Assembly: GCA_036785375.1 (NCBI GenBank)
Contig: JAWMAR010000359.1
Location: 1,240,001-1,304,000 of the forward strand
Origin: Leucoraja ocellata
Lineage: Eukaryota
Length of the DNA: 64,000 nt
Reading direction: 5' to 3'
Below the pieces are notes generated by a model that did not search any database, was not told where the DNA came from, and saw only the letters and a list, made by a program, of their open reading frames with translations. Shown here piece after piece: positions 1 to 64,000 of this stretch (its first letter is position 1; the number at the start of each line of letters is the position of its first letter). The translations under genes were made by a program, and so were the position numbers.

Positions 1-85
1 GCCTTGGTCACCCTGGAGCCATGTCTCCGTGATCCCAACTATATCATAGTCATTAATAGCTATCTGCACATTCAACTCATCCACC
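1..85 (-). mobile_element. CR1 LINE fragment (APE endonuclease region), continues left of the window
   Basis: Reverse complement is identical over 85 nt to 29680-29764 of the CR1 ORF2 in this window (VDELNVQIAINDYDIVGITETWLQGDQG). Confidence 0.9.
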
Positions 86-167
86 ATCCACATGATGTAT
101 ACATGGCATTTTATAAACTCCCTCTTGGTAGGATGATCTAAAAGTTTAGGATTCATGGTATACATCC

Positions 168-1008
168 CCGCTGATGAGGATGAGTCAGAGTATAGAAGAG
201 AGATCGAGCAACTGTCCATATGGTGCCAGCACAATAACCTGGCCCTCAACACCAGCAAAACCAAGCAACTGATTGTGGACTTTAGAAGGAGTAGGATGTG
301 GACCACCAGTCCCATTTATATCAACGGGTCAATGGTTGTAAGGGTCAAGAGCTTAAAATTCCTGGGCATGCACATCTCTGAAAATCTTTCCTGGTCCGAG
401 ATCACTGATGCAATTATAAAGAAAGCACATCCGCGCCTCTACTTTCTGAGAAGATTACGGAGAGTTGGTTTGTCAAGGAGGACTCTCTCTAACTTCTACA
501 GGTGCATAGTAGAGAGCATGCTGACCGGTTGCAACATGGCTTGGTTCGGAAACTTGTGCACCCTGAAGAGGAAAAGACTACAAAAAGCTCTGACCTCCCT
601 TCCATCGAGGGAATCTATCGAAGTCACTGCCTTAAAAAGGCTGGCAGTATCATCAAGAACCCACACCATCCTGGCCACACACTTATCTCCCCGTTACCTT
701 CAGGTAGAAGGTACAGGAGCCTGAATACTGCAACGACCAGGTTCAGGAATAGCTACTTCCCCACAGCTATCAGGTTATTAAAATTGGCTCGGACAAAACT
801 CTGAACATTAATAGCCCATTATCTGTTATTTGCACTTTTATCAGTTTATTTATTCATGTGTGTATATATTTATATAATATATAATGGTATATGGACACAC
901 TGATCTGTTCTGTAGTCATGCCTACTATGTTCTGTTGTGCTGAAGCAAAGCAAGAATCTCATTGTCCTATCAGGGGCACATGATAATAAACTCTCTTAAA
1001 TCTTGAAT
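168..1008 (+). mobile_element. Rex1/Babar non-LTR retrotransposon, 5'-truncated 3' end (RT C-terminus, frameshifted)
   Basis: ORFs 155-724 and 502-804 give LNTSKTKQLIVDFRR, FLGMHISENLSW, RLYFLRRLRR, NFYRCIVES and HPGHTLISPLPSGRRYRS..TTRFRNSYFPTAIRLL, typical of the Rex1 RT C-terminus. The 3' UTR ends AATAAA plus a short TCTT(A/G)AA repeat. Confidence 0.85.
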
Positions 1009-1149
1009 CAGTACCTGCTGACTTGACAGCTTGTATTCAGAACTGCTTTACTTGTGATAGAGGGCAGTTAGTGGTGGAAGGATGTTACACTGGCTGGAGG
1101 TCTGTGATCAGTGGTATTCTGCAGGGATCTATGATAGGATCTCTGATTG

Positions 1150-1374
1150 NNNNNNNNNNNNNNNNNNNNNNNNNNNNNNNNNNNNNNNNNNNNNNNNNNN
1201 NNNNNNNNNNNNNNNNNNNNNNNNNNNNNNNNNNNNNNNNNNNNNNNNNNNNNNNNNNNNNNNNNNNNNNNNNNNNNNNNNNNNNNNNNNNNNNNNNNNN
1301 NNNNNNNNNNNNNNNNNNNNNNNNNNNNNNNNNNNNNNNNNNNNNNNNNNNNNNNNNNNNNNNNNNNNNNNNNN
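1150..1374. other. Assembly gap
   Basis: Run of N. Confidence 1.
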
Positions 1375-1769
1375 AACCTGGAAGGGTTTCCCATGTTACT
1401 GATTTGTAGTTACCATTTTCATATAGTATACAAATCTTTTTTTTTTTGTTTAAAAAATTTAGATGAATGATAAATCATTTTTTAATATTGATAATCTTTA
1501 AGGGGACTTGCAGCACCCTCCATAATGTTTGGGACAAAGACCCATCATTTATTTATTTGCTTCTGTACTCCACAATTTGAGATTTGTAATAGAAAAAATC
1601 ACATGTGGTAAAGTGTACATTGTCAGATTTTATCAAAGGGTATTTTTATTCAATTTGGTTTCACATTGTAGAAATTACAGCGGTGTTTATACATAGCACC
1701 CCCATTTCAGGGCAACATAATCTTTGGGACACATGGCTTCACAGGTGTTTGTAATTGCTCAGGTGTGTT

Positions 1770-2490
1770 TCATCATCGGCGCTCACTCGAAGTATGACTG
1801 TCCTCTCCTCTCCATAGGGTTGTGTACTTGTGGGTCTGCAGATGTCTGTAGAGGCCAGTCTGCGATGCACACACCTTGGTGCAACGTGGGCAGTGGAGAC
1901 TGGCGGTGGTTGGCAGTTGTCGAGCCCCCTTCTCTCTCTCCTTACGGTGCTGTCGCTTTGTCTCTGCGACACGGCATAATTCCATTTCGTAACGGGCAGC
2001 TCCTTCCTGCACGGATTTCCTCCAGGAGCACCTGTCCAGTGCAATGTGCTCCCAGTTGTGGAATTTCTTCAGACTTTTGTCAGCTTTTGAGGAAAGAATG
2101 CTGCCAAGGTAGGGGAAGTGATCAATGTTTTCAAGAGTGGTGTCGTCCACTTTTATAGTGGGCTGGGTAGATGGCTGGTTGGGTGGAGGTTGATGTAGGA
2201 CCTGGGTCTTCTTGATATTTAAGGCTAGGCCCATGGATCTGTATGCCTTGGCAAAGGCGTTCAGGATGCCATGGAGGTCTTCTGCAGCGTGTGCAGCAAT
2301 GGCCCAGTCTTCTGCGTATTGAAGCTCCATGATGGCGGTGTTACTGACTTTGCTCTTGACCTTCAACCTATTAAGGTTGAAGAGCCCACCATCAGTTCTG
2401 TAGAGGATTGGGATCCCCTGCGGCAGTTCTTCACCAATGAGGTAAAATATGGCAGCAATGAAGACGACTACCACCAGATGATGCATTTGT
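1770..2490 (-). mobile_element. RTE-clade LINE 3' fragment (RT C-terminus, internally deleted)
   Basis: ORF 1773-2486: YRTDGGLFNLNRLK, ELQYAED, GLALNIKKTQVL, FPYLGS, WEHIALDRCSWR, C-terminal CPRC..H...H finger. Ends in a GATGATGA tail. Confidence 0.85.
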
Positions 2491-2495
2491 TGTGA

Positions 2496-2740
2496 GTGCC
2501 TATGCCCCTACTTGACTCTGAAGAGGAAGCAAAAGAGAACTTCTACGCCTGCTTAGAGGAGATACTGTCTAAAATTCCCAGGGAGGATAAGATAATTCTC
2601 CTAGGAGACTTCAACGCCAGGGTCGGCCGGGACCAAAACATCTGGAAGGCTACCATAGGAAAGGAAGGCATCGGGAACATCAACTCCAATGCAGCTCTAG
2701 TTCTCAGCAAAAGTGCTCAGCACGACCTCATCATCACTAA
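2496..2740 (+). mobile_element. RTE-clade APE endonuclease fragment, inverted relative to the adjacent RTE 3' piece
   Basis: EEAKENFY..LEEILSKIPREDKIILLGDFNARVG...GIGNINSN...HDLIITN. Confidence 0.8.
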
Positions 2741-3392
2741 CAATAGGCAATACACAATAGGTGCAGGAGTAGACCATTTGGCCCTTTCAGCTAGCACTGC
2801 CATTCAATGTGATCATGGCTGATCATCCACAATCAGTACCCTACTTGAGCATGCCTTTTATATGCTGAAGAGAAAACGGAAGGGGACTAGTCCCCAAAAC
2901 AAGCATAAGTTAAAGACGGCTGCAATACAGGCCCGGCAGAGCATCACCAGAGAAGACACCCATTCATGATGTCCATGAATCGCAGACTTCAACCAGTTAT
3001 TACATGCAAAGGATAAGCAACAAAATACTAAACATGACTACTTTCATTCACATGATATTGCTGTGTCCCAAATTTTATGGTGCCCTGAAATAGGGGGAGA
3101 CTATGTAGAAACAGTGCGGTATTTTCTACATGGTGAAACCAAAATGTATAAAAATGGCCTTTATTAAAATTTGACAATGTGCACTTTAACCACATGTGTT
3201 TTTTTTCTATTACAAATCTCAAATTGTGGTGTACAGAGGCAAATAAATAAATGATGGGTCTTTGTCGCAAACATTATGGAGGGCACTGTATACGCTGAAC
3301 ACAGGAACTGAACAATAGTAGAAACAAGAATACAAGGAAAACAAAGAATTGGAGATGCTACCACTGTGGGTGTTGCTTATATGCAGTTTTTA

Positions 3393-3575
3393 TGTTCTCC
3401 CGTGACCTGCGTGGGTTTTCTCTGGGCGCTCCGGTTTCCTCCCAAAGACATACAGGTTTGTAGGCTAATTGGCTTCGGTAAAATTGTAAATTATCCCTAG
3501 TGTGTAGGATAGTGTGTGGGGTTTGCTGGTCGACAAAGGGCCTGTTTCTACACTGTATCCCTAAACTAAACTAAA
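3393..3575 (+). mobile_element. V-SINE (HE1-like) 3' fragment
   Basis: V-domain-like ttctcccgtgacctgcgtgggttttctctgggcgctccggtttcctccc and CR1-like tail gggcctgtttc...ctaaactaaactaaa. Confidence 0.75.
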
Positions 3576-4186
3576 GGGGCTACAGATGTTGGCTTACAAA
3601 AATAAAAAGACTCAAAGTGCTGATTAGTAGCTCAGCCTGTCAGGCAGCTTCTCTGGAGAGCATGGATAGGCAACATTTTAGGATGCTGAACCAAAACCAA
3701 ACAAGTGTTTTGCAACAAGAACTAATGTCCTTGAGCAAAGGTGTGAAAGAAAAAAGGATTAAGTTGTGGTTATTAAATACTTAGTGATTCCACCCATCAT
3801 TTATCAACAAGGCAAATATTTACAATTCACCAAGGGCATTTGATAGCAAGTCAAAAATAGATTTTAAACACTAAACTAACTGGGAACACCACATTTAGAA
3901 TGCTCCCTGCAACCCTTTGCGCTCAGCTTTCAAAAGTCACGCACTTGCTTCACAATGCAAATTGCTGGGATCAAAACTGCATTGCCGTGCAAGTGTCATG
4001 AAATGGATTCCGTAAAAAGCTAATTGGATAAATACTTGGGAAAGGAAATATTTCAAGGCTGCAAGGACAGAGAAAGGAGAATGATTACTTAATTAGCCCA
4101 TCCAAAGAATCAGCAGTGGCATGATAATCTGAATGCCTTCCTTCTGTGTTTTATTATATGAAATTGAAAAGGTTGGAAATGCTCAC

Positions 4187-4593
4187 GGGCGGCACGGTGG
4201 CGCAACGGTAAAGTTGTTGCCTTACGGCGCCAGAGACCCGGGCTCGATCCAGACTACAGGTGCTGTCTGTACGCAGTTTGTACGTTCTCCCCATGACTTT
4301 GTGGGTTTTTCCCCGGGTGCTCTGGTTTCCTCCCACACTCCAAAGACTCACAGGTTTGTAGGTTAATTGGCTTCGGTAAAGTTTGTAAATTGTCCAAGCT
4401 GACCAGCGATCCCCGCTCATTAACACTATCCCACACAAGGGACAATTTACGATTTTACCAAGCCAATAAGTCATCAAACTTGTGCGTCTTTGGTGTGAGG
4501 GATGGTGCATTTGTACCGGGATCACAGGTTGGCGCGGACTCGGTGGGTCAAAGGGCCTGTTTCCACGTTGCATCTCTAACACTCTAAACTAAA
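4187..4593 (+). mobile_element. tRNA-derived V-SINE (HE1-like) with an internal inverted segment
   Basis: Head ggcggcacggtggcgcaacggt (A box) and gggctcgatcc (B-box-like), V domain, tail gggcctgtttccacgttgcatctctaa...ctaaa. 4396-4500 is the same SINE body in reverse orientation. Confidence 0.85.
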
Positions 4594-5391
4594 AACACAT
4601 GTTTGCCTGGATCTATGGAGGGAGAAAGAGTTGGTTTCAGTTTCAAGACTTTTTTAACTAGCCCATGTCTATTACAAAAATGGACAAGTTGAATGTCTAT
4701 TCAATTAATTTTGAAGACATGGAAAGATTAGAAATCAGTAACAGGGTTAGAAAGGAGTAATTGGCATGTAATTCAATTGATAATAGGGGTTAACATGACC
4801 TCCTGCAGTTCAGACATTCAGTCCCGGATTCTTTGGTGCCAAACAAAATACTATCTTGATGTGGATGGAAAAAATTATGCTCGGGGTAGAAGGGGAAGCC
4901 GTTTACAGGCATAGATATGAGGGTGCTACTGATGTGGGTAAACAATGAGCTGAAGTTCTGGAAAATGTATTCAGGCAATTAGGAAAATGATCCAGGGCAG
5001 GTCTTCATGAATGTTACAGTTAAAATGCATACGTCTTAGTCTAAAAACGGGAAAATAAATTGATAAGATATAAATTAATTTTAACAGCAGGCTTGGGATG
5101 TCACTAAAATGTGTGAGCTTCTATGTAAATCTCTATAAACCTACTGCTGATAGCCATTATTTAATTTGAAAGGCTGTATGTCATACCAAAACACAAATCT
5201 TTCTCAAACTGGATAAGCATAGTATATAACCACAACATGACTTAATTTAGAAAGGATAGAAATGATTAAGCAGCTAGTATCGCAATACTGGTGAAGGTCA
5301 GCTCTAATTTGTATCAAAGTCTATTCAAACGGAATACAGTCAAAAATAATGAGGTCCTTTGGTGAAATTGGAAGTATAAAGGAAAAATATA

Positions 5392-7009
5392 CAGTGGCTT
5401 GCAAAAGTTTTCATACCCCTTGAAGTTTTCCACATATTGTCACGTTACAACCACAAACGTAAATGTATTTTATTGGGATTTTATGTGATAGAACAACACA
5501 AAGTGGCGCATAATTGTGAAGTGGAAGGAAAATGATACATGGTTTTCAAATCTTTTTACAAATAAAAATCTGAAAAGTGTGGCGAGCAAAAGTATTCAGC
5601 CCCCCTGAGTCAATACTTTGTAGAACCACCTTTCGCTGCAATTACAGCTGCAAGTCTTTTTGGGGTATGTCTCTACCAGCTTTGCACATCGAGAGACTGA
5701 AATTTTTGCCCATTCTTCTTTGTAAAATAGCTCAAGCTCAGTCAGATTGGATGGAGAGCGTCTGTGAACAGCATTTCTCAAGTCTTGCCAGAGATTCTCA
5801 ATTGGATTTTGGTCTTTACTTTGACTGGGCCATTCTAACACATGAATATGCTTTGATCTAAACCATTCAATTGTAGCTCAGGCTGTATGTTTAGGGTCGT
5901 TGTCCTGCTGGAAGGTGAACCTCCGCCCCAGTCTCAAGTCTTTTGCAGACTGTAACAGGTTTTCTTCCAAGATTGCCCTGTATTTGGCTCCATCCATCTT
6001 CCCATCAACTCTGACCAGCTTCCCTGTCCCTGCTGAAGAAAAGCATCATCACAGCATGATGCTGCAACCACCATGTTTCACAGTGGGGATGGTGTGTTCA
6101 GGGTGATGTGCAGTGTTAGTTTTCTGCCACACATAGCGTTTTGCATTTAGGCCAAAAACTTCAATTTTGGTCTCATCTGACCAGAGCACCTTCCTCCACA
6201 TGTTTGCCGGGTCCCCCACATGGCTTGTGGCAAACTGCAAACGGGACTTCTTATGGCTTTTTTTCAACAATGGCTTTCTTCTTGCCACTCTTCCATAAAG
6301 GCCCGATTTGTGGCATGCACGACTTATAGTTGTCCTGTGGACAGATTCTCCCACCTGAGCTGTGGATCTCTGCAGCTCCTCCAGAGTTACCATGGGCCTC
6401 TTGGCTGCTTCTCTGATCAATGCTCTTCTTGCCCGGCCTGTCAGTTTAGGTGGACGGCCATGTCTTGGTAGGTTTGCAGTTGTGCCATACGCTTTCCATT
6501 TTCGGATGATGGATTGAACAGTGCTCCGTGAGATATTCAAAGCTTGAGATATTTTTTTATAACCTAACCCTGCTTTAAACTTCTCCACAACTTTATCCCT
6601 GACCTGTCTGGTGTGTTCCTTGGGCTTCATGATGCTGTTTGTTCATTAATGTTCTCTAACAAACCTCTGAGGCCTTCACAGAACAGCTGTATTTATACTG
6701 AGATTAGATTACACACAAGTGGACTCTATTTACTAATTAGGTGACTTCTGAAGGCAATTGATTGCACTGGATTTTATTTAGGGGTATCAGAGTAAAGGGG
6801 GCTGAATACTTTTGCACGCCACACTTTTCAGTTTTTTATTTGTAAAAAATTCTGAAAACCATGTATCATTTTCCTTCCACTTCACAATTATGCGCCACTT
6901 TGTGTTGGTCTATCACATAAAATCCCAATAAAATACATTTACGTTTGTGGTTGTAATGTGACAAAATGTTGAAAAGTTCAAGGGGTATGAATACTTTTGC
7001 AAGCCACTC
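5392..7009 (-). mobile_element. Full-length Tc1 transposon (about 1.6 kb, about 210-bp IR/DR terminal inverted repeats, TA flanks)
   Basis: TA|CAGTGGCTTGCAAAAG at 5390-5407 and CTTTTGCAAGCCACTC|TA at 6994-7011. Long inverted repeats 5392-5605 and 6795-7009. Confidence 0.95.
5610..6630 (-). pseudogene. Tc1 DD34E transposase pseudogene
   Basis: Paired-like HTH (GYKKISQALNISRSTVQSIIRKW), GRPPK, WSDETK, HGGCSIML then two in-frame TGA stops, FQQDNDPKH, a further stop, WPSQS..NPIENLW and a late frameshift. Confidence 0.92.
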
Positions 7010-7156
7010 TATCATGGGAAGGTAACTTGAGCAGCTTGTGGAGAGCTGATTGCAACTTAGAAGAGGATTTATTACCCAGTTATCAATAGGGGTAGTTTCT
7101 AAATTGTACACAAACTAATTTCTCTAGCATTAGGATTAAGGCTCAACCTGTTTAGT

Positions 7157-7385
7157 TCATAGGTTCATAAGTACGAGGAGCAGAATTCGGTCATTCAGCC
7201 CATCGCTCCATTCAGCTCCACCATTTAATCATGGCTGATTTATCTCTCCCTCTCAACCCCATTCTCTTGCCTTTGCCCCATAACCCCCGATACCCTTCCA
7301 AATCAAGAATCTGTCAATCCCTGCCTTAAAGATATCCATTGATTTGGCAAAATATCCATTGATTTTCCACTGCTCTTTGTGGCAA
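7157..7385 (-). mobile_element. CR1 LINE 3' end
   Basis: Minus strand reads the CR1 3' UTR (ggttatggggc..agagaatggggttgagaggg..cagccatgatt) and a (TATGAACT)-like tail. Confidence 0.75.
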
Positions 7386-8129
7386 GTTGTCAGGAAGCGG
7401 AAACATTAGACGTTAACTAACGTAACAATAACCTCATATTAGTTGTATCAGCGTTAAAATATTCACAGATGGATGGTTAATTTTAAGCAGTGACCTTCTT
7501 TGATTTTTAGGCTGTTCATGTTTCTGAAGATTTAAACTGACAAAATAAAATCTCGAATTTCAACCCAAATGTTTTTGTCAACAGCAAATTTGAGTTTCTC
7601 ACCAGAAATGATTTTATCAATACAACATTCAATCTTTTAATATCACATAATTTAAATAGTTTTATATTAGTTTACAACTAGTTTTACATTGAGTTTTACA
7701 CAGGTGCCATATTAACCAGAGAAATAATGCACCATTTCTCTGCGACCCTAGATATTTTCAAGTAATCTGTTATTGTCCAAAATGTATTCCATCCTTTCAT
7801 ACATTATGTTGTGATAAAGAGAATTAATCAATTAAAAAATAATGTAATATTTTTTTTTAGCAAAATGTAGATTTATTTCACAGTCAGAAAACCTTATTAT
7901 TATAATATTAAAACATCTTCCTGCATTAACTGCACTCTGCATCATTTACTAACAGGAATATAGCAGATGTTTTCCTGACTACAGAATGCAAGATACACAG
8001 GATCACCAATGCTCAGTAAGTACGAGGTGCACACTCAGGCCAAACCCCGGTGCACTTGATCTTCAATCAGGTAATCAAAACGTTACCACTCAACTTATAT
8101 AGGAATATCTCAATTTCATCTCATTGTAT

Positions 8130-8725
8130 TCCACCGAGCCCAACAGCCTTGGGTGCACCAGGAGTTGTCGCAGCTGTCAGGTTGGCTTTCCTGAGAGTGA
8201 ACCTGCAGAAAGCAACTGACCCAGATAGAATCCCAGCTTCTTCCTCAGCACCTGCATGGACTAGCCGGCAGAAGTATTCACTGAATTCTTTAACCTCTCC
8301 TGAGTTCAATCTGATGTATCCACCTGCTTTAAAATGACCACGATGAACCCAGTGCCAAAGAAAAGCGTGGTAGTGTGCCTTAATGACTACCTTCCAGTGC
8401 TCTGACATCCCCATCATGAAGTGCTTCGAGAGACTTTGAGAGACATTAAGAGACATTAACTCCAGCCTCCCAGACATCCATAGTCTAATGCAGTTTGCCT
8501 ACCATTGTGACAAGTCCATGGCAGATGCCATCTCTCGGGCCCTGAACTGATCTCTGGAACACTTAGATAACAAAATAACCTACATTAGATTCCTATACAT
8601 TGACTGTAGCTCAAGCTTCAACACCGCAATCACAACCAAACTAATCACCAAACTCCTGGATCCAGGAGTCAGCAACTACTCTGCCACTGGATCCTTGATT
8701 TCCTGACTCATGGACCACAATCCAT
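8130..8725 (+). mobile_element. Decayed Rex1/Babar RT fragment
   Basis: Remnant motifs [51 protein letters not shown] across frameshifts. Confidence 0.7.
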
Positions 8726-8734
8726 GATAATTCT

Positions 8735-9068
8735 CATAATTGCAAGAGGATTTCAGTATAGGAATAAGGAAGTTCTTCTGCAGTTGTATAGGGCTCGGGT
8801 AAGACCAGATCTGGAGTATTGTGTACAGTTTTGGTCTCCTAATTTGAGGAAGGACATCTTTGTGATTGAGGCAGTGCAGTGTAGGTTCACAAAATTGATC
8901 CCTGGGATGGCGGGACTGTCATATATGAGGAAAGATTGAAAAGACTAGGCTTGTATTCACTGGAGTTTCGAAGGATGCGGGGGGATCTTATAGAAACATT
9001 TAAAATTATAAAAGGACTGGACAAGCTAGATGCAGGAAAAATGTTCTCAATGTTGGGCGAGTCCAAAG
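8735..9068 (+). mobile_element. CR1 LINE RT C-terminal fragment
   Basis: [30 protein letters not shown]; LGLYSLEFRRMRGDLIETFKI. Confidence 0.85.
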
Positions 9069-10779
9069 CTCGGTCAGCATCTACAAGTTGGGCTGAAGGA
9101 CCTGTTTCTGTGCTGTATGACTCTATGCATGCAACATCTAATCTGTGTAATGGGATGTGTTCAACAACCATCGTACCTCAACTATGGTCTAACCATTATC
9201 TTGTTATTATGAAGTGCAGTAAGATTCAGCCTTGGTCATTATTATGGAATAAGGTGGGTAGCAAATTTGGAGATCAGAAAGACTTTTCTGGGGATTTGGA
9301 CCAAAGATTCAACGCAACATTTTTAATATTGTAGCTGATTAGCTTAATATGAACTCAGTGGGATCAAAGTTATTATGTTCAATAATGATGTTCAACTATA
9401 TAAAGACAGCTTTATGCACAACAGAAATAGATTGGGAATGCTGCGATCGCCATGTCTGGAATGGTGAAAATACGTAGCAAGCCCAGTGCAGACTACTTAA
9501 CATACTGTGTTGTTTCTCGGTCATGGTACGGAGCATACCAGACATTTGACTTTTGCTGCAACTGTTGCCATGCGCTTGTTTCATTTAGTCAAATAAAGAG
9601 GGCCTCTCTCATCTGCCAATTGATAGTACTGATCCACCACCTACAACATAAAACATTAACCAAGATTTGCAATTCCCCATAAACTGTATTAAATGCCGCT
9701 AAATAAATGTCTACATTTGAAGGAATTAGTGTGAGTGACCTACTCAAATTACGAACAATGCCATTAGCAAATCCTGGACAAGTAGTTCATTCAAGAGACC
9801 CAAGACTAAATTGACCAACAAAACAAGGCTTTAAAAAAAAAAGCAGTATCCAGTTTCAATTATTTGAACTAACGCTGCTCGTATCTACCAAGTCTGTGAA
9901 CCTCTATCCGCTGGTGGGAAGCAATCAAGAGTGGGACAGCAGAACATAAACAAAGGCTATTAGTATACGGAGGGATTTTGGACTCCCGGTTTATGAATCA
10001 TATCAATATATACAAACTGGACAAGCAATTAGGAAGGCAACTAATACATAAGAACTTATTGTAAGTGTGCTGAAGTGAGCCACGATATCAGGTTTAAGTG
10101 AGATCAGATAGGGAATACACTGTTTCGTTCAGGAATATATACCAAAGGAAGGATGCACCCCCATCATTTAACCTGTTCAAAGAATATATAGGCAGCCCCA
10201 TATGACAAGGTGGTGTAGGTGTTTAATAAAATGAAAACAGATCTCTTTATAATGTACAACATTTTGAGAAGGCACAGCAGGGTTTATGCTGAGAAGCTGT
10301 TCACCTTGGACAGATAAGAACCAAAGATGCAGACAGAAGATAACGCCTAACTTTTTAAGAGAACTATCTTCACATATTTTAACACAAAGACTCCTCGGGT
10401 CAGGCAGCATCTCTGGTGTTAATAGGAATAGGTCACGGTCCTTCTTCAGAATGAAAGTAGGGGATTGGGGGGGTGTGGGGGGGGGGGCGGTTTGAAGAGT
10501 AAAAATATTTTGCTAGGGTAGTTTACAATGCAGCGGTATGAGCATTGAATTCTCAAATTTTAAGTAACTTCTAACACTCCCCTCTCCTCTCCTCCCTCCT
10601 TGCATCTTTCTCCACCCTAGTCGTTCAACCAGTTCCACAGTTCAGCTCATTGTATCCCTCGAGATCACACCTTCCTTAGCCAACAATGAGCCTACCAGGG
10701 CACCTCCCTGCCAGAAGACTGGTGTTTGTGGCCCTGATTAGTCCTGGCCTTTTCTCACCTCCTACTCTCCTCCCCCCCT

Positions 10780-11552
10780 CCAAAACACAAAAACACAATA
10801 AAAATTTAACACAAACATCCACCACGGCATTCATCACTATGGTGGAAGGCACAAAATTTGGCCAGTCCTCCTCCATTTTCCCCCGTGGTCGGGAACTCAA
10901 CCCTCCGCAGCGGGCATCCAGATGAGTGAAAGTCAAGGTAAGTCCTGAAATGGTGCCTCCCCACCGGAGACCGCGGCTTCAGATTGGTGTAGGCCATAGG
11001 CCGGCGGTCAAAGATTTAAAGTTCCTGCCGCGCCGCAGCCAGAAGCACCACAGACCGCAGGGCCGGCGGTCGAAGCTCGCCTCCAGGGATCCCCGGCGAG
11101 GGACCCCGCTCCTGATGATAAGGCGCAGCCGCGCCCGCGGTAGAAGTTGGCCGCGGGCCAACGGTCAGAGCTTCTTCTTCTCCTGGGTCCCCAACAAGGG
11201 ATCCCAGGCTGCGGACGCCGCGCCAGCTGGAGCTCTGCAGACCGCGGCTTCAGGCTGCCGCGGGTCAGCGAACGGAGCGCTCCCCTCCGGCGATCCCCGA
11301 CAAGGGCTCGCCAGTTCCGCGCCGAGAGTCCACGCTGCGCCCGCGATTGAAGCCCCAGGCGCGTCTCCGGGAAAGGCCGCACCGATCCTTGTTGTTAGGC
11401 CACGGGGGAGGCGACTTGGAAAAAGTCGCCTCTCCGTGGAGGAGGCGACCGAAGCGGTTTCCCCCTTACACCCCCCCCTCCCCATACACAAAGAAACATT
11501 AAAAACATACATTAAAACATACTAAAAAAACAAAACAAGTAGAAAAAAACGA
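10780..11552 (-). mobile_element. GC/CpG-rich non-coding interspersed repeat, related to 24420-25293
   Basis: Shares blocks in the same order with the 24.8-25.3 kb element: taac(a)aaacat(c/t)cacc..ggaaggca, cggtcgaagctc, ggaaaaagtcg..tctcc, then a C-run and A-rich stretch. Confidence 0.6.
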
Positions 11553-11699
11553 CCCATGTTGGTCCTTCACAGAAAACATGCTGCATCAATCTGTAGTGTG
11601 CATGGTTAAGCATATATGTTACCATGGTCCAGGATTTATTGACACAGGTTGATCATATGCTGAATAATCCAACCACATTTTAGTTTGGAATTGGAAAGA

Positions 11700-12017
11700 A
11701 CTAATAGAAATTGCATTAATTGCAATGTGTAAAAAGAGTTGAGATACTGTCTTATAATTTTGCTGCAGGTCATTGTGGGATATATCATGTCTTGATTGGT
11801 GAATATGTTTAGTTTGTGACTTTATTTGAATCAGAAATAATATGTGAATGCTTCATTGAGCATAATTCTGACGTATCTACGCACTTCGTCCACGCACATT
11901 ATCGCACGCGTCACGCAAACCATCTTCAATGACCACCTAAACTGTCATTTGGCAACCTAAAAAGCTGCCAAGGTTGCCCGGCTGGCAACAGGGGAAAAAA
12001 GTTAAGTGAAAGCCCTG
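11700..12017 (-). mobile_element. One end of a probable hAT-type DNA transposon
   Basis: Minus strand begins CAGGGCTTTCACTTAACTTTTTTCC, a CAGGG-type terminus, with short ggcaac subterminal repeats. The other end was not found. Confidence 0.4.
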
Positions 12018-14401
12018 CTATCCTTTCCCTCCAGTCCAGAGATACTGCCTTGGCCTGAGACGTACTCCAGCACTTTGAGTCTATTTTGGGTATAAAGTTC
12101 TTTGTTTCCACAATGTCTTCATAGAAAATAGTGAATTGTTGGACATCTTTATATGAGGAGACAATGGGCATTCAGTCAATGAAAACATTTTGCATCAAAA
12201 CGTATGGATTTTTGGGCACCTACAGAATCCCACAAACAAAAATAGGGGCACAGGGCAGGAAAGTGCACTTCACGTGGAAGTGAATCATCTTATTGATATG
12301 AGCCGTCTCTATGGAAAACGCAGTGTCCCTCTACTCTTTCTTATGTACAACTTAAGTTATGCTCTTCCATGAGATTTTTTAAACAAATGATAGGATTTAC
12401 GTGCACCACAATCATGTCAGAAAATTGTTTCCAAATAAAAGGTGAAAACTGCAAAGAACCTAAATAGCTTTTCATTCCAGCAGACACTTCCTGAACAAAG
12501 AATAAGAAAAATCTACTCAGTCCTACCCTAAAGTCAGATACAGAATCGAGACAATTACTGGGAAAAAACAAGTTATTAAAATGTAAACACTGAACTTATT
12601 TTCAGTGGAAATTATGACAAATTCGCAAAGCTGATGTTGCAATTTTAATTTATTTTTTGGAGTTATGTTGCACTTGGACATTATGCAAAGTATCAAAGGG
12701 AGACTTCAGTATATGCTTATTCATAAATCTAACAAAAAATAAAGCAAACTGCTCATTATTATTTACTAAACCCAAAGGAAATATATTCTGAAAGAATTCT
12801 CCCATTGAAGAAAATGGTGATTATTTTTTAAACCTTAAAATGAAGTGTGATCATTATTGAGGCTCTTGCCACTCTGTAAACTGACTGCCTCTAAAGGAAG
12901 CTGGAAGTTTTGGTCAGCTTGCATATGAAGCTAGCTAGCAACAGCAGACTCCAAAACACCCTCTGTTGACTGGGCACACAGTAGTAATAGCCTGGTTAGG
13001 TTTCCTCAGCTGGATTTAGATGGCTCCAGACAGAATCTCAGGGTGATCCAAAGCATTAAACTTCCAGTTAAGTCAACACAGCCACAAATGGACAGTTGCT
13101 GCAACACCCGCGACTTTAGGGGGGAAACAGAAGCAGAGACTAACAGGAGTTAGAGAAGAGTTAGAATGTATATGGTGGTATACACTCATTTCTTGCGATT
13201 CAGCTGGGTCAGGCATTAATAGGCTTCTTCGTGGAACTAAAAGCACTGTTCTCCCCAAATTTCACACCTCAAGGTTTCATTATTTCCACTGTTGAAATAC
13301 ACGACAATATGAAGCATTATTTGACAAGTAAATGGGTAGCTCACATGGAATGCCCGCTCAGCATTTTGTTCTCTCACTCACACCCTACTAACGTGTAAAG
13401 TGGTAAAAATAATTTAAATGAACAACTGCCTTCAAGCAACAACTCTGTAACTTTAAATTAAATAGAAAAATGGGAAAAAAATATTTGCAGCCACAAATCA
13501 GCTGTGGATCAAAGCCAGCAGACAGCAAAATGAGTGTTTTCACGAGATTAATAAGGGAATGACACCTGGTACCAGACAACAAGTCATGTCTCGGATTAAT
13601 TGCAGACTGCAAACTCTAATGATGGGAAAAATCTCGAAATGTTTGGTGCTTGTAAACTCAGTGCTGACTTGTAGCAGTAAATTAATCCTGCTTGCTTGTT
13701 TACACATTTCACAACCTTTTCAGTTTCGTCGACCAAACTTAAATACAAAGATAGAAATACATCATGGGGTAAAAGTAGCCCGCTAGTTAGCAGCTGTCTT
13801 CCTATACCATATTTCACTGTTAGGGAGCGTACAGACAGGCATTAAAGGCCAACATCTATTATTTCAAGCTTGCGGGAGGCACACAGTGTAATCCACTAAC
13901 GGAGCATAGTCTTGTTTTGAAACACATCACTACAGATTCTGCAACCTAAATCAGGCTCAGTCTTCTGCCATACAAACCAGAGGTGATTAAAATAAACTGG
14001 GGCCCATTAATTGTCGCATTCTCAGCATTCTATTTTCTACCTTTACAACTCTTGTTTATTTAAATTGCTTCGAGCTGCGGTGCAGATTCATGCCGTCAGC
14101 ATTCACCAAAACAAAAAGCAATATCTTTTTGAGGTAGGATCAACAGCAAAGATACGAATGCGAACAGACTAGTAAATTTAGTCTCTTAGTGCCAGAGGGG
14201 AGATCATGGGCAAGGCCCCAAGAAATGGTGAGTGTAGATGAGATTTAACTTCTGAAAGAAACCCATCGGCTAATGCTGAAAAGGCCAAATGTATTGGTGT
14301 CCCCCCACCCCCCCCCCTCCAGTTTCCAAGCTCGAATGCTCAAAATAGAGCCCCACGTATCTAACTTAATTGACAAGCATGACTTTGAACAGCTCACATA
14401 C

Positions 14402-15571
14402 CACAGAGTTCTCTCTGGTGACTGAATTCATTCTTCTATGAACACAGCCACCATCATCCTTCATTGAGCCTTCAGCTTTATCTCCATGTCCTCGGGTTAA
14501 AAGAATTCGAACATGGGGCTGCCTCTGATTATGCTCCTGCCTGATTTGAAACTTGCGGGACGGTGTCTGAGGTATTGTTTCCAATGAACTGCTACGTAGC
14601 ATTTCAAGATTGTTTTCCCCAACTGCAGTTCCAGCGACTTCCTCCCTATCAGCCATGTCAAAACATTCACCGTTTCCTTTAATTGGTAAGGAGGCTGAAG
14701 TGCTTCGCCCCAGCCGGATGTGTGGAAACCTGGCGGCATTTTCCCTCCTTGTGCTGGTTCGCCCAGTTTTTAAATCCATCCACGAATTCTGCAAACCTTC
14801 CCGCTGTTGCTGAAGCTGCAAAATGAAGCAGGATTGCCCCATGTTCCCTGATATATCAGGCTGATGCTGCAAGGACCAGCGCCTGGTCACAGAAGCACCA
14901 GCTTTCTGGTGTCCATTAAAAGGCGACAGGTGTAATTGATGCACGTCCCTCGTTGGTGAATGCCGCTGTATTCTGACACCCCCAACATGTATACCAGAGG
15001 CAGACCCGTTTGCTAATTCCTCCGGGCCAAATGCACTTCGCTTTTGTTCCAAAGGAAAACGACAACGTATTCTGCAATTCGATGGAGTACTTTCACTGGT
15101 TTGTTGTGATGACTCAGCAGCCACACTGTAGGGTGGGGGATCATCTGTGCAGAGAGGCACACTTGGAAGAGAATGGCTTCTGGAAAATAAACTATCATTG
15201 CTGCCAACTTCCACTCCCCTGCCAGTTAACGGCGGCCCAGGATACTCTGGGACTCCAGCATTACATCCATTCATTGGTTTGCGTTGCAGCGAGATCTGCA
15301 TCGAGGAGCTTCTGGTGGGCCGGGATTCATTGCCGTACAACTGAGGGACGATCATGGAAGAGCTCCGATTCAGGGAGGTCCGCTCATGCAAAGGTAATCC
15401 AGTGACTGGAACTGGCTCAGGTATGTTCTCAAAAGGATGAGGAGCAGTTCTTCTTGGTAAAGTGTGGAATGTCATGCAGACATCGTTTTCCCTCTCTTCA
15501 TCCAGCATCCCCAGTTCTGGATCTGTGTTACTCCTGTTCGATCCAAAATAGAGACGCAGTCGATGGGCCAT
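14402..15571 (-). CDS. NEDD4L: Alternative first coding exon (390 codons) of a NEDD4-family E3 ubiquitin ligase, probably NEDD4L
   Basis: Non-repetitive 1.2-kb ORF. ATG is in strong context (gctATGg) with an in-frame TAA just upstream. MAHRLRLYFGSNRSNT and SSSMQISLQ resemble the C2-replacing long N-terminus of human NEDD4 (MAQSLRLHFAARRSNT...SSCLQISLQ, recalled from memory). A phase-0 donor GTG|gtatgt at 14402/14401 matches the phase of the DENRL|TRDD junction. It lies in the intron downstream of the DENRL exon. Confidence 0.8.
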
Positions 15572-15856
15572 AGCTTAGGAGAAAAAAGTTTAGTTCAAGA
15601 CACGAGTAGAGGGAAGCACACTGCCAGAAGCATATTAAAAAAAAGCGAAGAGGTAACCTCAAGAAAAAACTGTCCCATCTGCCAAACTGTTAGCACTAAA
15701 GCTTGATAGCGACAGATAGCAGAAATAGCCCAAGTGACATGACGCATTCCAGGCATGATTGGATAAAGGCAATCAGTACTGCTGCGCAGTATGACATGGG
15801 GTAGGGTGTTAAGAGTCACATGATCCAACTTCCCTTCCAATGCACAGCAGAATTTT

Positions 15857-15863
15857 TTTTATA
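15857..15863 (-). promoter_or_regulatory. Candidate TATA box for the alternative first exon
   Basis: Minus-strand TATAAAA about 290 nt upstream of the ATG, in repeat-free sequence. Motif only, no transcript evidence. Confidence 0.3.
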
Positions 15864-16982
15864 ATAAGACAGCCAGAGCCTGAAACAGCACCTTCACAGC
15901 TGCTCCTCTTCCATCAAAGGGTGTAGTCCCAGCAGGACAACACTCGCAGCTGACCAGTGCCGCCTACACTTACTGCAATAAATCTACTTGCCTGATAGCA
16001 TAATATACTCCAAAAGAGTTTACAAGAGAAGAAAAAACACAACTGACAAAGCCAACATTTCACAGAATCCATAAAAGATGACACAAAGTTGTGAACAGCT
16101 TTTAGTTTTGAAAGTCAAGTTTCAAAAATGGAAGACCAAAATAAATTTAATGATTATACTAAATACAATTTTATGGCTGCTCTGAGTACTAAATGTTCAG
16201 CTGATTCAAACAGTCAGAGAAGATCCATTTCAGTCACCAGAAACCTCAGAAAATATGGTTTTACTTAAACTTCAGGATAATGGCCAATTAAAAGAGCTTT
16301 ACTGTCAACAGTCTCTAGTCCATATAATCTTGGCAGATTTGGCACTAGGTAATGTACGAGGAGAATATGAAAATGACTGTAAAAGTTTACAAAGCGCATG
16401 AGCCACATGCAAAGCTATTTCCAAGTTTAATGTACAGACTTCATTTAACATAATATAAATTTAGTGCCTAAATTATCCAGAGCTAGTTTAAAAGAAAAGT
16501 TAGGAAATGGTTGTCAAGATAAGAAACAGAGCAAATCTAGATCTGGTTGAAGTAAAAGATACAAAATAAAGCGCAAAAAAAAAGTTGAAAGGAATATCAC
16601 AAATCAACACTTTTTGTTGGTTATAAATTGAGGAAAAGTCAGAACACTGAAAAAAATAGCATAGGTGGCAACTCAAATTTGCTCTGCCATTCTGCCTGAT
16701 CACAGCTGATACTCTCCCTCAACATTTTCTTGCACTTGCCCCATGTTCCTTGATTCCTCTAATAACAAAAAATGATCAATCTCATTTATTAAATGCAGCC
16801 TGTGGCTGAGCTTCCACAGCCCTCTGGGGTTTGACCGAAGGCATTTCACCTCATTTCAGTCATTCATCATGAGTCCTCATTGTGATTTTCTGATCCCCAA
16901 TTCTTGACACTTCAGTCAGAAGAAACATCATACCATGTCAATACTATTGAATCTTCTAAAAAATGTGATACGTTTCAATGAA

Positions 16983-17267
16983 CATGATTTCAGAATTAAG
17001 GGACAGAGGTTTAGGGGTAACATGAGGGGGAACTTCTTTACTCAGAGAGTGGTAGCGGTGTGGAATGAGCTTACAGTGGAAGTGGTGGAGGCAGGTTCAT
17101 TGGTATAATTTAAAAATAAATTGGATAGGCATATGGATGAGAAGGGAATGGAGGGTTATGGTATGAATGCAGGCAGGTGGGACTAAGGGAAAAAAGTTGT
17201 TCGGCACGGACTTGTAGGGCCGAGATGGCCTGTTTCCGTGCTGTAATTGTTATATGGTTATATGGTT
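16983..17267 (+). mobile_element. CR1 (HER1-like) 3' end, (TATATGGT)n-tail subfamily
   Basis: RGNMRGNFFTQRVVAVWNEL coding remnant, ggcctgtttccgtgctgt, tail tgttatatggttatatggtt. Confidence 0.85.
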
Positions 17268-17549
17268 AATCAAGTCACCTCTATTCTAAACTCTAAACAA
17301 AACAGGCTTGCCCAATTTAATCTCCCCTCATTTGTCAGACCTCAGAATCCAGGAACCAGTGGACACCAGTGGACCTTTGCTGCATTCTCTCCATATTTAA
17401 ATTATATATTTTTTGTTAAGTTAGATGACCAAACTGCTTCAACAAGACCAAATATATATTTTATAATAAACCATCTTTAGCATTCAACTCTTTTGGCAAT
17501 AAAGGTCAACACATAATTTGTTGTCTTAGATATTATTATCTACATATCA

Positions 17550-17779
17550 GATAGTGTGAATCTGTGGAATTATCTGCCACAGAAGGCAGTGGAGGCCAAT
17601 TCACTGGATGTTTTCAAGAGAGAGTTGGATATAGCTCTTGGGACCAACGGAATCAAGGAATATGGGGAGAAAGCAGGAACAGGTACTGATTTTGGGTGAT
17701 CAGCCATGATCATATTGAATGGTGGTGCTGGCTCGAAGGGCCGAATGGCCTACTCCTGCAACTATTTTCTATGTTTCTA
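17550..17779 (+). mobile_element. CR1 3' end, (TTCTATGT)n-tail subfamily
   Basis: gtgaatctgtggaat.., gggccgaatggcctactcctgc, tail ttttctatgtttcta. Confidence 0.85.
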
Positions 17780-17885
17780 ACCTCACATTTTCACATATGG
17801 TATTCCAGCAGCCATATTGTTTTCTATTCATTTAGCTTGCTAAAATTCTCCTTGAAATTTTATTAACTCCTAAAAATAGCTCACA

Positions 17886-18362
17886 TCTATATACATATAA
17901 AACTGTGATCTGGGATGTGTGTGTATTTAATTGTATATTTGAGTGTGTGTTTATTTGTTCGTCTGATTCACATCTCCTCAAAAACATGACGCGCCAACGG
18001 TGAAATATTACATATTCCGATAAAGATTTACGCCATGATGTCAAAAATCACCTCATCTGAAAATTTGTCATTTATTTCCCGAGTTATTTATTAAAATGTT
18101 CACAAATGTGCGGAAAGTTGGAAAAAATATCTGCTTTTTCCCTGTGCTTAGCCCTGCTCATAACATTATTGCTATCCAAGTACACAGAGTTCTGCTCACC
18201 CTAACAAGTGCAAATGCATTTTTTTTAGTTTAAAAATTAGGGAGGCTGAATAAGGCGAAATGAGCAGCCCCTGCGCAATTGTCAGCTATGGGTGAGTACT
18301 GGAATAAGAGGAACGGCTTGCGTTGGGGGACCAGGCCTCCTGTGTGACACCAGTTGGTCTAG
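17886..18362 (+). mobile_element. Non-autonomous Helitron-like element
   Basis: Starts A|TCTATATACATATAAAA and ends GGTCTAG|T, the canonical Helitron 5'-TC...CTAG-3' between A and T with no TSD. A clear subterminal hairpin is not evident. Confidence 0.65.
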
Positions 18363-18651
18363 TAACCATTAAAATTTAGTGTCATCAGGTAAGTGGAAAT
18401 AATATATTTGGTCCCTGGACTATGAATTGTCGGGCCATTAATATAATTCCTGTGATGTCCCATCAATCACAGCCAGGCAATTAATTAGAACTGTTAGTAA
18501 CAACATGGTGCTTAAGAAGTATTTGTGGTGATATTATAACAAACCAAGTATGTTCAAGAAGGAACTGCAGATGCTGGAAGATCGAAGGTACAGAAAAATG
18601 CTGGAGAAACTCAGCGGGTGCAGCAGCATCTATGGAGCGAAGGGAATAGGC

Positions 18652-18679
18652 GATGTTTCGGGCCGAAACCCTTCTTCAG
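18652..18679 (-). ncRNA. Minimal hammerhead ribozyme core in the Penelope 3' region
   Basis: CUGAAGA-A-GGGU(UUCG)GCCC-GAAAC-AUC. Stem I looks only about 2 bp. Confidence 0.6.
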
Positions 18680-18792
18680 ACTGATGGGGGGTGGGGGGGA
18701 GAAGGAAGGAAAAAGGGAGGAGGAGGAGCCCGAAGGCGGGGGGATGGGAGGAGACAGCTCGAGGGTTAAGGAAGGGGAGGAGACAGCAAGGG

Positions 18793-20538
18793 CTAGCAAA
18801 ACTGGGAGAATTCAACGTTCATGCCATCCGGACGCAAGCAACCCAGGCGGAATGTGAGGTGCTGTTCCTCCAATTTCCGGTGTTGCTCACTCTGGCAATG
18901 GAGGAGACCCAGGACAGAGAGGTCGGATTGGGAATGGGAAGAGGAATTGAAGTGCTGAGCCACCAGGAGTTCAGGTAGGTTTTTGCGGACTGAGCGGAGG
19001 TGTTCGGCGAAACGATCGCCCAACCTCCGCTTAGTCTCCCCGATGTAAATCAGCTGACATCTAGAGCAGCGGATGCAGTAGATGAGGTTGGAGGAGACAC
19101 AGGTGAACCTTTGTCGCACCTGGAACGACTGCTTGGGTCCTTGAATGCAGTCGAGGGGGGAGGTGAAGGGACAGGTGTTGCATTTCCTGCGGTTGCAACG
19201 GAAGGTGCCCGGGGAGGGGGTGGTACGGGAGGGAAGGGAAGAATTGACAAGGGAGTTGCGGAGGGAGCGGTCTTTGCGGAAGGCAGACATGGGGGGAGAT
19301 GGGAAGATGTGGCGAGTGGTGGGGTCATGTTGGAGGTGGTGGAAATGGCGGAGGATTATTTGTTGTATTTGCCGGCTGGTGGGGTGAAAGGTGAGGACTA
19401 GGGGGACTCTGCCCTTGTTGCGAGTGCGGGGATGGGGAGAGAGAGCAGTGTTGCGGGGTATGGATGAGACCCTGGTGCAAGCCTCATCTATGGTGGCGGA
19501 GGGGAATCCCCGTTCCCTGAAGAACGAGGACATTTTCGATGCCCTGGTATGGAATGTCTCATCCTGGGAACAGATGCGGCGTAGGCAGAGGAATTGGTAG
19601 TAGGGGATGGAGTCTTTACAGGAAGCAGGGTGGGAAGACATGTAGTCCAGATAGCCATGTGAGTCAGTTGGTTTGTAGTGTATGTCGGTCAGAAGTCTGT
19701 CCCCTGCGATGGAGATGGTGAGGTCAAGGAATGGTAGGGAAGTGTCAGAAATGGTCCAGGTGTATTGGAGTGCCGGATGGAAGTTGGTGGTGAAGTGGAT
19801 GAAGTCAGTCAGTTGTGTGTGGGTGCAGGAGGTGGCCCCAAAGCAGTCGTCAATGTAACAGAGGTAGAGGTCGGGGATGGGGCCCTGATACGTATTGAAC
19901 AAGGATTGTTCAACGTACCCGACAAAGAGGCAGGCGTAGCTGGGGCCCATGCGTGTGCCCATAGCTACGCCTTGTGTTTGGAGGAAATGGGAGGAGTCAA
20001 ACGTAAAGGTGTTGAGGGTGAGGACCAACTCCGCTAGGCGGAGGAGAGTGTCAGTGGCTGGGTATAGGTTGCTCCTCTGGTCGAGGAAGAACCGGAGTGC
20101 TTTGAGGCGATCCTGGTGGGGGATGGAGGTGTAGAGTGACTGGACATCCATGATGAAGATGAGGGGGTGAGGGCCTAGAGAGTGGAATGCGCGGAGGCGG
20201 CAGAGAGTGTCTGAGGTGCCTAGAACATAGGTGGGAAGGGATTTGACCAAGGGGGATAGTATGGAGTCAAGGTATGTGGAGATGAGTTCGGTGGGGCACG
20301 AACAAGCAGAGACAATGGGTCTGCCGGGAGAGCTGGGTTTGTGGATTTTGGGGAGAAGGTAAAACTGGGCCGTGCGAGGCTGGGGAACGATGAGGTTGGA
20401 AGCTTGGTCGGGCAGGGCGTGGGAATTGATGAAGTCGGTGATGGTGCTAGATATGGTGGCCTGGTGCTCGTCAATGGAGTCATGGTCCAAGGGTAAGTAG
20501 GAGGAGGTGTCCGAGAGTTGGCGCGTGGCCTCAGCCAC
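18793..20538 (-). CDS. Penelope RT-GIY-YIG polyprotein, partial but uninterrupted (581 aa)
   Basis: FYLLPKIHK..PGRPIVS, MDVQSLYTSIP, QTQGVAMG, YIDD, LPFLD, CNRRKCNTC linker, IYCIRC..C..IYIGETKRRLGDRFAEH, and the C-terminal E and N of GIY-YIG. No true start codon because of 5' truncation. Confidence 0.9.
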   Translation of the reverse strand: MAEATRQLSDTSSYLPLDHDSIDEHQATISSTITDFINSHALPDQASNLIVPQPRTAQFYLLPKIHKPSSPGRPIVSACSCPTELISTYLDSILSPLVKSLPTYVLGTSDTLCRLRAFHSLGPHPLIFIMDVQSLYTSIPHQDRLKALRFFLDQRSNLYPATDTLLRLAELVLTLNTFTFDSSHFLQTQGVAMGTRMGPSYACLFVGYVEQSLFNTYQGPIPDLYLCYIDDCFGATSCTHTQLTDFIHFTTNFHPALQYTWTISDTSLPFLDLTISIAGDRLLTDIHYKPTDSHGYLDYMSSHPASCKDSIPYYQFLCLRRICSQDETFHTRASKMSSFFRERGFPSATIDEACTRVSSIPRNTALSPHPRTRNKGRVPLVLTFHPTSRQIQQIILRHFHHLQHDPTTRHIFPSPPMSAFRKDRSLRNSLVNSSLPSRTTPSPGTFRCNRRKCNTCPFTSPLDCIQGPKQSFQVRQRFTCVSSNLIYCIRCSRCQLIYIGETKRRLGDRFAEHLRSVRKNLPELLVAQHFNSSSHSQSDLSVLGLLHCQSEQHRKLEEQHLTFRLGCLRPDGMNVEFSQFC

Positions 20539-20819
20539 AGGACTGTATATTCAGTGTTCATTCCCAGGAGAATGAACGTAAGCATTTAATTTAGTTTATT
20601 CACACTACATGCCACAACATTACTCGTAAACCTCTATAACAGTGGGGACCTCGGTAAAATTCCAAGGTCAATAATCTACAAGGCACTTGCAGTTCAAGAT
20701 TGTTGCAAATGTTTCCTTATCTTTTGAATTCCTAAGCTGGACTCAGCCATCACTATGTATATAATGTTTTTGAAACTACTACACAATCCTCAAACTAAAC
20801 TGTAAATAAACTCTCGTGA

Positions 20820-22676
20820 TCGTAAGAGACAGGAGAAGAATTAGGCCATTCGGCCCATCTACACCATTCAATCATGGCTGGTCTATCTCTGCTTTCTAAC
20901 CCCATTCTCCTGCATTCTCCCCATAACCTCTGACACCTGTATTAATCAGGAATCTATCTATCTCGACCTTAAATATATTCATTGGCTTGGCCTCCATAGC
21001 CTTCTGTGGCAAAGAATTCCACAGATTCACCAGCCTCTGACTAATGAAATTCCTCCTCATTTCCTTCCTAAAAGAACGTCCTTTGAATTTGAGGCTATGA
21101 CCTCTGGTCGTAGACTCTCCCAATAGTGGAAACATCCTCTCCACATCCACTCTTTCCAAGCCTTTCACTATTCTGTACGTTTCAATGAGGTCCCCCCTCA
21201 TTGTTCTAAACTCCAGCAAGTACAAGCACAGTGCCATTAAACGCTCATCATAGGTTAACCTGCTCATTCCTGGGATCATTCTTATAGAAACATAGAAAAT
21301 AGGTGCAGGAGTAGGCCATTCGGCCCTTCGAGCCTGAACCGCCATTCAATATGATCATGACTGATCATCCAACTCAGTGTCCTGTACCTGCCTTCTCTCC
21401 ATACCCCCTGATCCCCTTAGCCACAAGGGCCACATCTAACTTCCTCTTAAATATAGCCAATGAACTGGCCTGAACTACCTTTTGTGGCAGAGAATTCCAG
21501 AGATTCACCACTCTCTGTGTGAAAAATGTTTTTCTCATCTCGGTCCTATAAGACTTCCCTCTGTGACCCCTTGTTCTGGACTTCCCCAACATCGGGAACA
21601 ATCTTCCTGCAATCTTCCTGCAACTAGCCCTTAAGAATTTTGTAAGTTTCTATAAGATCCCCCCTCAATCTTCTAAATTCTAGCGAGTTCAAGCCGAGTC
21701 TATCCAGTCTTTCTTCATATGAAAGTCCTGACATCCCAGGACATAAACCTCCTCTGGACCCTCTCCAGAGCCAGCACATTTTCTTCAGATATGGTGCCCA
21801 AAATTGCTCTCAATATTCCAAATGTGGCCTGACCAGCACCTTATAGAGCCTCAGCATTACATCCCTGTTTTTGTATACAAGCCTTCTCAAAATAAATGCT
21901 AGCATTGAATTTGCTTTCTTTACTTCCAATTCGACTTGCAGATTATCTTTCGGGGAATTCTGTACCAGCACTCCCAAGTCCCTTCGCACCTCCGAATTCT
22001 GGATTCTCTCCCCATTTAGAAAATAATCTAATTCCTATATTCCTACTACCAAAATGTATGACTCCACAGTTTCATACACTATATTCCATCTGCCACTTCT
22101 CTGCCCACTTTCCCACCTATCCAAATCCCTCTGCAGAGTCCCTGCTTTTTCTACTCAACATGCCCCCCACCTATTTTTGTATCATCTGCAAACTTGGCCA
22201 CAAAGCATTCAATCCCCTCACCAAAATCTTTAATATACAATGTGAAGAGCAGCGGTCCCAGCACTGAGCCCTGCATAACTTCGCTAGTCACTGGCAGCCA
22301 ACCCCTTTATTGCCACTCTTTGCCTTCTGCCATCCAGCCAAAGTGATATCCATGCTAGTATCTGCCCATTGATACCATGGGCTCTCATGTTCCTTAGCAG
22401 CCTCCTGTGTGGCACCTTATCGAAGGCTTTCTGAAAATCTAGGTAAACAACATCTACTGCCTCTCTTTTACCTATCCTGCTACTTCGGCCTATTTTATCA
22501 TGAATTTCTCAGTACTCCGTAACCTCATCCTTTATAATGGATTCTAAAATCTTACCAACAACCAGTCAGACTAACTGGCCTATAGTTCCCCTATTCTGCT
22601 TTGCGCCCTTCTTGTGCAGTGGAGTAATATTGGCAATTTTCCAATCAACTGGAATCACTCCTGAGTCTAGTGATTT
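20820..22676 (-). mobile_element. CR1 LINE (decayed RT to 3' end) interrupted by a second CR1 at 21284-21741
   Basis: ORF remnants LEFRTMRGDLIETYRIVKGL, NFISQRLVNLWNSLP. The upstream part carries QKAFDKVP- and KFADD-type remnants. Confidence 0.85.
21284..21741 (-). mobile_element. Young CR1 3' fragment nested in an older CR1
   Basis: Own tail (atagaaacatagaaaataggtgc on the plus strand). Near-identical to 58655-59120 in opposite orientation. Confidence 0.85.
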
Positions 22677-22689
22677 TACCAGAGTATTT

Positions 22690-23735
22690 CAGTAAAGCAT
22701 TCAACAAGGTTCCTCATAGTTGGCTGCTCTGGAAGGTTAGATCCCATGGGATCCAAGGAGAGCTAGCTGGGTAGAAAATTGGCTTCATGGAAGAAAGCAG
22801 ACGGTGATGTTGGAAGATTGCTTTTCGGATTGGAGGCCTGTGACTAGTGGTGTGCCTCAGAGTTCGGTTCTGGGCCCGTTACTGTTTGTCATTTATTTCA
22901 ATTATTTGGATACAAGCCAAGATTAGCAAGTTTGCTGATGATACAAAAGTTAGTGGTTTTGCGGATAGTGAAGATGGTTGTGAAAAATTGCAACATGATC
23001 TTGATCAATTGGCCAAGTGGGTTGAGGAATGGTTGATGGAAGTTAATGCAGAAAAAAGTGAGTTGTTGCATTTTGGGATGTCTAACATGGGCAGGACCTG
23101 CACAGTGAATGGTAGGGCTCTGGGTAGTGTTGTGGATCAGAGGGATCTAGGAGTGCAGGTGCATAGCTCCCTGAAGGTGGAGTGGCATGTAAATTGGGTG
23201 GTCAAAAAGGCTTTTAGCACATTGGCCTTCATCAGTCAGAGTATTGGGTATAAAAATTGGGAGGCCTTGTTGCAGTTGTATAAGATGTTGATGAGGCCAC
23301 AATTAGAGTATTGTGTTCAGTTCTGGGCACCGTGTTATAGGAAAGGTGCTGTCAAGCTGGAAAAGGTACAGAGAAGATTTACAAGGATGTTGCCCGGACT
23401 AGCAGGTCTGAGCAAAAGTCAGAGGTTGAGTGAGCTGGGACTCTATTCGGAGTGCAGGAGGATGAGGGGCGATCTTATAGAGGTGTAGAGAGGATTTATT
23501 CAGGTAGATGCACAAGAGTCTTTTGCCTAGAGTAGGTGAATCGAGGATCATGGGACATAGGTTTAAGGTCAAGGGGAAAAGATTTAATCTGAATCTTCTA
23601 GATAGGCACATGGGCAGGACAGGTTTGGAGGGATATGGACTGAATGCTGGCAGGTGGGACTAGTGTAGTTGGGGCCGTTGTTGGCCGGTGTGGGCATGTC
23701 GGTCCCAAGGGCCTGTTTCCACACTGTATGACCTT
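22690..23735 (+). mobile_element. CR1 LINE RT to 3' end
   Basis: [41 protein letters not shown]1-type tail gggcctgtttccacactgtatgac. Confidence 0.85.
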
Positions 23736-23943
23736 ATGATTGTTGAAATATCACTATCTCTGCCTCCACAATCTCTAAAGCCACCTCTTTCAGGACCCCA
23801 GGGTGCAGTCCATCTGGTCTGCATATGGAGAGTGAATATGGAGGACGACAGCGAGAGCAATGTTCTAATCTGTCAATTACAGGCTGTCTTAATTCACTCA
23901 GAAATATGATTACTCCATTGTTCAACATGCATTTGGAGTCTTA

Positions 23944-24170
23944 CATAGAAACATAGAAAATAGGTGCAGGAGGAGGCCACTCAGCCCTTTGAGCCAGCAC
24001 CGACATTCATTGTGATCATGGCTGATCATCCACAATCAGTAACCCGTGCCTGCCTTGTCCACATAACCCTCGATTCCACTAGCCCCAAGAGCTCTATCTA
24101 ACTCTCTTTTAAATGCATTCAGTGAATTGGCCTCCACTGCCTTGAGGCAGAGAATTCCACAAATTCACAA
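23944..24170 (-). mobile_element. CR1 3' end
   Basis: catagaaacatagaaaataggtgcagg tail and VNLWNSLPQ remnant. Confidence 0.8.
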
Positions 24171-24419
24171 TCTTCGGTGGTATCATCTCCAAAATAATAG
24201 CCATTTTTATCCTTTCCTTGTAGAATCTTCGATACGCCTCACTGAACAAGGGTTGAACTCCTGGTTGGGTAATTGTGGCTAGGGAAATACTGTATGACAA
24301 TATTACACATCATTGTGCAACATAATTCCGTTGCTGCTGACAGCTCATTGCACAATAGAAGCGCAGTCCCAAGTTGCCGAGTCTGTTGTGACTAATTGTG
24401 TAAAAACAAAACATCCATT

Positions 24420-25293
24420 TATTATTGTAATTAATTTATTAGCCAAGTATGTAAAAACATACAAGGAATTTGATTTGCCATACGGTCATACCAAAAAAGC
24501 AACCATATAACCATATAACAATTACAGCACGGAAACAGGCCATCTCGACCCTTCTAGTCCGTGCCGAACACATAATCTCCCCTAGTCCCATATACCTGCG
24601 CTCAGACCATAACCCTCCATTCCCTTCCCATCCATATAACTATCCAATTTATTTTTAAATGATAAAAACGAACCTGCCTCCACCACCTTCACGGGAAGCT
24701 CATTCCACACAGCTACCACTCTCTGAGTAAAGAAACTCTCTGAGTTAAACAACAAGACGCACAACTACATAATATTAACATAAACATTCACCGCAGCAGT
24801 GACGGAAGGCAATAGTCTTATCTTCTTCCCTCCTTTTCTCCCGCAGACGGGGCAGTCGAACCATCCGCTGTCAGGGTGATCAAAGCTCCCGCAGCCGGCG
24901 AACGAAGCTGCCGCATCGGGGCAATCGAAGCTCCCGCGATCTGGGCGGTCGAAGCTCCTGCGGCTGGAGCTCCTGAAGTCGGTCCCTAACCGAGGGACCG
25001 CGAGCTCCACGATGTTAAGTCCGCAGGCCCCCATTGTTGGAGCTCCCAAAGTCGATCCACAGCAAATGGACTGCAAGCTCCACGATGTTAGGCCGCAGTG
25101 CGGATGGAGTTACGACATGGAAAAAGTCGGATCTCCATCAAGGAAAGAGATTCAAAAAAGTCCCCCCCCTCCCACACACATAATACAAAACTAAAGATAC
25201 ACTAAACATACATTTAACAACAGACTAAAAACAACAAAAGAAGAAAAGTACGAGACAGACTGTTGGCGAGGCTGCCATCGTACGGCGCCACCC
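24420..25293 (-). mobile_element. Non-autonomous GC-rich retroposon with a Rex1-like 3' tail, interrupted by a CR1 3' fragment (24501-24745)
   Basis: Minus strand starts gggtggcgccgtacgatggcagcctcgcc, has internal cgaagctcc repeats, and ends ..aaattccttgtatg..tacttggctaataaattaattacaat. Confidence 0.6.
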
Positions 25294-25479
25294 GCTGTTA
25301 TATGGTACTTGTAATGTAACAAGGCCATTTGAGGAAGATTACAGCTGCTTTATCAACCAAAATTTGGAAGAGAATGTACAAATTAGTAAGTTAGCTAATG
25401 TTACAAAAATTGATGGTATCATAGGCAAAGATGATGGATATCATGAATTACAGAGGGCTCTTGATCAAAGACATACAGG

Positions 25480-25690
25480 TTTGTAAGAACGAACTGCAGA
25501 TGCTGGTTTGAGCCAAAGATAGACACAAAAAGCTGGAATAATTCAGTGGGACAGGCAACATCTCTGGAGAGAAGGAATGGGTAACGTTTTAGGTTGAGAC
25601 CCTTCTTCAGATTGAACAAGGATCTTGACCTGACAGGCAACAATGTTGCTACCTGTCCTACTGAGTTACTCCAGCTTTTTGTGTCTATCT
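25480..25690. mobile_element. Short Penelope-derived element in fold-back arrangement
   Basis: Minus-strand 3' module with a decayed hammerhead (25583-25610), then an inverted copy of part of it (25517-25555 vs 25652-25690). Confidence 0.7.
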
Positions 25691-25835
25691 CAAGTTTGGA
25701 GGTTAATTGGTTTTGGTAAAAAATTGTAAATTGTCCCTAGTACATAGGATAGTGTTAGTGTACAGGGTGATTGCTGGTTGGCGCGGTCTCAGTGGGCCAA
25801 AGGGCTTTTTTTCAAGCTGTATCTCTAAAATCTAA

Positions 25836-26370
25836 AGCTGGGCAAGAGGGCAGAGGAATGGCAAATAGAGTTTAATTCATATGAGTGTGAAGTGTTGCAT
25901 TTTGGGATGTCAAAGCAGAACTTTCACAATGGTAGGACCCTTGGAATGTTATAGAGCAGAGGAATCTAGGAGTATGTAGTTCCCTGAAGGCGGCAATGCC
26001 GGTTTTGAAGGAGGTTTTTGGCATGTGGAACAACAGAAGTCAGATAAGTGCAGAAATTGGCATGTTTTGCGACAGCTATGCCATACATTGTTGAGGCCAC
26101 ACTGGCAGCATTGCATTCAGTTTTGGTCAGCTGATGCCATTAAGCTGGAAAAAAGAGAAGATTTATGAGGATTTTGCCAGGACGAGGGCCTGAGCTGCAG
26201 GGAGAGGTTGGGCAGGCTAGGACTTTATTCCTTGGGGCACAGGAGGCTGAAGGATGATCTCACAAAAATATATCTAATCAGTGATGGGAATAGATCAGCC
26301 AAATGGTCAGTCTTTTTTTTCCAGGGTAAGGTGAAGCATGAAATAGAGGGCATATGTTGAAGGTGAGAGC
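25836..26370 (+). mobile_element. Old CR1 fragment, preceded by a V-SINE 3' piece (25692-25836)
   Basis: Degenerate similarity to 23010-23580. Confidence 0.65.
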
Positions 26371-27139
26371 ATGACATCAACGTGCAAATTTCATGTGTTA
26401 AAACATGAAAACAAATCATGCAAAAAGAGATCATACACAATTTATTTTGTTAATCAAAGAAAAATAAAGGTAGATGGGGTTATTACAAATCAGGTGTGAT
26501 CAAAATGAATGGGGGAGAAGCTCAAAGAACAAAAGTATGTTCATGGCTACTTCATATGTGCTGGAGATAAGACAATCTGCAAAAAGTTTTTGCTTTTTTC
26601 GCAAGTTTGGCCTCCTCCTGCACCTATTTTCTATGTTTCTATTTCCACCTCCTCTGAATAGATTGACAATTATTTCATCCTTAACCTTAAGGTGTCCCAG
26701 GTCCGAAAGAGATTGTCTCTAACTCTTAACATTTGAAACAATCCTTGCAAACATCTTCTTTTGTGTTCAGCTACATTCTTCATGGGATAACTTTTGAGGT
26801 CTATCACCTCTTGTCAGAACTGGCAACAAGAGTAAGCAAGCTAGTTTAAAATTGCAAAGATGGGAGATGTATATGCAGAACGCGGGGGATCTCTTTGATG
26901 ATGGATGAGGCCAAATTGGTTAAACGTAGCAATTGGAACAGAGAATGCTTCTTTGTCTGTGTTATGTGCTGCTGAATATAGGTCTGCAGGAAATGCCTTA
27001 CCTAATGATGTCCCTTGTGCAACAGCATTACTTCCCTAGCCACGTTCCATGGGCTTGGCGGTCGGTACTCTTTTGTGAAATTAAGATATGAACCTTTAAT
27101 TTATATTATTTTATTTTATATTAGCCCAAGGTTATTTAT

Positions 27140-28090
27140 ATTAACCTTATATTAATGATTTGGATGAGGGGATTGAAGGTTTTGTGGCCAAATTTGCAAA
27201 TTATATGAAAATAGGTGGAAGGGCAGGTAGTGTAGAGAAAGCAGGGATTCTGCAGAAGGACTTGGATAGGTTGGAAGAGTGGGCAGATGGAATATTGTGC
27301 AGTAAAGTGTGGAGTCATGCACTTTGGTAGTAGGAATAAAGGTGTAGACTATGGTCCAAATGGGGAGAGAATGCAGAAATCGGAGGTGCAAAGGCACTTG
27401 GGGGGAATGTTGGTGCAGGATTCCTAAAAAGTTAATCTGCCAGTCGTATCGGTAGTAAAGAAAGCAAACTCAATGCTAGAATTTATTTCAAGAGGACTTG
27501 TATACAAAAACAGTGATGTAATGGTGATGCTCTATAAAGAACTTTGTGAGCAATTTTGGGCACCATATCTGAGGAAGAATGTGCTGGCTCTGGAGAGGGT
27601 CCAGAGGAGGTTTGCAAGAATGATCCCAGCAATAAGTGGGTTAGCCTTTGATGAGCGTTTGTCGGCACTGGGCCTCTACTCACTGGAGTTTAGAAAAATG
27701 AGGGGGGACCTCATTGAAACATACAGAATAGTGAAAGGTTTGGATAGAGTGAATGTTTCCACCAGTGGGAAAATCTAGGACTAGAGGTCATAGCCTCAGA
27801 ATTAAAGGACGTTCTTTTACGAAGGAGATGAGGAGAAATTTCTTTAGTCAAAGGGTGGTGAATCTGTGGAATTCCTAGCCACAGAAGGCTATGGAGGACC
27901 AGTCAGTTGATATATTTAAGGACGAGAGATAGATTTTTGATTAGTATAGGTGCCAGAGGTTATGGGGAGAATGCAGGAGAATGGAGTTAGGGGGGAGAGA
28001 TAGATCAGCCATGAATGAATGGCGGAGTTGACTTGATGGGCCGAATGGCCTAACTCTACTCCTATCACTTATGACATGACCTTATGAACT
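27140..28090 (+). mobile_element. CR1 LINE RT to 3' end
   Basis: QFWAPYLRKNVLALERVQRRFARMIP, LGLYSLEFRKMRGDLIETYRI, 3' UTR and tatga-type tail. Confidence 0.85.
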
Positions 28091-28279
28091 GACAAGATGC
28101 AAAATAATCCATACAACAGATCTGAATATATAATAAATATTAAAAGATTTCTTAAATACTATCTTTGGCATGTGACATAGATTAACTGTGCATGTTGTAG
28201 AACTGCTGTAGATTTGGGAGGAACAACAGCAGCAGTAGATTAGCAAGAGATACGACTGATTGGCTCTAGCCCAAGTGGG

Positions 28280-31200
28280 AGGAGAGAAGTGAGTCAGAGG
28301 GGTGAAAACAGTTGGAAACTGAGGAATTTGCTTTGTAAATTGGTAAATCAGGCAATTTATCAGTCAATTTAAGCAGGACAGCTCTTAGCGAGCGGCAGTG
28401 AGTGAAGTGCCCTGTGAGAAAAGTGTGAGTCTTTGGCGAGGAGGCTGAGGAGAGGAGACCATGCAATACGCTTGAGAGGTAGAGACAAAAGAAGGAGATG
28501 TCAGGCAAGCTGATTCAGTGCGATGCTTGCAGTATGTGGGAGGTCAAGGACACCGCTAATGCCTCTGGCTGCTACAAATGCGAAAAGTGCATCCTGAAGA
28601 GCTCCTGAAGGGCCGTGTTGGGGAACTGGAGAAGCAAGTGGACGACCTCCGGTTCGTACGAGAAACGGAGTCGTTCCTCGACAAGTCCTACAGTACGATT
28701 GTTACACCTAAGGTACTGGAAGAGAGAAGGTGGGAGACAGTGAGAAAGGGAGGGAAGCATGGAATGCCAATGTCCCCAGGTGGTGTACCTCTTGTAAACA
28801 GGTTAATCCGCTTAGAAGCTGTTTGGACAGAAGATGTGAGCGGCGGACTGGCTTGCGATGCGAATAGGGCTGTTGAGCCAAAACCAAAAAGGCCTAAGGC
28901 AGGCAAGGCCATTGTAGTGGGAGACTCCATCGTGAGAGGTACGGACAGGGATTTCTGCGGCAACAGACGGGATGCGAGGATGGTGTGCTGCCTTCCCGGT
29001 GCCAGGATCCAGGATGTCACGGACAGAGTGCAGAAAATCCTCAAGGGCGAAGGTGAACATCCGGAAGTGGTATTGCATGTCGGCACAAATGATGTCGGAA
29101 AAAAGGGGGTGAATATTCTGCAGCGTGACTTTAGAGAGCTCGGAAAAATGTTGAAAAGCAGGACCTCCAGGGTTGTTATCTCCGGTTTGCTTCCAGTTCC
29201 CCGTGCTGGCGAGAGCAGGAACAGGGAGATACGGGACCTGAACGTGTGGCTGAGGAACTGGTGCACGGGGCAGGGATTTATATTCTTAGATCACTGGGAT
29301 CTGTTTTGGGGTAAGGGGGAACTGTACAAAAGGGACGGATTGCATCTTAACAGGTGTGGGACCAGCATTCTGGCAGGCAGGTTTGCCACTGCTACACGGG
29401 TGGCTTTAAACTGAATAAGGGGGGTGGGGTGTTGAATGGGATAGTGGAGGATGGAGTTAAAGGGAAAGGGTTTCTTAAATGTGTGAGCGTAGAGACCGAG
29501 GGGTGTAAAATGAGGGTAGAAGAAATAGGTAGCAAGGTGAAAAGTAAAAGTGGCAGGCAGACAAAACCAGGGCAAAAATCAAAAAGGGCCACTTTTCAAC
29601 ATAATTGTATAAGGGGTAAGAGTGTTGTAAAAACAAGCCTGAAGGCTTTGTGTCTCAATGCAAGGAGCATTCGTAATAAGGTGGATGAGTTGAATGTGCA
29701 GATAGCTATTAATGACTATGATATAGTTGGGATCACGGAGACATGGCTCCAGGGTGACCAAGGCTGGGAGCTGAACATCCAGGGATATTCAATATTCAGG
29801 AGGGATAGACAGAAAGGAAAAGGAGGTGGGGTAGCGTTACTGATTATAGAGGGGATTAATGCGATGGAAAGGAAGGACATTAGTTTGGAGGATGTGGAAT
29901 CGGTATGGGTAGAGCTGCGAAACACTAAGGGGCAGAAAACGCTGGTGGGTGTTGTGTACAAGCCACCTAACAGTAGTAGTGAAGTTGGAGATGGTATCAA
30001 ACAGGAAATTAGAAATGCGTGCAACAAAGGCAAAACGGTTATAATGGGTGATTTCAATCTACATATAGATTGGGTGAATCAAATTGGCAGGGGTGCTGAG
30101 GAAGAGGATTTCTTGGAATGTATGCGGGATAGTTATCTAAATCAACATATAGAGGAACCAACGAGAAAGCAGGCTATTTTAGACTGGGTATTGAGTAATG
30201 AGGAAGGGTTAGTTAGCAATCTTGTTGTACGTGCCCCCTTGGGCAAGAGTGACCATAATATGGTTGAGTTCTTCATTAGGATGGAGAGTGACATTGTTAA
30301 TTCAGAAACAATGGTTCTGAACTTAAAGAAAGGTAACTTTGAGGGTATGAGACGTGAATTGGCCAGGATTGACTGGCAATTAATTCTAAAAGGGTTGACG
30401 GTGGATATGCAATGGAAGACATTTAAAGACTGCATGGATGAACTACAAAAATTGTTCATACCAGTTTGGCAAAAGAATAAATCAGGGAAGGTAGTACATC
30501 CATGGATAACAAGGGAATTCAGGGATAGTATCAAAGCGAAGGATGATGTGTACAAATTAGCCAGAAAAAGCAGCATACCGGAGGACTGGGAGAAATTCAA
30601 AGACCAGCAGAGGAGGACAAAGGGCTTAATTAGGAAAGGGAAAATAGATTATGAAAGAAAACTGGCAGGGAACATAAAAACTGACTGCAAAAGTTTTTAT
30701 AGATATGTGAAAAGAAAGAGATTAGTTAAAACAAATGTAGGTCCCTTGCAGTCAGAAACAGGTGAGTTGATCATGGGGAACAAGGATATGGCGGACCAAT
30801 TGAATAACTACGTTGGTTCCGTCTTCACTAAGGAAGACATAAATAATTTGCCGGAAATAGCAGGGGACCGCGGGTCAAAGGAGTTGGAGGAATTGAGTGA
30901 AATCCAGGTTAGCCGGGAAGTGGTGTTGGGTAAATTGAATGGATTAAAGGCCGATAAATCCCCAGGGCCAGATAGGCTGCATCCCAGAGTACTTAAGGAA
31001 GTAGCTCCAGAAATAGTGGATGCATTAGTAATAATCTTTCAAAACTCTTTAGATTCTGGAGTAGTTCCTGAAGATTGGCGGGTAGCAAATGTAACCCCAC
31101 TTTTTAAGAAGGGAGGGAGAGAGAAAATGGGGAATTACAGACCAGTTAGTCTAACATCGGTAGTGGGGAAACTGCTAGAGTCAGTTATTAAAGATGGGAT

Positions 31201-31899
31201 AGCAGCACATTTGGAAAGTGGTGAAATCATTGGACAAAGTCAGCATGGATTTACGAAAGGTAAATCATGTCTGACAAATCTTATAGACTTTTTCGAGGAT
31301 GTAACTAGTAGCGTGGATAGGGGAGAACCAGTGGATGTGGTGTATCTGGACTTCCAGAAGGCTTTCGACAAGGTCCCACATAAGAGATTGGTATACAAAC
31401 TTAAAGCACAAGGCATTGGGGGTTCAGTATTGATGTGGATAGAGAACTGGCTGGCAAACAGGAAGCAAAGAGTAGGAGTAAACGGGTCCTTTTCACAATG
31501 GCAGGCAGTGACTAGTGGGGTACCGCAAGGCTCAGTGCTGGGACCCCAGCTATTTACAATATATATTAATGATCTGGATGAGGGAATTGAAGGCAATATC
31601 TCCAAGTTTGCGGATGACACTAAGCTGGGGGGCAGTGTTAGCTGTGAGGAGGATGCTAGGAGACTGCAAGGTGACTTGGATAGGCTTGGTGAGTGGGCAA
31701 ATGTTTGGCAGATGCAGTATAATGTGGATAAATGTGAGGTTATCCATTTTGGTGGCAAAAACGGGAAAGCAGACTATTATCTAAATGGTGGCCGATTGGG
31801 AAAGGGGGAGATGCAGCGAGACCTGGGTGTCATGGTACACCAGTCATTGAAGGTAGGCATGCAGGTGCAGCAGGCAGTAAAGAAAGCGAATGGTATGTT
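28280..31899 (+). mobile_element. Young CR1 LINE, 5'-intact and 3'-truncated
   Basis: 5' UTR, ORF1 (zinc finger, coiled coil, SGNH esterase) and uninterrupted APE-RT ORF2 that stops abruptly at KKANGML, where an oppositely oriented CR1 tail (31900-31990) begins. Confidence 0.93.
28498..29414 (+). pseudogene. CR1 ORF1 (CxxC..CxxC finger, coiled coil, SGNH/GDSL esterase), one frameshift near 28595
   Basis: ATG 28498 gives MSGKLIQCDACSMW..CYKCEKC. The reading continues in the 28578-29414 frame: LEKQVDDLR, VVGDSIVRG, LPGA, LHVGTND, DGLHLN. Confidence 0.88.
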
Positions 31900-31903
31900 A
31901 TAA
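29405..31903 (+). CDS. CR1 ORF2 APE endonuclease plus reverse transcriptase, C-terminally truncated
   Basis: LNARSIRNK, GITETW, GGGVAL, MGDFN, ILDWV, SDH (APE). [49 protein letters not shown] (RT). No internal stops. Confidence 0.92.
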   Translation, partial: FKLNKGGGVLNGIVEDGVKGKGFLKCVSVETEGCKMRVEEIGSKVKSKSGRQTKPGQKSKRATFQHNCIRGKSVVKTSLKALCLNARSIRNKVDELNVQIAINDYDIVGITETWLQGDQGWELNIQGYSIFRRDRQKGKGGGVALLIIEGINAMERKDISLEDVESVWVELRNTKGQKTLVGVVYKPPNSSSEVGDGIKQEIRNACNKGKTVIMGDFNLHIDWVNQIGRGAEEEDFLECMRDSYLNQHIEEPTRKQAILDWVLSNEEGLVSNLVVRAPLGKSDHNMVEFFIRMESDIVNSETMVLNLKKGNFEGMRRELARIDWQLILKGLTVDMQWKTFKDCMDELQKLFIPVWQKNKSGKVVHPWITREFRDSIKAKDDVYKLARKSSIPEDWEKFKDQQRRTKGLIRKGKIDYERKLAGNIKTDCKSFYRYVKRKRLVKTNVGPLQSETGELIMGNKDMADQLNNYVGSVFTKEDINNLPEIAGDRGSKELEELSEIQVSREVVLGKLNGLKADKSPGPDRLHPRVLKEVAPEIVDALVIIFQNSLDSGVVPEDWRVANVTPLFKKGGREKMGNYRPVSLTSVVGKLLESVIKDGIAAHLESGEIIGQSQHGFTKGKSCLTNLIDFFEDVTSSVDRGEPVDVVYLDFQKAFDKVPHKRLVYKLKAQGIGGSVLMWIENWLANRKQRVGVNGSFSQWQAVTSGVPQGSVLGPQLFTIYINDLDEGIEGNISKFADDTKLGGSVSCEEDARRLQGDLDRLGEWANVWQMQYNVDKCEVIHFGGKNGKADYYLNGGRLGKGEMQRDLGVMVHQSLKVGMQVQQAVKKANGML

Positions 31904-33418
31904 CTTCATAAGTTCATAACTTCTAGAAGTAGAATTAGGTCATTTGGCACATCAGGTCTGCTCCACCATTCAATCATGGCTGATCTCTCATTCTCTATCG
32001 CCTATCTTTGCAACTGCATGGAAGGTGGAGCATCATGCTTCTCTCATTACACAATTCCTGCAGACTAATTAACCAAGAACATTTAATAGTGTCACTAGCA
32101 GCTGGGTGGAGATGGGTTACTCATGGGCATAGTTCAAGGCAGCATCAGTTACTCCGGGTACAACGGGCTTGAAATTGCGAAGGAAACAACATTTTATTTT
32201 TCACTCTGTACCTTTGGGAACGTGAAAGTGTCATACAAGGTGAATTGAGTGCAGTCTAATTTCATAGGAAAAAATTATAGGCTGAGAACCATGATTCCAT
32301 AATTAAAACTCTAGGCAGTCAGCACGCAACTATTTAACTTTCATTAAAAATAAACGTGTTCATACCCATTTGATGTTAAAAAAAAACCCATTCGGAATCA
32401 ATGAAAAGGTGGCATATAATAATTTTTTTTTAAAGTTTTTGAAATATATCTGGTGCTTTGTTAATGCTGGCCTGCAAATGGGCTAAGCCTGAGAACTCAA
32501 GCCCTTACAATTGTTAATGACTGCAGAATTCCAGAGAGAACATCTCAAATTTCCCCACATATCACGATTGGCACAAACAACTCTGTTATGAGACAAGTGA
32601 GAGCATCGCCAAATCCCATGAACTGCCTTCCACATGAACCACCTGACAAACTGAGCAGCTGCCAAGGCAACTCCAAAGCAGCAATAGCTATTTCAAATGG
32701 ACTTTGTATCATGTCAGCATCTTTTTGTACAAAAGGAAAGAATACTAACATCTCCATGTTAGAAATGGGTCATGAATTTATTTACAATCAAAATTTAACA
32801 TAATTAAAACCGTAAAAAATTCTAACGTTGCTTAAGTAAAATATTCCTGAAAAGAGGATTGAAATTGAAAATCCTGATAGTGCTGATGTTGTACATCCTG
32901 CACTTTCTCTTAATATCCTGAGACCTGCCCAACTGCTTTGAATGAAATCAATATCTGGACCTTCATACCCATTCTGGGGGTGGAGAAATCTAAAGATTGA
33001 CCGTCATCGGCATGAATAAATTTCTCCTCCTTTCAGTCCGAATTATTCGTTATTTAGTTTGAAACTGTAACCCCTAGTTACAGGTTTCCCAGCTGCAGAA
33101 ACAATCTCCTTCCGCCGTCCTGTCAAGCTTGGTAAAACAATGTTGGTGCATTAAATAAGATCTCATCCCATTCTTCAAACCCATAGAGTACACAGACCCA
33201 ACAACAACCTGGCATTCTAAGATCCAGTAGATATCAGGAAATGCAGATGCTGGTTTACAAAAAAAAATGCACAAAGTGTTGGGATAAGTCAGTTGGTCAG
33301 GCAGCTTGTCTGGAGAACATGGATAGGTAATGTTTGGGTCTGGATTCATCTTCAGACTGATTGTGGTGGGGGTGGGTGGGGAAGGGAAGAAAGCTGGAAG
33401 AGTGGAAGGGCATGAAAA

Positions 33419-33681
33419 NNNNNNNNNNNNNNNNNNNNNNNNNNNNNNNNNNNNNNNNNNNNNNNNNNNNNNNNNNNNNNNNNNNNNNNNNNNNNNNNNN
33501 NNNNNNNNNNNNNNNNNNNNNNNNNNNNNNNNNNNNNNNNNNNNNNNNNNNNNNNNNNNNNNNNNNNNNNNNNNNNNNNNNNNNNNNNNNNNNNNNNNNN
33601 NNNNNNNNNNNNNNNNNNNNNNNNNNNNNNNNNNNNNNNNNNNNNNNNNNNNNNNNNNNNNNNNNNNNNNNNNNNNNNNNN
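33419..33681. other. Assembly gap
   Basis: Run of N. Confidence 1.
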
Positions 33682-34238
33682 CCATCAGGAACCAGGATAA
33701 CTTCTCAGCTCATATTTAACATAAGTTCATAAGTAATAGGAGCAGAATCAGGCCACTCAGACGATCAGGTCTATTCCACCACTCAATCATGGCTGATCTA
33801 TTTTTCCCTCATTCCCCATTCTCCTGCCTTCCTACCATAACCCCTGACACATGTACTAAACAAGAATTCACATACCTTCCCAGAATATATGCAGTTATTC
33901 AATCTATGGTGTCTTTCAGCGTATTCCAATGAGCTTTATTTCCTGACGTATTCCCCTCTCACTTATCAATTCCCTTATTTCTCCTACTAAAGGGTGACTC
34001 GAATAACCTACAAACCAGCATTAGTCGACTTCCTTAAAAGATTGAGGAGATTCGGTACGTCAAAGAATACTCTCTTGAACTTCTACAGGTGGAGAATAGA
34101 GAACACTGCCAATTTTTATTTGCTATGTTTTCAGGAACTATAATATGAAAGAAGGCTTGGTGATGCTGAAGGAAACAAGCCACAGAATTACATGTAGAAC
34201 ACACTTGACAAGAATAAGAAAATGCAAAGTAAAAATAA

Positions 34239-34462
34239 TGCCCGTCCCACTTAGGAAACCTGAACGGAAACCTCTGGAGACTTTGCGCCCCACCCAAGGT
34301 TTCCTTGCGCTTCCCGAAGGTTTTTGTCCGTCTCCCTACCTGCTTCCAATACCTGCAATCTCCGGCAACCACCTGCAACCTCCGGGAACCGCACGGAAAC
34401 CTTGGGTGGGGCGCAAAGTCTCCAGAGGTTTCCATTCACGTTTCCTAAGTGGGACAGGGGCA
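34239..34462. mobile_element. MITE with about 80-bp terminal inverted repeats, probably PIF/Harbinger-type
   Basis: tgcccgtcccacttaggaaac...ccaaggtttcc vs ggaaaccttgg...gtttcctaagtgggacaggggca. Flanked by TAA and TTA. Confidence 0.85.
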
Positions 34463-34659
34463 TTATGTCATCAGCTTTATTATGTTGCAACCAACACTCA
34501 GAAAGGACAGAAAATATTTTGACCATGTCAGATTTTTGAAATTAGATATTAAATTGACAGTATTCCTCCCTGTTCATTGCATCATTACCATCATACAATC
34601 ATAAACTTCAGGCTTTTACCAAAAAGAGAATTTGTCAATGTCATTCCTTCAAACTCTTC

Positions 34660-34848
34660 CCCCTCGATAAAATCAACACAGGAGCACCTCAAGGCTGCGT
34701 GCTCCGTCCCCTGCTCTATTCTCTCCATGCCCATGATGGGGTAGCTGGACACTATTACAATGCCATCTTTAAATTAGGGAGCGATATTACCGTTGTTGGC
34801 AAAATATTGGGCAACGGTGAGTCAGAACATAGGAGAGAAATTGCTAAG
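34660..34848 (+). mobile_element. Rex1/Babar RT core fragment
   Basis: TGAPQGCVLRPLLYSL and ESEHRREI remnants. Confidence 0.65.
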
Positions 34849-34989
34849 GTCATAATGCCATAAGGGGTAGGAGTAGAATTAGGCCATTTGGACCATTAGG
34901 TTTACTCCGCCATTCAATCATGGCTATCTCTCTCCCTCCTAGCCCCATTCTCCTGCCTTCTCCCCATAATCTGATTGAACAATGCCAGA

Positions 34990-34994
<5 letters not shown>

Positions 34995-35033
<39 letters not shown>
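34995..35033. repeat. (CT)n microsatellite
   Basis: About 19 CT units. A similar tract lies at 61206-61234. Confidence 0.95.
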
Positions 35034-35036
<3 letters not shown>

Positions 35037-35167
35037 GTTAACAAGACAAAGGCGCAGATTGTTGTCTACAGTAAGGGAATGCCAGGGATCATTGGTTAGA
35101 TTTAACCACAAATAATGCACAGGCATCGCAGACAGAAATTTGTGTTTCATTCCGGCCGTAATTCCAA

Positions 35168-36075
35168 ATAACCATATATAACCATATAACAATTACAGCA
35201 CGGAAACAGGCCATCTCGACCCTTCTAGTCCGTGCCGAACACGTATTCTCCCCTAGTCCCATATACCTGCGCTCAGACCATAACCCTCCATTCCTTTCCC
35301 GTCCATATAACTATCCAATTTATTTTTAAATGATAAAAACGAACCTGCCTCCACCACCTTCACTGGAAGCTCATTCCACACAGCCACCACTCTCTGAGTA
35401 AAGAAGTTCCCCCTCATGTTACCCCTAAACTTCTGTCCCTTAATTCTCAAGTCATGTCCCCTTGTTTGAATCTTCCGATTCAGATTCAATTTCAGATTCA
35501 ATTTAATTGTCATTGTCAGTGTACAGTACAGAGACAACGAAATGCATTCCTTACTCTCAGTGGGAAAAGCTTATCCACGTCAACTCTGTCTATCCCTCTC
35601 ATCATTTTAAAGACCTCTATCAAGTCCCCCCTTAACCTTCTGCGCTCCAAAGAATAAAGCCCTAACTTGTTCAACCTTTCTCTGTAACTTAGTTGCTGAA
35701 ACCCAGGCAACATTCTAGTAAATCTCCTCTGTACTCTCTCTATTTTGTTGACATCCTTCCTATAATTAGGCGACCAAAATTGTACACCATACTCCAGAAT
35801 TGGCCTCACCAATGCCTTGTACAATTTTAACATTACATCCCAACTTCTATACTCAATGCTCTGATTTATATAGGCCAGCACACCAAAAGCTTTCTTTACC
35901 AAAAAAATCGACTTCATTATCCACAACCCCACCTATCTTAGTGTCATCTGCATACTTACTAATCCAATTTACCACACCATCATCCACATCTTTGATGTAC
36001 ATGACAAACAACCGTGGACCCAACACAGATCCCTGTGGCACCCCACTAGTCACTGGCCTCCAACCTGACAAACAA
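35168..36075 (-). mobile_element. CR1 RT to 3' end ((TATATGGT)n tail), with a short LINE-tail insertion at about 35478-35548 and an internal deletion
   Basis: [60 protein letters not shown]. Confidence 0.88.
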
Positions 36076-36999
36076 CCGGAAATTGGAACCATGTAATAGG
36101 AAGTACCCAGCAGTACACCTATTAGAGTAAAAATGACATTTAACCTAAACTGATAATGGATCAAATTTAAAAAATCCAAAATAAAAATAAATATATGAAT
36201 GCTTACTCCAGTTACTTTGGATTTCCAGACACAGCTTCGATCAGAGCAGTTTTGTGCTGCCTCCTGCAGTAGACGTGCAGAAGTACTGAAGGCAGCTTTC
36301 TTTCCTCGCGTATATTAAGTTATTTTGCCTTCCATTCACTTTTGGCTGCTACTGTATAGTTAATATTGCATTTTAAAACATTATCTTTCAGTTTCTGAGC
36401 TAACTTTCTGCTCATTGTGGTTGGTATGTTGGTTTTCCTTGAAATAAGATTACATCACTGTGAATGAATAAAGAGATGAAGGGAGAAACACGAACATAGT
36501 TTGAAAGGGCCCAAGATAAATTTCTATATCTCAAGCGTAAACCACATAATATTTCAAGTCTAAATGCATGCAAAGAAAATACAGTGTGGAATAAATAAAG
36601 AATCAATAGCACCTCATTTTCCATTGAATTTGTACTGTGCCATTCTAGGTGATTGGCATTCCACTGACATCAACATTCTGCAAGTCAAGCATTGCATGCT
36701 GGTTAAATACAGGTGTGTTTTTCCCTGACAGATCATAAATGCAAGCAAAAGCAATAAATCTGGAAATAGTTTCATTTCAAGTGTTGAATAATTGCCTTTG
36801 CAAATTTCCTGTGTGTTTTAACCCGCATCAATATCGAACCACTGTTAAATTCCACAAAGCCACTTCCTGAAGCACGCTAGTAATATTTTGTTCACCACAC
36901 TGCCCACAGTAATTGTACTGGAAATTCTCGGAACACGGTTGAGGAGGAACAAATGTTTAGTAACATTTTGCTCTCTGATTATCACAAATTCACATTCTG

Positions 37000-37365
37000 A
37001 AAAGCATTTGACGGCACTGGGCCTCTACTCGCTGGAGTTTAGAAGGTTGAGGGGGGGGGGACACCTCATTGAAACTTACAGAATAATGAAAGGCATACAT
37101 AGAGTGGGTGTGGAAAGGATGTTTCCACTGGTGGGAGAGTCTAGGATCAGAGGTCATAACCTCAGAATTAAGAAAGGAGGTGAGGAAGATCTTATTTAAT
37201 CAGATGGTAGTTAATCTAAGGCAGAGATAGACACATTTTTGATTAGAACGGGTGTCAAGGGTTATGGGGAAAAGGCAGGAAAGTGAGATTAGGAGGCAGA
37301 GATTCTTGGCGGTGCAGACTGAATGGGTTGAATGGCCAAATTCTACTCTTATAAATTGTGAACTT
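37000..37365 (+). mobile_element. CR1 3' fragment
   Basis: LGLYSLEFRRLRG..LIETYRIMKG and 3' UTR. Confidence 0.75.
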
Positions 37366-39572
37366 GTGAAAATAAAATGATTTGCCTTCTTTGAATAGAT
37401 GGAAGAGAAGGCTGGCAGCAGGGGCACCGACTATAATCTTTTCACACAATCTTTAGATTATGGTGCGTGAGGATGGAGGGAGACAACCATCGCTAAATTC
37501 TGCGATAAAGCTCAGCCACAACAGATCAGTTGTGAAAAGGTTCGATGCGACATCAGTCTGAGACGGGACTCTCCTATTCTCTGCAGGGAAATGAACTAAG
37601 GCCTTCAGCAATGATCTGTTAAGGGAACTGTGTTTTCCAATGCACCAAAAGGTAGAGTTGATGAGGGTAAGCAGCTGGTGTGGTGTAAATGGACTTCCAG
37701 AAGGATGCTGAAAAGGTGCCACATTAGAGTATCGTCAGCAAAGTTGAGGCACAGTGCACAAAAGAAACATTGCCAACATAGATATGAAGCTGACCAGGTA
37801 GCCAGTCAAAGACAGGAACCATAAGGGCACAAAATGCTGGAGTAACTCAGTGGGTCAGGCAGTATCTCTGAGAAGCACAGATGGATGACATTTCAAACCT
37901 ATCCATGTTCTGCTGAGATGATTTTTGACCCAATCTGAGTTAGTCCAGTACTTTGGGTCACCTTTGTAAATCAGCGTCTGCTGTTCCTTGCATCCACAAG
38001 AGCAGGAGGAGGATGTATAATGGAGTTCCTCATGGATTGGCTTTGGGGCTATTAAAAAACTCAATATTAATGATCTTGACTTGGACCTGAAAACCATATA
38101 CTGAATGTGCAGACAGGAGAATACTTGGCATTTTTCAACTGCTGGGGGATTAGTGATGAATTACAACAAGATATATGGACAGGCTCAGGAACGGATATAA
38201 ACATGGCAGATAAAGTTGAATTTGCAGAAAAAGGCGAGGTGATGCATTCTTCTTATCGAGTCCACACACAAGATTAGATGTTGTTGAGCCAGAGCTGAAC
38301 ACACTTCTCGGCATCTGCATACAATGGTGTCTGTCTTGTCGCTTCTTGTGGAAAGATTGGTGAAAACAGGGCCGCAACGTGAACGCTCTTCCCTTGACCC
38401 CAGGTGATGCATTTGGGTAATGAGAAGCAATATTAAAAAAAACAAGACTGTTCCTAAAGAGATAAAAGAACAGTATAGGGTGACCTGGGGATATGTGTGC
38501 ATACATCATCGATAGTGGTAGGACATGTTTGATAAAGCAGTTAAAGGAATGTACAATTCTCCGCTTTATCAGACAAAAATTATAAAAGCAGGGGCATCGT
38601 TACAGGCCTTTATACAACACTGGGCTGGCCTTACCTGGAATATTGTGTCCAATTCTAAGTCACTGCATTATAGGAAGGGCATGAGGGGTTTCGTGGGGGT
38701 CCAGAAATGGACCCCCACGAAAATTGTTCCTGAGATGAGCAATAGCAAATACATGGATGGATCTAAAAGAATAGGACTACATTCTTTGGACATAAAGAGG
38801 AGATCTGATAAAAGTGCATACAATGATGAAGTGCCATATATAGTAAGAGGTTCCTCCTTGGTCATGGACTAAAGATCACTAGTATAAAAGACAGAGCAGC
38901 AGAATTGAGAATGATGAGTGAAAATGTTATATGCAACATGTGATAACGTCTGGAATACAATCTGGCTTTCATGACAGAATTTACAGTCTGCCATATTTCT
39001 GACATAAGAGGAGGCCATTTCAACCCATTATGTCTGTCAGCTCCTAGAGTGATCTCATGCCCAATTAACCAGGTCAGGGAGGAACTTGCAAGTTGCTAAG
39101 GTAGAGAGCAATCATGAATGTGAAGGACCAAATGAGCCCCTTCTGTGCTGTGACCATTCTACTCATCTCTGTTATTTCCATGATTGATCCACAAACCCAT
39201 TGAAATGGAAGCAGGAAAGACCATGAATGAGTCTTGTCATAACTCACACACCAAAGTATTGGTTATTCTGCCTTCGGGACTAGTAATGTAATATCACAGC
39301 TATGTAATACACTTAGGTTGAAGCGTAGAAAACATTTCGCAAATAACTCAACATTTTTCTTTCATGTTATAGAATAGCATAACTTTGAAACTATAGCCCC
39401 AGTTTTGCAGCTGGAAAACTGTGATATGTAATCTTGGCGTGGAAACTTATTGATAACTGACCATTCAAGAAAATGCTGAAGCTTTTGAGATCTGCACAAG
39501 AAATTGTTCCTTTTTTGTCACAGCCGCACTTTCAGGGGGCTGAACCAAGGACATTCCAAAGTTATTCGGAAT

Positions 39573-39701
39573 GGGTCGGGTACTTTTCGACGTTGCCATT
39601 TCGGCGCCGCTGTTTCGGCGCCTCCGTTTATAATATCTGTACTAACCCTAACCCTGTTAAATGGCGGCACCGAAACGGCGGCGCCAAATGGTACCATTCC
39701 G
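39573..39701. mobile_element. 129-bp fold-back MITE with a 9-bp direct flank (Mutator/foldback-like)
   Basis: Flanked on both sides by ATTCGGAAT (39564-39572, 39702-39710). Inverted arms built from tttcggcgcc units. Loop contains ctaaccctaaccct. Confidence 0.7.
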
Positions 39702-40610
39702 ATTCGGAATTGCTGTAAAATGTGTTACACAAAGTGCCGATGAGTTTTTAAATGGTAAACTATGCCGTAAATGTTTTGTCGAATCACACTCACCTTGCAG
39801 AGAAAAGCCAAGCTCTTTGTGGGCTGTATTGTCTTCAGACAAATATTTAATCCTCAAAGAATTTCATATGAAAACATTGGTATTTATTTGTGGCAATTCA
39901 GCTTTGTGCTCATTCTAAACTTAATTTGGCCTGCTGCAAAATAGTTAGAAATGCTTGCAAAAATTTATTTTTCTTCTATGATTTCTGTTTAAGACTTTTT
40001 TTGAAGATGATTGGCCACTGTCACCTTGAAGACATCAATGTTGCTGGATGTTAGAAAACCTGCCATGATGACATGGTCCTACATCATTAAAAGCAATATA
40101 TTGAAGAATACTGGATCCTAATGGATACCCTTCTTCAAAATCAACAACAAGCTTTACCAGTTAGCCGTTCACCATATAATCCAGGTCATTAAAGTTTCTC
40201 GTCTGAAGAAGGGTCCAGACCCAAAATGTCATCTATTCCTTTTCTCCAGAGATGCTTCCTGAACCGCTGTGTTACTCCAGCATTTTGTGTCTATAGTTGG
40301 TATAAACCACCATCTGCAGTTCCTTCCTGCACATTAAAGTTTTCTGAAAGCTTTCCTCCCCCTTCTCCATACCCTCCTTGGAAGAGAGATCTAAGCAAGT
40401 GCTTGAATAAATTAAAACCATGGTAATTTGCAAATGAATTAAACTAAGAAATAAACAATAAGACATTTTACCAATAAAACAAAGAAGCCAGAAAGACGAG
40501 CCTGACGAAACATTGCCTTGGCATTGCTTATGCAAACAAAATTGCCAGAAAAGATGATTAGCCCTCTCAAAATCAACCAAAATTGGACAAAACATTTTCG
40601 CATTACTCAC

Positions 40611-40664
40611 CAGGCGGTTTTCATCGAAGACTTCAAACAGCAGCCTGTGATTTTGGGGATTGAC
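40611..40664 (-). CDS. NEDD4L: NEDD4-family C2-domain exon ([18 protein letters not shown])
   Basis: ttacag|GTC...CTG|gtgagt, 54 nt, phase 0/0. Matches the recalled NEDD4L [18 protein letters not shown]. Confidence 0.92.
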
Positions 40665-40759
40665 CTGTAATTTATGTAATTAATATTACTGCTCAGACAA
40701 TATCACACTTTTCTCACTTGCCATTTTCAACACAAACTCAAATATTGACACGCATATTT

Positions 40760-40940
40760 CCTCCCATCCATCAGCCCTCGGGTTCCTCCACCTCCTTTTT
40801 CCTTTCTTCTCCCCGCCCCCACCCCCCAACCCCCCCATCAGTCTGAAGAAGGGTTTTGGCCCGAAACGTTGCCTATTTCTTTCGCTCCATAGATGCTGCT
40901 GCACCCGCTGAGTTTCTCCAGCATTTTTGTGTACCTTCCA
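40760..40940 (+). mobile_element. Short Penelope 3'-end copy with an intact hammerhead core (40843-40870)
   Basis: Near-identical to 45150-45320. CUGAAGA-A-GGGU(UUUG)GCCC-GAAAC-GUU. Confidence 0.8.
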
Positions 40941-41039
40941 CAATATTATTTATTGTTTTGCACTCCACCTAGTGGCAGTATTAAGGAGCTACCGTCAACG
41001 GTTCCATAAAAGATTCCGTGTGCTCTTGTCCTTCTATTA

Positions 41040-42537
41040 ATGCAAGTGCCATTATATTGCTGTACAAGAAGGGAGCAAAGCAGAAGAGTGCGAACTATAG
41101 CCTGACTTCAGTAGTTGGTAAGATTTTAGAATTCATTATAAAGGATACGTTTTCGAAGTGATGATAAAATAGGCCAGTCAGCATGGTTTTGTAAAGGGGA
41201 GATCTTGCCTGACGAATCTGGCTGGAATTCATTGACAAAGTAAATAGCAGGAAAGACAAAGAAGAGTCTGTGGATGTTGTTCATCTAGATTTTCTGAAGA
41301 TTTTCACATTTGACAAGGCGTCGAACGTGAGGCTGCTAAAGAAGATGAGAGCCCATGGTATCAAAGGGAAAATACTAGCATGGACCGCAGGTTGGCTAGA
41401 TGGCAGAAGGCAAAGAATAGCTATAATTGGGGCTTTTACTGGTTAGCTGCCAGTGACTAGCAGAGTTCCACAGGGGTCGGTGCTGGGGCCGCTACTCTTC
41501 ACGTTATACATGAATCATTTGGATGAGGAGACTAAAGGCTTTGTGGCCAAGTTTGCAGATGATATGAAGATAGGTGGAGTAGCAGGTTGTGTAGAAAAAG
41601 CAGGGACTCTGCAGAAGGACTTGGACATGTTGGAAGAGTGGGCAGATGGAATACAGTGCAGCCAAGGGTGGAGCCATGCATTTTGGTAGCAGGAGTAAAG
41701 GCGTAGGCTATTTTCTAAATGGGGAGAGAATTCAAAAATCGGAGGTGCAAAGGTATTTGGGAGTGCTGATGCAGGATCCCCAAAATGTTAATTAGCAAGT
41801 CGAATCGGTAAGGAAAGCAAACACAATTCCAGCAGTTATTTAAAGAGGACTAGAATACAAAAACAGGGATGTCATGCTGAGGCTTTATAAGGCACTGATC
41901 AGACTGCATTTGGAGTATTGTGAACAATTTCAAGGTTTCAAGGTCAAGGTGAGTTTATTGTCACATGTACCAATTAAGGTACAGTGACATTTTGGGCCCC
42001 AAATCTGAGGAAGGATGTGCTGGTGCTGGAGATGGTCCAGAGGTGATTTATGAGAATGATCCCAGCAATGAGTGGGTTAACATATGATGAACGTTTGACA
42101 GCACTGGGCCACCAACCGCTGGAGTTTAGAAGAATGAGGGGGGAACCTCATTGAAATGTACTGAATAGTGAAAGGCCTGGATAGAGTGGATGTGGAGAAG
42201 ATGTTTCCACTAGTGGGAGAGTCGAGGATGGGAGGTCATAGCCTCAAAATTAAAGGACTTTCCATTAGGAAGGATATGAGGAGGAATTTCTTTAGTCAGA
42301 GGGTGGTGAATCTGTGGAATTCATTGCCACAGAAGGTTATGGAGACCAAGTCAATCGATATTTTTAAACCAGAGATAGATAGATTCTTGATTAGTACGGG
42401 TGTCAGTGGTTATGGGAAAAAGGCAGGGGAAGATAGAGGGAAATGTAAGATAAGAGGGAAAGATAGATCAGGCCTGCTGGAATGGTCAGCCGTCTTGATG
42501 AACCGAATGGCCTAATTCTGCTCCTATACTTATGAAC
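41040..42537 (+). mobile_element. Decayed CR1 RT to 3' end
   Basis: [33 protein letters not shown] short foreign LINE tail is inserted at about 41928-41988. Confidence 0.85.
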
Positions 42538-43004
42538 ACTCAATTATTTGTTCACTGACCCCCAGTAACCAACATTGCTGTGATGTTATTTATAAGAGTG
42601 TTTTTTTTTTAAACTCTTTTCACCCTTGGTCATTGTTTTCAGCAAAGATTTCTACCTTTTGCACCTCCTTGCTCACCTCCTTAATTTTAGGTAGACTTCC
42701 CATTATTACCCTGCCTTAACTGTATCCATGCTTCTTTATCCTATCAAATTTAACCTGTTTAATTTTTACAAATTCAGGTTACCCCAATTAATCTTTCAAC
42801 ATTTATATTTGTGCCAAAGTACTTCTCTTGCCTTTTAAAAATTAATTGAAAATATGGTCCTCATCTTTTAGTTTTCATTTCTGACGTATCTAGAATTTAA
42901 TGATATGCTATGCATGCTCAACTCAGTTTGGCTTAGGTTTTGATTTTCATGAAGCAATAGACAAAATTGTGATAATAAATGTCCTTTGTATCCTTTGCAC
43001 AAAA

Positions 43005-43485
43005 GACAATAGGTGCATGAATAGGCCATTCGGCCCTTCGAGCCGGCACCGCCATTCAATGTGATCATCCCCAATCAGTACCCCGTTCCTGCCTTCTCCC
43101 CATATTCCCTGACTCCGCTATCTTTAAGAGCCCTATATAGGTCTCTCTTGAAAGTACCCAGAGAACCGGCCTCCACCGCCCTCTGAGGCAGAGGATTCCA
43201 CACTCACAACTCTCTGTGAGAAAAAGTGTTTCCTCGTCTCCGTTCTAAATGGCTTACCCCTTATTCTTAAAACTGTGACCCCTGGTTCTGGACTCCCTCA
43301 ACATCGGGAACATGTTTCCTGCCTCTAGCTTGTCCAAGCCCTTAATAATCTTATACGTTTCAATAAGATATCCTCTCATCCTTCTAAACTCCAGAGTGTA
43401 CAAGTCCAGCTGCTCCATTCTCTCAGCATATGACAGTTCCGCCATCCCGGGAATGAACCTTATAAACCTACGCTGCACTCCCTCA
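43005..43485 (-). mobile_element. CR1 3' fragment
   Basis: LYTLEFRRMRGYLIETYKI, with a (TATTGTC)-type tail. Confidence 0.85.
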
Positions 43486-43650
43486 AAGCATTTTCAAAAC
43501 TCAAAACTAATTGTTTAAATTGAAACAATCCAGGCCATTCACGTCCTCACAACCTATAATAAAATTAATGCTCAGCCATCAAGTGGAATTAGTCCACAAA
43601 GCACTTAGCACTGGAAGATAAAGCCAAATGAACAGCTTCAAGAGTAAGCC

Positions 43651-45108
43651 TTGGTTAAATCCCTCCCTACCTATGTCCAAGACACCTCAGACACTCTCCG
43701 TCGTCTCCGCGCATTCAATTCTCTAGGCCCTCACCCCCTCATCTTCACCATGGACGTCCAATCACTATACACCTCCATCCCCCACCACGATGGTCTCACA
43801 GCCCTCCGGTTCTTCCTCGACCAGAGAAGCAACCCATACCCAGCCACTGACACTCTCCTCCGCCTAGCGGAGCTGGTCCTTACCCTCAATAACTTCGAGT
43901 TCGACTCCTCCCACTTCCTCCAAATACAAGGCGTAGCTATGGGCACACGCATGGGCCCCAGCTATGCCTGCCTATTTGTAGGTTACGTCGAACAATCCTT
44001 GTTCAATACATACCAGGGCCCCATCCCCAACCTCTACCTCCGCTACATCGACGACTGCTTTGGTGCCACCTCCTGCACCCGCACACAACTGACTGACTTC
44101 ATCCACTTCACCACTAATTTCCACCCGGCACTGAAATACACCTGGACCATCTCCGACACTTCCCTACCATTCCTTGACCTCACTATCTCCATTGCAGGTG
44201 ATAGACTTCTAACCGACATACACTACAAACCCACTGACTCCCATGGCTATCTGGACTACACTTCTTCCCACCCTGCTTCCTGTAAGGACTCCATCCCCTA
44301 CTCCCAATTCCTCCGTCTACGTCGCATCTGCTCCACGGATGAGGCGTTCCACACCAGGACATCTGAAATGTCCTCACTATTCAGGGAACGGGGGTTCCCC
44401 TCCTCCACCATAAATGAGGCTCGTACCAGGGTCTCTTCCATACCCCGCAACACTGCTCTCTCTCCCCATCCCCGCACTCGCAACAAGGGCCGAGTCCCCC
44501 TAGTCCTCACCTTTCACCCCACCAGCCGTCACATACAAAAAATAATCCTCCGTCAGTTTCGCCACCTCCAACGTGACCCCACTACTAGCCACATCTTCCC
44601 ATCTCCCCCCATATCTGCCTTCCGCAAAGACCGCTCCCTCCATAACTCCCTTGTCAATTCTTCCCTTCCCTCTCGGTCCACCCCCTCCCCGGGCACTTTC
44701 CCTTGCGGCCGCAGCAGATGCAACACTTGTCCCTTTACCTCCCCCCTCAACTCCTTTCAGGGACCCAAGCAATCGTTCCAGGTGCGACAGAGGTTTACCT
44801 GCATCTCTTCCAACCTCATCTATTGCGTCCGCTGCTCTAGATGTCAGCAGATCTATATCGGTGAGACCAAGCGGAGGTTGGGCGATCGTTTCGCCGAACA
44901 CCTCCGCTCGGTCCGCAATAACCTAGCTGACCTCCCGGTGGCTCAGCACTTCAACTCCCCCTCCCACTCCGTCTCCGACCTCTCTGTCCTGGGTCTCCTC
45001 CATGGCCACAGTGAGCAGCACCGGAAATTGGAGGAACAGCACCTCATATTCCGTTTGGGGAGTCTGCACCCCGGGGGCATGAACATCGACTTCTCCCAAT
45101 TCTGTTAG
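43651..45108 (+). CDS. Penelope RT-GIY-YIG polyprotein, partial but uninterrupted (485 aa)
   Basis: MDVQSLYTSIP, QGVAMG, YLRYIDD, CGRSRCNTC, IYCVRC..IYIGETKRRLGDRFAEH. Highly similar to 18793-20538. Confidence 0.9.
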   Translation: MVKSLPTYVQDTSDTLRRLRAFNSLGPHPLIFTMDVQSLYTSIPHHDGLTALRFFLDQRSNPYPATDTLLRLAELVLTLNNFEFDSSHFLQIQGVAMGTRMGPSYACLFVGYVEQSLFNTYQGPIPNLYLRYIDDCFGATSCTRTQLTDFIHFTTNFHPALKYTWTISDTSLPFLDLTISIAGDRLLTDIHYKPTDSHGYLDYTSSHPASCKDSIPYSQFLRLRRICSTDEAFHTRTSEMSSLFRERGFPSSTINEARTRVSSIPRNTALSPHPRTRNKGRVPLVLTFHPTSRHIQKIILRQFRHLQRDPTTSHIFPSPPISAFRKDRSLHNSLVNSSLPSRSTPSPGTFPCGRSRCNTCPFTSPLNSFQGPKQSFQVRQRFTCISSNLIYCVRCSRCQQIYIGETKRRLGDRFAEHLRSVRNNLADLPVAQHFNSPSHSVSDLSVLGLLHGHSEQHRKLEEQHLIFRLGSLHPGGMNIDFSQFC

Positions 45109-45224
45109 TCCTTGCTGTCTCCTCTCCTTCCTCAGCTCCCCTGCTGTCTCCTCCCACCCTCCAGCCTTCCGGCTACTCCTCCTTTTCCCTTTCTTGTCCC
45201 CACCCACCCCCACCCCTGATCAGT

Positions 45225-45252
45225 CTGAAGAAGGGTTTCGGCCCGAAACGTT
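45225..45252 (+). ncRNA. Minimal hammerhead ribozyme core in the Penelope 3' region
   Basis: CUGAAGA-A-GGGU(UUCG)GCCC-GAAAC-GUU with the palindromic AACGUU in place of stem III. Confidence 0.65.
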
Positions 45253-46368
45253 GCCTATTTCCTTCGCTCCATAGATGCTGCTGCACCCGCTGAGTTTCTC
45301 CAGCTTTTCTGTGTAACCTACGATTCTCCAGCATCTGCAGTTCCCTCTTAAACAGCTTCAAGAGTAATGTCATCTGTCATGACTGGTCTTTATTCCATTC
45401 CTATGTAGAAAGGTAGCGTGGAGGAGTTGCTGCAGCATTGACCACAATGATGATCAACAACAACAAAAAAATCAGGAATTTGAAGAAAGAACCAAACATG
45501 GGTCCTCTAGTTTGGAATCACTCCAGGGTCACTTCACAACTCCAACTGGATACCAAACCATTATGGACTTTACATTACCACGGTTGCTGTACATACAAGT
45601 TTTGGGCTAGTTTACTGATTATTTATTGTATATTTAATGTTGTGCTGCATCTAATGTGCCTATAAAGCTGTAGCATGTAAGAATGGAATTGTTCAAGAAG
45701 GAACTGCAGATGCTGGAAAATCAAAGGTGGACAAAATGTAATTGTTATGGTTCATATCCAGTGCAAATGGTAAATTAACACTCATTGTTCTTAATATTGT
45801 CCAATGTTGAATCAAGCTGAATCAAATTGAACATTTTGCTGTTTTAAATTGACCAGCAAAATGATGACTTTTGCCAATGATGGAGCAGAACTTCTAAACT
45901 GAATGATATGTTATTGATTCAAATTGTCACCAAAATATACAATATTTAGTTTAGTTTATTGTCACCTGCACTGAAATGCAGTGAAAAGCTTCTTTGTTCT
46001 CTCAAGTGTCGACACTGATGTAAAGATTTTCCAACATTGACTGGTTTTCATTCAACTGAGTTGCTTAGATTGAAAAAAAATCTGGTAGACAAAAGTGCTG
46101 GAGAAACTCAGCATGTGAGGCAGCATCTCTGGAGCGATGGAAATAGGCAACATTTCGGGCGAAAACCCTTCCTCATTTTTGTTTAGGATTTTGGTGATCT
46201 AATTGGATTTTTTAATTTTCACTGTGGCATTTCAACAAACTTTGTCTGCATCATTAAGCATTGTGTTTATCATTCTAGAGCTATTATATAGCCACAAAAT
46301 GAACACGTATACAGAGTCAGTCATTTATTGCCAAAAGAAAAATAATGAAGAGCTTTATTATCACTTAC

Positions 46369-46407
46369 CCTGAAAAGGAATTCTTCATTCCATTTTGGAT
46401 TCAGTGA
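46369..46407 (-). CDS. NEDD4L: NEDD4-family C2-domain exon ([13 protein letters not shown])
   Basis: ttttcttttgcag|TCA...AGG|gtaagt, 39 nt, phase 0/0. Joins in frame to the 40664 exon. Recalled human sequences: NEDD4L [13 protein letters not shown], NEDD4 [13 protein letters not shown]. Confidence 0.9.
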
Positions 46408-46861
46408 CTGCAAAAGAAAATTGAAGATATTATTGTTGCTTCTGCATGTCAATACAAATAACCTCAAAAGTTATCCATCTCCTGGATAAAAAAGTAGCTA
46501 ATTGCAGTAACCAAAGAGAAAGCTTGCACTTGTGTTAGCCAGTGAATATTTCACTTCCCACTTGACAAGAACAGACACAAACCACACTTGCTTAATAGTA
46601 ATCTACTGCTGACAGTATTTTGTGGAAAGGATGACAGTGAATTCAAGCTGCAATAAAGGAAAAGATACCAAAACACAGTACAAATGTATTGTAGAAGCAT
46701 CTACAATTAAATGCTTTCATCAAATCAAAAAATATATTACTCAAGAAATATATTACTCAAGAAATATTTTTTAAAAGCAACACCACACAAGTGATGTCAA
46801 ATGCCTGAAAATAATCATACCATTAACCAATTCATGCAGCCAGCTCATTATAACTAATGAC

Positions 46862-47061
46862 NNNNNNNNNNNNNNNNNNNNNNNNNNNNNNNNNNNNNNN
46901 NNNNNNNNNNNNNNNNNNNNNNNNNNNNNNNNNNNNNNNNNNNNNNNNNNNNNNNNNNNNNNNNNNNNNNNNNNNNNNNNNNNNNNNNNNNNNNNNNNNN
47001 NNNNNNNNNNNNNNNNNNNNNNNNNNNNNNNNNNNNNNNNNNNNNNNNNNNNNNNNNNNNN
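46862..47061. other. Assembly gap
   Basis: Run of N. Confidence 1.
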
Positions 47062-47652
47062 AGTGTGAACTGTGAGGAGGATGTTATGAGGATGCAGGGT
47101 GACTTGGACAGGTCGGGTGAATGGGCAGATGCATGGCAGATGCTGTTTAAAGAGGATAAATGTGAGGTTATCCGCTTTGGTAGGAAAAACAGGAAGGCAG
47201 ATTATTATCTGAATGGTGTCAAGTTAGGAAAAGGGGAAGTATAACGAGATCCTGGGGTGCTTGTGCATCAAGTCACTGAAAGTAAGCATGCAAGTACAGC
47301 AGGCTGTGAAGAAAGCGAATGGCATGTTGGCCTTTATAACAAGAGGAGTTGAGTATAGGAGCAACGAGGTTCTTCTGCAGTCGTACAGGGCCCAAGTGAG
47401 ACCACACCTGGAGTATTGTGTGCAGTTTTGGCCTCCATGTTTGAGGAAGGACATTCTTACTATTGAAAGAGTGCAGCGTAGGTTCAAGAGGTTAATTCCC
47501 GGGATGGCGGGACTGTCATATGTTGAAAGAATGGAGTTATTGGGCTTGTATACACTGGAGTTTAGAAGGATGAGAGGAGATCTTATTGAAACTTAAGATT
47601 TTTAAGGGATTGGGCACGCTAGAGGCAGGAAACATGTTCCCAATGTTGGGGG
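47062..47652 (+). mobile_element. CR1 RT fragment
   Basis: [37 protein letters not shown]. Confidence 0.88.
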
Positions 47653-47654
47653 TG

Positions 47655-48087
47655 TGCAGATCATTTAACAAATCATTTATTGCAAGTACATTGCAGACTC
47701 ACAGTTCAGTTGATTCACTGCTTAGAATGACAGCCGTGGCCTCTCCCTCGCGATCTTGCAGAGTGACTGACTCACATCCAGGCATCAGGGATTTTATAAT
47801 CCTGCCTCCCCCACCCCACCCCCCTCCCCCCACAAGGGGCATTACCTTAATCATGGTGATTGACAGGTGAGAGGACCAATCAGCTGATCATGTTTTTTTT
47901 TGTTTTTTTTAAAACACTCATAATATTTTTTACTTTTCATCGATGGGAAAAATCCTTGATGCTGGCTCAGCGGAGGAGGACTGAGTAAGATGGCCAAAAA
48001 TCACAGCGATACAGGGTAGCGCTTTTTCTAAAATCAATATACAGCACAGACAGGAAGTGGTCAAGAAGAGACTTTTAATTATATAGA
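47655..48087 (-). mobile_element. 5' part of a non-autonomous Helitron-like element
   Basis: Minus strand starts A|TCTATATAATTAAAAGT, like the 17886 element. The 3' CTAG end was not found. Confidence 0.5.
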
Positions 48088-48420
48088 TGGGCCAAAAGTG
48101 GGCAGGTGAGATTAGTGTAGATGGAGCATATTGGTCAGACTTGAGCAAGTTAGGCTGAAGAGCCTGTTTCCATGCTGTATGACTCTTCGACTCTATCTAT
48201 AACTCTAGTATAAGGGTAGCGGGAGATTAGTGTATTTCATGGGCAGGTGAGGAAGAGTAGGTTACAAGGCAACAACTGAATGAATGGGGCTTGTATGAAA
48301 CAGAATTACTATCACCCCATTCAATTAGCCTTCCTCCAATTAAATAATTTTGGATTGTCCTTTTCCCTTCACTTAACTAATCTTTAAATTTTCTGACGCA
48401 AGGGTCACTAACTTTGATGT

Positions 48421-48583
48421 AGGCACAAAATACTGGAGTAACTCAGCGGGACAGGCAGCACGTGTGGTCTCGACTCGAAACATCACACATTCCTCTCCAG
48501 AGATGCTGCCTGTCCCGCAGAGTTACTCTGGCATTTTGTGCCTATCTTCGGTGTAAACCAGCATCCGCAGTTCATTCCTACAC
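48421..48583. mobile_element. Penelope-derived fold-back element
   Basis: 40-bp inverted arms 48421-48460 and 48504-48543 (few mismatches), followed by the usual 3' end aaccagcatccgcagttc..taca. Confidence 0.78.
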
Positions 48584-49162
48584 CAACTTTGGTGTGTTCC
48601 CCTACCAAACCTATATAAGTTACCAACCTCGTATCTAACAAACAAATTCAGCTAAACCTTCCTCCTCATTGAACCAGAAACACTGCTCCAGATAATTATC
48701 ATGGAGGTATTTCTATTTAAGAAACTCTACTTCCCCTCTGCCCTCAATACTATTAATATCACTGTTTACATTGGGATAATTAAGTACCCAATTATCTACC
48801 CTGTATTTGTTCCATTGTCTGTAATCTCCCTGCACATATGTACAGTACCTCCCATTCATTCCTGACCCAAGGAGTCTTTCCAGCAGTCTAAATGTTCCCT
48901 CTCATATTTCTTAGTTCTATCTTTTAATCCATGTGACATCGTTAGTTTAAAAAGATATATCCACAAGACAAACACAGTAGCATAGTTTATCGGGTTGTAC
49001 ATCATGTAAACAGGCTCTTCAACCAGTGTTTCCACTTTGAAGGAAATTACCCAAAATTCGGAAAATTCTTGTTGTCTTTGGGTAATTTTAGGGAAATTAA
49101 AACATTTCAGGAAAATTCCGCATCCGGCCTGCGGGATGATTTTGGGGGAGAAAGTGTATATT

Positions 49163-49464
49163 NNNNNNNNNNNNNNNNNNNNNNNNNNNNNNNNNNNNNN
49201 NNNNNNNNNNNNNNNNNNNNNNNNNNNNNNNNNNNNNNNNNNNNNNNNNNNNNNNNNNNNNNNNNNNNNNNNNNNNNNNNNNNNNNNNNNNNNNNNNNNN
49301 NNNNNNNNNNNNNNNNNNNNNNNNNNNNNNNNNNNNNNNNNNNNNNNNNNNNNNNNNNNNNNNNNNNNNNNNNNNNNNNNNNNNNNNNNNNNNNNNNNNN
49401 NNNNNNNNNNNNNNNNNNNNNNNNNNNNNNNNNNNNNNNNNNNNNNNNNNNNNNNNNNNNNNNN
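49163..49464. other. Assembly gap
   Basis: Run of N. Confidence 1.
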
Positions 49465-49795
49465 AGGAGTAGGGGGAGAGAGGAGTAGGGGGAGAGAGGA
49501 GTAGGGGGAGAGAGGGAGAGAGGGGGAGAGAGGGAGAGAGGAGGAGGGGGAGAGAGGAGGAGGGGGAGAGAGGAGGAGGGGGAGAGAGGAGGAGGGGGAG
49601 AGAGGAGGAGGGGGAGAGAGGAGGAGGGGGAGAGAGGAGGAGGGGGAGAGAGGAGGAGGGGGAGAGAGGAGGAGGGGGAGAGAGGAGGAGGGGGAGAGAG
49701 GATGGGGAGGGAGGAGACGGGGAGAGGGAGGGGAGGGGAGGAGAGGAGAGAGGGAGGGTAGAGAGGAAGGGGAGAGATGGGAGAGGGAGAGAGAG
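49465..49795 (+). repeat. Polypurine minisatellite, 16-bp unit AGGAGGAGGGGGAGAG
   Basis: Tandem array, almost all G and A, abutting a gap. Confidence 0.92.
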
Positions 49796-52149
49796 GTGCA
49801 TAACACTGCACAAATGAGTAACAGAAGCAGACAGATACGGTGTATTTACATAGATCTGTTTTGCCTTGTTCTTCTTTGTGTTGTTAACGTGTGCCCGCGA
49901 AAGAAAAACAACAACACATACCATGCAGGAAGCATTTTTGAAATACCATCAAATTCCAGGAAATTTGGGATTCTTTTTCAGGAAAAAAAATGGAGGTGTG
50001 GAAGCATTGTCTTAAACCCAACTCCTCCGCACAGAATAGGATGTCTACCCAAGGTAGTACCATTTGACTGTCCTTGGCCCATATCCCTCAAAACCTTTCC
50101 AGTTCATTAACTTGGATATGAATTTATTTTAAAACTTGTAATCGTACCTACCTTTAAAGCTTCGTCTGGCAGCTTATTCTATATAGTCACCACCTTCAAC
50201 ATTATGAATATGCTGTTCAGGTCCTTTTGATTTTTTCTTTGAATTTATGTAAACTTAATTGCAAAATTGTAACCATTCATTGATTGGCTCACATGATCTG
50301 TATACCCAATTTACTGAAGTCCATGATTAATTTTAACAACTCCTTTGGGAAAAATTAAGAACTGTACATCTTTTTTTAATCATTTCACAAAACTCTCTAA
50401 TAATAAATTCAGTATTAATTAGTCTCCCCCAACTTTGAGACTTTACAACACAAGAAAAATAAATATATCATTTGTTTTTTGTCATTACAGTCAGAAGATA
50501 ACTGCGACATTTTACTGTTCAACAATTATGCCCTAGTACAGAATTCACTCGTGCTTTTATTCCCTGAAGACACATGACAGGCGAGATTCTATTCTTTGCT
50601 GTATGTCCACTTGCAAACAAAAGAATTCAAGTTCACAGCTGATTATATCCCTTAAAGATAACTATCAATAAACATTAAATTAAAGAAAGTCAAACAATTT
50701 CTGATATAATCCACTTGTTGGTTCTGTTCATGCCTTGAATATCAACCAGAAAATATATGCAGATACACTTCAGCATTCATTGAAAAGAAAAAGAAATTAT
50801 CAATTGCATGGGTTCTGTTGAGTGATAAAATAACATTATCCAATTTAATTAATGAGAAAAGTCCTATCAGAGGTCAATTCCAGCATAAACAGAAAATGCT
50901 GCAATGACCAAGGAGGTCAGTTAGCTTGTGTGGAAATAGAAACATAATGAATATTTCAGGTCAAAGACTCTTCGTCAGAAATGTAAAAGAGAATAAACAA
51001 ATTGGTTTTAAGTTGCAGAGAAAATTGGGGTAGGCATGAATAGGTCAAGTGAAATGTCCCCTATAAAATCAAACAAGGGTCATAGTCACAGTCATACGGA
51101 AAACACAATCTGCATGGACAATCAACCAAGCACTAATCCTACATTAATGCCAAATAATAAACTGCTGGAAAAACTCAGCAGATATTGCTTGACCTGCTGA
51201 TCCTCCCAGCAGTTTATTATTGCTCAATATTCCAACAACTGCAGTCTCTTGATATTAACCCAATTTTAAAAAAACCCTTCAGGATTCTTACAGGTCATGT
51301 ACACACTGGGAACAAATTACAGTGGCCAGCCGACTAACCCAGATCCCATTGGAATTTAAGAGCACACTACATCTTTGGAGTAAACAGGAGACAAGAGAAG
51401 GTGCAAACTCCACGTTGACATCTCAGCAGAGGTCAAAATCGAAACCAAATTTCTGGCATTATGAGACTAAAGATCTACTAGTTGTGCTAGTGCCACAGAG
51501 ATCAAACAATCATCGTTACACTGCATAGGAAGTTGGTATCTCCATGGTCCATGGCGACTGTCAAGCAACTATGTATCTACACCAATCTTATCTTTACTTC
51601 TCTAACCATCCTATCAACCATGTCATCACACACACACACACACCTCGTCTCCTTCTCCCCTTCACTGGGGAAACACAGTAGCCAATTAGTCTACCATATC
51701 GAAGAAAACCAGAGCACCTTGTAAAATCCCTGCAGTGACAAGGGATTCCACACATACAGCATCCAACTGCTATGCCACAGCCACATATTATGAATGAAGT
51801 CAGCTGGTTGATGAAATGGTATGCAATTAGAGTGTCAAGGCAAGCAGAGGAACATAACAAATTCTGAAACAATGAAACTACTGTAACAACATTCAAAGAC
51901 ATTTGGACAGGAACATGGATCGGAATGGTTTAGAGGGAGATAGGCCAAATGTGGGCAGATGAGACTAGATTAGATAGATCATCTTGGTCGGCAAATTGGG
52001 CCAAAGAGCCAGTTTCCATGCTGTATGACTTATGCAGTTAGACAGTGAATGCACAAAACAAGGGAATGCATAAGTTGTGAAATGAAAAACTGTCTAACAC
52101 ATCCAGCAGGTCAGACTATCGTAATGGAGTGAGAAAAGTTGGCAGTAAC

Positions 52150-52640
52150 AGAGATGGGCTGGCCAATCTGACAGAGGAACCAAGTCGCTCAAAGTTGAAT
52201 TTGTAGAAGGTCCAGAAGGTGTGTAATGTGCCTAAATGCATTGTTCCTCAAATTCACAATGGACCCTGTCATAACAGTCCAAGCACGGATCAATGGATTA
52301 GAGTGGGCATGACATTACAAGTGTCTGACAACAAGATATTCACGGTCACCCATGGGGGCTGAAGACAGGTGCTCAGCAAAGTGAAGACTCAATCCGTGTT
52401 TCAACTTACCCAACAGAGAGAAGGTTACAATGTGGATACCATATGCAGTTGTACCACAACTGGAAGAAGCGCAAGTGAATTGCTGCTTCACCTGGACAGA
52501 GTATCTAGGCATCGGGATGATGGAAAGTGAATTGACAAAAAGACAACTCGCTTCATTACAAAGCAGTATAAGAAGGGGAGAGCTTGGTGGAGATAAAATC
52601 ACGAATGAAAGAGACTCTTTGTCGCTAAAAAGGAAGTAGT
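52150..52640 (-). mobile_element. Old Penelope GIY-YIG fragment
   Basis: QVKQQFTCASS...HFAEHL..PMGD..YLVVRH remnants. Confidence 0.6.
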
Positions 52641-53326
52641 AATTCACCAAAAGCTTCTTCCCTCTTCCGGCATTTGTTTATTACACCAGCCATTGCACAT
52701 TAACCTTGAACAGTCAAATTAAGAGGAAGCCACATGGCCTCTCAAGATGACCCCATGATGTAATACATTTATAATTCATCCTGTACAATGATGGCTCAAT
52801 CTCAAACCTATGCAGGGCAAACTTCTATATCTTGCTTATCCAAAATCTATCTAAAAAAAAACAACTAGCATCACTCTGATTAAAAACTGCTTCATTTGTC
52901 CTAAATGGGCCACTATTTTTAAACACTCACTGCTCATCTGGATCCTCCCTTCACAAAAGAAACATTCCTCAAGATCTCCAATGTTTCAATCAAATCCCCT
53001 CTCACGCATCCACATGCCGTCAAATACAAATCAATCCTCAAGGCACTGGAAAGACACCAATGCAAATTCCACAAAATCTTCCAAATTCCCTTCACGGATT
53101 TGAAAACTAATATCAGTCCAACATCTCCAGCACTGCAGTCCCAGATGTACTGTAGGCTACTCTGGGTAGGCCACATGCCTGACACCAGAAGGGGGGGGGG
53201 GGGGGGGGGGGGGTGGGGAGATAGCTACGTGAATAGCAATGGCTTCCTTTGGCCAAAGGAAGCTTAAACGTGCTTGAATAAGCATACATGCTTAGAAGTG
53301 TGTGACTAATAACACTTAAGATGCTT

Positions 53327-55360
53327 AGAAACATAGAAACATAGAAAATAGGCACAGGAGGCCATTCGGACCTTCGAGCCAGCACCGCCACTCATTGTGA
53401 TCATGTCTGATCATCTCCAATCAATAACCCGTGCCTGCCTTTTCCCCCATATCCCTCGATTCCACTAGCCCCTAGAGCTCTATCTAACTATCTCTTAAAT
53501 CTATCCAGTGACTTGTCCTCCACTGCCCTCTGTGGCAGGGAATTCCACAAATTCACAACTCTCTGGGTGAAAAAAAAATTCTCACCTCAGTCTTAAATGG
53601 CTTCCCCTTTATTCTAAGACTGTGGCCCCTAGTTCTGGACTTGCCCAACATTGGGAATATTTTACCTGCATCTAGCATGTCCAGTCCTTTTATAATGGTC
53701 AATTTTTCTATAAGATATCCCCTCATCCTTCTAAACTCCAGTGAATACAAGCCTAGTCTTTTCAATCTTTCCTCATATGACAGTCCCGCCATCCCAGGGA
53801 TCAATCTCGTGAACCTACGCTGCACTGCCTCAATCACAAGGATGTCCTTCCTCAAATTCGGAGACCAAAACTCGACACAATACTCCAGATGTGGTCTTAC
53901 CAGAGCCTTATACAACTGCAGAAGAACCTATTTACTCCTATACTGAAATTCTATTGTTATGACGGCCAACATTCCATTAGCTTTCTTCACTGCCTGCTGT
54001 ACCTGCACACCAACTTTCAGTGACTGGTGTACAAGGATGCTCAGGTCTCGCTGCACCTCCCCTTTGCCTAACATAACCCCATTGAGATAATAATATGCCC
54101 CCTTATTTTTGCCACCAAAGTGGATAACCTCACATTTATCTAAATTATACTGCATCTGCCACGCATCTGCCCACTCACTCAGCCTGTCCAGGTCACCCTG
54201 CAACCTCCTAACATCCTCTTTACAGTTCACACTGCCACCCAGCTTTGTGTCATCCGCGAACATGCTAGTGTTGCTCCTAATTCCCTCTTCCAAATCATTA
54301 ATATATATGGTAAACAGTTGCCGCCCAGTTTTCTACATTTAGAAAAAATTAGGCTTGTTTTTGGCTGATAAATCAGTCCAATTTTCCAAAATGTGGTCTC
54401 CTTTCATTGAATTTCTTCAACAACAGAATGGTTGAACACAAATTCCAAACCGTTGCTTGGGTTGGGTGAGCGGGTGTAGGGAAGGATAGTGGGACATATC
54501 TCTGCTTTTTTTCTCTCACTTTTGTCAGTACAGTTCAGGGTTTTTTTCTTCTTTCTTTTATTGTATCTTTCTTCTTCCTCTTCATTCTTTCCTTTTTACT
54601 TTTTTTCCGATTTATCATTTTGTAATGTGTTAAAACTGAAGCTGTACGAAAATTGTATGATTGTTATGTCAATTTCTTTCTTCTTGTGCAATTGCTTCTA
54701 GTAAAATAACCATTACAAAAAACAGTTGTGGCCCCAACACCGAGCCTTGCGGCACTCCACTCACCACTGCCTGCCATTCTGATAAGGACCCGTTCACTCC
54801 TACTCTTTGCTTCCAGTCTGCCACCCAATTTTCTATCCATGTCAAAACCCTACCCCCAATACCATGTGCTCCAATTTTAGTCACCAATCTCCCATGCGGG
54901 ACCTTATCAAAGGCTTTCTGAAAGTCTAGATACACAACATCTACTGGCTCCCCTTCATCCATTTTACTTGCCACATCCTCAAAAAACTTCCAGAAGATTA
55001 GTCAAGCATGATTTCCCTTTCATAAATCCATGTTGACTAAGACCAATCCTTTTACTGCTATCCAAAATGCCCCATTATTACCTCTTCAATAATTGACTCT
55101 TAATAATAACTAACAGCATCTTTCCCACCACTGAAGTAAGGCTAACTGGTCTGTAATTCCCCGTTTTCTCTCTCGCTCCTTTCTTGAAAGTCGGATAACA
55201 TTAGCTATCCTCCAATCCACAGGAACCGATCCTGAATTGAAAATAATCACCAATGCGTCCACTATTTCTAGAGCCACCTCCCTGAGGACCCTGGGATGCA
55301 GACCATCAGGCCGAGGAGATCATCCTTCAGTCCCATTAGCCTACCCAATACTATTTCTTG
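53327..55360 (-). mobile_element. CR1 RT to 3' end (about 1.6 kb), split by an L1-like insertion
   Basis: [30 protein letters not shown], then after the insertion FADDTKLGG, LEYCVEFWSP, and a (TTCTATGT)n tail. Confidence 0.9.
54321..54719 (+). mobile_element. L1/Tx1-clade LINE 3' end with a 9-bp TSD
   Basis: LHLEKIRL.....QFSKMWSPFIEFL resembles fish L1 ORF2 C-termini. T-rich UTR and A-rich end. AAACAGTTG duplicated at 54312-54320 and 54720-54728. Confidence 0.7.
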
Positions 55361-57099
55361 CTGAAAGGTATGTCCATGTATATGGAAAACCCAAGCAGTA
55401 TGTTGGGAACACCACCTCACAAGCCTGTCTCATCAGTCTGTTGAACCAATCTGCAGTACCAACAACACCCTCATCATCAACCATTTGATGCTGACCGGGA
55501 CATGCACTCTACCCTGCTTCCTGAAGTTGATGAATAGCTCCTTTAGTTTGCTGACAATGTAAATACAATTTGCATTAAGAGCACACATTTCTTCCTTAAA
55601 ATTTCTAAAGGCAATATTTGGAGCTGCAGGTGCCCACTGCACATAGGTTGTTACTTGTAAGGGAAGCAAACTTCCTCTCAGACCCTTTTGAAGGTAATGG
55701 GGATTCTAACATGCTCATTTAATTATCTTTGCTGGCTAAAATGGTCCTGTCAGATAGCATATGGCATAAGGATCAATTTGCAATGCATGGGTGAATTTTG
55801 AAATGGTTTCATGTCAGATATGATCAGCTTTCTGAAACTCACACTTTCACTTTGACAATAGTGACAGTGCATTTAAAACCAATGAAATGCAAACCACTAC
55901 CTTGCGTTTTCAAGTCCATATTGAAAGCCAAATCTGCTCCATTCCCAGATCACAATTCAGGCTCAGAATTCCTTAACCTCAGCTTCTGTTTTCCGTAGAC
56001 CTACTGTAACTGCTTCAGTACACTCCATGCTGGTAACCTTTATTCAACCGACCACAACCTTCAACATCTAGATTTCTGCTACCCACTAAGCGCTACCATT
56101 GTACAATATAAATTTAAACCATTATCATCCCCATATACTTGAGAGTTTTCCCTTACCATATCAACTTTCCTCTCAACTGTTGTCATCTGTTCCAGCCATA
56201 TATTATTCCAAGATGTCACAGACCAATATTAGACTCTGGCACTTCACCAATGTTAATAATTCCACCATTGACAACCTGTTCATCTACTGGGAAATCTTCA
56301 TCTCCTGGAATTCCCTCATAAATCTGTTCACCTCCCTTACCTTTACAAATCTCATCCACCTTATGACTTCTATTCAAAGACTTTCAGGGTAAGGCAGCAG
56401 CAGATTTTAAAAAATGCAGCTACCATCTGGAAATACTCAAATTTACATTTACCCATTCAATGTGTTTTTACAGTAAACATATTGTAATATTACCTGAAAT
56501 AGAACAATTGATCGCAAGTACATCCTTGTGAAAATTGGTTACATTTGTAATTTTTTCATATGACGAGTTTCTATTTCTAGCATTTGTTCTTATATTTCCT
56601 TGAATCGCTACACATTTCTCTAAAAAAACGACCCGGTCAGTTCAGTCTCCATGTATTCATTTCCAGTAATACATGAAATTTTACTTCAGTTGGATGTGAA
56701 AATCCAGTGACAAATTCTAAATGCAACGACAAAGAATAAACAATGCCAGTGGGCCTTAATATATAAAGACAGGACATGCAAGGCATTATGGAGCATGTGG
56801 AGAAAGGCGTTATTCAGCGAGGAAAGCTATTTCCGGGTGTAGGGCCAACATTCTCAAGATCAATAGGAGAGCTGTCGAGAAAATGCTACATTAACCAATT
56901 CAATAGACAATAGGTGCAGGAGTAGGCCATTCGTCCCTTCGAGCCAGCACCGCCATTCACTGTGATCATGGCTGATCATCCACAATCAGTACCCCGTTCC
57001 TGCCTTCTCCCCAGACTACTCCATCAGACTACTCAACACACTTAAGAAAAATCCATGAACAGTACCCAAACAAAGACAAACAAATTGTGAAAATAACTT

Positions 57100-57390
57100 T
57101 GGCTCAATGTCTCCAGTACGAAATTTGCACTTTTTCTATATTGCACCTTTCATTGTTGCACCCTGTTTAAAATACCTCAAAGTTTTTGCTACATTTTGGT
57201 ACACTGTGAATATTTTAATATTTTAAATAATGTAATGTCTATTGTCTATTTTTATTGGTATGTTGTCTGTCTGTGTTTTTAATATTACTTGCACATTTGG
57301 AGTATGGGGAAACGTAATTTCAATCCTGTGTGTAACTACTGTTGCATAATTGAATTGACAATAAAGTTTACTTTGAACTTTGAACTTTGA
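57100..57390 (+). mobile_element. Rex1-like LINE 3' UTR with an (ACTTTGA)n tail
   Basis: ..aacgtaatttcaatcc..tgacaataaagtttactttgaactttgaactttga. Confidence 0.5.
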
Positions 57391-57519
57391 TATCCTTTGA
57401 CCCTGTTATCTTTAAGAACCTATCATCTGTAAGAACCTACCATTGGGTGGTGCTCCGAACTACAGAAGGACCTCTTTGCTCCTATACTCAACTCCTCTTG
57501 TTATGAAGGCCAACAATTA

Positions 57520-57715
57520 TGACATGTACTGGGGCTGTTTGGGCTACCATGGCGTTGATCCGCTATACCTAGATGATGTAATGGTGAGGTTGCCTGAATA
57601 TATCAATGTTTTGCACGGAAGAGTGGTGCCAGAGACGGCAAATACTATAAAAATCTAGATGGATCTGGGATATTCCAGCAAGATCATTCACCATGCCACA
57701 GATCAAAGATATTTT
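57520..57715 (+). mobile_element. Ancient Tc1/mariner transposase fragment
   Basis: MYWGCLGYHGVDPL...EYINVL then, after a frameshift, GIFQQDHSPCH, matching the Tc1 MxWG and FQQDNAPxH motifs. Confidence 0.6.
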
Positions 57716-58489
57716 TACAGCAGACAGACTGGTCTAGCCACTTGGATGGCCGTAATCTGATTGGCTCGGTGTCAGTACCTCATCATTTTTTATGTCTTTA
57801 GAGAAAGGAAAGGACTTAAGCTGTAAAGAGTGCAGAGAAGAGTTACGAGGATGTTGCCAGGTCCCGAAGTAGAGGGAGAGGTTGGGCAGGCTGGGACTGG
57901 ATTCCTTGAAATGCTAGAGAATGAGAGGTGATCATATAGAGATGTACAACATTATGAGTAGAATAGATAGGGTATCCTGTCTTTTACCCAGAGTATGGGA
58001 ATCAAAAACCAGATTCTGAAGAAGGGTCTCAACCCAAAACGTCACCCATTCCTTCTCTCCAGAGATGATGCCTGTCCCACTGAGTTAAGCCAACATTTTG
58101 TGTCTACGTTCGATTTAAACCAGCATCTGCAGTTCTTCCCTACACAATAACCAGAGGACATTGGTTTAAGTTGAAGGAGGAAATATTCAATGGGAAACTT
58201 TCTCCAGAGGGTGGCGAGTTTATGGAAACTGCTGCTGGAGGACGCACAGACTATAACAACATTTAAAAGAAATGGCCTGTTTCCGTGCTGCAAAAGGATT
58301 TGATTCATATAACCATATAACCATATAACAATTACAGCACGGAAACAGGCCATCTCGGCCCTACAAGTCCGTGCCGAACAAATTTTTTTTTCCCCTTAGT
58401 CCCACCTGCCTGCACTCATACCATAACCCTCCATTCCCTTCTCATCCATATGCATAGCAAAAGGATTTGATTCATAACAAAAGGATTTG

Positions 58490-59120
58490 GTTCATAGCAA
58501 AAAGATTTGAGTATAGGGGCAGGGAGGTTCTACTGCAGTTGTACAGGGTCTTGGTGAGACCACACCTGGAGTATTGCGTACAGTTTTGGTCTCCTAATCT
58601 GAGGAAAGACATTCTTGCCATAGAGGGAGTACAGAGAAGGTTCACCAGACTGATTCCTGGGATGTCAGGACTTCCATATGAAGAAAGACTGGATAGACTC
58701 GGTTTGTACTCGCTAGAATTTAGAAGATTGAGGTGGGATGTTATAGAAACTTACAAAATTCTTAAGGGGTTGGACAGGCTAGATGCAGGAAGATTGTTCC
58801 CGATGTTGGGGAAGTCCAGAACAAGGGGTCATAGTTCAAGGATAAGGGGGAAATCTTTTAGGACCGAGATGAGGAAAACTTTTTTCACACAGAGTGGTGA
58901 ATCTCTGGAATTCTCTGCTGCAGAAGTTAGTTGAGGCCAGTTCATTGGCTATATTTAAGAGGGAGTTAGATGTGGCCCTTGTGGCTAAAGGGATCAGGGG
59001 GTATGGAAAGAAGGCAGGAACAGGATACTGAGTTGGATGATCAGCCATGATCATATTGAATGGCGGTGCAGGCTCGAAGGGCCGAATGGCCTACTCCTGC
59101 ACCTATTTTCTATGTTTCTA
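58490..59120 (+). mobile_element. Young CR1 3' fragment
   Basis: [31 protein letters not shown], tail ttttctatgtttctatgt. Confidence 0.9.
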
Positions 59121-59534
59121 TGTATCGCTAAGTCTAAAGTGAAATCTAAAAGCAAAAGAACAGTGACAAAGAGCAAGTCTTGCTTGGAGACACTAAATAA
59201 TAGAGCGAGGGAGAAAAGCTTCAAGAACATATGTTTTCAAAGTTGGTGGCAGTTGCAGAGAGGATGTTAAAAATAGCCATGTCATAAAAAATACATTCAA
59301 AAATCTACAATTGTGAACAGAACAAATGCACTGGGAAAAACCGGAATCAATAGTGGTTATTAGGACACAGATAGATTTAAAGAATTTAAAAGTTGTGCAG
59401 ATGACATACAAGTTATGCCCATAATATTGCTTGAATGATTCCTAGTTTGCAAAATGTACATGATCCTACTTTTTCTGAAGTCACGAGGGTTATATTGCCA
59501 TATGTCCCAGACAGATCAATGACATTCCTACTTG

Positions 59535-59590
59535 CAGAATATGTAAACAGAATATGTAAACAGAATATGTAAAAAGAATATGTAAACATA
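59535..59590 (+). repeat. 13-bp tandem repeat (CAGAATATGTAAA) x4
   Basis: Direct reading. Confidence 0.85.
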
Positions 59591-61019
59591 GCATAAACAT
59601 GTAAACAGTAAGATAGTCAAGAAGGAAAATCAGAACTCAGATCAGGCACCCGATTCCAAGTGATGCTCAAGAGTACTGTACAAGAGTTGGTGGAGGTAAA
59701 GACTCTTACAGGATTTCAGTATTATTTAATGGATAATTTAAGGCATAGATATGTTCTTGATTGGTACACGTGTCATGGGTTATGGGGAAAAGGCAGGAGA
59801 ATTGGGGTAAGAGGGAAAGATACATCAGCCATGATCAAATGGTGGAGTAGACTTGATGGGCCAAATGGCCTAATTCTGCACCTATCACTTATGAACTTAT
59901 GTACTTGAAAATTATCCAGACATGTTTGAATCACCAAGACTGAGAAGGTGACAGGTCAATGTTCAAAAGGCCCCATTCCATGCTGTATGATTCTTTGACT
60001 TGACCTTACTTGGTAATATAATAACGGGTTATCCCTGAAATGTGAACATTTTGCTCCCTTTGCAAATGCTGTCTGACCTGCTGAACACTTCAGCACTTGC
60101 TATTATATTTCTATAAACCATATCATATATCCTCCTTAGGGATAGGATAAAAGGAGGAAGTGTTGTTTTGGAGTCAACTAAATCCCTAAAGAGACAACAA
60201 TTGATGAGGTACTGGAACTGAGCCAAACTTTCTCAGACAACGCATTAATTTGGCCACGGAGCCGGGCAGATCCACAGTACTTCATTGCACTGATCACGAT
60301 TCATGTGACAGCCTTTCTCTTTGTTGAGAATTGGCACAGTAGACCAGTGCCTGCAGCTTATTTTCAGCTCAAAATAGACTGCTGAACATAGATGGAGTGG
60401 TGTCAATAGAAACATTTGGAAATGTACCAATGCCTCAGTGTATGCATCAGCTTGTATTCCCCAAGTCTTACAATATTATACAACAAGAAATTTGCTTCTA
60501 ACTCTGTTTCCCCCCCCCCCCACCTCTACAATTTGTCACTTTAGTGTTGCTGGCGATATTGGTATTCATTGTCCTTTCCTAACGAGGAGGCAGAGACAAC
60601 TGCATTGAGGGGTTTGGAGTCACACATCGGCAAGACAAGCTAAAGGTAGGTTCCATCCCTCAAGGGTATTATTGAACCAAATGTGTTTTTACAACAATCT
60701 GGAACATTTATGATGTTGATACCAGCTTTTGTAAGGGATTAATGAGCCATAATCAGAGGGCATATGGCTAATCAATGATCCACTGATTTAAGCAAGAAAC
60801 TGCCTTCAAATAAATGTCCATATACAAGGAGTAATACATTTTGCTGTGATATGGTACAGATGTATAAACAAGTTCAAACTCCAGTCATAGCAGGGAGCCA
60901 CTCATCAAAAAAATGGAAATTGACCAGGCAATGATCAATTCATATACAGCAATGCCATTGCCATTGTTCAATAATGGCAAAGCACATGTGACACAACAAC
61001 GAAGCACTTTAGTGTGGGT

Positions 61020-61200
61020 TGGCAAATGTACAAGTGGGTCAAACCCATCTACTATATCCGTTGTTCAAGATGTGGACCATCAGCGAGACCAAACGCAGAC
61101 TGGGCGATCGTTCCGCGGAACATCTTCGCTCAGCCCGCCTGAACCTACCTGATCTCACGATTGCTGGAGACTTTAATTCTCTTCCCATTCCTCCACAGAA

Positions 61201-61237
<37 letters not shown>

Positions 61238-61493
61238 ACACCAGCTTCTCATTTTCACCCTATAAACAGCTAACAACGGCCTGTTTCCTTTATCATCGTT
61301 TCTTTTTTGCATATCTTTCATTCATTGTTCTTTATCTCTCCACATCATTGTCTATATCTTTCATTTCCTTTATCCCTAACCAGTCTGAAGAAGGTTCTCG
61401 ACCGAAACGTCACCCATTCCTTCTCTCCAGAGATGCTGCCTGTCCCGATGAGTTATTTCTATTTAAACCAGCATCTGCAGTTCCTTCTTACAC
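61020..61493 (+). mobile_element. Penelope 3' fragment with a hammerhead core (61385-61411)
   Basis: ISETKRRLGDRSAEHLRS remnant. CUGAAGA-A-GGU(UCUCG)ACC-GAAAC-GUC. Confidence 0.8.
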
Positions 61494-62439
61494 ATTTAGC
61501 TGATGAGCCTGTTTCTGGGTTATATGGTTGTGCATGTGAAAATATGGGAACTCCACATTCATTATTAGAGTGAGGAAATAGTGGATAAGTTAATAGACCA
61601 ACATCAAGGGATCTGGACTGTTGACCTGGGGAGACAAATTTCAATCACTCTATATTCTACAGGGACTTCAAATTCAAACCAATAAAAATTTAGAATGGAG
61701 ACCACAAGTACCACAAAACCACCTATTTCCCCAAACACGCATTAAGTTCACGAATTTGCTACAGAGTAAAACATCTGCCATGAGAGGGGGAGAGAGAGGG
61801 GAGGGGGAGGGGGGGGGGGCAGAGGCAAGAAAGCAGCTATGACATATAATACACAGTAAACTATGTTATAAATACACAATAAACAAGTTACTCTTACATG
61901 GGTATGACCATACATTAACCCCCCCCCTTTCTTCCCAACCTCAGCCTTACGGACCTCAGTACCCCTAGTTCCTAAAACCCATTTCCATCACTGGCTGCCT
62001 CATCCGCTGAGTTTCTCCAGCATTTTTGTCACCTTCTATTTTCCAGCATCTGCAGCTCCCTCTTAAACAAAACCAAAGACGACAACTTTTGGCCCGAAAG
62101 CCTATTAATTTATGTTAGCATAATGCTGAAGTCTCTAATCAAGGAAGATTATAGCTAGTCACTTAGAGAAACTAAGGTAATCAAATTGATCCAATGGTGA
62201 TTTGGGGTAGTGATTGGGGATGACCAGCCATGATCACATTGAATAGCGGTGCTGGCTCGAAGGGCTGAATGGCCTACTCCGGCACCTATTCTCTATTGAT
62301 TATGAAATGCAAATTAAAAGCTTGTCGAATTTGCCAGAGTTCTTTTAAGATGACACAATGCATTCTTCAGTGGGAAATCTGTAGATATAGTGTAGATAGA
62401 TGTTCTGGAGGCATAAGACCAGTAGTCAAACAAGGCTGT

Positions 62440-62915
62440 TGCACAAGATAAAATGTCATGGTTTTAAACGAAATGCATTAGCATGGATTGGAGATTGATT
62501 ATCACATGGAAGATAGATTTGGAATATATGCCTTTTCCAGGATGGAAGAATGTAGCAAGTCGGGTGCCCCAGGGATCAGTTATTGGCCAATGTTGTACAA
62601 CCTGGACGAGGAGGAGACAAAGTGTAAAGTGCCCTTGCTTACCTTTGACACAGAAATGTCAGCGGACATGTTGCAAAGAGGATATTTGGACTTTAGAACG
62701 GTATACATACAGATTAAGCGAGTGGGTGAAAAATTAGCAATAGAATTTAATCTGGGCAAGTGAGAGAGCAGTCAGAGGAATTTAAAGGCAGCCTCATTAT
62801 CTCAGTGCAGGAAGATTACAGATGAACAAAGTACAGGGCAATCTATGTGTTCTTGTACCTAAATGGCAAAAACATTAGCAGGCAGCTGCAACAAGTGGTT
62901 ACAAGGCACATTAAA
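62440..62915 (+). mobile_element. Very old CR1 RT fragment
   Basis: FPGWKNVASRVPQGSVIG and RLSEWVKN remnants. Confidence 0.55.
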
Positions 62916-64000
62916 TAATAGAAACACAAAAAGGGAAAGGCTGGAAGTCAGCTAGTCAGGCTACAACTGTGGAAACATAAAGCATTACAGTTTCTGGTTT
63001 ACAAACCTTTGTAATAACATGTTGATAAAGGAATGCAAACCCAAACATTGACTGTCCCTTTTCCCACAGATGCTTCCTGACTTGCTGAGGTTTCACGGTA
63101 TTTCCCAAGTTTGTTTCAGATTTCCAGCATCTACTGATTTTTCAAATGACATGGCTCATGGCTGGAGGTACATGGATAGGATAGGTCTAGAGGGAGACAG
63201 ACGGGCCAAACACAGGCAGGTGGGACTAGTTTCAATGGGACATGTTGGTCGGTGTGGTCAAGTCCCACTTTTGCATCAACTCCTGACCAACTGAGAGGCC
63301 GATCAACCTGCTAACCCGCATGGCTTTGAGATGTGGGAGAGGAAACTGCCTTCAAATCAACTTCCATAAGTTGCAAGGAGTAATCAATTTTGCCGTGATA
63401 CGATACAGATGTATAAACAAACACAAACTCCACCTGGGAACCCATGTTCCTGGCACTATGAAACAAAGACACTACCAGCTCTGCCACTGCGCCATGAAGA
63501 GGGTTTTTTTTCTGCACAAGATCTCTCATGCTTTCTAAGCAGGGTTATGGATAGTTTAGTATATGAGTATATTCGAGGTCAAGACTTTTGGGCACCAAGT
63601 AGATAATGTCAGTGATGATCTTTTTGGATGGCAGATCAGATTTGTGTGGGTATTATCTCATCTTGGTTTACTTCTGCAAACCCCACCAACATTAAAAACG
63701 CATTGTTGGAATTCAATTCAAATAACATGTAGAGTTGAACTTCGGGTAAAGACTTTGGGTCGCAGCAACATTCCAGCTGCAGTGCTGAAGCCTGTAGCCC
63801 AGAACCAGCCAAGGATTCGGTTGACCTACAGTAAAATGGCTACATCTCTGGCAATGGTAGAATGGGAAAAAATCCATGTGTGTTCTGACTACAAAAAACA
63901 GGGCAACCCATTCTGGACACGTCATTTCTTAAGGCGTGGCTTGTGATGAAAGATCATTCACTTCCAACTCTGGTTTAATGGATTCTCAGATGGCTGATGT

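What the first reader, a model, noticed from the sequence alone, without database searches (positions are those of the whole stretch)
29403..29450. Candidate -1 ribosomal frameshift signal joining CR1 ORF1 and ORF2
Seen: ORF1 ends GCT TTA AAC TGA, placing the heptamer T TTA AAC (29405-29411) in the correct X XXY YYZ phase directly before the stop. The -1 frame (TTT AAA CTG AAT...) is the open ORF2 frame through APE and RT. After a 7-nt spacer comes GGGGGGTGGGGTGTTGAATGGGATAGTGGAGG. Established: UUUAAAC is the coronavirus slippery site, stimulators sit 5-9 nt downstream, and G-quadruplexes can stimulate -1 frameshifting. LINE ORF2s studied so far (L1, SART1) use reinitiation or translational coupling. 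Inference: this CR1 may make a retrovirus-style ORF1-ORF2 fusion. I recall a similar GCTTTAAACT plus G-run in avian CR1, which needs checking. An in-frame ATG at 29510 offers an alternative.
Basis: partly seen in the sequence, partly recalled or inferred. Interest (0 to 1): 0.7.

Follow-up and report, generated by a model that had tools for sequence, protein, structure and literature searches.

The report
Conserved slippery junction in CR1 LINEs
An abundant vertebrate jumping gene (a CR1 LINE) ends its first gene on a seven-letter slippery sequence plus a stop, and its second gene continues one base back, in some families with no usable start codon, so its copying enzyme is likely made when ribosomes slip back one base, as in retroviruses.

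Summary
Confirmed. T TTA AAC (29405-29411) is in phase directly before the ORF1 stop; the -1 frame runs open through APE and RT. Of 99 other-family copies anchored without the heptamer, 70 carry TTTAAACT there. Across five families and one outside record, the preceding residue (T/A/G/H), stop codon and linker (35-84 codons) change, while T TTA AAC and the -1 phase do not. Family C has no in-frame AUG until after the whole endonuclease, so the AUG at 29510 is not a general start. Published consensus rows from sharks to crocodilians show the same junction. Distant ORF1 proteins end in LN, GN or KN, the residues encoded by U UUA AAC, G GGA AAC and A AAA AAC (protein level only). The G-run 7-10 nt downstream is conserved, but no hairpin, four-tract quadruplex or long-range pairing is. 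Best reading: programmed -1 frameshift giving an ORF1-ORF2 fusion (0.8, untested at the bench). This copy is broken (ORF1 frameshifted, ORF2 3'-truncated). The scan found this junction before in at least 3 other genomes; my eight paper searches found no description for CR1, but older CR1 papers were unavailable.

The parts
28498..29414 (+). CR1 ORF1 (N-terminal Cys motif, SGNH esterase); broken in this copy by a 1-nt deletion near 28597
28917..29360 (+). SGNH/GDSL esterase domain (Lipase_GDSL_2, E 3e-12)
29405..29411 (+). Slippery heptamer T TTA AAC in X XXY YYZ phase
29412..29414 (+). ORF1 stop (TGA here; TAA or TAG in other families) directly after the heptamer
29419..29429 (+). G-run GGGGGGTGGGG, 7 nt after the heptamer (8-10 nt in other families); candidate stimulator
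29405..29656 (+). Open -1 frame linker (84 codons, FKLNKGGG...) before the APE NARS motif
29510..29512 (+). In-frame ATG (codon 36 of the -1 frame); not conserved between families
29672..30256 (+). APE endonuclease domain (Exo_endo_phos)
31112..31759 (+). Reverse transcriptase domain (RVT_1); ORF2 breaks off at 31903

Best explanation
This is the ORF1/ORF2 junction of an esterase-type CR1 LINE, where ORF1 ends on U UUA AAC plus a stop and ORF2 continues in the -1 frame, and it likely works as a programmed -1 ribosomal frameshift that would give an ORF1p-linker-APE-RT fusion protein. Shown: the layout, its conservation between families and lineages, the open linker of variable length, and the lack of a usable AUG in some families. 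Inferred: most ribosomes stop and release ORF1p; a minority slip with tRNA-Leu and tRNA-Asn from UUA AAC to UUU AAA and read on as ...L-N/K-L...; the adjacent stop and the G-run 7-10 nt downstream likely raise the rate. How the G-run acts (bound protein, weak or intermolecular quadruplex, or only Gly codons) is open. The copy in this window is a broken relic of a young family and cannot itself use the signal.
For: (1) Heptamer-independent anchor (DGLHLN codons, plus 5 loci): 70 of 99 non-A loci carry TTTAAACT 50-100 nt downstream; by family 40 of 47 (C), 22 of 27 (B), 3 of 6 (E). (2) Six representatives (five family majorities, one outside record L168): preceding codon ACT, GCT, GGT, GGT, GGT, CAT, all ending in T; Leu always TTA (3 of 42 Leu codons upstream are TTA); Asn always AAC; stop TAG, TGA or TAA; upstream only 4 of 19 invariant degenerate residues keep one codon and 3 of 31 variable residues keep the third base. 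(3) -1 frame open from FKL to NARS over 57, 84, 68, 69 and 35 codons (C, A, B, E, L168), while the other two frames have 4-8 stops in 60 codons in the four family majorities. (4) First in-frame Met at codon 267-269 in C (after the APE SDH motif; none in the 62 open codons upstream), 68 in B (NARS at 69), 44 in L168 (NARS at 36). (5) 18 of 23 hits for TTTAAACTRR in a published consensus table lie at this junction by my reading; a heptamer-independent look-up gave 7 rows, and 6 of the 6 with the junction in view carry it. (6) RNA reads of a related organism: no variant at 4% or more in 29405-29412, whereas 29404 reads T, G or A in most reads; no indel or joint listed. (7) 70 of 73 ORF1 proteins ending in Asn have L, G or K before it (background 20.5%); Gln precedes 9 of 10 GN ends and 0 of 58 LN ends, as G GGA AAC versus T TTA AAC would require. 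U_UUA_AAC, G_GGA_AAC and A_AAA_AAC are named among the most shift-prone heptamers (PMC5009743, passages).
Against: No frameshift, fusion peptide or ribosome footprint was measured. No downstream hairpin (z +0.56 and -0.81), no conserved four-tract quadruplex, no conserved long-range partner, so a classical stimulator is missing. Families A and E have in-frame AUGs upstream of APE (codons 36 and 12), D at 24, and the stork models have a Met about 11 residues before APE. Small or old sets are not clean: D majority (n=7) has a stop at codon 43, C3 (n=6) a stop at 44, C4 (n=6) loses the frame before NARS. The five own-genome families are related (75-91% identity in the ORF1 tail), so not independent. 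In the read data 30 of 96 places vary and other variant-free runs of 8 or more exist. The profile for searches was built from proteins I chose for ending in LN, which favours LN hits. 34 of 107 proteins do not end in Asn. GN/KN codons could not be checked in DNA.
Confidence: 0.8

Rival explanations
1. ORF2 is made by termination-reinitiation or non-AUG initiation, as reported for SART1 and L1; TTTAAACTRR and the G-run would be the reinitiation signal, and AUG 29510 the start in this family.
For: In-frame AUGs exist upstream of APE in A, D, E and stork models; SART1 uses an overlapping stop-start and the general LINE mechanism is called unclear (PMC3708506, passages); L1 ORF2 initiation is considered AUG-independent (PMC5009743, passage).
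Against: No AUG before the end of APE in family C, and none before the first APE strand in B or L168; no stop-start overlap (the AUG 4 nt after the stop in C is in a dead frame); reinitiation does not explain why the linker is open back to the heptamer in exactly the -1 phase over five lengths, nor why it is an in-phase X XXY YYZ.
Confidence: 0.13
2. The motif is kept for another reason (the esterase needs C-terminal Leu-Asn, or it is a DNA/RNA binding or processing site), and the -1 phase is inherited without use.
For: Leu-Asn ends 58 of 107 proteins; families share ancestry; TTTAAACTAR also occurs in the 5' region of two consensus rows (SquAca_CR1-18, -3).
Against: Protein need does not fix TTA, AAC or the T of the preceding codon; LN sits at varying distance from DGLHL (26, 27, 31, 32, 39) and is replaced by GN or KN; an unused linker would collect stops.
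Confidence: 0.05
3. ORF1 and ORF2 are joined at RNA level (splicing, editing or transcriptional slippage).
For: G homopolymers vary in length among genomic copies.
Against: The G-run lies after the stop, so slippage there cannot fuse the frames; in 4 RNA runs no indel or joint at 4% or more was listed across 29365-29460, and joints across 28900-30100 had at most 6 reads per run (2 rows not shown). A low-level event below these thresholds is not excluded.
Confidence: 0.02

Closest known systems
Vertebrate canonical CR1 LINEs with esterase ORF1 (CR1 subgroup 7, ORF1 type IVB; PMC4120745 passages; PMC13343379 section 15, passages, supplement rows)
   Same: SGNH esterase ORF1, APE and RT in ORF2; same junction letters in consensus rows labelled CR1
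   Different: Neither main text contains the word frameshift; no expression route for ORF2 is given
Dictyostelium TRE5-A and TRE3-A (APE-type non-LTR elements; PMC5911963, figure-legend passage)
   Same: Non-LTR element said to require a -1 frameshift for ORF2
   Different: Other clade and host; unrelated ORF1; I saw only the review's statement, not the primary data or the site
Viral -1 frameshift cassettes with U_UUA_AAC (IBV; PMC5009743 passages)
   Same: Same heptamer in phase, polymerase in the -1 frame
   Different: No predicted pseudoknot or hairpin; stop directly after the heptamer; G-run where the structure would be
PRRSV protein-stimulated frameshift (nsp1-beta plus PCBP on CCCANCUCC 11 nt 3' of the site)
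   Same: Short unstructured homopolymer-rich motif about 10 nt downstream of the shift site
   Different: G-rich, not C-rich; no trans factor identified here; analogy only
G-quadruplex-stimulated -1 frameshifting in reporters (PMC3919603 passages)
   Same: G-rich sequence downstream of UUUAAAC; optimum spacer 6-8 nt matches this family's 7 nt
   Different: Those constructs have four G3 tracts; here 1-3 tracts, and the usual spacer is 8-10 nt

Membership tests
Esterase-type CR1 LINE | ORF1 with SGNH esterase | tested here: met
   Lipase_GDSL_2 E 3e-12; best relatives from sharks, rays, turtles, lizards
Esterase-type CR1 LINE | ORF2 with APE then RT | tested here: met
   Exo_endo_phos and RVT_1
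Esterase-type CR1 LINE | RT phylogeny places it in the CR1 clade | not tested
   No RT tree with named references; assignment rests on domains and on likeness to rows labelled CR1
Esterase-type CR1 LINE | 3' end in short tandem repeat, no poly(A) (recalled feature) | tested here: met
   Sister copies L245-L247 end in TTCTATG repeats; this copy lacks its 3' end
Programmed -1 ribosomal frameshift | X XXY YYZ heptamer in phase with the upstream ORF | tested here: met
Programmed -1 ribosomal frameshift | Downstream ORF open in -1 from the heptamer and lacking its own conserved start | tested here: met
   exceptions in small or old sets (D, C3, C4)
Programmed -1 ribosomal frameshift | Nucleotide-level conservation beyond protein need | tested here: met
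Programmed -1 ribosomal frameshift | 3' stimulatory structure 5-9 nt downstream | tested here: not met
   No hairpin, no conserved long-range partner; a conserved G-run is there instead. Structure-free, protein-stimulated cases exist
Programmed -1 ribosomal frameshift | Measured heptamer-dependent shift and transframe product | not testable with these tools
   needs reporter, ribosome profiling or mass spectrometry
G-quadruplex-stimulated frameshift | Four G3 tracts with short loops, conserved | tested here: not met
   1-3 tracts of G3 or more in 45 nt; quadruplex predicted for C, D (two-tier) and B, not for A, E or L168

The most novel reading that the evidence does not exclude
Esterase-type CR1 LINEs across animals make their reverse transcriptase as a Gag-Pol-like ORF1-ORF2 fusion by -1 frameshifting; lineages have swapped among the three strongest X XXA AAC heptamers (U UUA AAC, G GGA AAC, A AAA AAC), and in vertebrates the trigger is a new kind of structure-free stimulator: adjacent stop plus a linear G-run about 10 nt downstream bound by a host protein or by ORF1p itself.
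Probability: 0.3. Interest if true: 0.88.

Novelty: new variant of a known kind. Interest (0 to 1): 0.7.

Why it matters
CR1 is the dominant retrotransposon of many vertebrates (abstract starts of PMC13343379 and PMC4316615), and how LINE ORF2 is translated is called unclear (PMC3708506). A -1 frameshift would mean that CR1 RT carries its own esterase ORF1p moiety in a fixed ratio, would correct ORF2 start annotations, would tell builders of CR1 assays not to separate or recode the ORFs, and offers a 40-nt cassette with which a structure-free stimulator can be tested in one reporter experiment.

Tried and rejected
Local fold of four stretches around the site: no stable structure. Long-range pairing of the G-run with the rest of 20 longer copies: best partners differ by copy or lie in flanks; a recurring upstream match at the CLPG codons in families B and C is protein-constrained and absent as a top hit in A. 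Canonical quadruplex: not conserved. DNA for other lineages: viral contigs gave nothing useful, genome contigs 7 bacterial esterases, metagenomes 8 loci of which one CR1 (L168) and one L2-like (L169). No taxon names for 10 distant proteins. Sequencing runs: no RNA holder listed in the index; raw reads of four added runs were laid instead, and they come from many copies, so they do not show that the element's own transcript is made. Pattern GCTTTAAACTRA genome-wide (4415 against 335) is circular and only 14 of the first 30 loci matched ORF1; not used as support. Family A count (30 of 30) is circular because the query held ALN. In one search the stop of family D was misplaced; the numbers used are. 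Supplement of PMC4316615: no junction seen, one file not searched. A Tc1-like stretch at 5600-7000 was not checked (one search failed). Not held: PMC1190309, PMC7528939 and one id recalled from memory. No structure or complex prediction was run.

Full report
Observation. ORF1 encodes an SGNH esterase; the -1 frame from TTT at 29405 encodes APE and RT. In the window alone the motif is no more frequent than chance. The element belongs to a young family: 1253 candidates, the 40 scored 99-100% identical. This copy is broken: a 1-nt deletion near 28597 against four sisters and 832 ORF2 codons against 1013. The host is likely a skate or ray (inferred from the nearest named proteins).

Conservation in the genome. 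To avoid circularity I anchored on the DGLHLN codons about 75 nt upstream (5944 matches against 3 for the control pattern). I examined 70 of those 5944 places, 26 new loci, 5 of the 30 loci chosen because they were CR1 by eye, and 30 family-A loci; 129 of 131 were anchored and unique. Of the 99 non-A loci, 70 have TTTAAACT 50-100 nt after the anchor; the others include copies that break off or carry point changes. Families: C 40 of 47, B 22 of 27, E 3 of 6; 18 loci stayed in groups under three, 7 of which I pooled as D.

Nucleotide constraint. In five family majorities and record L168 the last codons read ACT/GCT/GGT/GGT/GGT/CAT, TTA, AAC, then TAG, TGA or TAA. Upstream TTA is 3 of 42 Leu codons, 4 of 19 invariant degenerate residues keep one codon, and 3 of 31 variable residues keep the third base. 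The own-genome families are 75-91% alike in this tail and L168 54-58%, so the six are not independent draws.

Linker and start codons. The -1 frame is open from FKL to the APE motif NARS over 57 (C), 84 (A), 68 (B), 69 (E) and 35 (L168) codons; the other frames of the four majorities hold 4-8 stops in 60 codons. Subfamilies C1 and C2 differ by two whole codons; C3 joins a C-type 5' part to the A-type linker in frame (113 codons, one stop in a majority of 6). First Met: 267-269 in C, after the whole endonuclease, with none in the 62 open codons upstream; 68 in B; 44 in L168, after NARS at 36; 36 in A; 12 in E; 24 in D. Against: D has a stop at codon 43 and C4 loses the frame before NARS.

Other lineages. 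In Supplementary Table 2 of PMC13343379 (cells cut at 400 letters, rows seen only as hits) 18 of 23 hits for TTTAAACTRR lie at the junction by my reading, in rows whose labels I read as alligator, crocodile, bearded dragon, bullfrog, coelacanth, bowfin, halosaur, elephant shark, stingray, sawfish, catshark and dogfish; 14 of the 18 show a run of four or more G within 3-13 nt. These rows drop letters, so frames cannot be read. With DGLHL codon terms instead, 7 rows hit and all 6 with the junction in view carry the heptamer. Eight wood-stork gene models read FKLDSKGEG through to LYTNARS, with a Met about 11 residues before APE.

Distant proteins. Of the 150 best hits of a profile search, 111 have the DGxH motif and 107 end within 60 residues; 73 end in Asn, preceded by L 58, G 10, K 2, S 2, E 1 times; L, G or K precede 20.5% of internal Asn. 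L, G and K are the residues of TTA, GGA and AAA. The residue before LN can end in T in 58 of 60 cases against 44 of 60 one residue further up; Gln precedes 9 of 10 GN ends and no LN end. On a tree of the domain without its tail, SGN and SKN ends are sisters, one FLN sits among QGN ends, and one clade of 8 has KN at the same place with ORF1 running on 2-12 residues. The profile was built from proteins chosen for LN ends, kin share endings, taxa are unknown, and no DNA was found, so this is a lead. A look-up of earlier scan notes for it found none.

RNA. Four raw RNA runs of a related organism (2 studies) cover the junction. No variant at 4% or more is listed in 29405-29412, while 29404 reads T, G or A in most reads and 29413 often A; no indel or joint is listed. 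Thirty of 96 places vary and other quiet runs of 8 exist, so this is modest support; it mainly speaks against splicing or editing as the join.

Stimulator. No hairpin follows the site. The first run of four or more G starts 8-11 nt after the heptamer in all six representatives and is among the top 2% of G4Hunter windows of each junction region, but only 1-3 G3 tracts are present and no quadruplex is predicted for A, E or L168. No conserved long-range partner was found. Reporter work used four G3 tracts with best spacers of 6-8 nt (PMC3919603); PRRSV uses a protein-bound linear motif 11 nt downstream. The run also encodes Gly in the -1 frame, which may be part of why it is kept.

Literature. 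Eight searches listed no paper that describes a frameshift for CR1. I saw passages of PMC5009743 (first 300,000 characters held; CR1 not mentioned as a whole word), PMC3708506, PMC5911963, PMC5006619, PMC3919603, PMC8915115, PMC3905857, PMC4255032 and PMC4120745; passages, section 15 and supplement rows of PMC13343379; one supplement file of PMC4316615. TRE5-A and TRE3-A are said to need a -1 shift, so the mechanism is not new to non-LTR elements. Older CR1 papers were not held and may have proposed it. Eight earlier notes of this scan, in at least 3 other genomes, reach the same reading; they are not counted as support.

Verdict. A real, deeply conserved recoding-type junction; programmed -1 frameshift 0.8; quadruplex as the trigger unlikely; new variant of a known kind; interest 0.7.

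Noticed in passing
L169:452-1100 (metagenome record, L2-like element): Esterase ORF1 ends FNLV then TGA CCA GCA, and the same frame continues into the APE start (FALRNIRS...TECWL): a possible stop-readthrough junction instead of a frameshift; one copy only, with a later frame break.
   Followed up: no
window 29460-29656; loci L105, L107, L119, L136, L151, L184: The A-type linker module that holds ATG 29510 is joined in frame to a C-type 5' part in subfamily C3, and RNA reads show a further 5' part joining near 29500: modular recombination at the linker.
   Followed up: partly
L041 (own genome): Copy with an in-frame internal deletion that removes most of linker and APE but keeps the junction.
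   Followed up: no
window 1-84, 21900-23900, 27120-27480, 35900-36110, 41045-41820, 47060-47330, 53970-55320, 62530-62860: Further CR1/LINE ORF2 fragments on both strands; the one at 1-84 is identical to this family over 28 residues.
   Followed up: no
window 5600-7000: Looks like a decayed Tc1/mariner transposon on the minus strand (recalled likeness, not tested); holds a chance GCTTTAAACT at 6572.
   Followed up: no
proteins P0196, P0240, P0259, P0262 and kin: Several distant ORF1 proteins without terminal Asn end near FF or FL (QFFH, RFFR, FLQV, FLGRV), which could hide U UUU UUN sites; untested.
   Followed up: no
proteins P0003 and P0053: Shark-like CR1 ORF1 proteins filed under bacterial names in public sources, likely host contamination of assemblies.
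   Followed up: no
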